Shown here: piece by piece, positions 1-39,294 of the stretch
Layout: the number at the start of each line of letters is the position of its first letter
How positions within the stretch are numbered: the stretch's first letter is position 1
Assembly: GCA_964622465.1 (NCBI GenBank)
Contig: CAZUQH010000006.1
Span: 1 to 39,294 of the forward strand
DNA from: an uncultured bacterium
Lineage (GTDB): Bacteria > CG03 > CAZUQH01
DNA length: 39,294 nt
Direction of reading: 5' to 3'
The notes under the pieces: model-generated
What the model was told of the DNA's origin: nothing
Databases searched by the model: none
The model's input: only the letters and a program-made list of their open reading frames with translations
Position numbers and translations under genes: made by a program

Positions 1-955
1 CGGACAGGAGGACTCTAACCCTCACTCAGTCGTCAGCTACGAGCGCATAGTTGCAACTACGCACGACCTCATACTCCGGGAAAGCGCGCTACATCTGATT
101 GCAAATTTCTATCTTACGCATCTTACGGATTCCCCGGAGTATCTTAATCTAAGCGTGGATGCATTGAGCCGTCTCGCAAAGATTGCGACGACCTCGCGTA
201 TAAAGGAAGACGCTTTATTCAACCTCTCTAACCAGTATTTTCTTTATAGAAACGAACTTGAACTGGCATTAGCCGCCTATCAGCAATTGATAAGTGAATT
301 TCCAAATACAAGATGGAAGAGGGTCGTAGAGGACAGGTGCCGTTTGATTGAGGAAAATATGGCGTTTCCTAAACCCCTGTACTTTTACATACTCGCGGAA
401 AGACATTTTGAAAGACAGGATTTTCCAGCTGCAATTCGACACCTTGAGGAACTGATAACGGAATACCCGCATATTTCTCTTGCTGGTGATGCTTTGTATT
501 TCATCGGGGACATCTACCTTTATAAGTATCATGATTATCATCGTGGATATGCTACTTACTCGCATCTTGTGCGTGACTACCCTGAACATAGGTCAGCGGC
601 ATCTGCATCCTTAAAATCAGGGACTTGTCTTCAGAAGCTTGAACGCTGGCATGAAGCGATAAACGTATTCTGGGACCACATAAAGCACTATTCGCGCGAT
701 GGCAATCCTGACTATGCTCAATACTATATCGCACAGTCATACGAAGCGCTCGGGAACTTAGAAAAAGCTCGCGTTTCATACGACCTTATACTTGGAAACT
801 ATCCGGATAGCATCTGGACGCAGATCGCTCGCACAAAAGTTTCTCAAGATATCACATCCGGACCATCCGATGTGAGGAGTGTTATTATAAAAGCGCAGGA
901 CTCAAGCACTCACCCCGAGGATAAGAAAAAAAAGAGAGGAGATAAAAACCAATGA
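1..955 (+). CDS. TPR-repeat protein, possibly 5'-partial
   Basis: The ORF track starts at GTG 155. The same frame (codons from nt 2) has no stop back to the window edge and no earlier ATG/GTG/TTG, so the gene may continue upstream. The helical repeat content is TPR-like (AAYQQLISEFPNT, ALYFIGDIYLYK, AQYYIAQSYEALGNLEKA). The tail is K/R-rich. Confidence 0.6.
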   Translation, partial: GQEDSNPHSVVSYERIVATTHDLILRESALHLIANFYLTHLTDSPEYLNLSVDALSRLAKIATTSRIKEDALFNLSNQYFLYRNELELALAAYQQLISEFPNTRWKRVVEDRCRLIEENMAFPKPLYFYILAERHFERQDFPAAIRHLEELITEYPHISLAGDALYFIGDIYLYKYHDYHRGYATYSHLVRDYPEHRSAASASLKSGTCLQKLERWHEAINVFWDHIKHYSRDGNPDYAQYYIAQSYEALGNLEKARVSYDLILGNYPDSIWTQIARTKVSQDITSGPSDVRSVIIKAQDSSTHPEDKKKKRGDKNQ

Positions 956-1980
956 TATGGTCTCCTGCAATCCTTTACGTTTCCACATTCGTGGTCTCTG
1001 CATTGCTTGCTCTTGGAATGACGCCTGTCTCAATATGGTTGGCGACTAAGTGGCATATACTGGACGTTCCTAATTCGCCTGTCAAAACCCACAAACTCCC
1101 AGTTCCATATCTTGGCGGAGTTGCTATCTGGGGTTCTTTTGTACTGAGCATGATATTGTTGCGTTTTCTTACGCATTTCCCTACAGGCACACTATATAAC
1201 CTTCGTGGACTTTTGTTTGGTGGCACTACAATAATGTTGCTTGGCGTATGGGATGATGTCAGAGGGTTGGATTATCGTTTCAAGCTCCTCGTCGAAGTGA
1301 TTGCAGCACTTATACTTATTTCTTTTGGTATCAGAATCCACTTCATAAGTAATCCATGGGTAGCTATTCCTCTGACGGTTCTGTGGGTAGTTGGCATTAC
1401 AAATTCTCTGAATATAATTGATATAATGGATGGACTTTGTGCAGGGACTGGTTTCGTTGCAGCGCTTGCCCTCTTCTTTATTGCTCTACCTACGGAGGCA
1501 ATTTACGTTAATTTTGCTTCCGTTGCACTCGCTGGAGCATTACTTGGTTTTCTGCACTATAACTGGCAGCCGGCAAGAATTTTTCTCGGTGACGCAGGAA
1601 GTTTATTCATTGGATTTAGCCTTGCAGCTCTCTCGCTTGGTGAAAGTTATACGACAGTGAATAATATCGCTCTGTTTGCACCTATACTTGTTCTCGGTAT
1701 CCCACTCTATGACACAGTGCTTGTGAGTTTTCATAGAATGCGCCGCGGGAAATCAATTTTTGAGGGGTCTAAAGACCATTTTGCACTGCGAATGGAAGCG
1801 ATGGGAATCAGAAGAAAACGGGTGGTTCAAACAACATTGCTTGTTTCTGCCTGTCTTTCAATAGCTGCGTTTCTGATAACTATCTTGAAGTTTGAATACG
1901 CCGCACTTGTGCTCGGTGTTGTCGTCGCTGTCGGTGCATTTGCATTTAATGCTCTGAGTTCAGTGGAGGTAAAGGAGTAG
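952..1980 (+). CDS. Glycosyltransferase family 4 polyprenyl-phosphate HexNAc-1-phosphate transferase (WecA/MraY family)
   Basis: 342-aa polytopic membrane protein. It carries WDDVRGL and NSLNIIDIMDGL motifs (NxxNxxDGxDGL type) typical of the MraY/WecA family. ATGA overlap with the upstream gene. Confidence 0.8.
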   Translation: MIWSPAILYVSTFVVSALLALGMTPVSIWLATKWHILDVPNSPVKTHKLPVPYLGGVAIWGSFVLSMILLRFLTHFPTGTLYNLRGLLFGGTTIMLLGVWDDVRGLDYRFKLLVEVIAALILISFGIRIHFISNPWVAIPLTVLWVVGITNSLNIIDIMDGLCAGTGFVAALALFFIALPTEAIYVNFASVALAGALLGFLHYNWQPARIFLGDAGSLFIGFSLAALSLGESYTTVNNIALFAPILVLGIPLYDTVLVSFHRMRRGKSIFEGSKDHFALRMEAMGIRRKRVVQTTLLVSACLSIAAFLITILKFEYAALVLGVVVAVGAFAFNALSSVEVKE

Positions 1981-3305
1981 TGATTGTCCTTGTTGGCGCT
2001 GGCCTTGCTGGCTTGAGCACTGCTTACCACCTCCACAAAATCCATCCGGGAAATGAATTTCTTATTTTCGAGCGTTCTCCCGTACCTGGCGGACTATGTC
2101 GGACCGAAAAAACAGACGGTTTTCTCTTTGATTATACCGGCCATTTGCTTCATCTTCGCAAACCAGCGTCTCTTGCTTTGCTTCGGAAGATAGCCACAGC
2201 GAAACTTGTCCGGCACAGACGTAGGGCGAGCATCTATACTCTGGGCACAGTAATTCCTTACCCATTTCAGGTTAACCTCCATGGTTTACCGCCAGCCGTT
2301 GTTCGGCAATGCGTAAATGGTTTTATTGAGGTATATAACCATCGTCAGAGGAGAGATAATTTTGCTAACTGGACAGAGGATACTTTTGGTCACGGAATTA
2401 CCCGCTGTTTTATGAAGCCGTACAACACAAAGGTGTGGCGAGTCCCACTTGAAGAACTAAGTTGTGAGTGGGTCGGGAGGTATGTCCCACAGCCAGACAT
2501 AGATGAGGTTATAGCAGGTGCACTTGGAGCGACCAAAACCGGTATCGGTTATAATGCGCAATTCTACTATCCCCAAGTCGGTGGTATCCAGTCATTAGTC
2601 GATGGGTTTGTTAACCCTGTGGGTAACTCGGGTGAGTTAAAAACAGGTGTTGAGGTACTGAGGGTAAATAATAAGAAAAAGGTTGTCTTGCTGCGTGACG
2701 CTACTGGTGTACACTCTGTAAAATATGACGTTCTAATTTCTACGATTCCTCTGGTGGAATTAGTGAAAAGAATTGAAGATGTCCCGGATTCCGTACGCCA
2801 GGCAGCTCGTAGATTGAGGTGGAACAGTGTGATAAACGTTAATTTTGGCTTTCGCGGAAGCCCTCCCGGTAACTGGCATTGGTTGTATGTGCCGGAAAAG
2901 AAATACAGGTTTTACCGCGTTGGTTTTCCTGGTGCGCTGTCATCCAGTATGGTACCACGTGGCACGTACTCGGTCTCAACCGAAGTTTCTCAAGCCCCAG
3001 TTGGAATGTCCCGTAAACGGCTTCATGGATTTGAAGATAGCGTACTCAGGGACTTGTATAAATGCGGATTTGCAAAACGAGATGCAGAACCAATCGTTCA
3101 GAAAACCCTTGTGTTGGATTACGGCTACGTCCTTTATGACCATCATTGGAAGCGGTCAAGGAGAGTTATTCTTGATTGGCTTAAACACACGGGAATAATC
3201 TCAATTGGACGGTATGGTAGATGGGAGTATTCTACTATGGAGGATGCAATATTGCAGGGAAGAGAAGCGGCTGCATCAGCAGCACGTAATGTCGCTAAAT
3301 ACTAG
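1980..3305 (+). CDS. FAD-dependent oxidoreductase (amine-oxidase / UDP-galactopyranose-mutase-like fold)
   Basis: N-terminal dinucleotide-binding motif VLVGAGLAGLSTAY with FERSPVPGG. C-terminal GRYGRWEY...MEDAILQGREAA is typical of flavin amine-oxidase-fold enzymes. The exact substrate cannot be called. Confidence 0.6.
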   Translation: MIVLVGAGLAGLSTAYHLHKIHPGNEFLIFERSPVPGGLCRTEKTDGFLFDYTGHLLHLRKPASLALLRKIATAKLVRHRRRASIYTLGTVIPYPFQVNLHGLPPAVVRQCVNGFIEVYNHRQRRDNFANWTEDTFGHGITRCFMKPYNTKVWRVPLEELSCEWVGRYVPQPDIDEVIAGALGATKTGIGYNAQFYYPQVGGIQSLVDGFVNPVGNSGELKTGVEVLRVNNKKKVVLLRDATGVHSVKYDVLISTIPLVELVKRIEDVPDSVRQAARRLRWNSVINVNFGFRGSPPGNWHWLYVPEKKYRFYRVGFPGALSSSMVPRGTYSVSTEVSQAPVGMSRKRLHGFEDSVLRDLYKCGFAKRDAEPIVQKTLVLDYGYVLYDHHWKRSRRVILDWLKHTGIISIGRYGRWEYSTMEDAILQGREAAASAARNVAKY

Positions 3306-3312
3306 AGAGAAA

Positions 3313-4275
3313 ATGACAGGTAAATGTCTCGTTACAGGTTGTGCTGGATTTATTGGTTCACATCTTTGCGAATCGCTACTGCGTGATAACTGTGTAATTA
3401 CGGGTATAGATTGTTTTACTGACTACTATTCGCAGGGAAGAAAAGAACAAAACCTGAAGAACTTTATAGGTAACAAAAGGTTTAAATTGCTCAAGCGAGA
3501 GATGTCAACTGATAAGTTAACTGATGCGGTACAGGATACAGATTACGTTTTTCATCTGGCTGCGCAGCCAGGCGTCCGCAATGGATGGGGTGATGATTTT
3601 GAGGTCTACGTGCAGCGTAACATAATCGCAACACACCGTCTCCTTAAAGCAATCAGGGAAGTAAATTCTAAGGTAAAAAAAGTCATTCTTGCATCTTCGA
3701 GTTCCATATACGGAGATAACCCCGTACCGATGAAAGAGGAACAGTTGCCAAAACCTGTTTCTCCGTACGGAATAACAAAAGTTGCATGTGAGAATCTCGG
3801 ACGTCTCTATTTCAAGCAATTCGGATTGCCGGTTGTTACTCTTCGATATTTTACTGTGTATGGCCCAAGACAGAGGCCGGATATGGCTTTCTACAAATTC
3901 ATAGACGGACTCTTAAATGGAGAGCCGATTGTTGTATATGGCGATGGGAGCCAGAAGAGAGATTTTACCTATATTGATGATGCGGTTGAATCAACTTTGA
4001 AAGCGGCGGAAAAAGGTATTCCCGGTGATATATACAATATTGGTGGCGGGACAGAGATAACCGTTCGTGACGCTGTGTCTTTACTGGAGGACATCGCTGG
4101 AAGGGAAGTCAGGATAGAATTTTGTCCTTCTCAACCGGGGGAGATGCATGAGACACTTGCCGATAACAAACGCGCCCGTGATATTCTTGGGTTTGTCCCT
4201 GGTACAGATTTACGCGCAGGGCTGAAGAAAGAATTAGAATGGTTCCTAAAAGAACAAGAAGAAGAACAAAAATAG
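3313..4275 (+). CDS. NAD-dependent epimerase/dehydratase (SDR family nucleotide-sugar enzyme)
   Basis: MTGKCLVTGCAGFIGSHL Rossmann motif and SPYGITK (YxxxK) catalytic motif. I moved the start from track position 3205 to ATG 3313, which lies just after the upstream stop. Confidence 0.8.
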   Translation: MTGKCLVTGCAGFIGSHLCESLLRDNCVITGIDCFTDYYSQGRKEQNLKNFIGNKRFKLLKREMSTDKLTDAVQDTDYVFHLAAQPGVRNGWGDDFEVYVQRNIIATHRLLKAIREVNSKVKKVILASSSSIYGDNPVPMKEEQLPKPVSPYGITKVACENLGRLYFKQFGLPVVTLRYFTVYGPRQRPDMAFYKFIDGLLNGEPIVVYGDGSQKRDFTYIDDAVESTLKAAEKGIPGDIYNIGGGTEITVRDAVSLLEDIAGREVRIEFCPSQPGEMHETLADNKRARDILGFVPGTDLRAGLKKELEWFLKEQEEEQK

Positions 4276-5450
4276 CACATGTAATAACGAAGCTGGAACT
4301 TGGCGGTGCACAACAGAATACGCTCTATACGCTTAATCATCTTGACCCAAAGCGTTACAGAGGGTATCTGTTTTCCGGCCGTGGGGGTATTCTGGATGAT
4401 GAGGCCTCCAGTGCAGTGGGATATGAAACCAGATTTATTCCATCGCTTGGACGCCGGATATCTCCATTTCATGACTTTATTACTCTGGCGCACATCTGGC
4501 TCTTGTGTATATTGATTAGACCTGATATTATTCACACCCATTCTTCAAAGGCGGGGATAATAGGACGGTGGGCTGCTTTCTTTGCAGGTGTGCCTGTCCT
4601 TATTCATACCTATCACGGATTTGGTTTTAACGATTTTCAGCCACTCCCTGTAAGATGCATCTTACAGTTTACCGAATGTCTCACGGCACCTATAACTACT
4701 GCCCTCGTAGCCGTGTCAAGCGAAAATATCCAGAAAGGGCTATTAGCGGGCATAGGGAAACGAGAACAATACCTTGTTATTCATAGCGGTATAAAGGTGA
4801 GTGACTTTGCAGCGGTTCCAGAGGACAAAATAGAAAACACAAGGAAACAGATTGGTATTAAGAAAGGTATTCCTGTTATAGGGATGGTCGGTTGTTTCAA
4901 ACCACAGAAGGCGCCACTGGATTTTGTTTATCTCGCGAAGAAAGTTTCAGACAAACGTACTGATGTGCAATTTGTATTGATTGGTGATGGTTTGTTACGT
5001 CCTCAAATAGAAAAAGAGATAGAACGCCTGAATCTGAAGGATAAGTTAATTCTTACGGGTTGGAGGCGTGATGTTTCCTCCTGTGTCGCGTTATTTGATA
5101 TTCTCGTTCTCACTTCTTTATGGGAAGGACTGCCACGTGTTTTTCCGGAGGCAATGGCTGCTGGCAAGCCAATTGTTGCTACCTGGGTTGATGGAGCGCG
5201 GGAAGCGGTGCTACATGGGATAAACGGGTATCTTGTAGCTCCGCACGATGTTGACAAAATGAGTGATTATGTGCTACGGTTACTGGACAATCCAGACGAA
5301 AGAGGGCGTTTTGGCGCCTATGGGAAGAGGCGCGTTTACCCCCAATACGATATAGATGAAATGACGCGTCAGCTGGATGAACTTTATACAACTGTCATTG
5401 CGAGGAAAGTGCGTAAGCACTTGACGAAGCAATCTCGTACCAGTGAATAA
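4239..5450 (+). CDS. Glycosyltransferase family 4 (GT-B, GT1 superfamily)
   Basis: KIAHVITKLELGGAQ N-terminus and the LTSLWEGLPRVFPEAMAAGKPIVAT (EX7E-type) C-terminal domain. The last ~19 codons and the stop lie inside a repeat element (see findings). Confidence 0.8.
   Translation: MVPKRTRRRTKIAHVITKLELGGAQQNTLYTLNHLDPKRYRGYLFSGRGGILDDEASSAVGYETRFIPSLGRRISPFHDFITLAHIWLLCILIRPDIIHTHSSKAGIIGRWAAFFAGVPVLIHTYHGFGFNDFQPLPVRCILQFTECLTAPITTALVAVSSENIQKGLLAGIGKREQYLVIHSGIKVSDFAAVPEDKIENTRKQIGIKKGIPVIGMVGCFKPQKAPLDFVYLAKKVSDKRTDVQFVLIGDGLLRPQIEKEIERLNLKDKLILTGWRRDVSSCVALFDILVLTSLWEGLPRVFPEAMAAGKPIVATWVDGAREAVLHGINGYLVAPHDVDKMSDYVLRLLDNPDERGRFGAYGKRRVYPQYDIDEMTRQLDELYTTVIARKVRKHLTKQSRTSE
5394..5434 (+). 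repeat. Hairpin repeat copy (+ orientation)
   Basis: GTCATTGCGAG-gaAAGTGCgtaaGCACTTga-CGAAGCAATC. The inner stem is 6 bp with a GTAA loop. The copy lies inside the 3' end of the GT4 CDS. Confidence 0.85.
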
Positions 5451-5730
5451 AATATATACTGTCTACATAATGGCGAATGAAAGAAATACAGTCCTGTATA
5501 CTGGTATAACCAGTAGCCTTCGTAAGAGAGTATTTGAACACAAGGAAAAGATAATAAAGGGTTTCACCAACAAGTACAATGTAAGCAAATTGGTGTATTA
5601 TGAGTTGTTTAGTGATGCCCTGACGGCGATTACCCGAGAAAAGCAAATTAAGGCGGGCTCACGGGATAAGAAACTTGTACTGGTAAATGGATTTAATCCA
5701 AGATGGCGGGATTTGTATGAAGAGTTATGA
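5443..5730 (+). CDS. GIY-YIG nuclease family protein (COG2827/UPF0213-like)
   Basis: 95 aa with KIYTVYIM...VLYTGIT...LRKRVFEH...REKQIK, matching the GIY-YIG core order (GIY, YIG, R, E). GTG start. The ORF is bracketed by inverted hairpin repeats. Confidence 0.8.
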   Translation: MNKIYTVYIMANERNTVLYTGITSSLRKRVFEHKEKIIKGFTNKYNVSKLVYYELFSDALTAITREKQIKAGSRDKKLVLVNGFNPRWRDLYEEL

Positions 5731-5762
5731 GATTGCTTCGCCCTTCGGGCTCGCAATGACAA
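5731..5762 (-). repeat. Hairpin repeat copy (- orientation)
   Basis: GATTGCTTCGCCCTTCGGGCTCGCAATGACAA. Outer stem ATTGC/GCAAT, inner stem GCCC/GGGC. 32/32 identical to the copy at 7057-7088. Confidence 0.9.
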
Positions 5763-5766
5763 CTGG

Positions 5767-7032
5767 ATGACGATTTCAGAGAAAATAATCAGCGTGCACC
5801 TGACTGAAAATCCGGGACGCAAAGTAATGCCTGGTGAACTTGTGGTTGTGCATGTCGACAGAGTGTTATTGCAAGATGGAACCGGCCCGCTTGCCTGGAG
5901 TCGCTTTGATGAACTTGGTCTTCATGGGCCGGCAAAACCAGAATCAATAGTATCTTTTTTGGACCACGCTTCCCCCTCTCCAAGGCAGGAGCTTGCAAAT
6001 TGTCATAAGTTGCTAAGAGAGCGTGCGCGCGAATATGGAATCACCTTGAGCGATATTGAATGTGGCATCTGCCATCAGCGGATGATAGAAACGTTTGTTC
6101 ATCCGGGTGAACTTATCCTTGGCTCTGATTCCCATACTTGTACTTCAGGTGCGCTTGGTGCTTTTGCATGCGGGGTCGGGTCAACGGATGCCGCTATTGC
6201 TGTGGGACTTGGAGAACAGTGGCTTAGAGTGCCTGCCTCCTGGCTCATAAAAATTGAAGGAGAACTTAACCGATGGGTAACTGCGAAGGATATCATGCTT
6301 TACCTTATTGGAATGATTGGCGCTGATGGCGGGACATACAAAGCACTTGAGTTTGCCGGGAAGACAGTAGAGAAAATGCTAGTGCCTGAACGGCAGGTAC
6401 TCTGTAACATGGCAGTAGAGGCAGGTGCAAAGACAGGCATTGTCTCATCAGATGAAATGACTAAAAATTATCTCAGAGAACAGGGGCGCGAGCAGGATTG
6501 GAAAGAGATGTCTTCTGATTCCGATGCTCGATACGAACGTACAATTGAAATATCTGCAGAGACCCTGAAACCTATGGTTGCACAACCTCATACCGTTGAT
6601 AATGTCCAGCCAGTTAGCGAAATTGCGAAAGAGAAAGTTCATATTGACCAGGTATTCATTGGTTCTTGCACAGGCGGGAGAATTGAAGATTTGAGGATTG
6701 CTGCGCAAATTCTGAAAGGAAAAAAGAGAGCAACGAATACGCGTCTTATAATAACACCTGCTTCTCAGGCAACGTATGAAAAGGCGCTCAAAGAGGGGAT
6801 ACTGGAGCAGTTCGTGAGCGCAGGCGGTTTGGTAACGGCGCCTGGTTGCGGTCCCTGCTCTGGAGTGCATCTTGGTATTCTTGCTGACGGAGAGAAGTGT
6901 CTTGCGACCCAGAATCGGAACTTCCGCGGACGAATGGGTAACCCAAATTCAGAGGTATATCTATCTTCGGCTGCAGTTGCTGCATGCTCAGCTATCAAGG
7001 GATACATTGCTGACCCGCAGGAATTATCATAG
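5767..7032 (+). CDS. Aconitase-superfamily hydro-lyase large subunit (3-isopropylmalate dehydratase / homoaconitase LeuC-HacA type)
   Basis: 421 aa, the short type. It has GSDSHT, FIGSCTGGR and PGCGPCSG Fe-S cluster/substrate motifs characteristic of LeuC-type large subunits. Confidence 0.8.
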   Translation: MTISEKIISVHLTENPGRKVMPGELVVVHVDRVLLQDGTGPLAWSRFDELGLHGPAKPESIVSFLDHASPSPRQELANCHKLLRERAREYGITLSDIECGICHQRMIETFVHPGELILGSDSHTCTSGALGAFACGVGSTDAAIAVGLGEQWLRVPASWLIKIEGELNRWVTAKDIMLYLIGMIGADGGTYKALEFAGKTVEKMLVPERQVLCNMAVEAGAKTGIVSSDEMTKNYLREQGREQDWKEMSSDSDARYERTIEISAETLKPMVAQPHTVDNVQPVSEIAKEKVHIDQVFIGSCTGGRIEDLRIAAQILKGKKRATNTRLIITPASQATYEKALKEGILEQFVSAGGLVTAPGCGPCSGVHLGILADGEKCLATQNRNFRGRMGNPNSEVYLSSAAVAACSAIKGYIADPQELS

Positions 7033-7056
7033 GTGGATAGTTTTTGGCTGGTAAGG

Positions 7057-7088
7057 GATTGCTTCGCCCTTCGGGCTCGCAATGACAA
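7057..7088 (-). repeat. Hairpin repeat copy (- orientation)
   Basis: Identical 32-mer to 5731-5762. It is preceded by ctggtaagg, which resembles the tactggtacgg extension of other copies. It sits between the large- and small-subunit genes. Confidence 0.9.
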
Positions 7089-7099
7089 TGTGATATAGA

Positions 7100-7585
7100 A
7101 TGAAAATACATAAATTTGGAGATAACATAAACACTGACTTGCTTGCGCCAGGACGCTATTTTCATCTTCGGCAAAACATTCCAGAGTTGGCAAAACATAC
7201 ACTTGAGGATATAAATCCGGAGTTTGCTTCGAGCGTAAAACCAGGTGATGTATTAGTTTGCGGCAAGAATTTTGGCCTGGGTTCCTCGCGGGAGCACGCT
7301 GCAGCTGTTTTAAAGGAACTCGGGATTAAGTATATTCTGGCAAAGTCATTTGCAAGAATTTTCTTTCGTAATGCAGTTAACCTGGGGATTATCCCAATAG
7401 AGTTGGATACGGATAAAATACAGGCAGGGGATGACATAGAGATAGACATTGAACACGGTATAGTGAAAGACGTAACTAGCGAGAAAGAGATAAAATTTAC
7501 ACCACCGGCTGGTATTGTTAAAAAAATACTTGATGAAGGCGGGGTGGTTCCGTACATAAAAAAATATGGCAAGTTCAAAGCATAA
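7100..7585 (+). CDS. Aconitase-superfamily hydro-lyase small subunit (LeuD/HacB type)
   Basis: 161 aa with [13 protein letters not shown], the signature of the LeuD swivel-domain subunit. Confidence 0.8.
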
Positions 7586-8693
7586 AAAGAATGATAACAT
7601 ACAGGACGACCCTCGCAAGATAACCTTGATACCGGGTGACGGAATTGGACCGGAAATCGTGGACGTTACGCGTCAACTGGTGGATGCCCTCGGCATTCCA
7701 ATAGAATGGGACATTCAGGAAGCAGGTATTAACATAATGGAAAAATATGGTACCCCGCTGCCAGATTTAGTGCTTGAGTCAATAAAACGAAACAAGGTGG
7801 CACTTAAAGGGCCTATAACTACGCCGGTTGGGACCGGTTTTAGAAGCGTAAACGTAGCATTGCGGCAAAAGCTCGACCTGTACGTATGTTTGCGGCCTTA
7901 TAAAACGTATCCCGGGGTTCAGTCAAAATACGAGGGAGTCGACCTTGTTATCGTACGTGAGAATACCGAGGACCTGTATGCAGGTATCGAATTTAAGAAA
8001 GACCAGAAAGAAACTCTCGAGTTGATTAACTGGCTTGGGAAACACGGTGCAAAGGTGCGGAGGGACTCTGGAATAAGCATAAAGCCGATTTCGGTTACTG
8101 CAACAGTCAGAATAGTTAATTTCGCTTTTGAATATGCACGGCAGCACGGCCGCAGGAAAGTCACTGCAGTACACAAAGCAAACATAATGAAGCACTCGGA
8201 TGGGCTTTTTCTCGAGGTCTTTCGCGACATAGCGAAAGATTATCCCGACATTGAATCAGAAGACAAAATTGTTGACAATATGTGTATGCAGCTTGTACAA
8301 AAACCGCATCTCTACGACGTGCTTGTTTTACCAAATCTGTATGGCGATATACTTAGCGACCTTTGCGCTGGCCTGGTAGGTGGTCTTGGAGTAGCACCGG
8401 GTGCGAATATAGGTACTGACATTGCGGTATTTGAAACGACTCATGGGAGTGCGCCGAAGTATGCAGGAAAAAACAGGGTAAATCCTACTGCAATGATACT
8501 TTCAGCAAAAATGATGCTGGAGTACATCGGAGAAAACAAGGCGGCTCAAGCGCTGGAGCGAGCTGTTGCAGAGGTAATCAGAGAGGGTAAATCAGTGACC
8601 TATGATTTCAAACCGACGCCGGACGATTTTACCGCTGTCGGTACCGTAGAGATGGGGAATGCTATCCTGGAGAAGTTGGTTGGTTCGCGATGA
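7566..8693 (+). CDS. icd: Isocitrate dehydrogenase (prokaryotic Icd type)
   Basis: [70 protein letters not shown] and VTYDF. These closely parallel the E. coli Icd segments I recall (IRSLNVALRQELDLY, RENSEDIYAGIEW) rather than LeuB. Confidence 0.8.
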
Positions 8694-9133
8694 CGGACAG
8701 GACGCTGGTAATTATAAAGCCAGATGCTCTGTGCCAAAGGATAGTCGGGAACGTTGTGTCTCGTCTTGAGCAGGACGGACTACGTCTGATTGCCGCACGG
8801 CTGGTATTAATGTCAGAAAATCAGGCGTCTGAATTCTATTCGTGTCATAAAGGAAAAGATTTCTATGAACCACTCGTGAAGTTTATGAGTTCCAATCCCT
8901 GTCTTGTAATGGTTTGGGAGGGAGAAAACGTGATAGACCGGGTCCGGGAGATTGCTGGTGCGACTGACCCGGTAGAAGCGAAAGATGGTACAATACGCCG
9001 GCAGTTTGCAAGGGATAACAGGCATAACGTTATCCATGCTTCTGACTCGCCAGCGACAGCGTCTCGCGAAATCAGTTTTTTCTTCAAAGAAAAAGAAATT
9101 TACCAATGGAGCGAAAAGGAGTATCGGAAATGA
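8690..9133 (+). CDS. ndk: Nucleoside-diphosphate kinase
   Basis: [10 protein letters not shown] and NVIHASDS (active-site His region). ATGA overlap with icd. Confidence 0.9.
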
Positions 9134-10341
9134 AAGTACTGGTTTTGAACTGTGGTTCGTCTTCAATTAAGTATCAACTCCTAAAAATGGGTACAGAAAA
9201 AATGTTAGCGCATGGGTTACTGGACAGAATCGGGATGCATGATTCTGTTTTGCACCATAGTTTTCTGGAAGCGAAGAAAGAGCGTCAGATTACGTTGGTA
9301 CGTCCAGTTACGACTCATGCGGGTGGAATTTCATGGATTACTGAACTTCTTCTTGACGGCGAAATAGGCGTCATTTCGGACAAAAAGGAAATAACAGTAA
9401 TAGGGCATAGGGTGGTTCATGGTGGAGAGAAATTTACCGAACCGGTACTCATAAACGAAGAAGTAAAAGAAGATATACGTAAATGCATTCCTCTTGCTCC
9501 TCTGCATAATCCACACAATTTGACCGGGATAATTGCTTGTGAAAAGGAATTTCCAGGTATTCCACAGGCCGCAGTATTTGATACTGCTTTCCACCAGACA
9601 ATGCCCGCCTATGCTTATACATACGCATTACCTTATGAATTTTACGTTAAATATAAGATTCGCCGTTATGGATTTCACGGCACTTCTCACGAGTACGTAA
9701 GCGAACACACGGCTAAACTGCTCAAGAAACCGTTACGTCAGTTACGGTTGATAACCTGCCATCTTGGAAATGGCTGTAGCATTACTGCGATTGACAGGGG
9801 AAAAGTAATTGATACTTCTATGGGGTTTACTCCTCTTGAAGGACTTGTTATGGGCACACGTTGTGGAGACATAGACCCTTCAATAGTAGCTTTTTTGCTT
9901 GGCAAGGAAGACATGACTCCATCTAGTGTTGACCATCTGTTGAATAGTCAGAGTGGCCTGCTTGGGATTTCGGGAATTTCAAGGGACATGAGAGATTTGA
10001 TTGAACATACTTCTGAAGGCGACAAGCGTGCACGCCTTGCGATAGAGATATTCGTGTACCGTGTGAAAAAATACATAGGTGCTTATGTATCTATACTTAA
10101 TGGTGTAGATGCTATCGTATTTACAGCAGGTATTGGAGAAAATGCTCCCTTGGTTCGTGAGCTCATTTGTCAGGGGATGGACTGGCTTGGAGTTAAACTG
10201 GATAAAAGAAGTAATCAGCTGGCCGTAGAAGGAATAGAACGGATGATAAGTTCGCGTGCTTCTAAGGTCAAAATTCTTGTTGTCCCAACAAATGAAGGCA
10301 TTCTGATTGCCAGGGCTGCAGCAAAACTTGTAGCGAAGTAA
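9130..10341 (+). CDS. ackA: Acetate kinase
   Basis: [18 protein letters not shown]-terminus, HRVVHGG, YGFHGTSH and VFTAGIGEN. Start moved to ATG 9130, which overlaps the ndk stop as ATGA. Confidence 0.9.
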   Translation: MKVLVLNCGSSSIKYQLLKMGTEKMLAHGLLDRIGMHDSVLHHSFLEAKKERQITLVRPVTTHAGGISWITELLLDGEIGVISDKKEITVIGHRVVHGGEKFTEPVLINEEVKEDIRKCIPLAPLHNPHNLTGIIACEKEFPGIPQAAVFDTAFHQTMPAYAYTYALPYEFYVKYKIRRYGFHGTSHEYVSEHTAKLLKKPLRQLRLITCHLGNGCSITAIDRGKVIDTSMGFTPLEGLVMGTRCGDIDPSIVAFLLGKEDMTPSSVDHLLNSQSGLLGISGISRDMRDLIEHTSEGDKRARLAIEIFVYRVKKYIGAYVSILNGVDAIVFTAGIGENAPLVRELICQGMDWLGVKLDKRSNQLAVEGIERMISSRASKVKILVVPTNEGILIARAAAKLVAK

Positions 10342-10351
10342 CAAATAATCC

Positions 10352-10380
10352 TTGACAGTAGCAGGTCAATTTATTATCAT
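10352..10380 (+). promoter_or_regulatory. Sigma70-like promoter upstream of rpmF
   Basis: TTGACA (10352-10357), a 17-nt spacer, then TATCAT (10375-10380), inside the 50-nt ackA-rpmF gap. Confidence 0.5.
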
Positions 10381-10391
10381 TTACGCTGAAA

Positions 10392-10580
10392 ATGGCAAAT
10401 CCAAAGAGAAGGCATTCAAAATCGAGAAGGGATAAGCGCCGAGCCAACTGGAAGGCGGAAGCTGCTAATACCTCTTTGTGCCCTCAATGTCACCAGCCAA
10501 AACTATCACATATGGTCTGTCCGCATTGTGGTTATTATAATGGCAAGCATATAATCACAGTGGCGGAGCCGAAAAAGTAA
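10392..10580 (+). CDS. rpmF: 50S ribosomal protein L32
   Basis: MANPKRRHSKSRRDKRR plus a CxxC...CxxC zinc ribbon. Classic position upstream of plsX. Confidence 0.9.
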   Translation: MANPKRRHSKSRRDKRRANWKAEAANTSLCPQCHQPKLSHMVCPHCGYYNGKHIITVAEPKK

Positions 10581-10586
10581 TACAAA

Positions 10587-11582
10587 ATGCCTGATAAGAT
10601 TGTGGTTGATGCAATGGGTGGCGATTTTGCACCAAAGGTCGTTATTCAGGGTGCATATCTAGCTCAAGCACAAATGGGAATCAGTAGTCTTGTCTTAGTT
10701 GGAGACGAAGCACGTCTAAAAACCCTGATAGCACAACTCCCATCACCTGGTTTAAAGGCAGAGATTTTGCACGCGAGTCAGACCATACAGATGGATGAAA
10801 GCCCTGTCATTGCCTGTAGAAAAAAACCAAATTCGTCTATTATGGTTGGTTTAAAATATCTCAAAGATGGCCATGCGTCTGGATTTGTATCTGCTGGCAA
10901 TTCAGGAGCAGTAATGACAGCAGGATATATGATTCTTGGGTGTATTCCTGGCATTTCAAGACCAGCGATTGCGTCACTTTTTCCTGTTGGTCATGGCAGG
11001 GCTATAATATTGGATGTAGGTGCTAATGTTGACTGTTGTGCAGAACATCTTTTACAGTTTGCAAGGTTAGGTTCTGCTTACGCACAGGTAATATTTGGCA
11101 AGAAAAACCCAAGTATCGGATTGTTAAATATAGGCACTGAGAAAGGTAAAGGAAATAGACTTACTATTAGTACATACAAACTTCTTGAAGCAAGTAATCT
11201 TAATTTCTATGGAAATATAGAAGGTTTTGACATAAGTAATGACGTGGTAGATGTAATTGTGTGCGACGGCTTTGTCGGTAACGTTATCGTTAAGGTGTAT
11301 GAAGGTATAACCAATTGGATAAGAACTGAAATGTTTGACGAGAGTTCCAAATCTAAGAGTAAAAAATATGTTCGGGACCGGTTTACAAGCGTAGATGAAA
11401 AACTGAACTATGAGAAATATGGCGGCTTGCCGTTGCTTGGATTGAATGGCGTTTGCATAATAGCTCATGGTTCATCAAGTGAACGTGCAATTGCATATGC
11501 TATTCGAGCTGCTTCGGAAACGGTGAAAAGTAACCTGATTAACAGAATTACTGATGCATTTGCGAGACAAATTCATGTCTAG
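10587..11582 (+). CDS. plsX: Phosphate acyltransferase PlsX
   Basis: VDAMGGDFAP N-terminus and GFVSAGNSGA. Located in rpmF-plsX-fabH synteny. Confidence 0.9.
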   Translation: MPDKIVVDAMGGDFAPKVVIQGAYLAQAQMGISSLVLVGDEARLKTLIAQLPSPGLKAEILHASQTIQMDESPVIACRKKPNSSIMVGLKYLKDGHASGFVSAGNSGAVMTAGYMILGCIPGISRPAIASLFPVGHGRAIILDVGANVDCCAEHLLQFARLGSAYAQVIFGKKNPSIGLLNIGTEKGKGNRLTISTYKLLEASNLNFYGNIEGFDISNDVVDVIVCDGFVGNVIVKVYEGITNWIRTEMFDESSKSKSKKYVRDRFTSVDEKLNYEKYGGLPLLGLNGVCIIAHGSSSERAIAYAIRAASETVKSNLINRITDAFARQIHV

Positions 11583-12549
11583 AATTGTTTCCACTGGTTC
11601 TTATGTTCCAGAAAAGATTCTTACAAATTTTGACCTGGAGAAAATGGTCGATACTTCTAATGAATGGATTATGACCAGGACAGGAATAAAAGAACGCCGG
11701 ATTGCGTCGGCTGAACAGGCGACAAGCGACCTTGCTATAGAGGCAGGGAGGCAGGCGATTGAAAGGGCAGGTTGCTCTAAAGAAGAAGTCGACCTCCTTA
11801 TAATCGCTACAATTACACCGGATATGTTATTCCCATCTACTGCGTGTATAGTCCAGCATAAACTTGGCCTGAAGCAAATTGCTGCTTTTGACCTGAGCGC
11901 CGCATGTGCTGGTTTTATTTATTCACTTGCAACCGCTGATACACTCATAAATTCCGGTGGTTATAAATGCGCTCTGGTGATAGCAAGTGAGACACTTACG
12001 AGGATTACTGATTGGCAGGACAGGTCGAGTTGCGTATTGTTTGGAGATGGTGCAGGTGCCTGTGTTTTGAAGCCAGATGATGATAATGCTGGTTTTATCG
12101 GGTTTGATTTGCATGCAGATGGTAAATACGGTGACCTGTTATATCAACCAGCTGGTGGTTCGCGCCTGCCTGCAAGCCACGAAACAGTTAACGCAAGGCA
12201 GCATACTATCCAGATGAAAGGTAACGAAGTTTTCAAGGTATCTATAAATAGCATGGCCGATTCAGCGGAATCATTGCTTGATAAGCATAAGGTAAAACCA
12301 GAAGACATCGCTCTGGTAATACCACACCAGGCAAACTTGAGGATTATTCGTGGGTTGGCGAAGAAACTGACTATTCCAATGGCCCGGGTTGCAGTAAATA
12401 TAGACAGGTATGGGAATATGTCGGCAGCAACTGTAGCCGTTGCTCTGGATGAAGCCGTGCAGAGTGGTCGCGTAAAACAGGGTGACCTTATATTACTTGT
12501 TGCTTTTGGTGGCGGCTTTACCTGGGGTTCAGCACTCGTAAGATTGTGA
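11575..12549 (+). CDS. fabH: 3-oxoacyl-ACP synthase III
   Basis: TNEWIMTRTGIKERR, the active-site Cys context (AACAGF), and HQANLRI...GNMSAAT. Start moved to ATG 11575 (MSRIVSTGSYVPE). Confidence 0.9.
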   Translation: MSRIVSTGSYVPEKILTNFDLEKMVDTSNEWIMTRTGIKERRIASAEQATSDLAIEAGRQAIERAGCSKEEVDLLIIATITPDMLFPSTACIVQHKLGLKQIAAFDLSAACAGFIYSLATADTLINSGGYKCALVIASETLTRITDWQDRSSCVLFGDGAGACVLKPDDDNAGFIGFDLHADGKYGDLLYQPAGGSRLPASHETVNARQHTIQMKGNEVFKVSINSMADSAESLLDKHKVKPEDIALVIPHQANLRIIRGLAKKLTIPMARVAVNIDRYGNMSAATVAVALDEAVQSGRVKQGDLILLVAFGGGFTWGSALVRL

Positions 12550-12565
12550 GAAAAAGGATATATGT

Positions 12566-13321
12566 ATGGATTTGAAAGACAAGGTTGCGATAGTAACCGG
12601 CGGAGCACAGGGAATTGGTTATGCGATTACAGGCAAGCTCCTGCGCGCTGGTGCTTGTGTAGCGATAGGTGACATCAACTTGCCCGAAGTAGAGAAAGCG
12701 GCAAGAGAACTATCAAAGAGTGATAAGGAGTATGCTGAAGAAAACATTGCAGGTTACCTGCTGGATGTGACTGATATAAAGAGTTGCGAGAGTTTTGTTG
12801 CCAGGACTATTGACAAGCTTGGCAGGATAGATATACTGGTGAACAATGCAGGTATAACTAAGGATAATTTGGTTATCAGAATGAGCGACGATGAGTGGGA
12901 CAAAGTACTTGCCGTGAATCTTAAGGGTAGCTTCAATATGATTCGTGCATGTACCAGGCAAATGATGAAACAGCGGTACGGAAAAATAATAAATATGTCC
13001 TCTATAATAGGTATTATAGGAAATCCGGGACAGGCAAATTACGCTAGTTCCAAAGGTGGATTGATTGCTTTGACAAAAAGTTGCGCAAGAGAACTTGCAA
13101 GCCGCAACATAACAGTAAACGCAATAGCACCTGGTTTCATAAAGACGAGAATGACCAATGTACTTTCAGACACGCAGAAACAGGAACTTGAAAAACAAAT
13201 CCCGCTTGGTCGCATTGGTCTTCCTGAAGATGTAGCAAATCTATGTTTATTCCTGGCGGGTTCTGAATCCGACTACATCACCGGTGAAGTGATCCGGGTT
13301 GATGGCGGGATGGCGATTTAA
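12566..13321 (+). CDS. fabG: 3-oxoacyl-ACP reductase
   Basis: [13 protein letters not shown] and YASSKGG (YxxxK) SDR motifs. Located between fabH and acpP. Confidence 0.9.
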
Positions 13322-13352
13322 TACGCGATATATTAAAAATGGAGGTGTTGGT

Positions 13353-13595
13353 ATGTCAGTAGAAGAAGATGTCAAGCAGATTATCAGTGAGCATCTCGGT
13401 GTTGACATTGGACAGGTAACACCAGAGGCATCGTTTGTCAATGACCTGGGAGCAGATTCTCTGGATACCGTCGAGCTGGTAATGGCTCTTGAGGAAAAGT
13501 TCGATCTGGAAATCCCTGACGAGGAAGCAGAAAAACTTGATACAGTTGGCAAGGCTATTGGTTACATAAAACAGCACCAGGAAGAAAAGGCCTGA
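13353..13595 (+). CDS. acpP: Acyl carrier protein
   Basis: [18 protein letters not shown] phosphopantetheine-attachment motif. GGAGGT Shine-Dalgarno at 13341-13346. Start moved from 13299 to ATG 13353. Confidence 0.92.
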
Positions 13596-13724
13596 GTTGC
13601 CGTTGCGAGGTATCTTTTAGGAGACGGCGGGCAATTCCATTAGTGTTACGGGATTGCTTACGCAACCTACGCAACCTGAAGGTTGCGGCTACAGCTTGGC
13701 GGCTACCGCGGCTCGCAATAACAG
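13596..13724. repeat. Composite hairpin-repeat pair (degenerate + copy, spacer, expanded - copy)
   Basis: gccGTTGCGAG...GGGCAATtc (degenerate), then the spacer ccattagtgttacgg, then GATTGCTTA...CGCAACCtgaaGGTTGCG...GGCTCGCAATAAC. There are internal tandem duplications of acgcaacct and gcggctac. It fills the acpP-fabF gap. Confidence 0.7.
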
Positions 13725-13740
13725 GTAAAGGACAAAAGTT

Positions 13741-14985
13741 GTGGCAAGAAGACGTGCGGTTATAACAGGAATGGGCGTTATTACGCCAATTGGCAATACT
13801 CTTGACGAGTATTGCGAAGGCCTGCTCGCTGGAAAGTCGGGTATCGGTCAGATTTCTCTTTTTGATGCGAGTCAATATTCTTCAAGAATAGCAGGTGAAG
13901 TTAAGAATTTTGACCCGGTTAAATATATTGACAGAAAGTGCATCCCACGGATGGATAGGTTTGCACAGTTTGCCGTTGCAGCAGCGGCGCAGGCAATTGA
14001 GAACTCGGGTCTGGACATATCAAAAGAAGACCCATACCGTATCGGCGTAGTTTGCGGCACCGGAATCGGCGGCCTGAAGACGCTGGAGCGAGAAGTTGGC
14101 GTTTTACTATCAAAGGGTCCGTTACGCGTTAGTCCGTTCTTTATCCCTATGCTTATTACAAATATTTCGCCAGGCGAAATTGCGATAATGTACGGATTTA
14201 AAGGTCCTAACTATTCGGTCTCAAGTGCCTGCGCTTCAAGTTCACATGCCCTTGGCGATGCACTCCGGCTTATCCGGGATAATAAGGTAGATGTTATCAT
14301 TTCTGGTGGGTCAGAAGCGGCTATTACACCTGTCGGGCTTGCTGGTTTTTGCTCTATGAAGGCGCTTTCAACGAGAAACGACGACCCGGAACACGCATCA
14401 CGTCCGTTTGATAAAGACCGCGATGGTTTTATTATGTCTGAAGGTGCCGGGATTCTTGTTATAGAAGAACTGGAACATGCTCGTAGCCGGGGTGCTCGTA
14501 TTTTTGCAGAACTCGCTGGATATGGAGCAACTGACGATGCATATCACATTACTGCGCCAGACCCATCCGGTGAGGCGCCAGCTGGCAGCATGAAGATGGC
14601 TATCAATGATGCCGGATTAAGCCCCGAGGATATTGATTACGTGAATGCACACGGCACCTCAACTCCACTTAATGACAAATCAGAAACGCTTGCAATAAAG
14701 AAGGCCTTTGGCGAACATGCACGTAAACTCGCGGTATCATCCACAAAATCAATGCTTGGTCATATGCTTGGTGCTGCTGGAGCAGTAGAAATAATTGCAT
14801 CAGTCCTTTGTATGAATAAAGGGATGGTACATGCAACAGTAAATTACCAGACGCCCGACCCTGATTGCGACCTGGATTACGTACCAAATAATCCAAGAGA
14901 AATGGAAGTTAATTCCTTAATATCAAATTCGCTCGGTTTTGGTGGACATAATGCTACATTGGTAGTATGTCGTTATGCAGAATGA
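13741..14985 (+). CDS. fabF: 3-oxoacyl-ACP synthase II
   Basis: GTG start. RAVITGMGVITP, the active-site SSACASS, NAHGTSTP and SLGFGGHNA. Confidence 0.9.
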   Translation: MARRRAVITGMGVITPIGNTLDEYCEGLLAGKSGIGQISLFDASQYSSRIAGEVKNFDPVKYIDRKCIPRMDRFAQFAVAAAAQAIENSGLDISKEDPYRIGVVCGTGIGGLKTLEREVGVLLSKGPLRVSPFFIPMLITNISPGEIAIMYGFKGPNYSVSSACASSSHALGDALRLIRDNKVDVIISGGSEAAITPVGLAGFCSMKALSTRNDDPEHASRPFDKDRDGFIMSEGAGILVIEELEHARSRGARIFAELAGYGATDDAYHITAPDPSGEAPAGSMKMAINDAGLSPEDIDYVNAHGTSTPLNDKSETLAIKKAFGEHARKLAVSSTKSMLGHMLGAAGAVEIIASVLCMNKGMVHATVNYQTPDPDCDLDYVPNNPREMEVNSLISNSLGFGGHNATLVVCRYAE

Positions 14986-15664
14986 TATCCTCGCTGCAGA
15001 AAAAACGCTCGGTTTAAATTTTCAGGACAAATCGTTACTTGCCCTCGCACTTACCCATCGTTCCTATGCCCTGGAGCAAGGCCTGCCTGCTGACTATAAC
15101 AACGAGCGTCTCGAATTCTTGGGCGATGGCGTACTTAATCTGGTTGCTGCAGTGTACTTGTATAAGAAGTATCCAGACAAACAGGAAGGTGAACTCTCTC
15201 AACTAAGGGGCGTTCTTATCAGTCGTGATGGTCTCTACCGCTGGGCCAGGAAAATAGGTATTGCCAAGTTTATATTACTTGGCGCAGGTGAAGAAAAGAG
15301 CGGTGGAAGGAAGAAAAAACGGGTGATTGCGAGCACAATAGAAGCAGTCGCTGGCGCAGTATTCCTGGACAAGGGCTACGAAGCATCGGCCAAATTTGCA
15401 CTTAGTTATTTTGATTCACTGACGCGGATTAGAATAACCGAGTACAAAAACCGGCTGCAGACCATAGTTCAACAGCGGTATCACGAACCGCCGAAGTATG
15501 AGGTGCTAAAGGTTTTTGGGCCGCCGCACAGGCAGAAATTCCGTGTTGCAGTAATTATTGATGGTAAAACAATAGCGCTCTCTACTGGCTGGAGTAAGAA
15601 AGAAGCAGAGATAGATGCTGCGAGGAAAGCGCTCAGAAAAATGACTGCAAAGCAGCCATCCTGA
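14975..15664 (+). CDS. rnc: Ribonuclease III
   Basis: NERLEFLGDGVL signature plus a C-terminal dsRBD (GPPHRQKF...GWSKKEAEIDAA). The last codons and stop lie in a repeat copy. Confidence 0.9.
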   Translation: MQNDILAAEKTLGLNFQDKSLLALALTHRSYALEQGLPADYNNERLEFLGDGVLNLVAAVYLYKKYPDKQEGELSQLRGVLISRDGLYRWARKIGIAKFILLGAGEEKSGGRKKKRVIASTIEAVAGAVFLDKGYEASAKFALSYFDSLTRIRITEYKNRLQTIVQQRYHEPPKYEVLKVFGPPHRQKFRVAVIIDGKTIALSTGWSKKEAEIDAARKALRKMTAKQPS

Positions 15665-15724
15665 GCGTCAGCGAAGGATCCCATTTCTGTTACGAGATCC
15701 TTCAGACTTCGCCCTCATGATGAC
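15655..15724. repeat. Composite hairpin-repeat pair, GAAGGATC subfamily
   Basis: GCCATCCTGAGcgtcagCGAAGGATC, then the spacer ccatttctgttacga, then GATCCTTCagacttcgccCTCATGATGAC. GAAGGATC and GATCCTTC form a perfect 8-bp stem across the spacer. Confidence 0.75.
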
Positions 15725-15742
15725 AGTCTCAGGAGGTAAAGT

Positions 15743-16909
15743 ATGGACGATATGAATTATGGGTTTAGTGAAGAACAGATAATGATTCGTGACCTGGCGC
15801 GAAAAATTGCTCAGGAAAAAGTGCTTCCAAAAAGACAGGAGCTTGACGAGAAAAGTGAATTTCCGCGCGAGTTAATAAAAGAATTTGCTCAGGCAGATTT
15901 GTTTCGTGTATTTATCCCCGAGGAATACGACGGTCTTGGCGGAGGTTGTCTGGAAATGAGCATTGCTACCGAGGAACTAAGCCGTACCTGCGCAGGGGTA
16001 GCGGTCAGTTATGCAGCAAGCGCTCTCGGCGCTTTCCCGTTGCTTTTATTCGGGACAGAGGAACAGAAGAAAAAATATCTGCCACGTGTTGCGAGCGGGG
16101 AAATTTTGTGCGCTTATGGCTTGACGGAGCCGAATGCCGGCAGTGACGCAGCAGCAATAGAGACGACTGCACGTGAAGATGGCGATAATTATGTATTGAA
16201 CGGCACGAAAATATTCTGTACTAATGGTGGTGAAGCTGACCTGTATACGATTATCGCGATGACGGATAAATCACGTGGAGCAAGAGGTGCAACTGCTTTT
16301 CTTCTCGAAAAAGGTACGCCAGGTTTCAGTTTTGGCAAGAAAGAAGATAAACTTGGTATCCGCGCTTCAGCGACGCGGGAACTCGTATTCGAAAACGTTT
16401 CTGTTCCGAAAGAGAACATAGTTGGCCGTCCGGGGATGGGTTTCATGGTTGCAATGAAAGTTTTTGATACGACCAGGCCTGGAATCGGCGCACAGGCAGT
16501 TGGCATAGCACAGGGAGCACTTGATGCGGCACTGGAGTATGCTATTCAACGCAAACAGTTTGGCCAGACGATTGCATCTTTCCAGGTGATTCAGCACACA
16601 CTTGCAGATATGGCTATCCAGATAGAAGCAGCGCGTGGTCTTGTGTATAACGCAGCGCGTCTCATTGATTCTGGTGCAAAAAACGTTTCAATTTATAGCG
16701 CGATGGCAAAAACGTTTGCTTCCGACGTTGCTATGAAAGTTACGGTTGACGCCGTTCAGATATTCGGTGGTTATGGATATATGAAGGATTACCCTGTTGA
16801 AAAGATGATGCGCGATGCAAAGATAACTCAGATATATGAAGGGACTAATCAAATTCAGCGCAACGTTATCGCGCTTGGGTTGATAAAGCGCAGCAAAGGG
16901 AAGAAGTAA
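15743..16909 (+). CDS. Acyl-CoA dehydrogenase (short/medium-chain, butyryl-CoA dehydrogenase-like)
   Basis: AGGAGG Shine-Dalgarno at 15731. YGLTEPNAGSD, the catalytic-Glu context QIYEGTNQIQR and GGYGYMKDYPVEK. Confidence 0.85.
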   Translation: MDDMNYGFSEEQIMIRDLARKIAQEKVLPKRQELDEKSEFPRELIKEFAQADLFRVFIPEEYDGLGGGCLEMSIATEELSRTCAGVAVSYAASALGAFPLLLFGTEEQKKKYLPRVASGEILCAYGLTEPNAGSDAAAIETTAREDGDNYVLNGTKIFCTNGGEADLYTIIAMTDKSRGARGATAFLLEKGTPGFSFGKKEDKLGIRASATRELVFENVSVPKENIVGRPGMGFMVAMKVFDTTRPGIGAQAVGIAQGALDAALEYAIQRKQFGQTIASFQVIQHTLADMAIQIEAARGLVYNAARLIDSGAKNVSIYSAMAKTFASDVAMKVTVDAVQIFGGYGYMKDYPVEKMMRDAKITQIYEGTNQIQRNVIALGLIKRSKGKK

Positions 16910-17694
16910 TGAATGTAATCGTATCAATTAAACAGGTGCCGGATACAACTGAGGTAAAAATAAACCCCCAGACGAACACTCTTGTGCGAGAGGGGGTAGC
17001 GAGTATTATTAATCCGTTTGACATGTACGCGATAGAAGAATCCTTGAGAATCAGGGAAAAGTGTGGTGGCAGGGTTACGGTTATAACTATGGGGCCACCG
17101 CAGGCAGAAGATGCATTGCGTTCTACGCTTGCTCTCGGCGTTGATGACGCCGTACTTCTGAGTGACCATGAGTTTGCAGGTGCTGATACTCTGGTAACCG
17201 GATATACGCTTGCAGCTGGTGTCCGTAAATTAGGAGAGTTTGACCTCATTATCTGTGGAAAACAGGCAGCAGATGGCGATACTGCACAGGTAGGCCCACA
17301 GCTTGCGCACCGGCTCGGCATACCATTTGTTACTTTCGTAAAGAAAATAGAGGAAATCCGTCCCGGATATCTGAGGGTAGAAAGAATGGTAGAAACAGGC
17401 TACGAGACAGTCGAGACAAAATTGCCTGCCCTCATAACAGTGGTAAAAGAAATAAATGAACCGCGAATGGAGTCACTGCGCGGCAAAATGAAAGCAGCGA
17501 AAGCACAGATCAACGTTTTTGGCGCCAGTGACCTTGATGTTGACCCATCCTGTCTCGGGTTGAAGGGTTCGCCAACTCAGGTTGTTACAATTTTTACCCC
17601 TCCACCAAGGCCTACAGGTAAAATATTTGAAGGCGAACCCGATACCGTTGTCGAAAAATTAACCAGCGAACTTAAGGAGCGGGGGCTTATTTAG
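16909..17694 (+). CDS. etfB: Electron transfer flavoprotein beta subunit
   Basis: MNVIVSIKQVPD, NPFDMYAIEESL and DLIICGKQAADGDTAQVGPQLAHRLGIP. TAATG overlap with the dehydrogenase gene. Confidence 0.88.
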   Translation: MNVIVSIKQVPDTTEVKINPQTNTLVREGVASIINPFDMYAIEESLRIREKCGGRVTVITMGPPQAEDALRSTLALGVDDAVLLSDHEFAGADTLVTGYTLAAGVRKLGEFDLIICGKQAADGDTAQVGPQLAHRLGIPFVTFVKKIEEIRPGYLRVERMVETGYETVETKLPALITVVKEINEPRMESLRGKMKAAKAQINVFGASDLDVDPSCLGLKGSPTQVVTIFTPPPRPTGKIFEGEPDTVVEKLTSELKERGLI

Positions 17695-18893
17695 TGGGTA
17701 TCAAGATAATAGCTGAGCGTTGTACTGGTTGCGGGTTATGCATTCAGTACTGTCCTTTCGCAGCAATAGAAATTATAGACAAAAAGGCCGTAGTTGGACC
17801 GGCATGCACTCTGTGTGGAGCGTGTATCGATGGTTGTCCAGAAGAAGCGCTTGTCCTTGAGTGTGAACCAGAAAAACCAAAACAGCAGGTAGGCGTCTAT
17901 AAGAACGTATGGATATTTGCTGAGGAGCATAATGGAACAGTAGATAGTACGGCATACGAATTGCTTGGCGCCGGCAGGACGCTTGCTGATAAACTTGGCG
18001 TTGAGCAGGTGGCGATATTGCTTGGTGAAAAAGTTGAAGATAATGCTGCAAAGGAATTGGTGCGCTATGGCGCAGACAGAGTTATTGTCGTTGAAGACCC
18101 CCAACTCAAGTTTTTCCGGCCAGAAGTATATTCCAGCGTTTTGAAAAAATTGGTGGAAAAATATCATCCTGAGATTATTCTCGGTAGTGCAACTTCAACG
18201 GGGCGTTCTCTTTTACCAAAACTTGCTGCATCACTCGAAACCGGTTTGACTGCCGATTGCACTGGTCTTAATATTGATACAGAAAGACACATTCTCCTTC
18301 AGACCAGGCCTGCATTTGGTGGAAACATAATGGCAACGATTATTTGCCCGGACAACCGCCCGCAAATGGCAACTGTCCGGCCGAGAGTAATGAAACCGCT
18401 TGACATGGACGTTGGAAGAAAAGGGGATGTGGTGAGGGAAGAAGTAACGGTTTCTGAAAAAGACATTTGGACACGCGTGCTTGAGGTGGTTGGGGACCCG
18501 ACGCTTCAAGTCAACCTTCAGGATGCAGAAATAATCGTGTCCGGCGGGCGTGGTCTGGGTGGGCCGGAAAATTTCAAGATTATAAGGGAATTAGCAGACG
18601 CTCTTGGCGGAGCAGTCGGGTCTTCGCGTGCCGCGGTTGATGCCGGATGGATTCCTTATTCGCATCAGGTCGGGCAGACGGGTAAAACGGTATGTCCAAA
18701 AATATACATTGCGTGTGGCATATCCGGACAAATTCAGCATCTGGTCGGAATGCAATCATCGGATATTATCATTGCCATAAACCGTGACATGTATGCCCCG
18801 ATATTTAAGGTCGCAAACTACGGTATCATAGGCGACCTCTTTGAAATCGTGCCTGTGTTAACACGCAGGGTAAAAGAAATTAAGGGTAAATAG
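17694..18893 (+). CDS. etfA: Electron transfer flavoprotein alpha subunit with N-terminal 2x[4Fe-4S] ferredoxin domain
   Basis: GTG start. CTGCGLCIQYCP and CTLCGACIDGCP cluster motifs, then an EtfA body with the GISGQIQHLVGM FAD signature. Confidence 0.85.
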   Translation: MGIKIIAERCTGCGLCIQYCPFAAIEIIDKKAVVGPACTLCGACIDGCPEEALVLECEPEKPKQQVGVYKNVWIFAEEHNGTVDSTAYELLGAGRTLADKLGVEQVAILLGEKVEDNAAKELVRYGADRVIVVEDPQLKFFRPEVYSSVLKKLVEKYHPEIILGSATSTGRSLLPKLAASLETGLTADCTGLNIDTERHILLQTRPAFGGNIMATIICPDNRPQMATVRPRVMKPLDMDVGRKGDVVREEVTVSEKDIWTRVLEVVGDPTLQVNLQDAEIIVSGGRGLGGPENFKIIRELADALGGAVGSSRAAVDAGWIPYSHQVGQTGKTVCPKIYIACGISGQIQHLVGMQSSDIIIAINRDMYAPIFKVANYGIIGDLFEIVPVLTRRVKEIKGK

Positions 18894-18897
18894 TTTC

Positions 18898-21800
18898 ATG
18901 TATTTTAAGAAATTAGAAATATGTGGTTTTAAATCGTTTGCCGACAGGACGAAATTTGAGTTTGAGCCGGGTATTTCAGCAGTAGTCGGTCCGAATGGTT
19001 GCGGGAAGACAAACGTAGTTGACGCAATCCGGTGGGTGCTTGGTTCTCAAAGTCCCCGTGAGTTGAGGGCGAGCAAAATGGAAGACCTTATCTTTAATGG
19101 CTCACAGAGTAGAAAACCATCAAATTACGCAGAGGTCTTACTTACCATAGATAATTCCGATTCCTCACTCTCTCTCGACTATCCCGAGGTCGCAGTTACA
19201 CGCCGTTTATACCGTTCCGGAGAAAGCGAATATTTGATAAACAAACAGAAAGTACGTCTCAAGGACATTATAGATTTGTTCCTTGACAGTGGTCTTGGTG
19301 CCGGGTCGTACGCTGTTCTGGAAGAAGCACGCATTAAATTTATTCTTCACAGTCGTCCTGAAGAAAGAAGAGAACTTTTTGAGGATGCCGCTGAAATTGG
19401 GCGCTACCAGTATCGTCGCGAGGAAGCAGTGAGACGATTGGATAAAACAAAACTGAATCTCTCACGCCTGGATGACGTACTGGTAGAAGTAAGCCGCCAG
19501 GCAAAAACGATAGGATATCAGGTTCGTAAGGCAAAGATATATGAGAGATATACAGAGCGTTTGGCAGGGCTTAAAATACAACGGTTACTCTGCGATTATA
19601 GAAGTTGCAGTAAGGACCTGCCGTCCGTTTCGGCTGAAATGGCCTTAAAGAAGCAACAGACCGACAAACTGAAAAAAGACCTTGATAACGTTCAAGAGCA
19701 ACTTGAGAAAGAGCGCCATGAATCTGAGTCACGAGATTCCGAGCTGCTTGAATTTCAGTCAAAGATGGTACAGATTGCTGGTGAGGTTGCCAGAATAGAG
19801 GACCATTCAAGGAATTATGAGCAGAGAGGACAGGAATTAGAAACACTTTTTTCTAATTCTGCTCAAGCAAAGGAGCAGTGGACAGAACGAAAAGAAAACT
19901 TTGGCAGGACTTATGAGCAATTTTCCAGTGAACTGAAGAATCTTGAAAACCAGCAGAAAGAACTCGGTGAACAACTGAAATTTGCATCTAATGAGGAGGA
20001 GTCTGAAAACAAGGACATTGAGTCCTATAAGGAAAAAATTACTCATGAAAAAGAAAAGGAATCTGCAATCAGAAGCCAGATAAACGATATTGATAATGAA
20101 ATACGTACCTGCGAGTTTGCAGCCGAGGTAGCGAGACAAAAAGTCGGGCTTATTGACATGAGGACCGAAGGATACCAGAGAGAGATGGCGGAAATCAAAG
20201 AGACGTCAGCAGAATTGAAAATGAAAGTAAATGGACTTGATAAGGAATATGATAGTGCAACTGACAGCAGGCACAAGTGCGAAGCTTCCATCAAAGAGTG
20301 TAGTACGCGTATAAAATATATTGATGGCAGCTTGAGAGGAATGGCTGTCTGGGAAGAGGAAAGGAAATCTCATCCAAGTTATGCAATTTTTGAGGCACTT
20401 CATCAGGCAAATATAATCAAAAACGGCAGCCGCTTAATCGACCTTGTTGAGGTACCCAGGGACTTGAGGTGGGTTGTTGGGCGCCTGCTTGGCGACCGCC
20501 TGTTCTGGATAATATGTGAGACAAGAGATGAAGCCGAAAAGTCAATTAACTACCTGAGAGAAGGAAATCGTGGCTACGCCTTTTTTCTCATACTTGAAGA
20601 ATGTACCACTGCCGCCGGAGAGGGTGTTCAGGAAGAAGCCGCAGGCGTTTCAATTGTTGACCGTCTGAATTTTGATAGGTACTGGTCAAATGCAGTCCAA
20701 ACCGCATTTAGTGGCATAAGATTAGTTCCGTCTGTTTCGGATGGGACAGTGGGACAGGCAATTCTGGTGGATGATACGGGTAGAGTGCGGATGCGCGGCG
20801 GGATTGGTGGCGGCGTAAGTGAAGGTGAGCTTACAAGAGAGCACCTCAGACAGGAAAAGGAGTCCCTTGGAGAGGAATTATCCCGGTTTGAAGGCACGCT
20901 AAGGGAAATTGATGAAGGACTTCACACGCTTGAGGTGCGCCGTGTGGAGGCGAATACCGAGATTTCGCAAGTTGAAACTATAACGTCCAGGTTGGAAAAA
21001 GAATGCAAACAGTTAAGGCGGGAGAAAGAGGATGCAGAAAAAGAAATAGACGTCCAGCAGCAAAAAACACAGGGACTGCAAACAGGTAAAACGGTTCTGG
21101 AACGTGAGATTAAGGAACAGCAATCTAAAGTCAAGGAATGTGAAGAAATGTTATCCGAATGTATTTCGAAAGACAATAAGTTACATGAGCAAGTGGTAAT
21201 ACTTAAATTCAAATTAGATGGATTGAAGATGGCAATCGCTGAAAGACAACGGACGCTGGAAACCCTGACAGGCGAAATACAACATGCAGATGTTATGCTT
21301 TCAAATATTTCCAATAATATGGAAGAGATACAGGAAAAGATACGTGGACATAAGCAGAATCATATAGATGAGGAAGGGAAGTCCGTTGCATTGGAAGCAG
21401 AACGTGACAAATTATCAAAAACAATAGAAAAATTAAGAGATGATAGAATTGAGGCGCAAGAAAAAATGCATGAAAAGCAAACTCTGGTAGAAAGAATGCG
21501 TGGACAGTATGATACTTCTGCCATAGAGTTGTCCAGATGCCAGTTAAACCACAGCGAAGTAAGCATGAAGATTAACGAGCTCAATCAGAGATTGACACAG
21601 GAGTTTGAGATATCGCTTGAAGAGGCCTTAAAGAAATATCCAGAGAAAGAAAATGAACCACCGTTTGATGACCGTGCGATTGCACGGCTCCAACGAAGGA
21701 TAGAAAATCTTGGGCCGATAAATATGGCGGCACCAGAAGAATATGAAACCCTGAATGAGAGAGAAAAGTTTCTCCAGACGCAGCATAAAGACGTAGAACA

Positions 21801-22329
21801 GGCAATTGTAGACCTTGAAAAACTCATCGCCGAACTTGACAGGACAGCGAGGACAAAATTTGTGGAGTCGTTTGAAAAGGTAAGGCGCAATTTTCAGAAG
21901 GTTTTCAATGACCTGTTTGAGGGTGGCACAAGCGATCTAATATTAACTCAAGCTGAAGACCCTCTATCTGCTGGCGTTGAGATTATCGCACAGCCACCTG
22001 GAAAGAGACTGCAAAGTATAACGCTGTTGTCGGCAGGCGAGCAGACACTATGTGCAATTGCGCTTTTGTTTGCTTTTTTTATGGCAAAGCCCTCACCATT
22101 TTCTGTCCTGGACGAAATAGATTCCCCGCTTGACGATTCTAATATCCGCCGTTTTGCGAATTTGCTGGACCAATTTTCCGACCAGACACAATTCCTGGTA
22201 GTTACGCACAACAAGAGCACGATGGAGGCGGCAGATAGAATGTTTGGAATTACGATGGAAGAATTCGGTGTTTCCAAACTGATTTCTGTACGTTTGCATC
22301 GTGAGGGCACCCAACAGCTCGTGGCGTAA
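18898..22329 (+). CDS. smc: Chromosome partition protein Smc
   Basis: 1143 aa. FKSF...GPNGCGKTN Walker A, long coiled coils, a hinge, LSAGEQTL signature motif and the Walker B context FSVLDEIDSPLD. Confidence 0.92.
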   Translation: MYFKKLEICGFKSFADRTKFEFEPGISAVVGPNGCGKTNVVDAIRWVLGSQSPRELRASKMEDLIFNGSQSRKPSNYAEVLLTIDNSDSSLSLDYPEVAVTRRLYRSGESEYLINKQKVRLKDIIDLFLDSGLGAGSYAVLEEARIKFILHSRPEERRELFEDAAEIGRYQYRREEAVRRLDKTKLNLSRLDDVLVEVSRQAKTIGYQVRKAKIYERYTERLAGLKIQRLLCDYRSCSKDLPSVSAEMALKKQQTDKLKKDLDNVQEQLEKERHESESRDSELLEFQSKMVQIAGEVARIEDHSRNYEQRGQELETLFSNSAQAKEQWTERKENFGRTYEQFSSELKNLENQQKELGEQLKFASNEEESENKDIESYKEKITHEKEKESAIRSQINDIDNEIRTCEFAAEVARQKVGLIDMRTEGYQREMAEIKETSAELKMKVNGLDKEYDSATDSRHKCEASIKECSTRIKYIDGSLRGMAVWEEERKSHPSYAIFEALHQANIIKNGSRLIDLVEVPRDLRWVVGRLLGDRLFWIICETRDEAEKSINYLREGNRGYAFFLILEECTTAAGEGVQEEAAGVSIVDRLNFDRYWSNAVQTAFSGIRLVPSVSDGTVGQAILVDDTGRVRMRGGIGGGVSEGELTREHLRQEKESLGEELSRFEGTLREIDEGLHTLEVRRVEANTEISQVETITSRLEKECKQLRREKEDAEKEIDVQQQKTQGLQTGKTVLEREIKEQQSKVKECEEMLSECISKDNKLHEQVVILKFKLDGLKMAIAERQRTLETLTGEIQHADVMLSNISNNMEEIQEKIRGHKQNHIDEEGKSVALEAERDKLSKTIEKLRDDRIEAQEKMHEKQTLVERMRGQYDTSAIELSRCQLNHSEVSMKINELNQRLTQEFEISLEEALKKYPEKENEPPFDDRAIARLQRRIENLGPINMAAPEEYETLNEREKFLQTQHKDVEQAIVDLEKLIAELDRTARTKFVESFEKVRRNFQKVFNDLFEGGTSDLILTQAEDPLSAGVEIIAQPPGKRLQSITLLSAGEQTLCAIALLFAFFMAKPSPFSVLDEIDSPLDDSNIRRFANLLDQFSDQTQFLVVTHNKSTMEAADRMFGITMEEFGVSKLISVRLHREGTQQLVA

Positions 22330-22333
22330 AACC

Positions 22334-23077
22334 GTGCAAATAAAACTACTTGGCGTTCGACTTGAGTGTACCGATATCAACGGTGCAGTCAAGTTCATAG
22401 CAACTCTCGTAGCTACCCACAAACAGCATCTCGTAGTCACTGCTAATTCCCTTATGGTGAGGGATTCCTGGACAGATGCAGGGTTAAAAAAAGCGTTGAA
22501 CTGCGCATCTATAATAGTAACTGATGGTATCGGATTAGTTTGGGCTGCCCGGTTATTAAAGAGAAAGCGTCTACAGCGTATACCCGGTATTGAGCTAATG
22601 GCAGCTCTATGCGAAGAAGCAGAACGTCACAATTGGAGGATTTTTGTATTTGGTGGACGTCCTCGAGTCAACGAAAAAACAGTGCAAATACTGACACAAA
22701 AATATCCATTGATGAAAATTGTAGGGTATAAACATGGATATATGGAGCAGGTATCTAAAGCGTCGCTCATAGAAGAAATACGCTTGAGCAAACCGGATAT
22801 CGTATTTGTTGGTCTTGGCGGTGGCTGGCAGGAAAAATGGTTTCTTGATAACAGGAAAAACCTGCCCTCTGCAGTGTTTATTGGCATTGGTGGTTCGCTT
22901 GACGTCCTTGCAGGCCGTCTCAAGCGTGCGCCAGTGATTATTCGCAATATAGGACTGGAATGGCTCTGGCGTCTGTTGATAGAACCTACCCGATTGGTGC
23001 GTCAGTTCGGACTCGCTATGTTTGCTGCTCGTGTACTTGATGAGTTTATGTTGACAGTTAGAGTACAGAGGTGTTGA
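22334..23077 (+). CDS. WecB/TagA/CpsF family glycosyltransferase
   Basis: The pattern LGVRLECTDINGAV..., TANSLMV, DGIGLVWAA, FVFGGRP, VGLGGGWQEKW and GLEWLWRL is typical of the TagA family. The start is uncertain: GTG 22334 lies just after the smc stop, while ATG 22301 would overlap smc. Confidence 0.75.
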   Translation: MQIKLLGVRLECTDINGAVKFIATLVATHKQHLVVTANSLMVRDSWTDAGLKKALNCASIIVTDGIGLVWAARLLKRKRLQRIPGIELMAALCEEAERHNWRIFVFGGRPRVNEKTVQILTQKYPLMKIVGYKHGYMEQVSKASLIEEIRLSKPDIVFVGLGGGWQEKWFLDNRKNLPSAVFIGIGGSLDVLAGRLKRAPVIIRNIGLEWLWRLLIEPTRLVRQFGLAMFAARVLDEFMLTVRVQRC

Positions 23078-23818
23078 TTGATATACGCTATTCTTGCCGA
23101 TATCCATAGTAACCTACCTGCACTGAAAACGGCAATTTCATGGTTAGAGAACAAAGGAACCATTCAATATATTGTTCTTGGTGACATTGTCGGTTACGGA
23201 CCACATCCAAACGAATGTATAGAGGCAATACAAAAGTTATCTCCAGCTATTCTGATTAAAGGTAATCATGATTATGCTTCATCCGAAGATATTCCTCTGG
23301 ATGATTTTAATCCATACGCAAAAGAGGCAATTCTGTGGACCAGGTCTCATCTTTTACCAGGCAATATCAACTATTTGAGAAATCTGCCAGAACGCGCTCA
23401 ATTAAGTGGTATACTCTTGGTTCATGGTTCACCGCGCGATCCGCTAAACGAATATCTTACGGACGACATAAAATTTGTCAGATGCACGGAAATGCCAGAT
23501 ATTCCGAAAGTTTGTTTTGTAGGGCACAGTCATTACCCTCTGCTTTTTGTTAGACAGAAAGGCGGCCCCGCGTCTCACTCTTTGCTTTTGGATGGAGATT
23601 CGATACAACTTGCCCCTGGCAACTATTATGCTCTCAATCCAGGTAGTATAGGTCAGCCGCGCGATGGCGATCCACGTTTATCCTTTGCGCTCTGGGATAG
23701 TGATAAGAGTACTTTTACGATAGTCCGCCTGAAATATGATATTTCAAGGACACAAAAAGATATGCTCAAGGCAGGTTTGCCTGAATTTTTAGTCCATCGG
23801 CTGGAGACCGGAAAGTAG
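23078..23818 (+). CDS. Metallophosphoesterase (calcineurin-like, PPP/YfcE-like)
   Basis: TTG start directly after the upstream stop. DIHSN, GDIVGYGP, GNHD, VHGSP and GHSH metal-ligand motifs occur in canonical order. Confidence 0.75.
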   Translation: MIYAILADIHSNLPALKTAISWLENKGTIQYIVLGDIVGYGPHPNECIEAIQKLSPAILIKGNHDYASSEDIPLDDFNPYAKEAILWTRSHLLPGNINYLRNLPERAQLSGILLVHGSPRDPLNEYLTDDIKFVRCTEMPDIPKVCFVGHSHYPLLFVRQKGGPASHSLLLDGDSIQLAPGNYYALNPGSIGQPRDGDPRLSFALWDSDKSTFTIVRLKYDISRTQKDMLKAGLPEFLVHRLETGK

Positions 23819-23820
23819 AA

Positions 23821-24669
23821 ATGCAAGAGGATGTTATTGGCAAAATAATCCAGGGAAAATATGAGATTGAGAAAGAAATAAACCATGGGAATATGGGGGT
23901 AATCTATCAGGCCAGGCGAATAGAAGATAATATGACAGTTGCTTTGAAATTTCCTTCTAAATCTACCTCGCTGGAGAAATTCAGGCAGATTGCGGTGCTC
24001 TCCAGTTCACTTGAGTCACCTGGAATTGCCAAAGTATATGAGCACGGAGGCGTTTCTGAACCATTTGTCGTGATGGAATATCTGGACGGAGAGCCACTTT
24101 CTGATTTTCTTTCAAGGCATAAACGTCTTAGTCCTACCCGTGCAGCAGCGATTGCTCTTGAGTGTTCCAGGATACTTCAATATCTTCACTCAAGATACGT
24201 TGTTCATAACGACGTAAAACCTGCCAACATTTTCATTTTACGTACTGGTGAAATCAAATTACTAGACCTTGGGGTTGCAAAAACGGAGTCACTACCTGGT
24301 GGCTCAGCAGGTGACAATTTTGGAGGCAGCCCTGAGTATTCGGCACCGGAACGTAGACAGGGGATATCAACCCCCGAGACAGATGTGTATTCACTAGGCA
24401 AGACCTTACTTGAGATGCTGACGGGGCATACCTTTGTGACGGGAAGATGGCCAGTGCTTCCACCCACGCTTGTTAAAATTGTGAAGAAGTGTCTCCAGCA
24501 GAAACCACAAATGCGCTATCGGAATATGGAAGCACTTGCAGAAGACATCGAGCGGTTTATGACCCGGCAACAGGGCTTAAGGCGTAAAATCCCCTTCACA
24601 GGATTATGGGTAATACTCATACTCGTAGCTTTAGTACTAGCCGTAATCGCCCTGGCAATGCTTCTTTAG
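23821..24669 (+). CDS. Serine/threonine protein kinase with C-terminal transmembrane anchor
   Basis: GNMGVIYQA...VALK, HNDVKPANIF, DLGVAK and GSPEYSAPE Hanks-type motifs. The hydrophobic tail is LWVILILVALVLAVIALAMLL. Confidence 0.8.
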   Translation: MQEDVIGKIIQGKYEIEKEINHGNMGVIYQARRIEDNMTVALKFPSKSTSLEKFRQIAVLSSSLESPGIAKVYEHGGVSEPFVVMEYLDGEPLSDFLSRHKRLSPTRAAAIALECSRILQYLHSRYVVHNDVKPANIFILRTGEIKLLDLGVAKTESLPGGSAGDNFGGSPEYSAPERRQGISTPETDVYSLGKTLLEMLTGHTFVTGRWPVLPPTLVKIVKKCLQQKPQMRYRNMEALAEDIERFMTRQQGLRRKIPFTGLWVILILVALVLAVIALAMLL

Positions 24670-24681
24670 ATAGTTAGATGC

Positions 24682-24710
24682 TTGACAGTTTCAGAGTAAG
24701 AGGGTAAAAT
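24682..24710 (+). promoter_or_regulatory. Sigma70-like promoter upstream of the LysM gene
   Basis: TTGACA (24682-24687), a 17-nt spacer, then TAAAAT (24705-24710). A GGAGGTG Shine-Dalgarno follows at 24727-24733, ahead of ATG 24741. Confidence 0.5.
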
Positions 24711-24740
24711 ATTTTCAAATGCTTATGGAGGTGCAATTGG

Positions 24741-25409
24741 ATGAGAAAACAAAAGGTTTTTCTGCTTACTACTGTAGCCGTAGTTTGTCCGATAATTTGG
24801 GCAGGGAGTAATGTGTTAGCAAAAGAAGCGCTGGTAATGAAAGTGCATACTGTACAGCAAGGAGATACTTTTTGTAATATTGCATCCGAGTATCTTGGAA
24901 ATGCAGATAAATGGCGTGAAGTATACGGCTACAACAGGTATATCAAAAATCCGCACTGGATTTTTCCAGGAGAAGAACTCATAATTCCAACCTATGAAGA
25001 GATTATTGAAGAGCCAGCAGCAAAAGTTGAGACCGTGGAGCAGACAGCTGAAACAGCGAAAGAGAAACAAACCCCAAAGGTGGGTGTTGACCGCATTCTT
25101 GGTGGCGTCCCTGATTTTGATGGGTATGTTGTAAAATCAGAAAGCGCATTCTCTCAAGCAGCGCTGTATGATACCGTACTTACCGACATTCATACCGAAG
25201 GTGATGTCCGACCAGGGACATACCTGCGCGGCTACGTGCAGCACCGTACAATTCGTCATCCAATAACAGGAGCTTCAGCAGGTCCGGAATATGCAGAAGC
25301 GGCAATCCTCAAAGTTATTGAAGTACATAAACATACATCCTATGCAAAAATTATTGATTGTTCCGAGCCATTGTCGGCAGGCGATGGCTTGTTCGTAGTG
25401 AGGCAGTAA
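24741..25409 (+). CDS. Secreted LysM domain protein
   Basis: Signal-peptide-like N-terminus. The LysM motif is HTVQQGDTFCNIASEYLGNADKWREVYGYN...IFPGEELIIP. Confidence 0.75.
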   Translation: MRKQKVFLLTTVAVVCPIIWAGSNVLAKEALVMKVHTVQQGDTFCNIASEYLGNADKWREVYGYNRYIKNPHWIFPGEELIIPTYEEIIEEPAAKVETVEQTAETAKEKQTPKVGVDRILGGVPDFDGYVVKSESAFSQAALYDTVLTDIHTEGDVRPGTYLRGYVQHRTIRHPITGASAGPEYAEAAILKVIEVHKHTSYAKIIDCSEPLSAGDGLFVVRQ

Positions 25410-26116
25410 TGCGAGTTTATAACAAAATAAGAACCTGCCCTTCGGGTAGAACCTTTTCACTTGAAAAACAATTCTCGGGCCCAAGCGTGATAGGATTTGT
25501 TACTACAGTTGTAATTTGCCTGGGTATTCTGTGGGTTGGATGCAATCCTGACAAGAAAAATATAAGAACGCAAACAGAGGGAGGGAATGAAATGGCTGTT
25601 AAGAATGCTGTGATGATTATTGCTCCTACAAACTTCCGTGACGAGGAATATCTGGAACCGCGGCAGATTATTGAAGGTGCAGGTATTAACGTTACAGTTG
25701 CTTCAATTAAACCAGGTATCTGCTCTGGAACCTATGGTGCGCGTGCAGAAGCAGAACGCTCGATTTCTGATATCAACGCTGGCGATTTTGACGCAGTGGT
25801 ATTTATTGGCGGAAATGGTTCCAGCGTGTATTGGGATAATTCAGATGCACACAGGTTATGCCGCGAAGCGCACCAACATGGTAAAATACTTGCAGCGATA
25901 TGTATTGCACCAGTTACGCTTGCAAGGGCAGGTGTACTTAAGGGGCGCCGCGCCACTGTTTGGGCTGGTGAGAAAAACCAGCTCTCGAGCGTCACGGGTG
26001 TTAAGTATACGGGCGCTGACTTGGAGGTAGATGGCCGGATAATAACTGCAAATGGGCCACAGGCAGCTAAGAGATTTGGTGACAAGATAGTTGAAATGAT
26101 GGGAGAAATAAGATAA
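25409..26116 (+). CDS. DJ-1/PfpI family protein with N-terminal membrane anchor (possible lipoprotein)
   Basis: The core shows VMIIAPTNFRDEEY, VVFIGGNG and the nucleophile-elbow context AAICIAP. The hydrophobic segment ends in LWVGC. The start was chosen at ATG 25409 (TAATG overlap) and is uncertain. Confidence 0.7.
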   Translation: MRVYNKIRTCPSGRTFSLEKQFSGPSVIGFVTTVVICLGILWVGCNPDKKNIRTQTEGGNEMAVKNAVMIIAPTNFRDEEYLEPRQIIEGAGINVTVASIKPGICSGTYGARAEAERSISDINAGDFDAVVFIGGNGSSVYWDNSDAHRLCREAHQHGKILAAICIAPVTLARAGVLKGRRATVWAGEKNQLSSVTGVKYTGADLEVDGRIITANGPQAAKRFGDKIVEMMGEIR

Positions 26117-26153
26117 CAACCGCTTAGTTCTAAAAAATATTTCCCTTCAGAAA

Positions 26154-27293
26154 TTATTTCTTGGTGGCTGGGTAACGCTGTCGCAGGATTTCGCAGGCGC
26201 AGGAAAACAGTTTTATTATTTCAGGAATATGAAAGGTGTAAAGAGCAAGTACGCCTGATTGTCGCCAGGAAAAATGCACATGACTGAACAGGTCTATAAG
26301 AAAGAACTTATGCGAAATATGCATATCTTTTGTAGCTTTTGCGAGGCGTATACTTTCAAAATACGGCGATAAACTGTCATTCCTGGAGTGTAAAATAATA
26401 AGATGGCTAGAGAAATGCTCGAGAAATCTATCGGTTGATTGCGATTCCAGAATCCTTCTTTGATATGGGGAAAGAAGGGTTAAAGTGCGCAAGTGATCTT
26501 TACAGGTTATTAAAGAAAGGAACTGACGCCCTTCACGGGAAAGGCATTTTTCCATATTGTTTATGTCAGCTGCAAAGTCTTTCTTTTTCTGCTGCGCGAT
26601 TTTAAGTAGTATTTCCTGGTCATGAGGATTTGTTACAAAGTCGGTATTCTTTTCCAGAAAAACCCATCTTCCATCCGCTGGTGATGGTAGAGTTTGGGCG
26701 TATGGATATTTTCCCGACAAATGGTGAAGCACAAGGGCGTACGAGTCGTAGTATCCGCCAAATGATATTACGAATTTGACTCTCGAACTGATTGATGGCC
26801 TGGTAGCAGCGATAATCGAAGCAGGGCCACTAAATGAAATTCCCATAATCCCTGCTGCACGTTCGTCAACGTCAGGACGGTTTACCAGCGTTTGGAATGC
26901 ACGTTCTACCTGGTCAGTGGTTTCCGGTCTTATTTTCATCTGTCGCGCAAAGGTGAAATCAGCGAGCATAGTCGTGAACCCGCTTGCAGCGAAAACCTTT
27001 GCCACGTGATTTAAGAAAGGGTTATCCATGCCATCTGGATTTGCTCCATGTACAAGCAATAGAGCGGGACGTGGTTTTAGAGATGGTATGTAATACAAAG
27101 TTCCACGGAGGTCGCTTTCTCCGTAAGGAATTTGAATGTTTTTTGATTTGATATGAGGAGAAAGAGGGAAAGATAGAAACATCAGGTGTGGTATTGCTAT
27201 AATGGCACGTCCTATCGTTTCCACCTGGCGCCGGAAAACCAGCGCAAGTACCACGATAATGAATAAAACAACGAACGCTCCCAAGCAAGACAT
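26154..27293 (-). CDS. Membrane-anchored alpha/beta-hydrolase-fold protein
   Basis: This is the only minus-strand CDS I call. It has an N-terminal TM segment (LGAFVVLFIIVVLALVF), LLVHGAN and a GISFSG (GxSxG) nucleophile elbow, with later HSRND and SHVH as candidate Asp/His. The substrate is unknown. Confidence 0.6.
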   Translation of the reverse strand: MSCLGAFVVLFIIVVLALVFRRQVETIGRAIIAIPHLMFLSFPLSPHIKSKNIQIPYGESDLRGTLYYIPSLKPRPALLLVHGANPDGMDNPFLNHVAKVFAASGFTTMLADFTFARQMKIRPETTDQVERAFQTLVNRPDVDERAAGIMGISFSGPASIIAATRPSISSRVKFVISFGGYYDSYALVLHHLSGKYPYAQTLPSPADGRWVFLEKNTDFVTNPHDQEILLKIAQQKKKDFAADINNMEKCLSREGRQFLSLITCKDHLRTLTLLSPYQRRILESQSTDRFLEHFSSHLIILHSRNDSLSPYFESIRLAKATKDMHISHKFFLIDLFSHVHFSWRQSGVLALYTFHIPEIIKLFSCACEILRQRYPATKK

Positions 27294-28668
27294 AGATGTA
27301 TTATATAGCAGAATTGCCAGGAAATGTCAACGGATTTTTGGTGGTATTTTAAGGGAGATAGAATACGCAAGACAGTTGACGGACTGTCCAGTATGGCTTG
27401 TCGGGGGTGCGGTACGAGATATTATATGTCATTGCGAGGTCAGCGTAGCTGACCGAAGCAATCTCATTACTGGTACGGGATTGTATACGCGGTCTCGCAA
27501 TGACAATGTTGATATTGACCTTGTTGTTTGTGGCGACTGGAGAAGATTTACAAGCGGACTTGCAAGAAAATTCGGAGCAAAACCAACTTTTTTTCCACAA
27601 TTTCTTGGAGGACATTTTACCATTCAGACAGAAAAAAATAAGTACGAAGTTAATATTACTCATACTCGCAGGGAATCGTATATCAAGCCTGGCTCACTTC
27701 CACGAGTAGCGCCAACGACGCTTGAAGAAGATTTGGGACGCCGCGATTTTGCTATGAATGCTATTGCTGTTTCACTCAATCCAGAAAACTATCTGCAAAT
27801 TATAGATGCTTATGATGGTATTGAGGACATTCTACATAAGCGCATACGGGTTCTAAAGAAGGACAGTTTCAGGGAAGACCCGACCAGAATTATAAGAGCT
27901 ATCCGCTATGAAGTGCGGCTCGGCTTCCGTATGACGCAGGACACTCTGACCCGGATGAAAAATGCGATTAATGCCGGTCATATTGCACATATACCGGGCG
28001 AGCGCTTTCGGGATGAACTTGTGCTCAATTTGAAAGAACGCACTGCTTATGAGGGCATTCTCCGTCTCTTCAAATATGGTGTTTTTAGTTCCGTATGGCC
28101 AGAATTGACTATGACCACTGCAAAAAAGCGTTATATTCAACGGATAATTACCGGATGGGAATCATTGCGTAAGCTGGATTTAGGTGTTCCTGTTGATAGA
28201 TGGTTATGCTTGTTGATTGCGATATGCTGGGGCGCTTCCCGTAATAGCACGGGAGAAAAATCGTTGCTTCTCAAAAGAGAAATCGCAAAACATCTGGGGT
28301 TGGATAAGCGGCAATCGCAGGCGCTTATCAACTCAGAAGTGCAAATCAGGAAAGCGCAAAGAATAATTTACAAAAGGGATACAAGTGCATCTGCAATTAC
28401 AACTGCACTTGATGGTTGCGGTGAATATGCACTTGCTATACTGTTTCTTGTTGTAACATCAAGACGCGCAAAAAACCAAGTTATGCGTTACGTTAACGAC
28501 TGGAAAAAGAGAAAGCCACTGCTTAACGGTAACGACTTAAAAAAGATGGGTTTGGAACCAGGACCCGGGTTTCAGAAAATCCTGACTGAGCTCCGACTGG
28601 CACAGATAGACGGTAAGATATCTAACCGTCGCCAGGCAAAACAATTTGTCCTGTCGTCTAATAGCTAA
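27259..28668 (+). CDS. CCA-adding enzyme / poly(A) polymerase family (class II tRNA nucleotidyltransferase) carrying an in-frame repeat insertion
   Basis: WLVGGAVRD ... DIDLVV, RRDFAMNAIA and EDPTRIIRAIRYEVRLGF. The start is uncertain: ATG 27259 and ATG 27202 both overlap the 5' end of the divergent hydrolase gene. Confidence 0.75.
   Translation: MNKTTNAPKQDIDVLYSRIARKCQRIFGGILREIEYARQLTDCPVWLVGGAVRDIICHCEVSVADRSNLITGTGLYTRSRNDNVDIDLVVCGDWRRFTSGLARKFGAKPTFFPQFLGGHFTIQTEKNKYEVNITHTRRESYIKPGSLPRVAPTTLEEDLGRRDFAMNAIAVSLNPENYLQIIDAYDGIEDILHKRIRVLKKDSFREDPTRIIRAIRYEVRLGFRMTQDTLTRMKNAINAGHIAHIPGERFRDELVLNLKERTAYEGILRLFKYGVFSSVWPELTMTTAKKRYIQRIITGWESLRKLDLGVPVDRWLCLLIAICWGASRNSTGEKSLLLKREIAKHLGLDKRQSQALINSEVQIRKAQRIIYKRDTSASAITTALDGCGEYALAILFLVVTSRRAKNQVMRYVNDWKKRKPLLNGNDLKKMGLEPGPGFQKILTELRLAQIDGKISNRRQAKQFVLSSNS
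27427..27505. repeat. Composite hairpin-repeat pair inside the CCA-enzyme CDS
   Basis: tGTCATTGCGAG-GTCAGCgtaGCTGAC-CGAAGCAATC, then the spacer tcattactggtacgg, then GATTGtatacgcggtCTCGCAATGACa. It is read through as 26 codons (CHCEVSVADRSNLITGTGLYTRSRND). Confidence 0.85.
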
Positions 28669-28688
28669 AATGCTATAACATACCACAG

Positions 28689-28716
28689 TTGATTTCCCGC
28701 ACAAAATTGATATAAT
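28689..28716 (+). promoter_or_regulatory. Extended -10 promoter candidate upstream of the two-gene nucleotidyltransferase module
   Basis: TTGATT (28689-28694), a 16-nt spacer ending in TGa, then TATAAT (28711-28716). A downstream inverted repeat, GACAAC (28734-28739) and GTTGTC (28772-28777), could be an operator. Confidence 0.45.
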
Positions 28717-28800
28717 ATACTTGCAGTTTACCAGACAACGCCGTAACTCCCCCTCGCTTTAGCGATAGAGAGTTGTCAAGGTATCACTCACAAAAAAGGC

Positions 28801-29154
28801 ATGGGGCTGGTGATGGGAAACGCAGCAGTAATTGACCATGCAGATGATATTATGAAAAAATTACCTGGTTTTTTAAAAAAATATTTTTGGGATGTAGAGT
28901 TTGAAAAATTAGATGCGGAAGCGTATTCCCGGGACATATTGGCGAGATTGCTTGAGCATGGTGATAAAAAGGCGATTAGTTGGATGAAGAGAAATTTTAC
29001 CAAAGATCAGATTGAAGATGTTTTATTTCATTATCGCAGCGTTTCACCGCAGAGCGCAAATTTTTGGGCGTTAATTTTTGATATCGATAAAAAGGAAATT
29101 TTGTGTTTACAAAAACCTTATTTGGAGATGCGAAGAAGGCATTGGCCGTATTAG
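28801..29154 (+). CDS. Small conserved hypothetical protein, putative partner (antitoxin-like) of the downstream nucleotidyltransferase
   Basis: The FWDVEFEKLD...ILARLLEHGDKKAISWMKRNF...SPQSANFWALIF pattern is one I recognise from small ORFs that precede AbiEii-like genes. I cannot confirm the family name. The start is ambiguous (28801, 28813 or 28852). It overlaps the next gene by 52 nt. Confidence 0.5.
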   Translation: MGLVMGNAAVIDHADDIMKKLPGFLKKYFWDVEFEKLDAEAYSRDILARLLEHGDKKAISWMKRNFTKDQIEDVLFHYRSVSPQSANFWALIFDIDKKEILCLQKPYLEMRRRHWPY

Positions 29155-29747
29155 GCAAATCGCATCTGCTGGATAACACCTATTTGGCAGGCGGTACAGC
29201 CTGCGCCTTACAAATAGGGCACAGGATTTCTGTAGATTTAGATTTCTTCACCCCAAAGGAATTTGATGCTAAAGAGCTGAGCCGCTCTTTGAAAAAAGTC
29301 GGTAAGTTTAAAGCAGAGAAACAAAGTTGGGGAACTATCTTAGGTACTTTAGAAGGGATAAAGTTTAGCATCTTTGTTTACAAATATCCTGTTTTATTCC
29401 CTTTTAAATCCATATTCGATATGAATATTCTTGATTTACGAGATATTGCGGCCATGAAAATAGACGCTATCAGCACAAGGGGCATTAGGAGAGATTTTAT
29501 AGATCTTTATTTTATATGCCAAAAGGGGATATCCTTAAGTGAAATATTGTCGTTTTATGACCGTAAATACGGCACTTTAGCTTCCAACGTTATTCATATC
29601 CAAAAGAGTTTAGTTTATTTTATGGATGCTGAAGCAACTGCGATGCCCAGGATGTTAAAAAAAGCAACATGGGAAGATGTAAAGAAATATTTCGAAAACG
29701 AAGTAAAGAAACTGGTAGAAGACACTAATGTGATAATAACAAAATGA
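29103..29747 (+). CDS. Nucleotidyltransferase AbiEii/AbiGii-toxin-like family protein (short form)
   Basis: GTG start. LAGGTACALQIGHRISVDLDFF is a minimal-NTase G-x-DxD motif as in the DUF1814/AbiEii family. DIAAMKIDAISTRGIRRDFIDLYF follows. ATGA overlap with the downstream M50 protease gene. Confidence 0.55.
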   Translation: MFTKTLFGDAKKALAVLGKSHLLDNTYLAGGTACALQIGHRISVDLDFFTPKEFDAKELSRSLKKVGKFKAEKQSWGTILGTLEGIKFSIFVYKYPVLFPFKSIFDMNILDLRDIAAMKIDAISTRGIRRDFIDLYFICQKGISLSEILSFYDRKYGTLASNVIHIQKSLVYFMDAEATAMPRMLKKATWEDVKKYFENEVKKLVEDTNVIITK

Positions 29748-30385
29748 CACAGATTCCGCTGTGGATTCAACTTATAATCCTGTTTTTTTCCATAGTAGTG
29801 CATGAGTGCAGTCATGGCTGGGTAGCGAACCAGCTAGGTGACCCAACAGCACGATTGAGTGGACGGCTTACCCTGAATCCATTACCTCATATTGACATAA
29901 TGGGCACGATCCTTTTACCACTTATTTTGATTATTACCCACTCACCGATATTGTTTGGATGGGCAAAACCGGTGCCGATAAATCCTTATAACTTTGTAAA
30001 TCCACGCAGGGATATGATGAAAGTTGCTTTTGGCGGGCCAGGTTCAAATTTAGCTCTTGCTCTGGTTGCATCGGGGTTATTCTGGCTTACAAATGCACTC
30101 GTAGGTTATAATATTTCTACACAGTTATGGATGAATACGCTTTTGTTTATGGGTTTCATAAATATTTTGCTCGCGGTGTTCAACCTTGTACCTATTCCAC
30201 CACTTGATGGTTCGCGAATCGTATCGGGATTGTTGCCGCCACATGCTGCTATGACATACGAGAGGATTACGCCAATGGGGTTCTTTATAATATTTATACT
30301 GTTGTTTACCGGCGTGCTCTGGTATTTACTTGGGCCAGTGCTTAATTTCTTTATGCATATTCTGTTTGGGCCCGGATTAATGTGA
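29744..30385 (+). CDS. Site-2 protease family (peptidase M50) membrane metalloprotease
   Basis: HECSHG (HExxH) in the first TM region, RLTLNPLPHID and a later NLVPIPPLDGS motif. The protein is polytopic. Confidence 0.8.
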   Translation: MTQIPLWIQLIILFFSIVVHECSHGWVANQLGDPTARLSGRLTLNPLPHIDIMGTILLPLILIITHSPILFGWAKPVPINPYNFVNPRRDMMKVAFGGPGSNLALALVASGLFWLTNALVGYNISTQLWMNTLLFMGFINILLAVFNLVPIPPLDGSRIVSGLLPPHAAMTYERITPMGFFIIFILLFTGVLWYLLGPVLNFFMHILFGPGLM

Positions 30386-31365
30386 TGAAAGAAAGAATAC
30401 TGAGCGGCATGAGACCCACGGGTAAGCTCCATCTCGGACACTTCGTTGGCGCACTTACGAACTGGGTAGCACTGCAGGATAAATACGAATGCTTTTACAT
30501 GGTTGCTGACTGGCATGCACTTGATACGGAATATGCAAATACGGACAAGCTTCGTGAGAATACGGAAGAGATGGTTCTGGACTGGCTCGCTTTTGGGCTG
30601 GACCCGAAGCGTTCATGCCTGTTCATTCAGTCGCACGTCCCGGAACACGCTGTGCTTAATATCATATTTTCAACGATTACCCCTGTTTCGTGGCTTGAGC
30701 GCTGCCCTACGTACAAGCAACAGTTGCAAGAACTATCTGACCGCGAGATTCGTACCCATGGGTTTCTCGGATATCCGGTGCTGCAGGCAGTGGATATTCT
30801 TATTTACAAGGCAACGCGTGTTCCGGTAGGTGAAGACCAGTTGCCCCATCTTGAGTTAACCCGTGAAATTGCACGGAGGTTCAATTATTTTTACGGTCCT
30901 CTATTTCCGGAACCGCAGGCGTTGCTCACAAAGTCAAGCCGTCTTCCTGGTACCGACGGCCGTAAGATGAGTAAATCATACGGGAACAGCATTCTTCTTT
31001 CTGATTCAGAAAAAGAGATTGAAAGAAAGATAAAAAATATGATAACCGACCCAGAAAGGATTCATGCAAATGACGCCGGCCACCCGGATGCATGTGTTGC
31101 TTACCAGTATTGGAAGGCGTTTGCGCCAGAGCGCGCATCTGAAATTGAGCCGCAGTGTAAACATGGCAAGGTTGGTTGCGTTGCGTGTAAGAAAGAACTT
31201 GCCGAAATTGTGATTACTACGCTCAGGCCTTATCAGGAAAAGAGGCATGAATACGAAAAACAAAAGAATCTGGTAAGAGAGATACTTGAAGATGGTTCTA
31301 TGAAGGCGCGTAAAATCGCTTCTGAGACGTTAGCAGAGGCGAATGAATTAATAAAGATGTGGTAG
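30385..31365 (+). CDS. trpS: Tryptophan--tRNA ligase
   Basis: SGMRPTGKLHLGHFVGAL (HIGH-type), GEDQLPHLELTR and KMSKS. Confidence 0.9.
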   Translation: MKERILSGMRPTGKLHLGHFVGALTNWVALQDKYECFYMVADWHALDTEYANTDKLRENTEEMVLDWLAFGLDPKRSCLFIQSHVPEHAVLNIIFSTITPVSWLERCPTYKQQLQELSDREIRTHGFLGYPVLQAVDILIYKATRVPVGEDQLPHLELTREIARRFNYFYGPLFPEPQALLTKSSRLPGTDGRKMSKSYGNSILLSDSEKEIERKIKNMITDPERIHANDAGHPDACVAYQYWKAFAPERASEIEPQCKHGKVGCVACKKELAEIVITTLRPYQEKRHEYEKQKNLVREILEDGSMKARKIASETLAEANELIKMW

Positions 31366-31367
31366 TT

Positions 31368-32093
31368 ATGAATAGTCCTCTGGAAGTCAATACTTCATAT
31401 TTTCAGGGTCCGCTAAATCTTTTGATTGAACTTATCAAAAGAGAAGATATAGAAATAGGCAGGGTGATTCTTGCGGAACTAACAGGATGGTTTCTTGAAG
31501 AATGGGAGCGCCAGGCAAAGTCAATAACAGCAGGAATCGAATTCCTGGATGGCGCCTCTTCTCTTATCTGGCTTAAGTCAGTACTCTTATTGCCGCAACA
31601 GGAAAATACAGAAGAAGAGGCAGAGTTAAAACCAGAACTGGATATACACAGAGAACGTGCATATCGCCAGTTTGTTGATTTGTGTGAATTGCTCAAACAG
31701 AGGCAACTCTGGCGTTCTCAGATTTTTACAAGGCCTGTGCCTAAATTTACAGATGATGATTACGTATTGGATGTAGGGCTGTTTGACCTTGTGGCAGCAT
31801 TCCAGCAGGTACTTACAAACCGTACTGAGGAGCCGTCCCCAAAAGAAATAATTGTTGACGAGATAACTGTACAGGACAGGATAAAGTACATTTTAAAAGC
31901 TTTTTCAGGCAGAAGGTACGTCCATTTTTCTTCCGTTTTTGGAGAGCGTGCCAGCCGGCAGGAGCTTATTGTTACATTTCTCGCAATTCTGGAGCTTATA
32001 AAGGTAGGCAAAATATTTGCACGTCAACTAAAATTATTCGGGGATATCCGGCTATACGCAAATTACGCAAATGGAAAAGCAGGAATTAATTAG
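31368..32093 (+). CDS. scpA: Segregation and condensation protein A
   Basis: FQGPLNLLIELIKREDIEI N-terminus and a C-terminal RQELIVTFLAILELIK winged helix. Located upstream of scpB. Confidence 0.85.
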   Translation: MNSPLEVNTSYFQGPLNLLIELIKREDIEIGRVILAELTGWFLEEWERQAKSITAGIEFLDGASSLIWLKSVLLLPQQENTEEEAELKPELDIHRERAYRQFVDLCELLKQRQLWRSQIFTRPVPKFTDDDYVLDVGLFDLVAAFQQVLTNRTEEPSPKEIIVDEITVQDRIKYILKAFSGRRYVHFSSVFGERASRQELIVTFLAILELIKVGKIFARQLKLFGDIRLYANYANGKAGIN

Positions 32094-32601
32094 AGTAATA
32101 GAAGCGCTGCTTTTTGCTCAAGCCCTGCCAGTATCTGTCAGTAAGCTCGGACAGGTTACCGGGGCGACTGAAGAACAGATTGTACAGGCGGTTGATGGGC
32201 TGCGTGAATTGTTGGATAAAAACGGACATGCGCTTACGGTCAATAAGGTTGCTGGCGGCTATGAGTTGGGCACGAGACCTGAATATTCTTCATATATTAA
32301 AAAGCTGTTCAAGGAAGAAACAACCCTTACACTGTCGCGCTCGGCGCTCGAAACTCTCGCTATAACCGCTTACAATCAGCCAGTTACTCGCGCTGCGATT
32401 GAGTCGGTGCGTGGAGTTGATGCAAGCGGGTGCCTGAGGACGCTTATGGAAAGAAAACTTATCAGGATTGCGGGACGTAAGCGCGCGCCAGGCAGACCGT
32501 TGGTTTACGCTACCACAGAACATTTCCTGAGGACTTTTGGGTTGAATGACCTTTCGGAGATGCCGCGTTTAGAGGAAGCGCAGGAGCAGAGGGGTGAATG
32601 A
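32071..32601 (+). CDS. scpB: Segregation and condensation protein B
   Basis: IEALLFAQALPVS, LSRSALETLAITAYNQPVTRAAIESVRGV and TTEHFLRTFGL. Confidence 0.88.
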   Translation: MEKQELIRVIEALLFAQALPVSVSKLGQVTGATEEQIVQAVDGLRELLDKNGHALTVNKVAGGYELGTRPEYSSYIKKLFKEETTLTLSRSALETLAITAYNQPVTRAAIESVRGVDASGCLRTLMERKLIRIAGRKRAPGRPLVYATTEHFLRTFGLNDLSEMPRLEEAQEQRGE

Positions 32602-33677
32602 TGGATATAAATGAGATGCGTCACAAAATCGATAAGATAGATACTGAATTGCTGAAACTCTTGAATGAACGTTTGCATCTTTCTGTGAGTATAGGCCGCC
32701 ATAAATCTACGCATGGCAAGAGCGTTTTTTTGCCGGAGCGTGAGAGCACGATAATCCGGCGGCTGGAACGGCTTAACAAAGGTCCGTTACCCAGAGAAGC
32801 GCTTATGGATATATTCCGGGAGATATTAAATGTCTCTAGGAATCTTCAGAAGCGTATCAAAGTCGCATATTTAGGGCCACCCGCAACTTTCACGCATTCC
32901 GCAGCAATTGTGAAATTCGGGCGTCGCGCCGAATTGGTACCGGAGCCATCTATTACAGATGTCTTTCGCGAAGTGGAAAAGACGCTTGCCGACTATGGAG
33001 TCGTCCCTGTTGAAAATTCTGCGGAAGGAATGGTTACGCACACGCTGGACATGCTTATGGATTCGGATTTGAAGATTTGCGCAGAAATAATACTTAAAGT
33101 ATCACATTGTTTATTGTCCAGGTCGTCGACAGTAACCAAAATAAAGAAATTATATGCAAATTCGCAAGCGTACGCACAGTGCCGTGAGTGGGTTTCAAGT
33201 CACCTTCCAAACGTGCCTGTTATAGAAGTTGCGTCCACGAGTGAATCAGCCAGGAGAGCGCAACTTGAAACTGGTGCGGCTGCGATTGCCTCACGTGAAG
33301 CCGCGACAACTTATGATTTGAACGTTCTTGCGCAGGGGATTGAAGATACAAGGGATAATATAACAAGGTTCCTTGTAATAGGACGTCAATCACCAGCTGC
33401 CAGCGGGGATGACAAAACATCAATCCTTTTTTCCATCAAAGACAGGGTTGGCGCGCTATATGACATGTTGAAACCATTCAGGAAACATAATGTCAACCTT
33501 ACTAAAATCGAATCCCGCCCGACTGGCCATAAAGTGTGGGAATACGTATTTTTTGTAGATTTTATCGGGCACCAGAATGACCAGAAAATTCGGATTGCGC
33601 TCAAGGAACTTCAGTCTCAATGCGAATTTGTGAAAATCCTGGGGTCTTATCCGCGAGAGAAGTATAAGCATGGGTAA
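32598..33677 (+). CDS. pheA: Bifunctional chorismate mutase / prephenate dehydratase (P-protein)
   Basis: N-terminal CM domain (IDKIDTELLKLLNERL), PDT domain (VAYLGPPATFTH, ITRFLVIG) and an ACT domain with KIESRPT. Confidence 0.88.
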   Translation: MMDINEMRHKIDKIDTELLKLLNERLHLSVSIGRHKSTHGKSVFLPERESTIIRRLERLNKGPLPREALMDIFREILNVSRNLQKRIKVAYLGPPATFTHSAAIVKFGRRAELVPEPSITDVFREVEKTLADYGVVPVENSAEGMVTHTLDMLMDSDLKICAEIILKVSHCLLSRSSTVTKIKKLYANSQAYAQCREWVSSHLPNVPVIEVASTSESARRAQLETGAAAIASREAATTYDLNVLAQGIEDTRDNITRFLVIGRQSPAASGDDKTSILFSIKDRVGALYDMLKPFRKHNVNLTKIESRPTGHKVWEYVFFVDFIGHQNDQKIRIALKELQSQCEFVKILGSYPREKYKHG

Positions 33678-34770
33678 AACTATTTATCAGATGGCGCGCA
33701 AGGAAGTCAGGGGTTTCAAGCCGTATCAGGCAGGGAAACCTATCGACGAACTTAAACGGCAGCGGCATCTTTCGGACGTAATAAAACTTGCGTCAAACGA
33801 GAATGCGTTTGGACCGTCACCGCTCGCTCTCAAAAGTGCGCAAAAAATTCTAAGGCAAATAAACCGCTATCCTGACCCGGGTGGTTATTATCTTTGTAAA
33901 CGCATTGCAAGCCATTGGCGGATTCCTAAAAGTCAGGTTACTCTTGGAAATGGAACAGATGAACTTATAGAACTTGTCGCAAAAGCATTCTTGAACCCGG
34001 AAGATGAAATTGTTATATCGCAGCATGCATTCATTCGTTACCGCATGGCAGGCGAGTTAATGGGGTGCAAAATTAAAGAGGTTCCAATGCGTTCGCTTAC
34101 TCATGACCTGGGTGCATTTGCTAAAGCGATTACGAAACGGACAAAGCTCTGTTTTGTTGCAAATCCGAATAATCCTACCGGCACATATGTCAATGCGCGT
34201 GAGGTTTCGCGTTTTATGAGTTCTATACCAAAAGATATGGTTGTTGTTTTTGATGAAGCATATACAGAGTATGTCACGGCGAAGGATTATCCTAACATGA
34301 TAGAATATTTGCGTCATGGTAAACGTATTGTAATACTGAGAACACTTTCTAAAATTTATGGTCTTGCGGGTTTAAGAATTGGTTATGCACTTGCTCCTTC
34401 TTCAATAGTGGAGATAATAGACCGCATTAGACCTCCATTTAATACTTCTATTGTGGCTCAGGCAGCAGCATGTGCAGCACTTGATGATTATGCGCATATC
34501 AGAAAGTGTAGTAAACTCAACAGGCAAGGAATGAAATACCTGGAAGGCGAGTTTCATAAACTTGGTCTTGAGACAGTTCCGTCACAGTGCAATTTCATAC
34601 TCGTAAAATTTGGTCCACGTGCTGCCAGGATAAATGAAGAGTTGCTTTCTCGCGGGATTATCGTGCGTCCGTTGCCAGATTATGGATTGGATGAATATTT
34701 ACGTATTACGATTGGAAAGCCGGAAGAGAATAGAAGATTGGTGCGTGCACTCAAGGGGGGATACTGTTAG
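33670..34770 (+). CDS. hisC: Histidinol-phosphate / aromatic aminotransferase (class II)
   Basis: LASNENAFGPSP, NPNNPTG and the PLP-lysine motif SKIYGLAGLRIGY. The context suggests a role in Phe/Tyr synthesis. Confidence 0.85.
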   Translation: MGKTIYQMARKEVRGFKPYQAGKPIDELKRQRHLSDVIKLASNENAFGPSPLALKSAQKILRQINRYPDPGGYYLCKRIASHWRIPKSQVTLGNGTDELIELVAKAFLNPEDEIVISQHAFIRYRMAGELMGCKIKEVPMRSLTHDLGAFAKAITKRTKLCFVANPNNPTGTYVNAREVSRFMSSIPKDMVVVFDEAYTEYVTAKDYPNMIEYLRHGKRIVILRTLSKIYGLAGLRIGYALAPSSIVEIIDRIRPPFNTSIVAQAAACAALDDYAHIRKCSKLNRQGMKYLEGEFHKLGLETVPSQCNFILVKFGPRAARINEELLSRGIIVRPLPDYGLDEYLRITIGKPEENRRLVRALKGGYC

Positions 34771-34779
34771 GGGGATACT

Positions 34780-35793
34780 ATGATACTTACGCTTAAACTG
34801 GATGTGACAGAAAAACAGATACAGGAGACGATAACAAAAATAGAGGAACTTGGCTTCAAGGCGCATACATCCAGAGGTGCGCAGCGCGTTACGCTTGGCG
34901 TAATAGGACAGAACGCAGCCAGCTATAGAGAGGTGTTTGAAGGTTACGACTGGATAGAGTCAATTACGCTGATTTCAAAGCCGTATAAACTTGCGAGCAG
35001 AGAATGGAAAAAATCAGACACGGTAGTTTCTGTGGACGGACTGGAAATTGGCGCTAAAAGAATAGTCGTAGTTGCTGGTCCCTGCGCGGTTGAGAATTCC
35101 GAAATACTGCTTCAGATAGCAAAAGCCGTAAAAAAAGCAGGTGCAACTATACTGCGTGGCGGTGCATTCAAACCGAGGACTTCGCCGTACAGTTTTCAGG
35201 GACTTGGAGAAGATGGCTTAAAGATGCTTGCTGATGCGCGTTCTGAGACGGGTTTGAAGATTGTTACTGAGGCGATGAGTCCGTCGCAGGTAGAGCTTGT
35301 ATCACGTTACGCGGATATGCTCCAGATTGGTGCCAGAAACATGCAAAACTATGACTTATTAAAAGAAGTTGGCCAGGCGGAAAAACCAGTACTTCTGAAG
35401 CGCGGTATGTCAGCAACAGTAGAAGAATTACTCATGTCAGCTGAGTATATTCTTTCCCAAGGCAACAAAAACGTGGTCCTTTGCGAAAGAGGTATTCGCA
35501 CGTTCGAGACGTCAACAAGGTTTACGCTTGACCTGAACGCAATACCAGTTATAAAGAGACAAAGTCATCTGCCGGTTATCGTTGACCCATCACATGGTAC
35601 GGGAGTAAGAAGTCTTGTGCCGGTTATGGCTGGCGCGGCGGTTGCAGCAGGTGCAGATGGACTGCTGATAGAAGTGCATACTGAACCGAATCGCGCGCTT
35701 TCCGATGGCAAACAATCAATCTATCCAGAGACGCTGAAAGAAACAATAGAGAGAATCAGAGCGATTGCAGAATGCCTCGGTCGCGAAGTTTAG
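34780..35793 (+). CDS. aroF: 3-deoxy-7-phosphoheptulonate (DAHP) synthase, type I-beta with N-terminal regulatory domain
   Basis: A ~70-aa ferredoxin-like N-terminal domain, then a KDO8PS-like barrel with [33 protein letters not shown] and DPSHG. Confidence 0.85.
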
Positions 35794-35804
35794 TGGCTCC
35801 TTCC

Positions 35805-36692
35805 ATGTTTGAATGCGTTTCCATTATTGGCGTTGGTCTTATTGGCGGGTCTATTGGTATGTCAATCAGGAAGCGTGGATTAGCACGAAAGGTGATTGGC
35901 ATAGGGCGGCATCCCGAAAAGCTCAAGCTTGCACAGCGTCTGGGCGCAATAGATTCATGGACAGTTGATATTTCTAAGGGGCTCAAAAATTCTGACCTTG
36001 TCCTGTTGTGTATTCCTCCTTCCCCGTTGCCCGGGATAGTCAAGCAGGTTTCAATTGTTGTAAAGCCAGGAACGATTGTAACGGACGTGACCGGAGTAAA
36101 GGTTAAGCCGCTATGCGAGTGTGAGAAAATACTTTCTTCACGGAATATTCTGTTTGTTGGGTCTCATCCGCTCGCCGGGTCAGAGAAAAGTGGCGTGAAG
36201 TACGCAAGCCAGGACCTTTTTGAGGGACATAACGTCCTTCTGGTGCAGAACTCGCGGACTAACAAGATGGCGCTTAACAAAGTGAAAAAATTGTGGGACT
36301 CGGTTGGAGCCAGCGTTAGTATCACCACGCCTCAGGAGCACGACCGCCAGATAGCGCTTTTCAGTCAGCTTCCACATCTGTTTGCGGCGCTACTTATGTC
36401 CAAGGTTTCCGAAGACATAACAAAAAATCCTCAACACAGGTCTTTTTTAACACCATCGTTAAAGGATATGACCAGGATAGCAGCTTCTGATCCAGAATTG
36501 TGGGCTGAATTATTTAATGCTAATTCAATAGAACTTGTCAGAGTTTTGAAATCTACGATAGACGAGTTAAACGGTTGGATGGAAGATATCGGCCGTGGAA
36601 AAGTTGCAAATTTGAAAAGAAAGTTTAAAAGAGCGAGTGAATTCAGACGTAAGTTAGAGGAAATAGCCTGTTGTCCGACGTTGAGAAAATAA
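35805..36692 (+). CDS. tyrA: Prephenate dehydrogenase
   Basis: IIGVGLIGGSIG Rossmann motif and GSHPLAGSEKSG. Start moved to ATG 35805, after the aroF stop. Confidence 0.8.
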   Translation: MFECVSIIGVGLIGGSIGMSIRKRGLARKVIGIGRHPEKLKLAQRLGAIDSWTVDISKGLKNSDLVLLCIPPSPLPGIVKQVSIVVKPGTIVTDVTGVKVKPLCECEKILSSRNILFVGSHPLAGSEKSGVKYASQDLFEGHNVLLVQNSRTNKMALNKVKKLWDSVGASVSITTPQEHDRQIALFSQLPHLFAALLMSKVSEDITKNPQHRSFLTPSLKDMTRIAASDPELWAELFNANSIELVRVLKSTIDELNGWMEDIGRGKVANLKRKFKRASEFRRKLEEIACCPTLRK

Positions 36693-37969
36693 CCGGAAAG
36701 TGCGCCTTGCGTGGAGAAGTACTCCTTCCTGGCGACAAATCAATTTCCCACCGTGCCGCAATTCTTTTGTGTCTCTCAGATGGACAGGCAAAGGTGCGCA
36801 ATTTTTCTCAGTCAGAAGATGTGTGGTCTACTGTAGCAGTTTTACAAGCACTCGGTGGACAATTTGAGCGTGCTGGTAATGGGATAATTGTCCGAGGATT
36901 TGGCGCGCGTGGCCCTGTCCAGCCAAACGCTCCTCTGGATGCACAAAATTCTGGTACCACAATGCGTCTCGTCGCCGGTGTTCTTGCCGGCTGGCCCATA
37001 AAGACGCGTCTTATCGGAGACGAGTCGCTCCAGCAGAGACCAATGAAAAGGATTATAGAGCCGCTTTCTTCTATGGGCGCAGTTATTTCTGGTACCCAGA
37101 AAGGGACTGCACCGCTGGAAATTCAAGGTGGTAATCTTAGTGCTATTGAGTGGCAATTGCCGGTTGCGAGTGCGCAGGTAAAGTCATGTATTATGCTCGC
37201 AGGACTGCGCGCTCGTGGCCGTACCATAGTCACAGAATCACCTGTCTCACGTGACCATACAGAACGGATGATGAAATATCTTGGCATAAATCTGGATGAA
37301 AAATATAATGATAACCGTCATACGGTTGCACTTGAAGGGTTCCAACGGTTACAACCGCATGACATTTCTGTGCCGGGTGATTTTTCAAGTGCTGCTTTTC
37401 TGATTTCCTGCGCATTATTGTGTGAGGGGTCTTTAATCAAAATAAAGAACGTCGGGGTCAATCCTACGAGAACAGGTTTTTTCAAGATATTGAAGAGTAT
37501 GGGAGCACGGGTTGAACTGGAGAATAAGCGTGAAGTTTGTGGCGAGCCAGTTAGCGATATTGTCGCCAGATATTCAAAGTTAAAAGCAATAACCGTAGGT
37601 CGAGAGCAAATACCATCTCTTATAGATGAAATTCCAGCACTCGCGGTATTGGCTACGCAGGCAATTGGCACAACGCGGATTACCGGGGCAGGGGAGTTGC
37701 GCGTAAAAGAGAGTGACCGGCTTAAAACAATCACCGTGGAATTAACGAAGATGGGCGCAAAGATAGAAGAATTACAAGACGGGCTGGTAATAGAAGGGCC
37801 AGTTTCCCTGAAAGGGGCGACCGTAAGTTCACAGAGTGACCATCGCATCGCAATGGCTCTCGCTGTTGCAGGTCTTATTGCAGATGGAGAGACAATAATA
37901 GAAAAACCGGAATGCGTATCGATATCTTTTCCTAACTTCTTTGATACCTTGTCTTTCTTTAAAAAGTAA
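36671..37969 (+). CDS. aroA: 3-phosphoshikimate 1-carboxyvinyltransferase (EPSP synthase)
   Basis: TTG start as in the track. LPGDKSISHR, NSGTTMRL, LRVKESDR and DHRIAMA. Confidence 0.9.
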   Translation: MSDVEKITGKCALRGEVLLPGDKSISHRAAILLCLSDGQAKVRNFSQSEDVWSTVAVLQALGGQFERAGNGIIVRGFGARGPVQPNAPLDAQNSGTTMRLVAGVLAGWPIKTRLIGDESLQQRPMKRIIEPLSSMGAVISGTQKGTAPLEIQGGNLSAIEWQLPVASAQVKSCIMLAGLRARGRTIVTESPVSRDHTERMMKYLGINLDEKYNDNRHTVALEGFQRLQPHDISVPGDFSSAAFLISCALLCEGSLIKIKNVGVNPTRTGFFKILKSMGARVELENKREVCGEPVSDIVARYSKLKAITVGREQIPSLIDEIPALAVLATQAIGTTRITGAGELRVKESDRLKTITVELTKMGAKIEELQDGLVIEGPVSLKGATVSSQSDHRIAMALAVAGLIADGETIIEKPECVSISFPNFFDTLSFFKK

Positions 37970-38010
37970 ACAGATTGCTAATCTCCGGGCAGATAAATCA
38001 TATCTTATCT

Positions 38011-38685
38011 ATGCAGGAATACCAGAATAACATAATTACTATTGATGGGCCGGCAGGCGCTGGCAAGACGAGCGTTGCGCGTGAGGTTGCGCACCGTCTT
38101 GGGTGGAATTATTTAGATACCGGTGCTTTGTATCGCGCAATTACTTATCGTGCGCTAAAAGATAAAATTAACCTTGACGACAAACGCCGTCTTGTATCGA
38201 TAGCGCGCTCTATAAAGTTTGACGTCAGAACAGTCAAAAGTAACCTGCGAATATTGGTGAATAGCGAAGATATAACCGAAAAGATAAGGTCTCCGCGGGT
38301 AACTGAGAATGCCAGTATTGTCGCGGCAGTTGATGGTGTCAGAAAAATTCTCAGAAGTACGCAGCGCCAGTTGGCCGGAGGCGGTCGTATGGTAGTTGAA
38401 GGACGGGATATAGGGACAATGGTTTTTCCACGCGTGAAGTTTAAATTTTACTTAGATGCCAGTATAACGGAACGCGCAAAGAGACGCTGGAAGGATTTGA
38501 AGGCATCTGGCAGAGAGGTGGATATAGAGGAAATAAAACAGGCAATCGCAAAGCGTGACGAAAGAGATACAAAACGCGGATTATGTCCCCTGAGGGTGCC
38601 AGAGAATGCTTATGTAATTGATTCTACTCTGCTTTCACAGGCACAGGTTGTAGATATAATTGTTAGTAGGGTAGAAAATGGTTAG
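38011..38685 (+). CDS. cmk: Cytidylate kinase
   Basis: IITIDGPAGAGKTS P-loop, YLDTGALYRA and EGRDIGT. Start moved to ATG 38011. Confidence 0.88.
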   Translation: MQEYQNNIITIDGPAGAGKTSVAREVAHRLGWNYLDTGALYRAITYRALKDKINLDDKRRLVSIARSIKFDVRTVKSNLRILVNSEDITEKIRSPRVTENASIVAAVDGVRKILRSTQRQLAGGGRMVVEGRDIGTMVFPRVKFKFYLDASITERAKRRWKDLKASGREVDIEEIKQAIAKRDERDTKRGLCPLRVPENAYVIDSTLLSQAQVVDIIVSRVENG

Positions 38686-39294
38686 GTCGCTGTATCTGGT
38701 TGGATACATTCTTTTCAATGTTTTTTTCCGGCTCCTTGGTTTTCGGGTGGAAGAACTGGAAAATGTACCAAAAAGGGGTGCAGTGATTATTGCCCCGAAT
38801 CACGTTTCTTACTGGGACCCTCCACTCGCCGGTTCTGCATTGCATCGGCCACTCTTTTATATGGCAAAAAAGGAACTTTTTGCAAAGCCGGTTTTGGCTC
38901 AGGTCCTGAAGTCAGTAGGTGCTTTTGAAGTTGCGAGGTCTCGTGCAGACATCGGTGCGTTCAGAAAAGCACTTGACCTCCTCAAAAATGGCAATGCAAT
39001 TCTTATGTTTCCTGAGGGTGCACGTGGACGGCGTTCACACATGAGGCATTCCAGGAGTGGCATCGGCCTCGTTGCTGCCTATTCACAGGCACCTGTAGTT
39101 CCATGTTTTATTTACAACAGCGACCGTATAAGTAAATTTGCAAGGCCCATCGTGCGGTTTGGGAAACCGGTAAAATTTGAGAGGGGCAGTAGTAGGAGTG
39201 GAGGGAAATTCCTTAAATTTGGCAATGAAATTTTGGATATGATTAAAGAGATGGATTGCGAAGGTATGTATACTCTCGGGAGTTTTGGTAAGAG
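38678..39294 (+). CDS. plsC: 1-acyl-sn-glycerol-3-phosphate acyltransferase family protein (3'-partial, runs off the window)
   Basis: This ORF is not in the track because it has no stop. I translated it by hand from ATG 38678: MVRSLYLVGY...APNHVSYWDP (HX4D)...MFPEGARG. It stays open to nt 39294. Confidence 0.8.
   Translation, partial: MVRSLYLVGYILFNVFFRLLGFRVEELENVPKRGAVIIAPNHVSYWDPPLAGSALHRPLFYMAKKELFAKPVLAQVLKSVGAFEVARSRADIGAFRKALDLLKNGNAILMFPEGARGRRSHMRHSRSGIGLVAAYSQAPVVPCFIYNSDRISKFARPIVRFGKPVKFERGSSRSGGKFLKFGNEILDMIKEMDCEGMYTLGSFGK

Follow-up and report, generated by a model that had tools for sequence, protein, structure and literature searches.

Ssn nucleases are specific for single-stranded DNA (ssDNA) and are tied to a class of CGTC/TGTC-tagged repeats (Chenal et al. 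Nat Commun 2025; PMC11893778). Four Ssn homologues display ssDNA-specific binding and cleave upstream of the hairpin; the characterised homologues show no cleavage of double-stranded DNA (dsDNA), and SsnA does not bind RNA. The catalytic residues of Nm SsnA are Y6, Y17 and E64, and mutagenesis of the Neisseria NTS shows that cleavage and binding depend critically on the GTC positions 5′ and the C position 3′ of the palindrome. The Neisseria system benefits its host, as it restricts ssDNA that comes in from outside. An IS-like NTS-ssnA-NTS layout has already been remarked on, and Rickettsia is counted among the SRM-rich genera (PMC11893778).

Repeats of this type are also known as CGTC-tagged REPs, which carry an unpaired tag (CGTC or TGTC/CCTC) at the end of the palindrome and have a stem that starts with AT (Di Nocera, De Gregorio and Rocco, BMC Genomics 2013; PMC3733652). 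CGTC REPs were judged to be without a dedicated enzyme, and no CGTC-flanked transposase was found (PMC3733652).

The window analysed here is a stretch of DNA of 39,294 nt. Positions 5393–5761 of the window probably constitute an SRM-ssnA-SRM cassette, which would be the autonomous partner of gene-less inverted doublets and would be copied from an Ssn nick, with completion by the host. The parts of the cassette are as follows.

5393–5434, + strand: left hairpin unit (arm A), T-GTCATTGCGAG, inner hairpin AAGTGC/GTAA/GCACTT, then CGAAGCAATC
5435–5448, + strand: lineage-specific tail of 14 nt directly after the left unit, TCGTACCAGTGAAT, including the ssnA GTG start
5443–5730, + strand: ssnA-like gene with a GTG start, predicted single-domain GIY-YIG nuclease of 95 aa
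5731–5761, − strand: right hairpin unit (arm B), an inverted copy with inner hairpin CCC/GAA/GGG (CCC/ttc/GGG on the + strand)

The arms of arm B are the exact reverse complement of those of arm A, and 5443–5730 is the only open reading frame between the two units. There are 8 nt from the left unit to the GTG of ssnA and 0 nt from its TGA to the right unit. A GT4 open reading frame (4239–5450) runs through the left arm and stops 8 nt inside the GIY-YIG open reading frame; most of its 18-residue tail, VIARKVRKHLTKQSRTSE, is encoded by the left unit. The tetranucleotide AACT is present at 5390–5393 and at 5761–5764. Arms, hairpins, open reading frame, spacings, GT4 overlap and AACT are all found where a first-pass annotation of this DNA had placed them. 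The inverted structured repeats that it saw around the GIY-YIG open reading frame are beyond chance, with four occurrences of the two-arm pattern in the window and none in 100 shuffles.

The 95-aa protein matches the Pfam GIY-YIG domain (PF01541, E = 9.4e-15) at residues 5–76. A pairwise BLASTP alignment to the Neisseria gonorrhoeae SsnA orthologue is ungapped over 87 residues, of which 51% are identical (E = 1e-32), and tblastn to this orthologue gives E = 3e-22. Residues Y8, Y19 and E66 do not vary among 30 homologues, and their spacing of 11 and 47 residues is that of Nm SsnA; the catalytic Tyr/Tyr/Glu set of the Ssn nucleases is present in the window protein. An Ssn protein was defined as a single-domain GIY-YIG protein of ~94 aa with E < 1e-10 to N. 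meningitidis SsnA (cd10448 clade), and the Pfam, tblastn and BLASTP results place the window protein within this definition. By these comparisons it is a predicted Ssn family nuclease. None of the NCBIfam models matched the protein, and a PDB sequence search gave no match. An assignment to the GIY-YIG homing endonucleases was rejected, as the GIY-YIG domain fills the 95 aa and the characterised homologues spare dsDNA.

The consensus of the arms is T-GTCATTGCGAG, a variable hairpin, and CGAAGCAATC-YC. A logo of 323 units displays G98, T99 and C97 (per cent) preceding ATTGC and C99 following GCAAT; at position −1, 71% of the units have T and 20% have C. GTC is found immediately 5′ and C immediately 3′ of the palindrome, as in Ssn repeats, and the unpaired tag with its AT-starting stem (here TGTC-ATTGC) is that of the CGTC-tagged REPs. 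Judged by sequence, the window repeats are members of the CGTC/TGTC-tagged REP class. The stem consists of a 5-bp ATTGC/GCAAT helix, an internal loop, and then an inner hairpin varying from 4 to 45 nt. The mini-hairpin motif C-GNA-G is present in 113 of 270 distinct units, compared with a shuffled mean of 45, an enrichment that suits a hairpin at the DNA level.

The published degenerate SRM search sequence, HGTCWYN(0-2)YYVSBRHN(0-5)WNVSBRGN(0-2)RNCYNB, has 0 matches in the window and matches in just 3 of 80 homologue loci. It does detect repeats around the Neisseria, Azospirillum, Shinella and Aeromonas genes. The family had initially been taken to be undescribed; this does not hold, since the repeats are CGTC/TGTC-tagged REPs, known since 2013 (PMC3733652), and the gene-repeat pair is the Ssn/NTS-SRM system of 2025 (PMC11893778). 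A literature search on miniature inverted elements with GIY-YIG, COG2827 or the arm sequences yielded nothing relevant.

The link between gene and arms is tight across phyla. The sample comprised 80 metagenomic homologue loci (182 kb), in which an upstream (+) unit is present in 64/78 loci (82%), a downstream (−) unit in 59/77 (77%) and both in 49/75 (65%). These counts bear out the earlier proposal that the GIY-YIG gene and the hairpins are a functional pair. Hairpin repeats both 5′ and 3′ of the gene, as in the Ssn system, are thus found in the window and in the homologue loci. The arms are outward-facing as in the window, and in 19 loci the stop codon is 0 nt from the downstream unit. The 182 kb contain 327 units, compared with 2 after shuffling. 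The order (+) unit, gene, (−) unit is also seen at Shinella and Aeromonas homologues with canonical SRMs, and the N. gonorrhoeae orthologue gene is itself bracketed by canonical NTS repeats. Gene-less inverted doublets are common as well, as are tandem arrays and insertions in frame within genes: 61 of 68 gene-less +/− neighbouring pairs are spaced 5–60 nt, and doublets also occur in tandem.

The window has further copies of the repeat at gene boundaries and within operons, including three doublets.

7046–7087, − strand: solo unit C with tail, in the leuC-leuD spacer, core identical to arm B
13599–13723, both strands: gene-less inverted doublet, consisting of a degenerate left unit (+), a 14-nt tail and a right unit (−)
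15642–15725, both strands: decayed inverted doublet between the RNase III and acyl-CoA dehydrogenase genes
27427–27505, both strands: inverted doublet D(+)/E(−), in frame within a gene of the CCA-adding/poly(A)-polymerase family

Solo unit C is missing from the orthologous leuC-leuD spacer of the relative L058 (see below). The doublet at 13599–13723 sits between the acyl-carrier-protein gene and fabF. The decayed doublet shows matching changes in both inner arms (GAAGGATC / GATCCTTC); it is missing in all three relatives and changes the C-terminus of RNase III. Doublet D/E is placed between the GGxVRD and DxD motifs of the CCA-family gene. The sister species has D alone, and the window has 39 nt more (27473–27511). 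In the protein, the repeats encode an insert of 27 aa. An intron-like reading of D/E was set aside: the insert is in frame, it falls in a loop that is length-variable in homologues, and half of the doublet is kept in the sister species. A half-site search allowing 2 mismatches gave 65 matches, compared with ~44 in shuffles, which is at noise level, and no further credible copies were found.

Three syntenic relatives (L056, L057 and L058), 87–90% identical to the window, were used for comparison. Synteny with them breaks at repeat sites only. The GT4-leuC junctions, which the first-pass annotation had singled out for comparison, show that the whole cassette, gene and both arms, is gone from 3/3 relatives; filled and empty junctions are unclean and differ by 9–18 nt. 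The tree is (window,(L056,L058)), and it polarises the copies found only in L058, after ackA and inside leuB, as gains. Both relatives in this tree are without the cassette and are each other's sisters, and gain and loss of the cassette itself are therefore not polarisable. At orthologous sites of these genomes the cassette, the solo units and the gene-less inverted doublets each vary between presence and absence, and the insertions are at gene ends and at in-frame positions in tolerant parts of genes. The comparison shows that the cassette and the gene-less copies appear and disappear in the manner of small mobile elements. A LeuC scan of genome contigs for close relatives gave a best match of 57% identity and no empty site; the source organism is thus without a close species representative in the scanned contigs. 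Exact look-ups of the window SsnA and LeuC returned the same cassette-bearing locus only, with no polymorphic population variant.

The 14-nt tail (YCGTACCAGTRATG) is found again beside gene-less copies of the same lineage, as had been noted, and does not recur in the wider family: across 323 units there is no conservation beyond +2. It was therefore dropped as a family feature and as part of a recognition site. A lineage-specific tail that the left arm has in common with the gene-less copies agrees with the earlier view that the gene-less copies derive from the gene-proximal end.

AACT does occur on both sides of the cassette, as observed before, and its reading as a target-site duplication is not upheld. 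Of 100 cassettes or doublets, 1 shows direct repeats of 4 nt at the ends, where permutation gives 0.5 on average. In L058, the polarised gain after ackA is likewise free of a target-site duplication. The AACT pair is probably a coincidence. The element is not a DDE-type MITE either, for which a target-site duplication of fixed length would be expected.

The cassette resembles the Ssn/NTS-SRM system in its single-domain GIY-YIG protein of ~94 aa, with 51% identity to the Neisseria orthologue and the same catalytic residues, and in its oriented hairpin repeats on both sides of the gene, with GTC 5′ and C 3′ kept. It differs in several respects. The Neisseria stem is a continuous helix of ~9 bp with a short loop, whereas the window stem is 5 bp plus an internal loop; the window arms face opposite to those of the N. 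gonorrhoeae locus; the window subtype is unmatched by the published degenerate pattern; and the window host is an uncultured lineage of environmental metagenomes. With the CGTC-tagged REPs (PMC3733652) the units share the unpaired CGTC/TGTC tag and AT-starting stem, a short unpaired tail after the stem, the frequent opposite-orientation dimers and the location of some copies within genes. The described families CGTC-1 to -4, however, have continuous stems of 8–9 bp with loops of 4–5 nt, and these are not found in the window units, where the stem is split.

The first-pass analogy to REP/RAYT pairs and to IS200/IS605 is apt. In REPIN/RAYT systems (REPtrons), inverted hairpin repeats also flank an enzyme gene without target duplication, the non-autonomous unit is an inverted doublet, as in the window, and clusters resemble BIMEs; this is a shared way of working, not membership. 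Membership was rejected because the window enzyme is a GIY-YIG hydrolase and not a HUH (Y1) tyrosine transposase, and the tag is TGTC and not GTAG. RAYTs are reported to be strictly vertical, whereas the closest SsnA homologues (66–71% identity) are scattered over unrelated phyla with near-identical arms, which suggests that SsnA has moved horizontally. Subterminal ssDNA hairpin recognition, lack of a terminal duplication and small size are features in common with IS200/IS605. Assignment to that family was also rejected, as the cassette has neither TnpA (HUH) nor TnpB and its one open reading frame is GIY-YIG. Ssn cuts only 5′ of the hairpin, in one strand orientation, and unlike in IS200/IS605 both ends are therefore not cuttable on the same strand.

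The palindromic elements of Rickettsia, said to have been presented by Ogata and colleagues in 2000, are reportedly small and insert in frame into protein-coding genes, where they are tolerated. The window elements likewise include small palindromic repeats tolerated in frame, but are shorter and mostly intergenic.

By homology to characterised SsnA, the protein would bind the repeat only as a folded single strand, with ATTGC/GCAAT as the outer stem and the variable mini-hairpin inside. It would read the GTC and the C that directly flank the stem on its 5′ and 3′ sides, respectively, and would make a single-strand nick a few nt 5′ of the GTC. Given the orientation of the arms, the nicks would land just outside the cassette, one per strand. 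The cassette would be the autonomous element and the doublets its non-autonomous counterparts, much as in RAYT/REPIN; copying would begin where Ssn nicks DNA that is transiently single-stranded, and host replication or repair would finish it. GIY-YIG enzymes are hydrolases and are not known to carry out strand transfer; to serve as a transposase, the protein would have to rely on host functions. Mobilisation of the repeats by the nuclease itself is unproven.

A rather improbable alternative is that the host has domesticated the pair for ssDNA restriction, as has been suggested in Neisseria, with repeats kept for the benefit of the host and now immobile. In such a system, by the same modest odds, Ssn would cut incoming or exposed ssDNA beside the repeats and so tune recombination or transformation near flagged genes. 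The SsnA knockout, which gives 5-fold higher transformation with NTS-bearing DNA only (PMC11893778), the single ssnA copy in the 39-kb window and the position of units at gene boundaries agree with this. However, unit content is strongly different among genomes that are 87–90% identical and includes recent polarised gains, the cassette is missing from both sister lineages, the closest SsnA homologues with their near-identical arms are in unrelated phyla, and the in-frame insertions within genes seem parasitic rather than useful. It should be noted that domestication and mobility are not mutually exclusive.

It is very unlikely that a free-standing homing-type GIY-YIG gene invaded a pre-existing inverted doublet as its landing site, while another enzyme spreads the repeats. 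The gene-less doublets do have the layout of the cassette minus the open reading frame, which is placed exactly in the doublet spacer, but the 95-aa protein lacks the separate DNA-binding domain of homing GIY-YIG enzymes, dsDNA is left uncut by characterised homologues, Di Nocera et al. (PMC3733652) report no CGTC-flanked transposase, and arm sequence and protein are conserved together across phyla. An action of the repeats as RNA (REP-like terminators, mRNA stabilisers or structured RNA), with the adjacent nuclease incidental or regulatory, is extremely unlikely. Many CGTC/GTAG REPs are downstream of open reading frames and probably transcribed (PMC3733652), and window units lie within operons. 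Against this, Rfam gave no family at gathering threshold in the whole window, and a relaxed scan of 5300–5850 gave just two sub-threshold sRNA matches, both within the open reading frame and none near the arms, so an RNA family was ruled out. Promoter and terminator scans found no T-run terminator and no promoter-like site at the units, which are in both orientations relative to transcription, and SsnA lacks RNA binding.

The preferred reading remains a mobile SRM-ssnA-SRM cassette with gene-less partners. Counting against it are the mismatch with the published SRM pattern, the unclean junctions, the single ssnA copy in 39 kb, and the host-serving role and opposite arm orientation in Neisseria. 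A bolder version, advanced tentatively and on balance doubtful, is that cassette and doublets represent a genuine class of bacterial DNA transposon, as its autonomous and non-autonomous forms. The sole element-encoded enzyme might then be the 95-aa GIY-YIG ssDNA nickase, without a HUH, DDE or serine/tyrosine recombinase; host replication or repair might complete the copying, and in-frame landing within essential genes might be possible.

Which enzyme, if any, spreads the CGTC-tagged REPs has been an open question since 2013; the Ssn work of 2025 supplies a candidate but does not show that the repeats move. The window and its three syntenic relatives form a natural before-and-after series for Ssn cassettes: one site with or without a whole cassette, two gains of solo units with known polarity, doublets resembling cassettes with the open reading frame deleted, and in-frame insertions in the CCA-adding-family gene and in leuB. 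With this series, whether Ssn cassettes are transposons becomes directly testable. A repeat subtype that is very abundant in the environment (GTCATTGCGAG...GAAGCAATC) is missed by the published SRM search pattern, and the reach of the system is thus probably underestimated. Many short spurious open reading frames and odd protein tails in metagenome annotations stem from these TGTC-tagged repeats.

The cassette at positions 5393–5761 is a small open reading frame between two inverted hairpin repeat units. Re-reading of the sequence confirms the layout in the first-pass annotation (arms, hairpins, open reading frame, 8-nt and 0-nt spacings, and overlap with the glycosyltransferase gene GT4).

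5393–5434, + strand: left unit, T-GTCATTGCGAG, a 20-nt insert with an AAGTGC/GTAA/GCACTT hairpin, CGAAGCAATC
5443–5730, + strand: ssnA-like open reading frame, GTG start, 95 aa, the sole open reading frame between both units
5731–5761, − strand: right unit, left-unit arms in reverse complement around a CCC/TTC/GGG hairpin

The left unit ends 8 nt before the GTG, the TGA touches the right unit, and the inverted repeat reaches one base further outward (T...A). The GT4 open reading frame (4239–5450) runs through the left arm, acquires VIARKVRKHLTKQSRTSE as a tail and terminates 8 nt into the GIY-YIG open reading frame; the final 18 GT4 residues are the translated left arm (5393–5450). The ssnA GTG overlaps the GT4 end by 8 nt and lacks a Shine-Dalgarno sequence, thus ssnA may be translationally coupled to the host GT4 gene. 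At other loci, TGnTACAAT/TATAAT boxes ~7 nt before the start codon, between the unit and the start, hint at leaderless transcripts.

The 95-aa product has a Pfam GIY-YIG match (E = 9.4e-15). SsnA of Neisseria meningitidis is a single-domain GIY-YIG protein of 94 aa (Chenal et al. 2025, PMC11893778). It binds the hairpin repeat NTS, CGTCATTCCCGCGMAVGCGGGAATCYRG, solely as single-stranded DNA, cuts a few nucleotides upstream, and has no action on double-stranded DNA or RNA (PMC11893778). A tblastn search of a plasmid collection gave a match (E = 3e-22) in an N. gonorrhoeae chromosome filed as a plasmid (PLSDB entry of 2.17 Mb; NZ_CP119142.1, 1881316–1882376), where an SsnA orthologue lies between canonical NTS repeats. 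The window protein shows 51% identity to it over 87 residues without gaps (E = 1e-32). In this strain the nearest ssnA ATG is not in the conserved reading frame, thus the gene may be a pseudogene. Here the NTS orientation is (−) gene (+), opposite to that of the window arms. An alignment of 30 homologues shows no variation at residues Y8, Y19 and E66, which have the same spacing as Y6, Y17 and E64 of N. meningitidis SsnA, which were mutated in PMC11893778. Judged by its sequence, the 95-aa protein is shown to belong to the Ssn nuclease family.

Relatives of the window protein number >1,800. Outside its own population, the closest (66%–71% identity) are in Nostoc, Elusimicrobia, Dehalococcoidia and Alphaproteobacteria bins, and the same arms are found at one Dehalococcoidia and one Nostoc locus. 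In a metagenome scan, 80 loci encode homologues 58%–69% identical to the window protein. Within 150 nt of the gene there is an upstream (+) unit at 64/78 loci and a downstream (−) unit at 59/77; both are present at 49/75, and at 19 loci the downstream unit abuts the stop codon (0 nt). The units number 327 in 182 kb, versus 2 after shuffling. Gene and arms are coupled tightly and in fixed orientation, which bears out the enzyme-repeat partnership first proposed from the window. The likeness to REP/RAYT pairs proposed with it was also right, and is drawn in PMC11893778 for the NTS-ssnA-NTS layout, together with insertion sequences and IS200/IS605; there, at least one Ssn-related motif (SRM) lies near 71% of ssnA homologues, and on both sides of 42%.

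At the metagenome loci the repeat consensus is T-GTCATTGCGAG-[4–45 variable nt, 237 distinct]-GAAGCAATC-(T/C)C. In NTS, the GTC directly 5′ of the palindrome is critical for cleavage and the C directly 3′ for binding (PMC11893778); the window repeat retains both. The published degenerate SRM search sequence nevertheless matches none of the window copies and 3/80 homologue loci, whereas it does detect repeats around the Neisseria, Azospirillum, Shinella and Aeromonas genes. Because protein and repeat contacts fit Ssn and the published pattern fails, the window carries a distinct repeat subtype of the Ssn/SRM system. An earlier survey defined CGTC-tagged REPs, with a tag that is often TGTC, stems starting with AT, frequent opposite-orientation dimers and some copies within genes, and concluded that they have no dedicated enzyme (Di Nocera et al. 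2013, PMC3733652).

Four matches to the two-arm pattern lie in the window, versus 0 in 100 shuffles. Besides the cassette, there are further copies:

7046–7087, − strand: solo unit in the leuC–leuD spacer, core same as the cassette right arm
13599–13723: doublet (gene-less inverted pair)
15642–15725: decayed doublet after the RNase III gene
27427–27505, +/−: inverted doublet

Folded as single-stranded DNA, each unit forms a 5-bp ATTGC/GCAAT stem, an internal loop and an inner hairpin, and doublet folding is well below that of its own shuffles (z = −4.5). C-GNA-G mini-hairpins are enriched in the inner part (113/270 distinct units, versus a shuffled mean of 45). Since DNA hairpins of the d(GCGAAGC) type have unusual stability, this enrichment suits structure at the DNA level; an RNA-level role of the repeats is unsupported.

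The junction ...AATG-(A)-GATTGC is common to the window doublets, which look like the cassette minus its open reading frame. A 14-nt tail that the cassette left arm has in common with gene-less copies nearby was noticed at the outset. This sharing stands, but the family consensus has no conservation outward of the (T/C)C end; thus the shared tail marks a lineage-specific amplification. The two inner arms of the decayed doublet have changed alike with complementarity kept (CGAAGGATC/GATCCTTCAG replacing CGAAGCAATC/GATTGCTTCG), which suggests that one half was copied from the other or that pairing is under selection. The insertion alters the RNase III C-terminus (...RKMTAKQPS*). A second ssnA was found neither in the window nor in ~60 kb of relatives' sequence.

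Gene-less units are mostly tail to tail, and 61/68 adjacent +/− pairs are 5–60 nt apart. Doublets also occur in tandem arrays, e.g. five in locus L071. The L071 (1837–2351) and L061 (2040–2357) arrays, in which three to five near-identical doublets follow one another with periods of ~106 and 123 nt and spacers of ~12 and 51 nt respectively, are reminiscent of REP BIME clusters. The Azospirillum gene, between sufB and sufC, is also flanked by doublets.

The doublet at 27427–27505 is inside a CCA-adding/poly(A)-polymerase-family open reading frame (27202–28668), between the GGxVRD and DxD motifs. The insert (27427–27511) is in frame between GGAVRD and DIDLVV and encodes 27 residues, CHCEVSVADRSNLITGTGLYTRSRNDN. 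Other homologues have a 7–8-residue loop or their own variable inserts at this position, and alignment to PDB relatives starts only at the DxD motif. The sister-species orthologue (P0241, 80% identity) has the first unit alone, the window having 39 additional in-frame nt. P0241 starts at residue 20 of the window open reading frame, thus translation probably begins at the ATG near 27259.

Three syntenic contigs of related genomes (L056, L057, L058) were reached via two GT4 homologues, 86%–87% identical to that of the window. They show 87%–89% identity to the window over ~15 kb, and the alignment is interrupted only at four repeat-bearing spacers. All three lack the cassette, with the GT4 stop 3 nt before the leuC ATG, and all three lack the decayed doublet; the leuC–leuD solo unit is missing from L058. 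L056 and L058 resemble each other (90.5%) more than they do the window, so that from these relatives the cassette event cannot be polarised as gain or loss. Two copies found only in L058 are gains: one after ackA, where one base is replaced without duplication, and another that sits in frame within the N-terminal region of leuB and is missing from both the window and L056. This leuB copy (L058 10587–10700) is a unit plus rearranged sequence containing GLLRPVTRPRND, and LeuB is 398 aa in L058 versus 375 aa in the window. There are 9–18 nt of difference between filled and empty junctions, thus the insertion events are not perfectly clean. Four-nt direct repeats are found at the ends of 1/100 cassettes and doublets (permutation mean 0.5). 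The AACT pair flanking the cassette, initially considered as a doubtful target-site duplication, is therefore best read as coincidence. Together these loci show presence/absence polymorphism and no target duplication.

In the sister species (L056 and L057) the leuC–leuD spacer holds another inverted-repeat element of ~130 nt (12421–12550; ACAGAACGGCT ... AGCCGTTCTGT), unrelated to the TGTC-tagged units. Thus two repeat families have hit this spacer in different lineages. The window organism's only close relatives are in JGI metagenomes 3300033141, 3300033148 and 3300033153; the best LeuC match in the genome collection, where a pattern-based scan may miss genomes, is 57% identical (Gastranaerophilales bin).

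From the published enzymology, the Ssn protein would bind the folded single-stranded unit and nick 5′ of GTC. With arms facing outward, each strand would be nicked once, just beyond the cassette; such nicks might, more speculatively, start copying of cassettes and doublets through host replication or repair. The transposon reading is weakest at one point: a GIY-YIG hydrolase alone cannot join DNA. A function as in Neisseria, restriction of incoming single-stranded DNA, is a live explanation and is compatible with mobility; the two are not exclusive.

Contrary to what was first supposed, the family is not undescribed, since the Ssn/SRM system (PMC11893778) and, earlier, the CGTC-REP class (PMC3733652) have been published. 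The kind of element is known; what is new is a repeat subtype missed by the published search pattern. The value of the window is as comparative material for testing the mobility of Ssn cassettes.

Follow-up and report, generated by a model that had tools for sequence, protein, structure and literature searches.

In-frame hairpin doublet of the putative NTS/SRM class in a class II tRNA nucleotidyltransferase gene of an uncultured bacterium

Described repeat families and the insert

The nucleases of the Ssn family bind a repeat hairpin as single-stranded DNA and cleave beside it, and their genes and repeats show an IS200/REP-RAYT-like layout (Chenal et al., Nat Commun 2025, PMC11893778). In the published system, the cognate nuclease is inactive on dsDNA or RNA (Chenal et al. 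2025, PMC11893778). This partner enzyme of the repeat family, a GIY-YIG ssDNA nuclease, was not characterised until 2025. In N. meningitidis, transformation is modulated by the NTS repeats, which reduce the integration of transforming DNA in Neisseria (PMC11893778). They rarely lie within genes (2% in N. meningitidis 8013), and the mobility of Ssn-associated repeats is proposed as a hypothesis only (PMC11893778). In-frame or intragenic insertions are not mentioned in the main text of that paper, as judged from a term search. Another related system, the Rickettsia palindromic elements (RPEs), consists of selfish palindromes that lie in frame in unrelated housekeeping genes and are translated, and that are thought to be compatible with protein fold and function (review PMC10969869).

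Here, we analysed a 39,294-nt stretch of DNA, referred to below as the window, in which a doublet of hairpin repeats interrupts the gene of a tRNA nucleotidyltransferase. The gene and its insert consist of the following features:

27202..28668, + strand: class II tRNA nucleotidyltransferase gene (CCA- or A-adding), from Pfam, phmmer and Foldseek
27427..27505, + strand: in-frame hairpin doublet of two inverted SRM-type units and a spacer, encoding CHCEVSVADRSNLITGTGLYTRSRND and bounded by a perfect 12-nt inverted repeat
27427..27465, + strand: hairpin unit A, composed of TGTCATTGCGAG, the palindromic middle GTCAGCgtaGCTGAC and then CGAAGCAATCTC, with the architecture of units flanking GIY-YIG genes in other phyla
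27466..27476, + strand: spacer ATTACTGGTAC, from alignment with the GIY-YIG element
27477..27505, - strand: hairpin unit C, degenerate, GGGATT...GTATACGCGGTCTCGCAATGACA, a shortened copy

Like an RPE, the doublet is a palindromic repeat that lies in frame within a protein gene and is translated. The first-pass annotation of this DNA had drawn the same parallel, which holds for the in-frame, translated repeat but not for the family, as this is NTS/SRM and not RPE. The RPEs measure about 150 bp, are specific to Rickettsia and encode a conserved peptide, whereas the units found here are of 29-39 nt and the doublet of 79 nt, a distinction drawn from the description of the RPEs. Moreover, the units are read in different frames from copy to copy and give different peptides, the array varies from one to four units, and the family has an identified partner nuclease gene.

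The doublet also resembles the REP/BIME/REPIN-RAYT systems, in which short hairpins often form inverted doublets or mosaic clusters, one associated enzyme gene is bracketed by inverted repeats, and the hairpin is probably recognised as single-stranded DNA. Here, however, the enzyme is a GIY-YIG nuclease and not a HUH/Y1 transposase, and the window units contain no GTAG or CGTC tetranucleotide tag. In addition, REPs are extragenic by definition, whereas the doublet in the enzyme gene is genic.

Identity of the enzyme gene and anatomy of the insert

The gene was assigned to the class II tRNA nucleotidyltransferases by its PolyA_pol head domain, its GGxVRD...DxD, RRD and downstream motifs, and its predicted fold. 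The Pfam search gave PolyA_pol (E 2.5e-16) and PolyA_pol_RNAbd (E 9e-08), and the best phmmer match was 1vfg, the A-adding enzyme of A. aeolicus (E 2e-37). Foldseek recovered the CCA-adding enzyme of T. maritima (3H38), which was the best fold match, and the A. aeolicus A-adding enzyme (4WBY), with a target-normalised TM of about 0.8. The best NCBIfam match was the A-adding model, at a score far below the cut-off. The best sequence matches are A-adding enzymes, and the earlier label of a CCA-adding enzyme is not established. In other bacteria, A-adding enzymes work alongside a second, CC-adding gene. The invariant catalytic columns are kept (D85, D87, R161-R162-D163 and others). The database gene call of the enzyme (P0001, 469 aa) begins at the ATG at 27259.

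The fold and the catalytic motifs are the same as in the class II enzymes of A. aeolicus (1VFG/4WBY) and T. maritima (3H37), but the linker between helix A and DxD has 30 residues in the window enzyme and 8 in the others. A regex search showed an RD-to-DxD spacing of exactly 8 residues in 112/116 distant homologs; on inspection, three of the remaining four also had 8 residues and one had 10. These counts bear out the spacing of about 8 residues that the first-pass annotation had given for characterised enzymes. For the Aquifex aeolicus enzyme, the alignment begins only one residue ahead of DxD.

The coding sequence reads as described in the first-pass annotation, ...WLVGGAVRDII-CHCEVSVADRSNLITGTGLYTRSRND-NVDIDLVV..., with the doublet between GGAVRD and the catalytic DID and with the frame kept. 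Position 27427 is codon position 1, and the 26 codons span 27427-27504. The limits of 27427-27505 given earlier were therefore correct at the start and, at the end, to within one base. The CDS translation confirmed that the frame stays open through the element, and on this reading the insert is translated as part of the enzyme. The first codon of the insert is a Cys codon. The perfect 12-nt inverted repeat is formed by TGTCATTGCGAG at 27427-27438 and CTCGCAATGACA at 27494-27505. In an alignment, the reverse complement of the spacer, GTACCAGTAAT, resembled the 12-nt stretch after the left hairpin in the GIY-YIG element described below (GTACCAGTGAAT). Unit C, the minus unit, has a 9-nt deletion compared with the homologous unit in two orthologs, L003 and L004. 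For a 93-nt region, the predicted folding energy was -19.7 kcal/mol for DNA (z = -4.5) and -34.8 kcal/mol for RNA (z = -3.8).

Other repeat copies and the GIY-YIG nuclease gene

Further copies of the repeat were found in the window, two of which bracket a nuclease gene:

5393..5761, + strand: hairpin-GIY-YIG-hairpin element of NTS-ssnA-NTS architecture, from inverted repeats I1 and I5
5443..5730, + strand: single-domain GIY-YIG nuclease gene, Ssn-family homolog, 95 aa (Pfam GIY-YIG, E 9.4e-15)
7055..7087, - strand: solo hairpin unit between leuC-like and leuD-like genes, near-identical to the right unit of the GIY-YIG element
13598..13723, + strand: hairpin doublet, degenerate, located between acpP and fabF, with a plus unit, a spacer and a minus unit in the same order as in the enzyme-gene insert

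The exact 12-mer occurs five times in 39 kb. When up to two mismatches were allowed, the only setting at which dinucleotide shuffles were made for the 12-mer, 11 matches were found against a mean of 3.46 in the shuffles, and this number was reached in 1/100 of them. The 11-mer with up to one mismatch occurs seven times against 0.77 expected, a count reached in 0/100 shuffles. The doublets at 27427-27505 and 13598-13723 have related spacers. One further match, with a single mismatch, at 15323 within the RNase III coding sequence, was judged by eye to be due to chance. The 12-nt ends common to the intergenic copies and to the GIY-YIG-carrying copy support an element-derived origin of the insert. 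Rfam returned no meaningful family for the whole window at gathering thresholds or for both repeat regions at permissive E-values. Literature searches with the repeat DNA strings and the translated peptides gave nothing relevant, nor was anything found for GIY-YIG combined with MITE, REP or RAYT.

The GIY-YIG element lies in the same window, 22 kb from the enzyme insert, with its left unit at 5393-5436 and its right, inverted unit at 5729-5761. In N. gonorrhoeae, the only GIY-YIG match was an ORF flanked by canonical NTS repeats, to which the window nuclease is 49% identical over 84 aa (pairwise E 2e-30). We infer that this NTS-flanked ORF is the ssnA ortholog, and its identity to the window nuclease points to homology of the latter with Neisseria SsnA, a protein of the CDD cd10448 clade. 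More than 521 relatives of the window nuclease were found across phyla at 54-71% identity. The window nuclease matched no solved structure by sequence and no NCBIfam family.

We then compared 80 GIY-YIG loci from many phyla. The same type of hairpin was present in 61/80, with 214 full units in total, and the usual layout had one unit upstream and one inverted unit downstream of the gene. The variable middles of the units are self-complementary with differing sequences, and the mean fold z was -2.1 over the 104 different middles that measured 9 nt or more. A screen of these 80 other loci for hairpin units within long ORFs returned mostly spurious ORFs across repeat arrays in GC-rich genomes.

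The window repeats share many properties with the NTS/SRM class. Both are imperfect palindromes of 30-45 nt with oriented, conserved flanks GTCATT ... AATC, common to NTS CGTCATTCCCGCG...GCGGGAATC (PMC11893778) and to the window units TGTCATTGCGAG...GAAGCAATC. Both occur in many copies, mainly intergenic, an inverted pair of which brackets a GIY-YIG gene of roughly 95 aa, and both are spread over many phyla. The window units, of the form TGTCATTGCGAG-[middle]-CGAAGCAATCTC, fall within the hairpin palindromes of 20-50 nt with non-palindromic, oriented flanks that define the class, and repeats stand on both sides of a single-domain GIY-YIG gene of about 100 aa. On this comparison of sequence and layout, the insert units are members of the NTS/SRM class, the hairpins that go with GIY-YIG nucleases of the Ssn family. 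They differ in the stem, which is ATTGCGAG/..GCAAT here and ATTCCCGCG/..GGGAAT in NTS. The published SRM search string, HGTCWYN(0-2)YYVSBRHN(0-5)WNVSBRGN(0-2)RNCYNB, which matched canonical NTS in a control, gave 0 matches in the window. At the 80 GIY-YIG loci, it gave 6 matches in 5/80, against the 214 ATTGCGAG-type units in 61/80. Since the string misses the window units, the ATTGCGAG type is a variant class outside the operational definition. As it also misses such hairpins at GIY-YIG homologs in many phyla, the spread of the system is probably underestimated.

The segment might instead be an assembly chimera, or a native loop of this lineage whose likeness to the repeats is accidental; as a general possibility, metagenome assemblies can collapse repeats. 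However, four other copies in the window have exactly the same 12-nt ends, and its internal architecture is that of units from other phyla. An identical protein is recorded on 13 contigs from independent sources (NCBI, JGI, ENA, Logan), and related arrays occupy this site in three more independent assemblies. This reading is effectively refuted, and the assembly artefact against which the earlier annotation had cautioned is dismissed by the 13 contigs.

Alleles of the array and tolerance by the enzyme

The insert is missing from distant homologs, and repeats are present at the same site in 4/4 known close orthologs. A homologous insertion in distant lineages, named in the first-pass annotation as evidence against the element, was thus not found. 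The ortholog inserts consist of 1, 2, 3 or 4 units and have total lengths of 48, 87, 147 and 180 nt, respectively, all multiples of 3, and the linkers have 17, 30, 50 and 61 residues. The arrays of 3-4 units belong to L003 and L004. The view of an in-frame insertion was upheld as far as the element insert is concerned, but what occupies the site is an array that varies between 1 and 4 units and not one fixed insertion. All variants are open in the frame of the enzyme alone, and the other two plus-strand frames contain stops in every variant. In L004, one unit stands in the frame in which the consensus CAATGAC would give TGA, and it reads CAACGAC instead. Neither the sequence nor the length of the insert peptide is conserved among the orthologs, and the units are in different frames. 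The ortholog contigs show a mosaic of similarity around the enzyme gene, which suggests recombination near it. Two of the ortholog gene models begin inside the array; the repeats disturb gene calling. The TrpRS from the window gave one match at 92% and otherwise matches at about 60% to Elusimicrobiota and Omnitrophota MAGs.

A metagenome contig search with the enzyme gave only distant relatives (at most 42% identity), and a cluster look-up for further alleles gave only length variants of the known ones. Because no empty-site ortholog was found, we infer the insertion event and its original boundaries indirectly, and the replacement of native linker suggested in the first-pass annotation is hypothetical.

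Outside the insert, dN/dS was 0.21-0.27 at dS of 0.34-0.68. At the level of codon substitution, the gene as a whole is shown to be under purifying selection. These values bear on the question of whether the insert killed the enzyme, leaving a decaying pseudogene while another CCA-, CC- or A-adding enzyme elsewhere does the work. The insert stands four residues before DxD, where nearly all homologs have a linker of 8 aa, and a loop of 17-61 residues at this distance ahead of the catalytic Asp could plausibly hamper catalysis. By family, the enzyme is best matched by A-adding enzymes, which elsewhere pair with a second, CC-adding gene, and our search for a second enzyme covered 39 kb of the genome. 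Nevertheless, the frame is open at full length in four lineages despite their different inserts and a dS of 0.34-0.68, dN/dS is low, every invariant catalytic residue is retained, and L004 has a substitution that avoids a stop. We consider inactivation very unlikely.

In the AlphaFold model (mean pLDDT 90.3, P0001), low confidence was limited to the N-terminus and to residues 63-81, which lie inside the insert and have pLDDT <50. The structure prediction proposed in the first-pass annotation thus gave a low-confidence loop and a confident core, where the confidence of the core is driven by an alignment of insert-free homologs and does not prove the insert harmless. The enzyme seems to tolerate the insert as a floppy loop. 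Between the tolerated loop and the dead enzyme that had been left as alternatives, the open frames, dN/dS and the AlphaFold core favour tolerance over inactivation.

We regard it as likely that a doublet of Ssn-type hairpins was inserted in the linker of the enzyme, is translated and is tolerated by an active enzyme. On this reading, the segment of 78-79 nt is a non-autonomous doublet of two inverted NTS/SRM-class hairpin units, and such repeats stand in the short linker that joins helix A (GGxVRD) to the catalytic strand (DxD). The insertion would have taken place in an ancestor shared by the four lineages, with units of the array later gained, lost, deleted and probably recombined. In an essential gene, selection would have left only in-frame, stop-free versions, and the insert-bearing enzyme would still be active. 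The GIY-YIG nuclease may have aided the spread of the repeats, their transposition being hypothetical.

Alternatively, the mature protein might lack the segment, which would be lost through excision from the RNA, through bypassing of the hairpin by the ribosome or through protein splicing. The very stable RNA hairpin (-34.8 kcal/mol) and the Cys codon at the start of the segment are in line with such removal. In that case, however, frame and stops would drift freely, whereas 4/4 variants are multiples of 3 and open in the gene frame only. Furthermore, 26 aa is far below intein size and 78 nt far below that of group I or II introns, the Rfam search gave no match, and there is no stop codon and no pair of matched take-off and landing codons as in phage T4 gene 60. 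An intein, a self-splicing intron and a bypass element were ruled out by size and frame conservation, and removal of the segment in general is extremely improbable.

Tolerance of the insert as a translated loop also has to be weighed against the array having been put to use, as a lineage-specific functional loop or as a single-strand cleavage site, addressable by Ssn, through which this essential gene is protected or regulated, in analogy to the lowered integration of transforming DNA by NTS repeats in Neisseria. The persistence of the array at one site in the four known orthologs across substantial divergence, the modulation of transformation by NTS repeats in N. meningitidis (PMC11893778) and the mosaic similarity of the ortholog contigs around the gene are consistent with this. 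On the other hand, the variable peptide (17, 30, 50 and 61 residues, with units in different frames) speaks against a defined role in the protein, the loop is predicted to be disordered, and the array would be expected to persist just as well if precise excision seldom happens. We think it unlikely that the array is in use, and likewise that it represents a selected Ssn-addressable cleavage or recombination site in an essential gene rather than tolerated junk. If it were, the array site could protect the resident allele against replacement by incoming DNA or promote recombination nearby, and length-variable loops beside the active site may tune tRNA 3'-end synthesis.

The locus is a new example of known phenomena, Rickettsia-like in-frame repeats and Ssn-associated hairpins. 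It extends the translated selfish palindromes in housekeeping proteins, as known from Rickettsia, to a different, pan-bacterial repeat family. With its variable array next to a catalytic motif, it offers a natural experiment, and the four natural alleles form a series for the insertion tolerance of a polymerase-beta-type catalytic core four residues ahead of its metal-binding aspartates.

The insert and its repeat family in the window

The open reading frame that spans the insert translates as ...WLVGGAVRDII-CHCEVSVADRSNLITGTGLYTRSRND-NVDIDLVV..., and the segment at 27427-27505 has as its two ends a perfect 12-nt inverted repeat (TGTCATTGCGAG/CTCGCAATGACA). It consists of the following parts.

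The enzyme gene and its insert (coordinates, strand, feature)
27202..28668, +, class II tRNA nucleotidyltransferase ORF with PolyA_pol head domain and RNA-binding domain
27427-27465, +, insert unit: TGTCATTGCGAG, palindromic middle GTCAGCgtaGCTGAC, then CGAAGCAATCTC
27466-27476, insert spacer, 11 nt
27477-27505, -, insert unit, shortened

The exact 12-mer was found five times in the 39 kb window, which excludes a chance resemblance of the insert to the repeats. With one mismatch allowed, the 11-mer occurred seven times against 0.77 expected, a count reached by none of 100 shuffled sequences. The insert region also folded far better than its shuffled versions (z = -4.5 for DNA, -3.8 for RNA). 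Thirteen contigs (NCBI, JGI, ENA, Logan) encode the identical protein, so the insert is not an assembly artefact. The description in the first-pass annotation, an in-frame element made of an inverted pair from a repeat family, was thus borne out by the sequence and by further copies of the units in the window, and the artefact that it had named as a possible refutation was excluded.

Repeat units elsewhere in the window
7055-7087, solo hairpin unit between leuC-like and leuD-like genes
13598-13723, degenerate hairpin doublet between acpP and fabF
5393-5436 and 5729-5761, inverted hairpin pair around an ORF of 95 aa that encodes a GIY-YIG domain (E 9e-15)

Read as its reverse complement, the insert has the form unit–GTACCAGTAAT–unit, and this spacer is nearly the same as the 12 nt following the left hairpin of the GIY-YIG element (GTACCAGTGAAT). 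The spacer of the acpP–fabF doublet is GTAACACTAAT. Judging by the spacer likeness, the doublets may be MITE- or REPIN-like derivatives that arose by internal deletion. A glycosyltransferase-like ORF (4239-5450, +) enters the left hairpin at 5393-5436; the repeat supplies the stop codon and the 18 C-terminal residues (VIARKVRKHLTKQSRTSE), which makes this ORF a second case of translated repeat sequence.

The tRNA nucleotidyltransferase gene has the following neighbours.

Neighbouring genes (coordinates, strand, feature)
26154-27293, -, 379-aa ORF without a Pfam match, conserved upstream in all four ortholog contigs
28801-29154, +, DUF6922 ORF directly after the enzyme gene
29103-29747, +, AbiEii-type nucleotidyltransferase toxin ORF after the DUF6922 ORF

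The 5′ end of the 379-aa ORF overlaps the start of the enzyme gene head to head by 35-92 nt. The two downstream ORFs look like a type IV toxin-antitoxin pair; at the corresponding position in the L001/L002 ortholog contig, response-regulator genes are found instead.

Linker length and state of the enzyme

The spacing between the GGxVRD and DxD motifs was determined in 116 distant homologs (~30% identity; Nitrospirota, Actinomycetota, and others). By regular expression it was exactly 8 residues in 112 of them; by inspection, three of the remaining four also had 8 residues and one had 10. The consensus of this linker is GGVVRDLLLKRENWDLDL, and the linker of the window protein has 30 residues. 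The contrast of about 8 with 30 residues, which the first-pass annotation had stated, therefore held, and the distant homologs lack the insert. The insert is a derived state. The protein database contains only three close relatives of the window enzyme (75-79% identity; the next matches reach 32%). Their DNA was fetched, and the gene neighbours match those in the window. Repeats of the same family occur at exactly this site in all four orthologs, with a differing number of units.

Repeat arrays in the four close orthologs (contig, units, length between DI and DID, linker)
L001/L002, 1 unit, 48 nt, 17 aa
window, 2 units, 87 nt, 30 aa
L003, 3 units, 147 nt, 50 aa
L004, 4 units, 180 nt, 61 aa

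All four lengths are multiples of three, and in every array variant the frame of the enzyme is the only + frame that is free of stops. Individual units of different copies are translated in different frames, and one unit of L004 lies in a frame in which the consensus CAATGAC would give TGA; the actual sequence is CAACGAC. Four native linker codons may have been lost. The outer ends of the repeats encode CH and ND, and IVCH and NDNV joined together would make eight residues, but TGTCAT/ATGACA is part of the repeat in every other copy. The JGI gene calls in L003 (3001-4356) and L004 (3001-4341) start within the hairpin array or shortly ahead of it and lose the GGxVRD motif, although an ATG 150-165 nt before the called start begins an open frame. 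The repeats mislead gene callers.

Outside the insert, the pairwise dN/dS of the four orthologs was 0.21-0.27 (dS 0.34-0.68), and the gene is under purifying selection, as judged from these substitution rates. The invariant catalytic residues are kept. Together with the stop-free arrays in multiples of three and the CAACGAC variant, these data argue for a working gene and for translation of the repeats in each of the four lineages. The low dN/dS and the frames kept open in four lineages make a dead gene unlikely. The insert is also unlikely to be removed from the RNA or the protein, since frame and stops are under constraint, the segment falls short of the size of an intein or an intron, and no Rfam family matched. 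The 39 kb window contains no second class II enzyme.

With 118 homologs as input, AlphaFold2 gave a model with a mean pLDDT of 90.3 and a pTM of 0.86. Low confidence was confined to the N-terminal five residues and to residues 63-81 within the insert. In the model, helix A continues into the first insert residues, and the DIDLVV strand follows at 85-90. The insert peptide is thus modelled as a disordered loop beside a confident core, which fits the first of the two outcomes proposed in the first-pass annotation. The A-adding enzyme of Aquifex aeolicus is the closest solved structure by sequence, with an alignment that starts at the residue before DxD; by fold, the model superposes on this enzyme and on the CCA-adding enzyme of T. 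maritima with a target-normalised TM of ~0.8 for both. The window enzyme may thus be either CCA-adding or A-adding. The model indicates fold compatibility and not activity, because the confidence of the core comes largely from insert-free homologs.

Relation to Ssn nucleases and their hairpins

Ssn proteins are single-domain GIY-YIG nucleases (CDD cd10448) that recognise a hairpin repeat on single-stranded DNA, to which they bind, and cleave beside the hairpin (Chenal et al., Nat Commun 2025, PMC11893778). The target is called NTS in Neisseria (CGTCATTCCCGCGMAVGCGGGAATCYRG) and, generally, Ssn-related motif (SRM). The ssn genes are flanked by repeats in an IS-like NTS–ssnA–NTS layout, which the authors liken to REP/RAYT; in N. 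meningitidis the system lowers the integration of NTS-bearing transforming DNA, and NTS are seldom genic, with 2% in strain 8013 (PMC11893778). NTS and the window units have the oriented flanks GTCATT ... AATC in common. In N. gonorrhoeae, represented by two chromosomes in PLSDB, the window nuclease had a single match (49% identity, pairwise E 2e-30) with a canonical NTS on either side. By these two likenesses the nuclease is assigned to the Ssn family and its repeats to the SRM class. The published degenerate SRM search string matched no window unit and gave only six matches in 80 loci of related nucleases, although the NTS controls did match; ATTGCGAG-type hairpins are therefore a variant outside the operational definition.

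PLSDB lists the two complete gonococcal chromosomes (2.17 Mb each) as plasmids. At the gonococcal locus (NZ_CP119142.1, 1881116-1882576) the Ssn homolog has no annotated gene. The listed ORF has only 71 aa and a TTG start, and the homology continues upstream of it, so the start of the homolog may be disrupted. The hairpins around this gene are oriented opposite to those in the window.

With the GIY-YIG protein as query, 185,579 species genomes yielded more than 521 relatives, from which 80 loci (54-71% identical) were kept. They belong to Proteobacteria, Cyanobacteria, Nitrospirota, Brocadia, Omnitrophota, Patescibacteria, Chloroflexota, Firmicutes, and others. Full units GTCATTGCGAG...GCAATC, 214 in total, were present in 61 of them, typically with a unit on each side of the gene, the downstream one inverted, and arrays are frequent. 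The middles between the conserved flanks vary in sequence and keep their self-complementarity, as expected from selection for the hairpin. Long regular arrays of alternating units occur at some GIY-YIG loci of other phyla (L053 at ~828-2147, L014, L031, L051; in an alphaproteobacterial MAG the period is 111 nt) and create long spurious ORFs on both strands. Nuclease homologs with 54-71% identity come from very distant phyla; examples are a Rickettsiaceae MAG (L071), Brocadia (L017/L018), and Nostoc (L007).

Like the Rickettsia palindromic elements (RPE), which are translated in-frame insertions (PMC10969869), the window insert is in frame and translated; its size, host range, and known partner gene are different. 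The RPE-like reading in the first-pass annotation was thus right about the kind of insertion and not about the family, which the flanks and the nuclease identify as Ssn-associated NTS/SRM hairpins; its observation was confirmed and its interpretation supported. Rickettsia is among the SRM-rich genera (PMC11893778), and with the Rickettsiaceae homolog this raises the question of whether some RPEs are related to Ssn-associated hairpins.

Origin of the arrays and significance

The identity of the repeat family and the conservation of an open frame through a variable array are firm. A probable history would begin with one ancestral insertion into the linker between helix A and strand 2, after which units would have been gained, lost, deleted, and probably recombined, with the Ssn nuclease perhaps assisting repeat spread by a single-strand hairpin mechanism. 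When L001, L003, and L004 were compared with window positions 26150-28770, the similarity was mosaic. Upstream of the gene L001 is nearest to L003 (0.94). Within the gene, by contrast, L001 is nearest to L004 (0.93), and the window is nearest to L003 (0.90). This pattern points to recombination, with a breakpoint in the vicinity of the gene start or the hairpin array. In the hairpin middle of unit A, the window groups with L001 and L003 with L004, contrary to the similarity of the downstream gene. The array itself might be selected, either as a functional loop or as a target site for Ssn through which recombination or transformation at an essential gene is influenced; a specific protein function is opposed by the lack of conservation in peptide sequence and length.

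The in-gene hairpin insert is a fresh instance of phenomena already known. The survey of loci is evidence that the hairpin/GIY-YIG system reaches further than its published search motif detects. The insert provides a natural allelic series adjoining a catalytic motif, and it means that Ssn-type hairpins are able to reside within essential genes.
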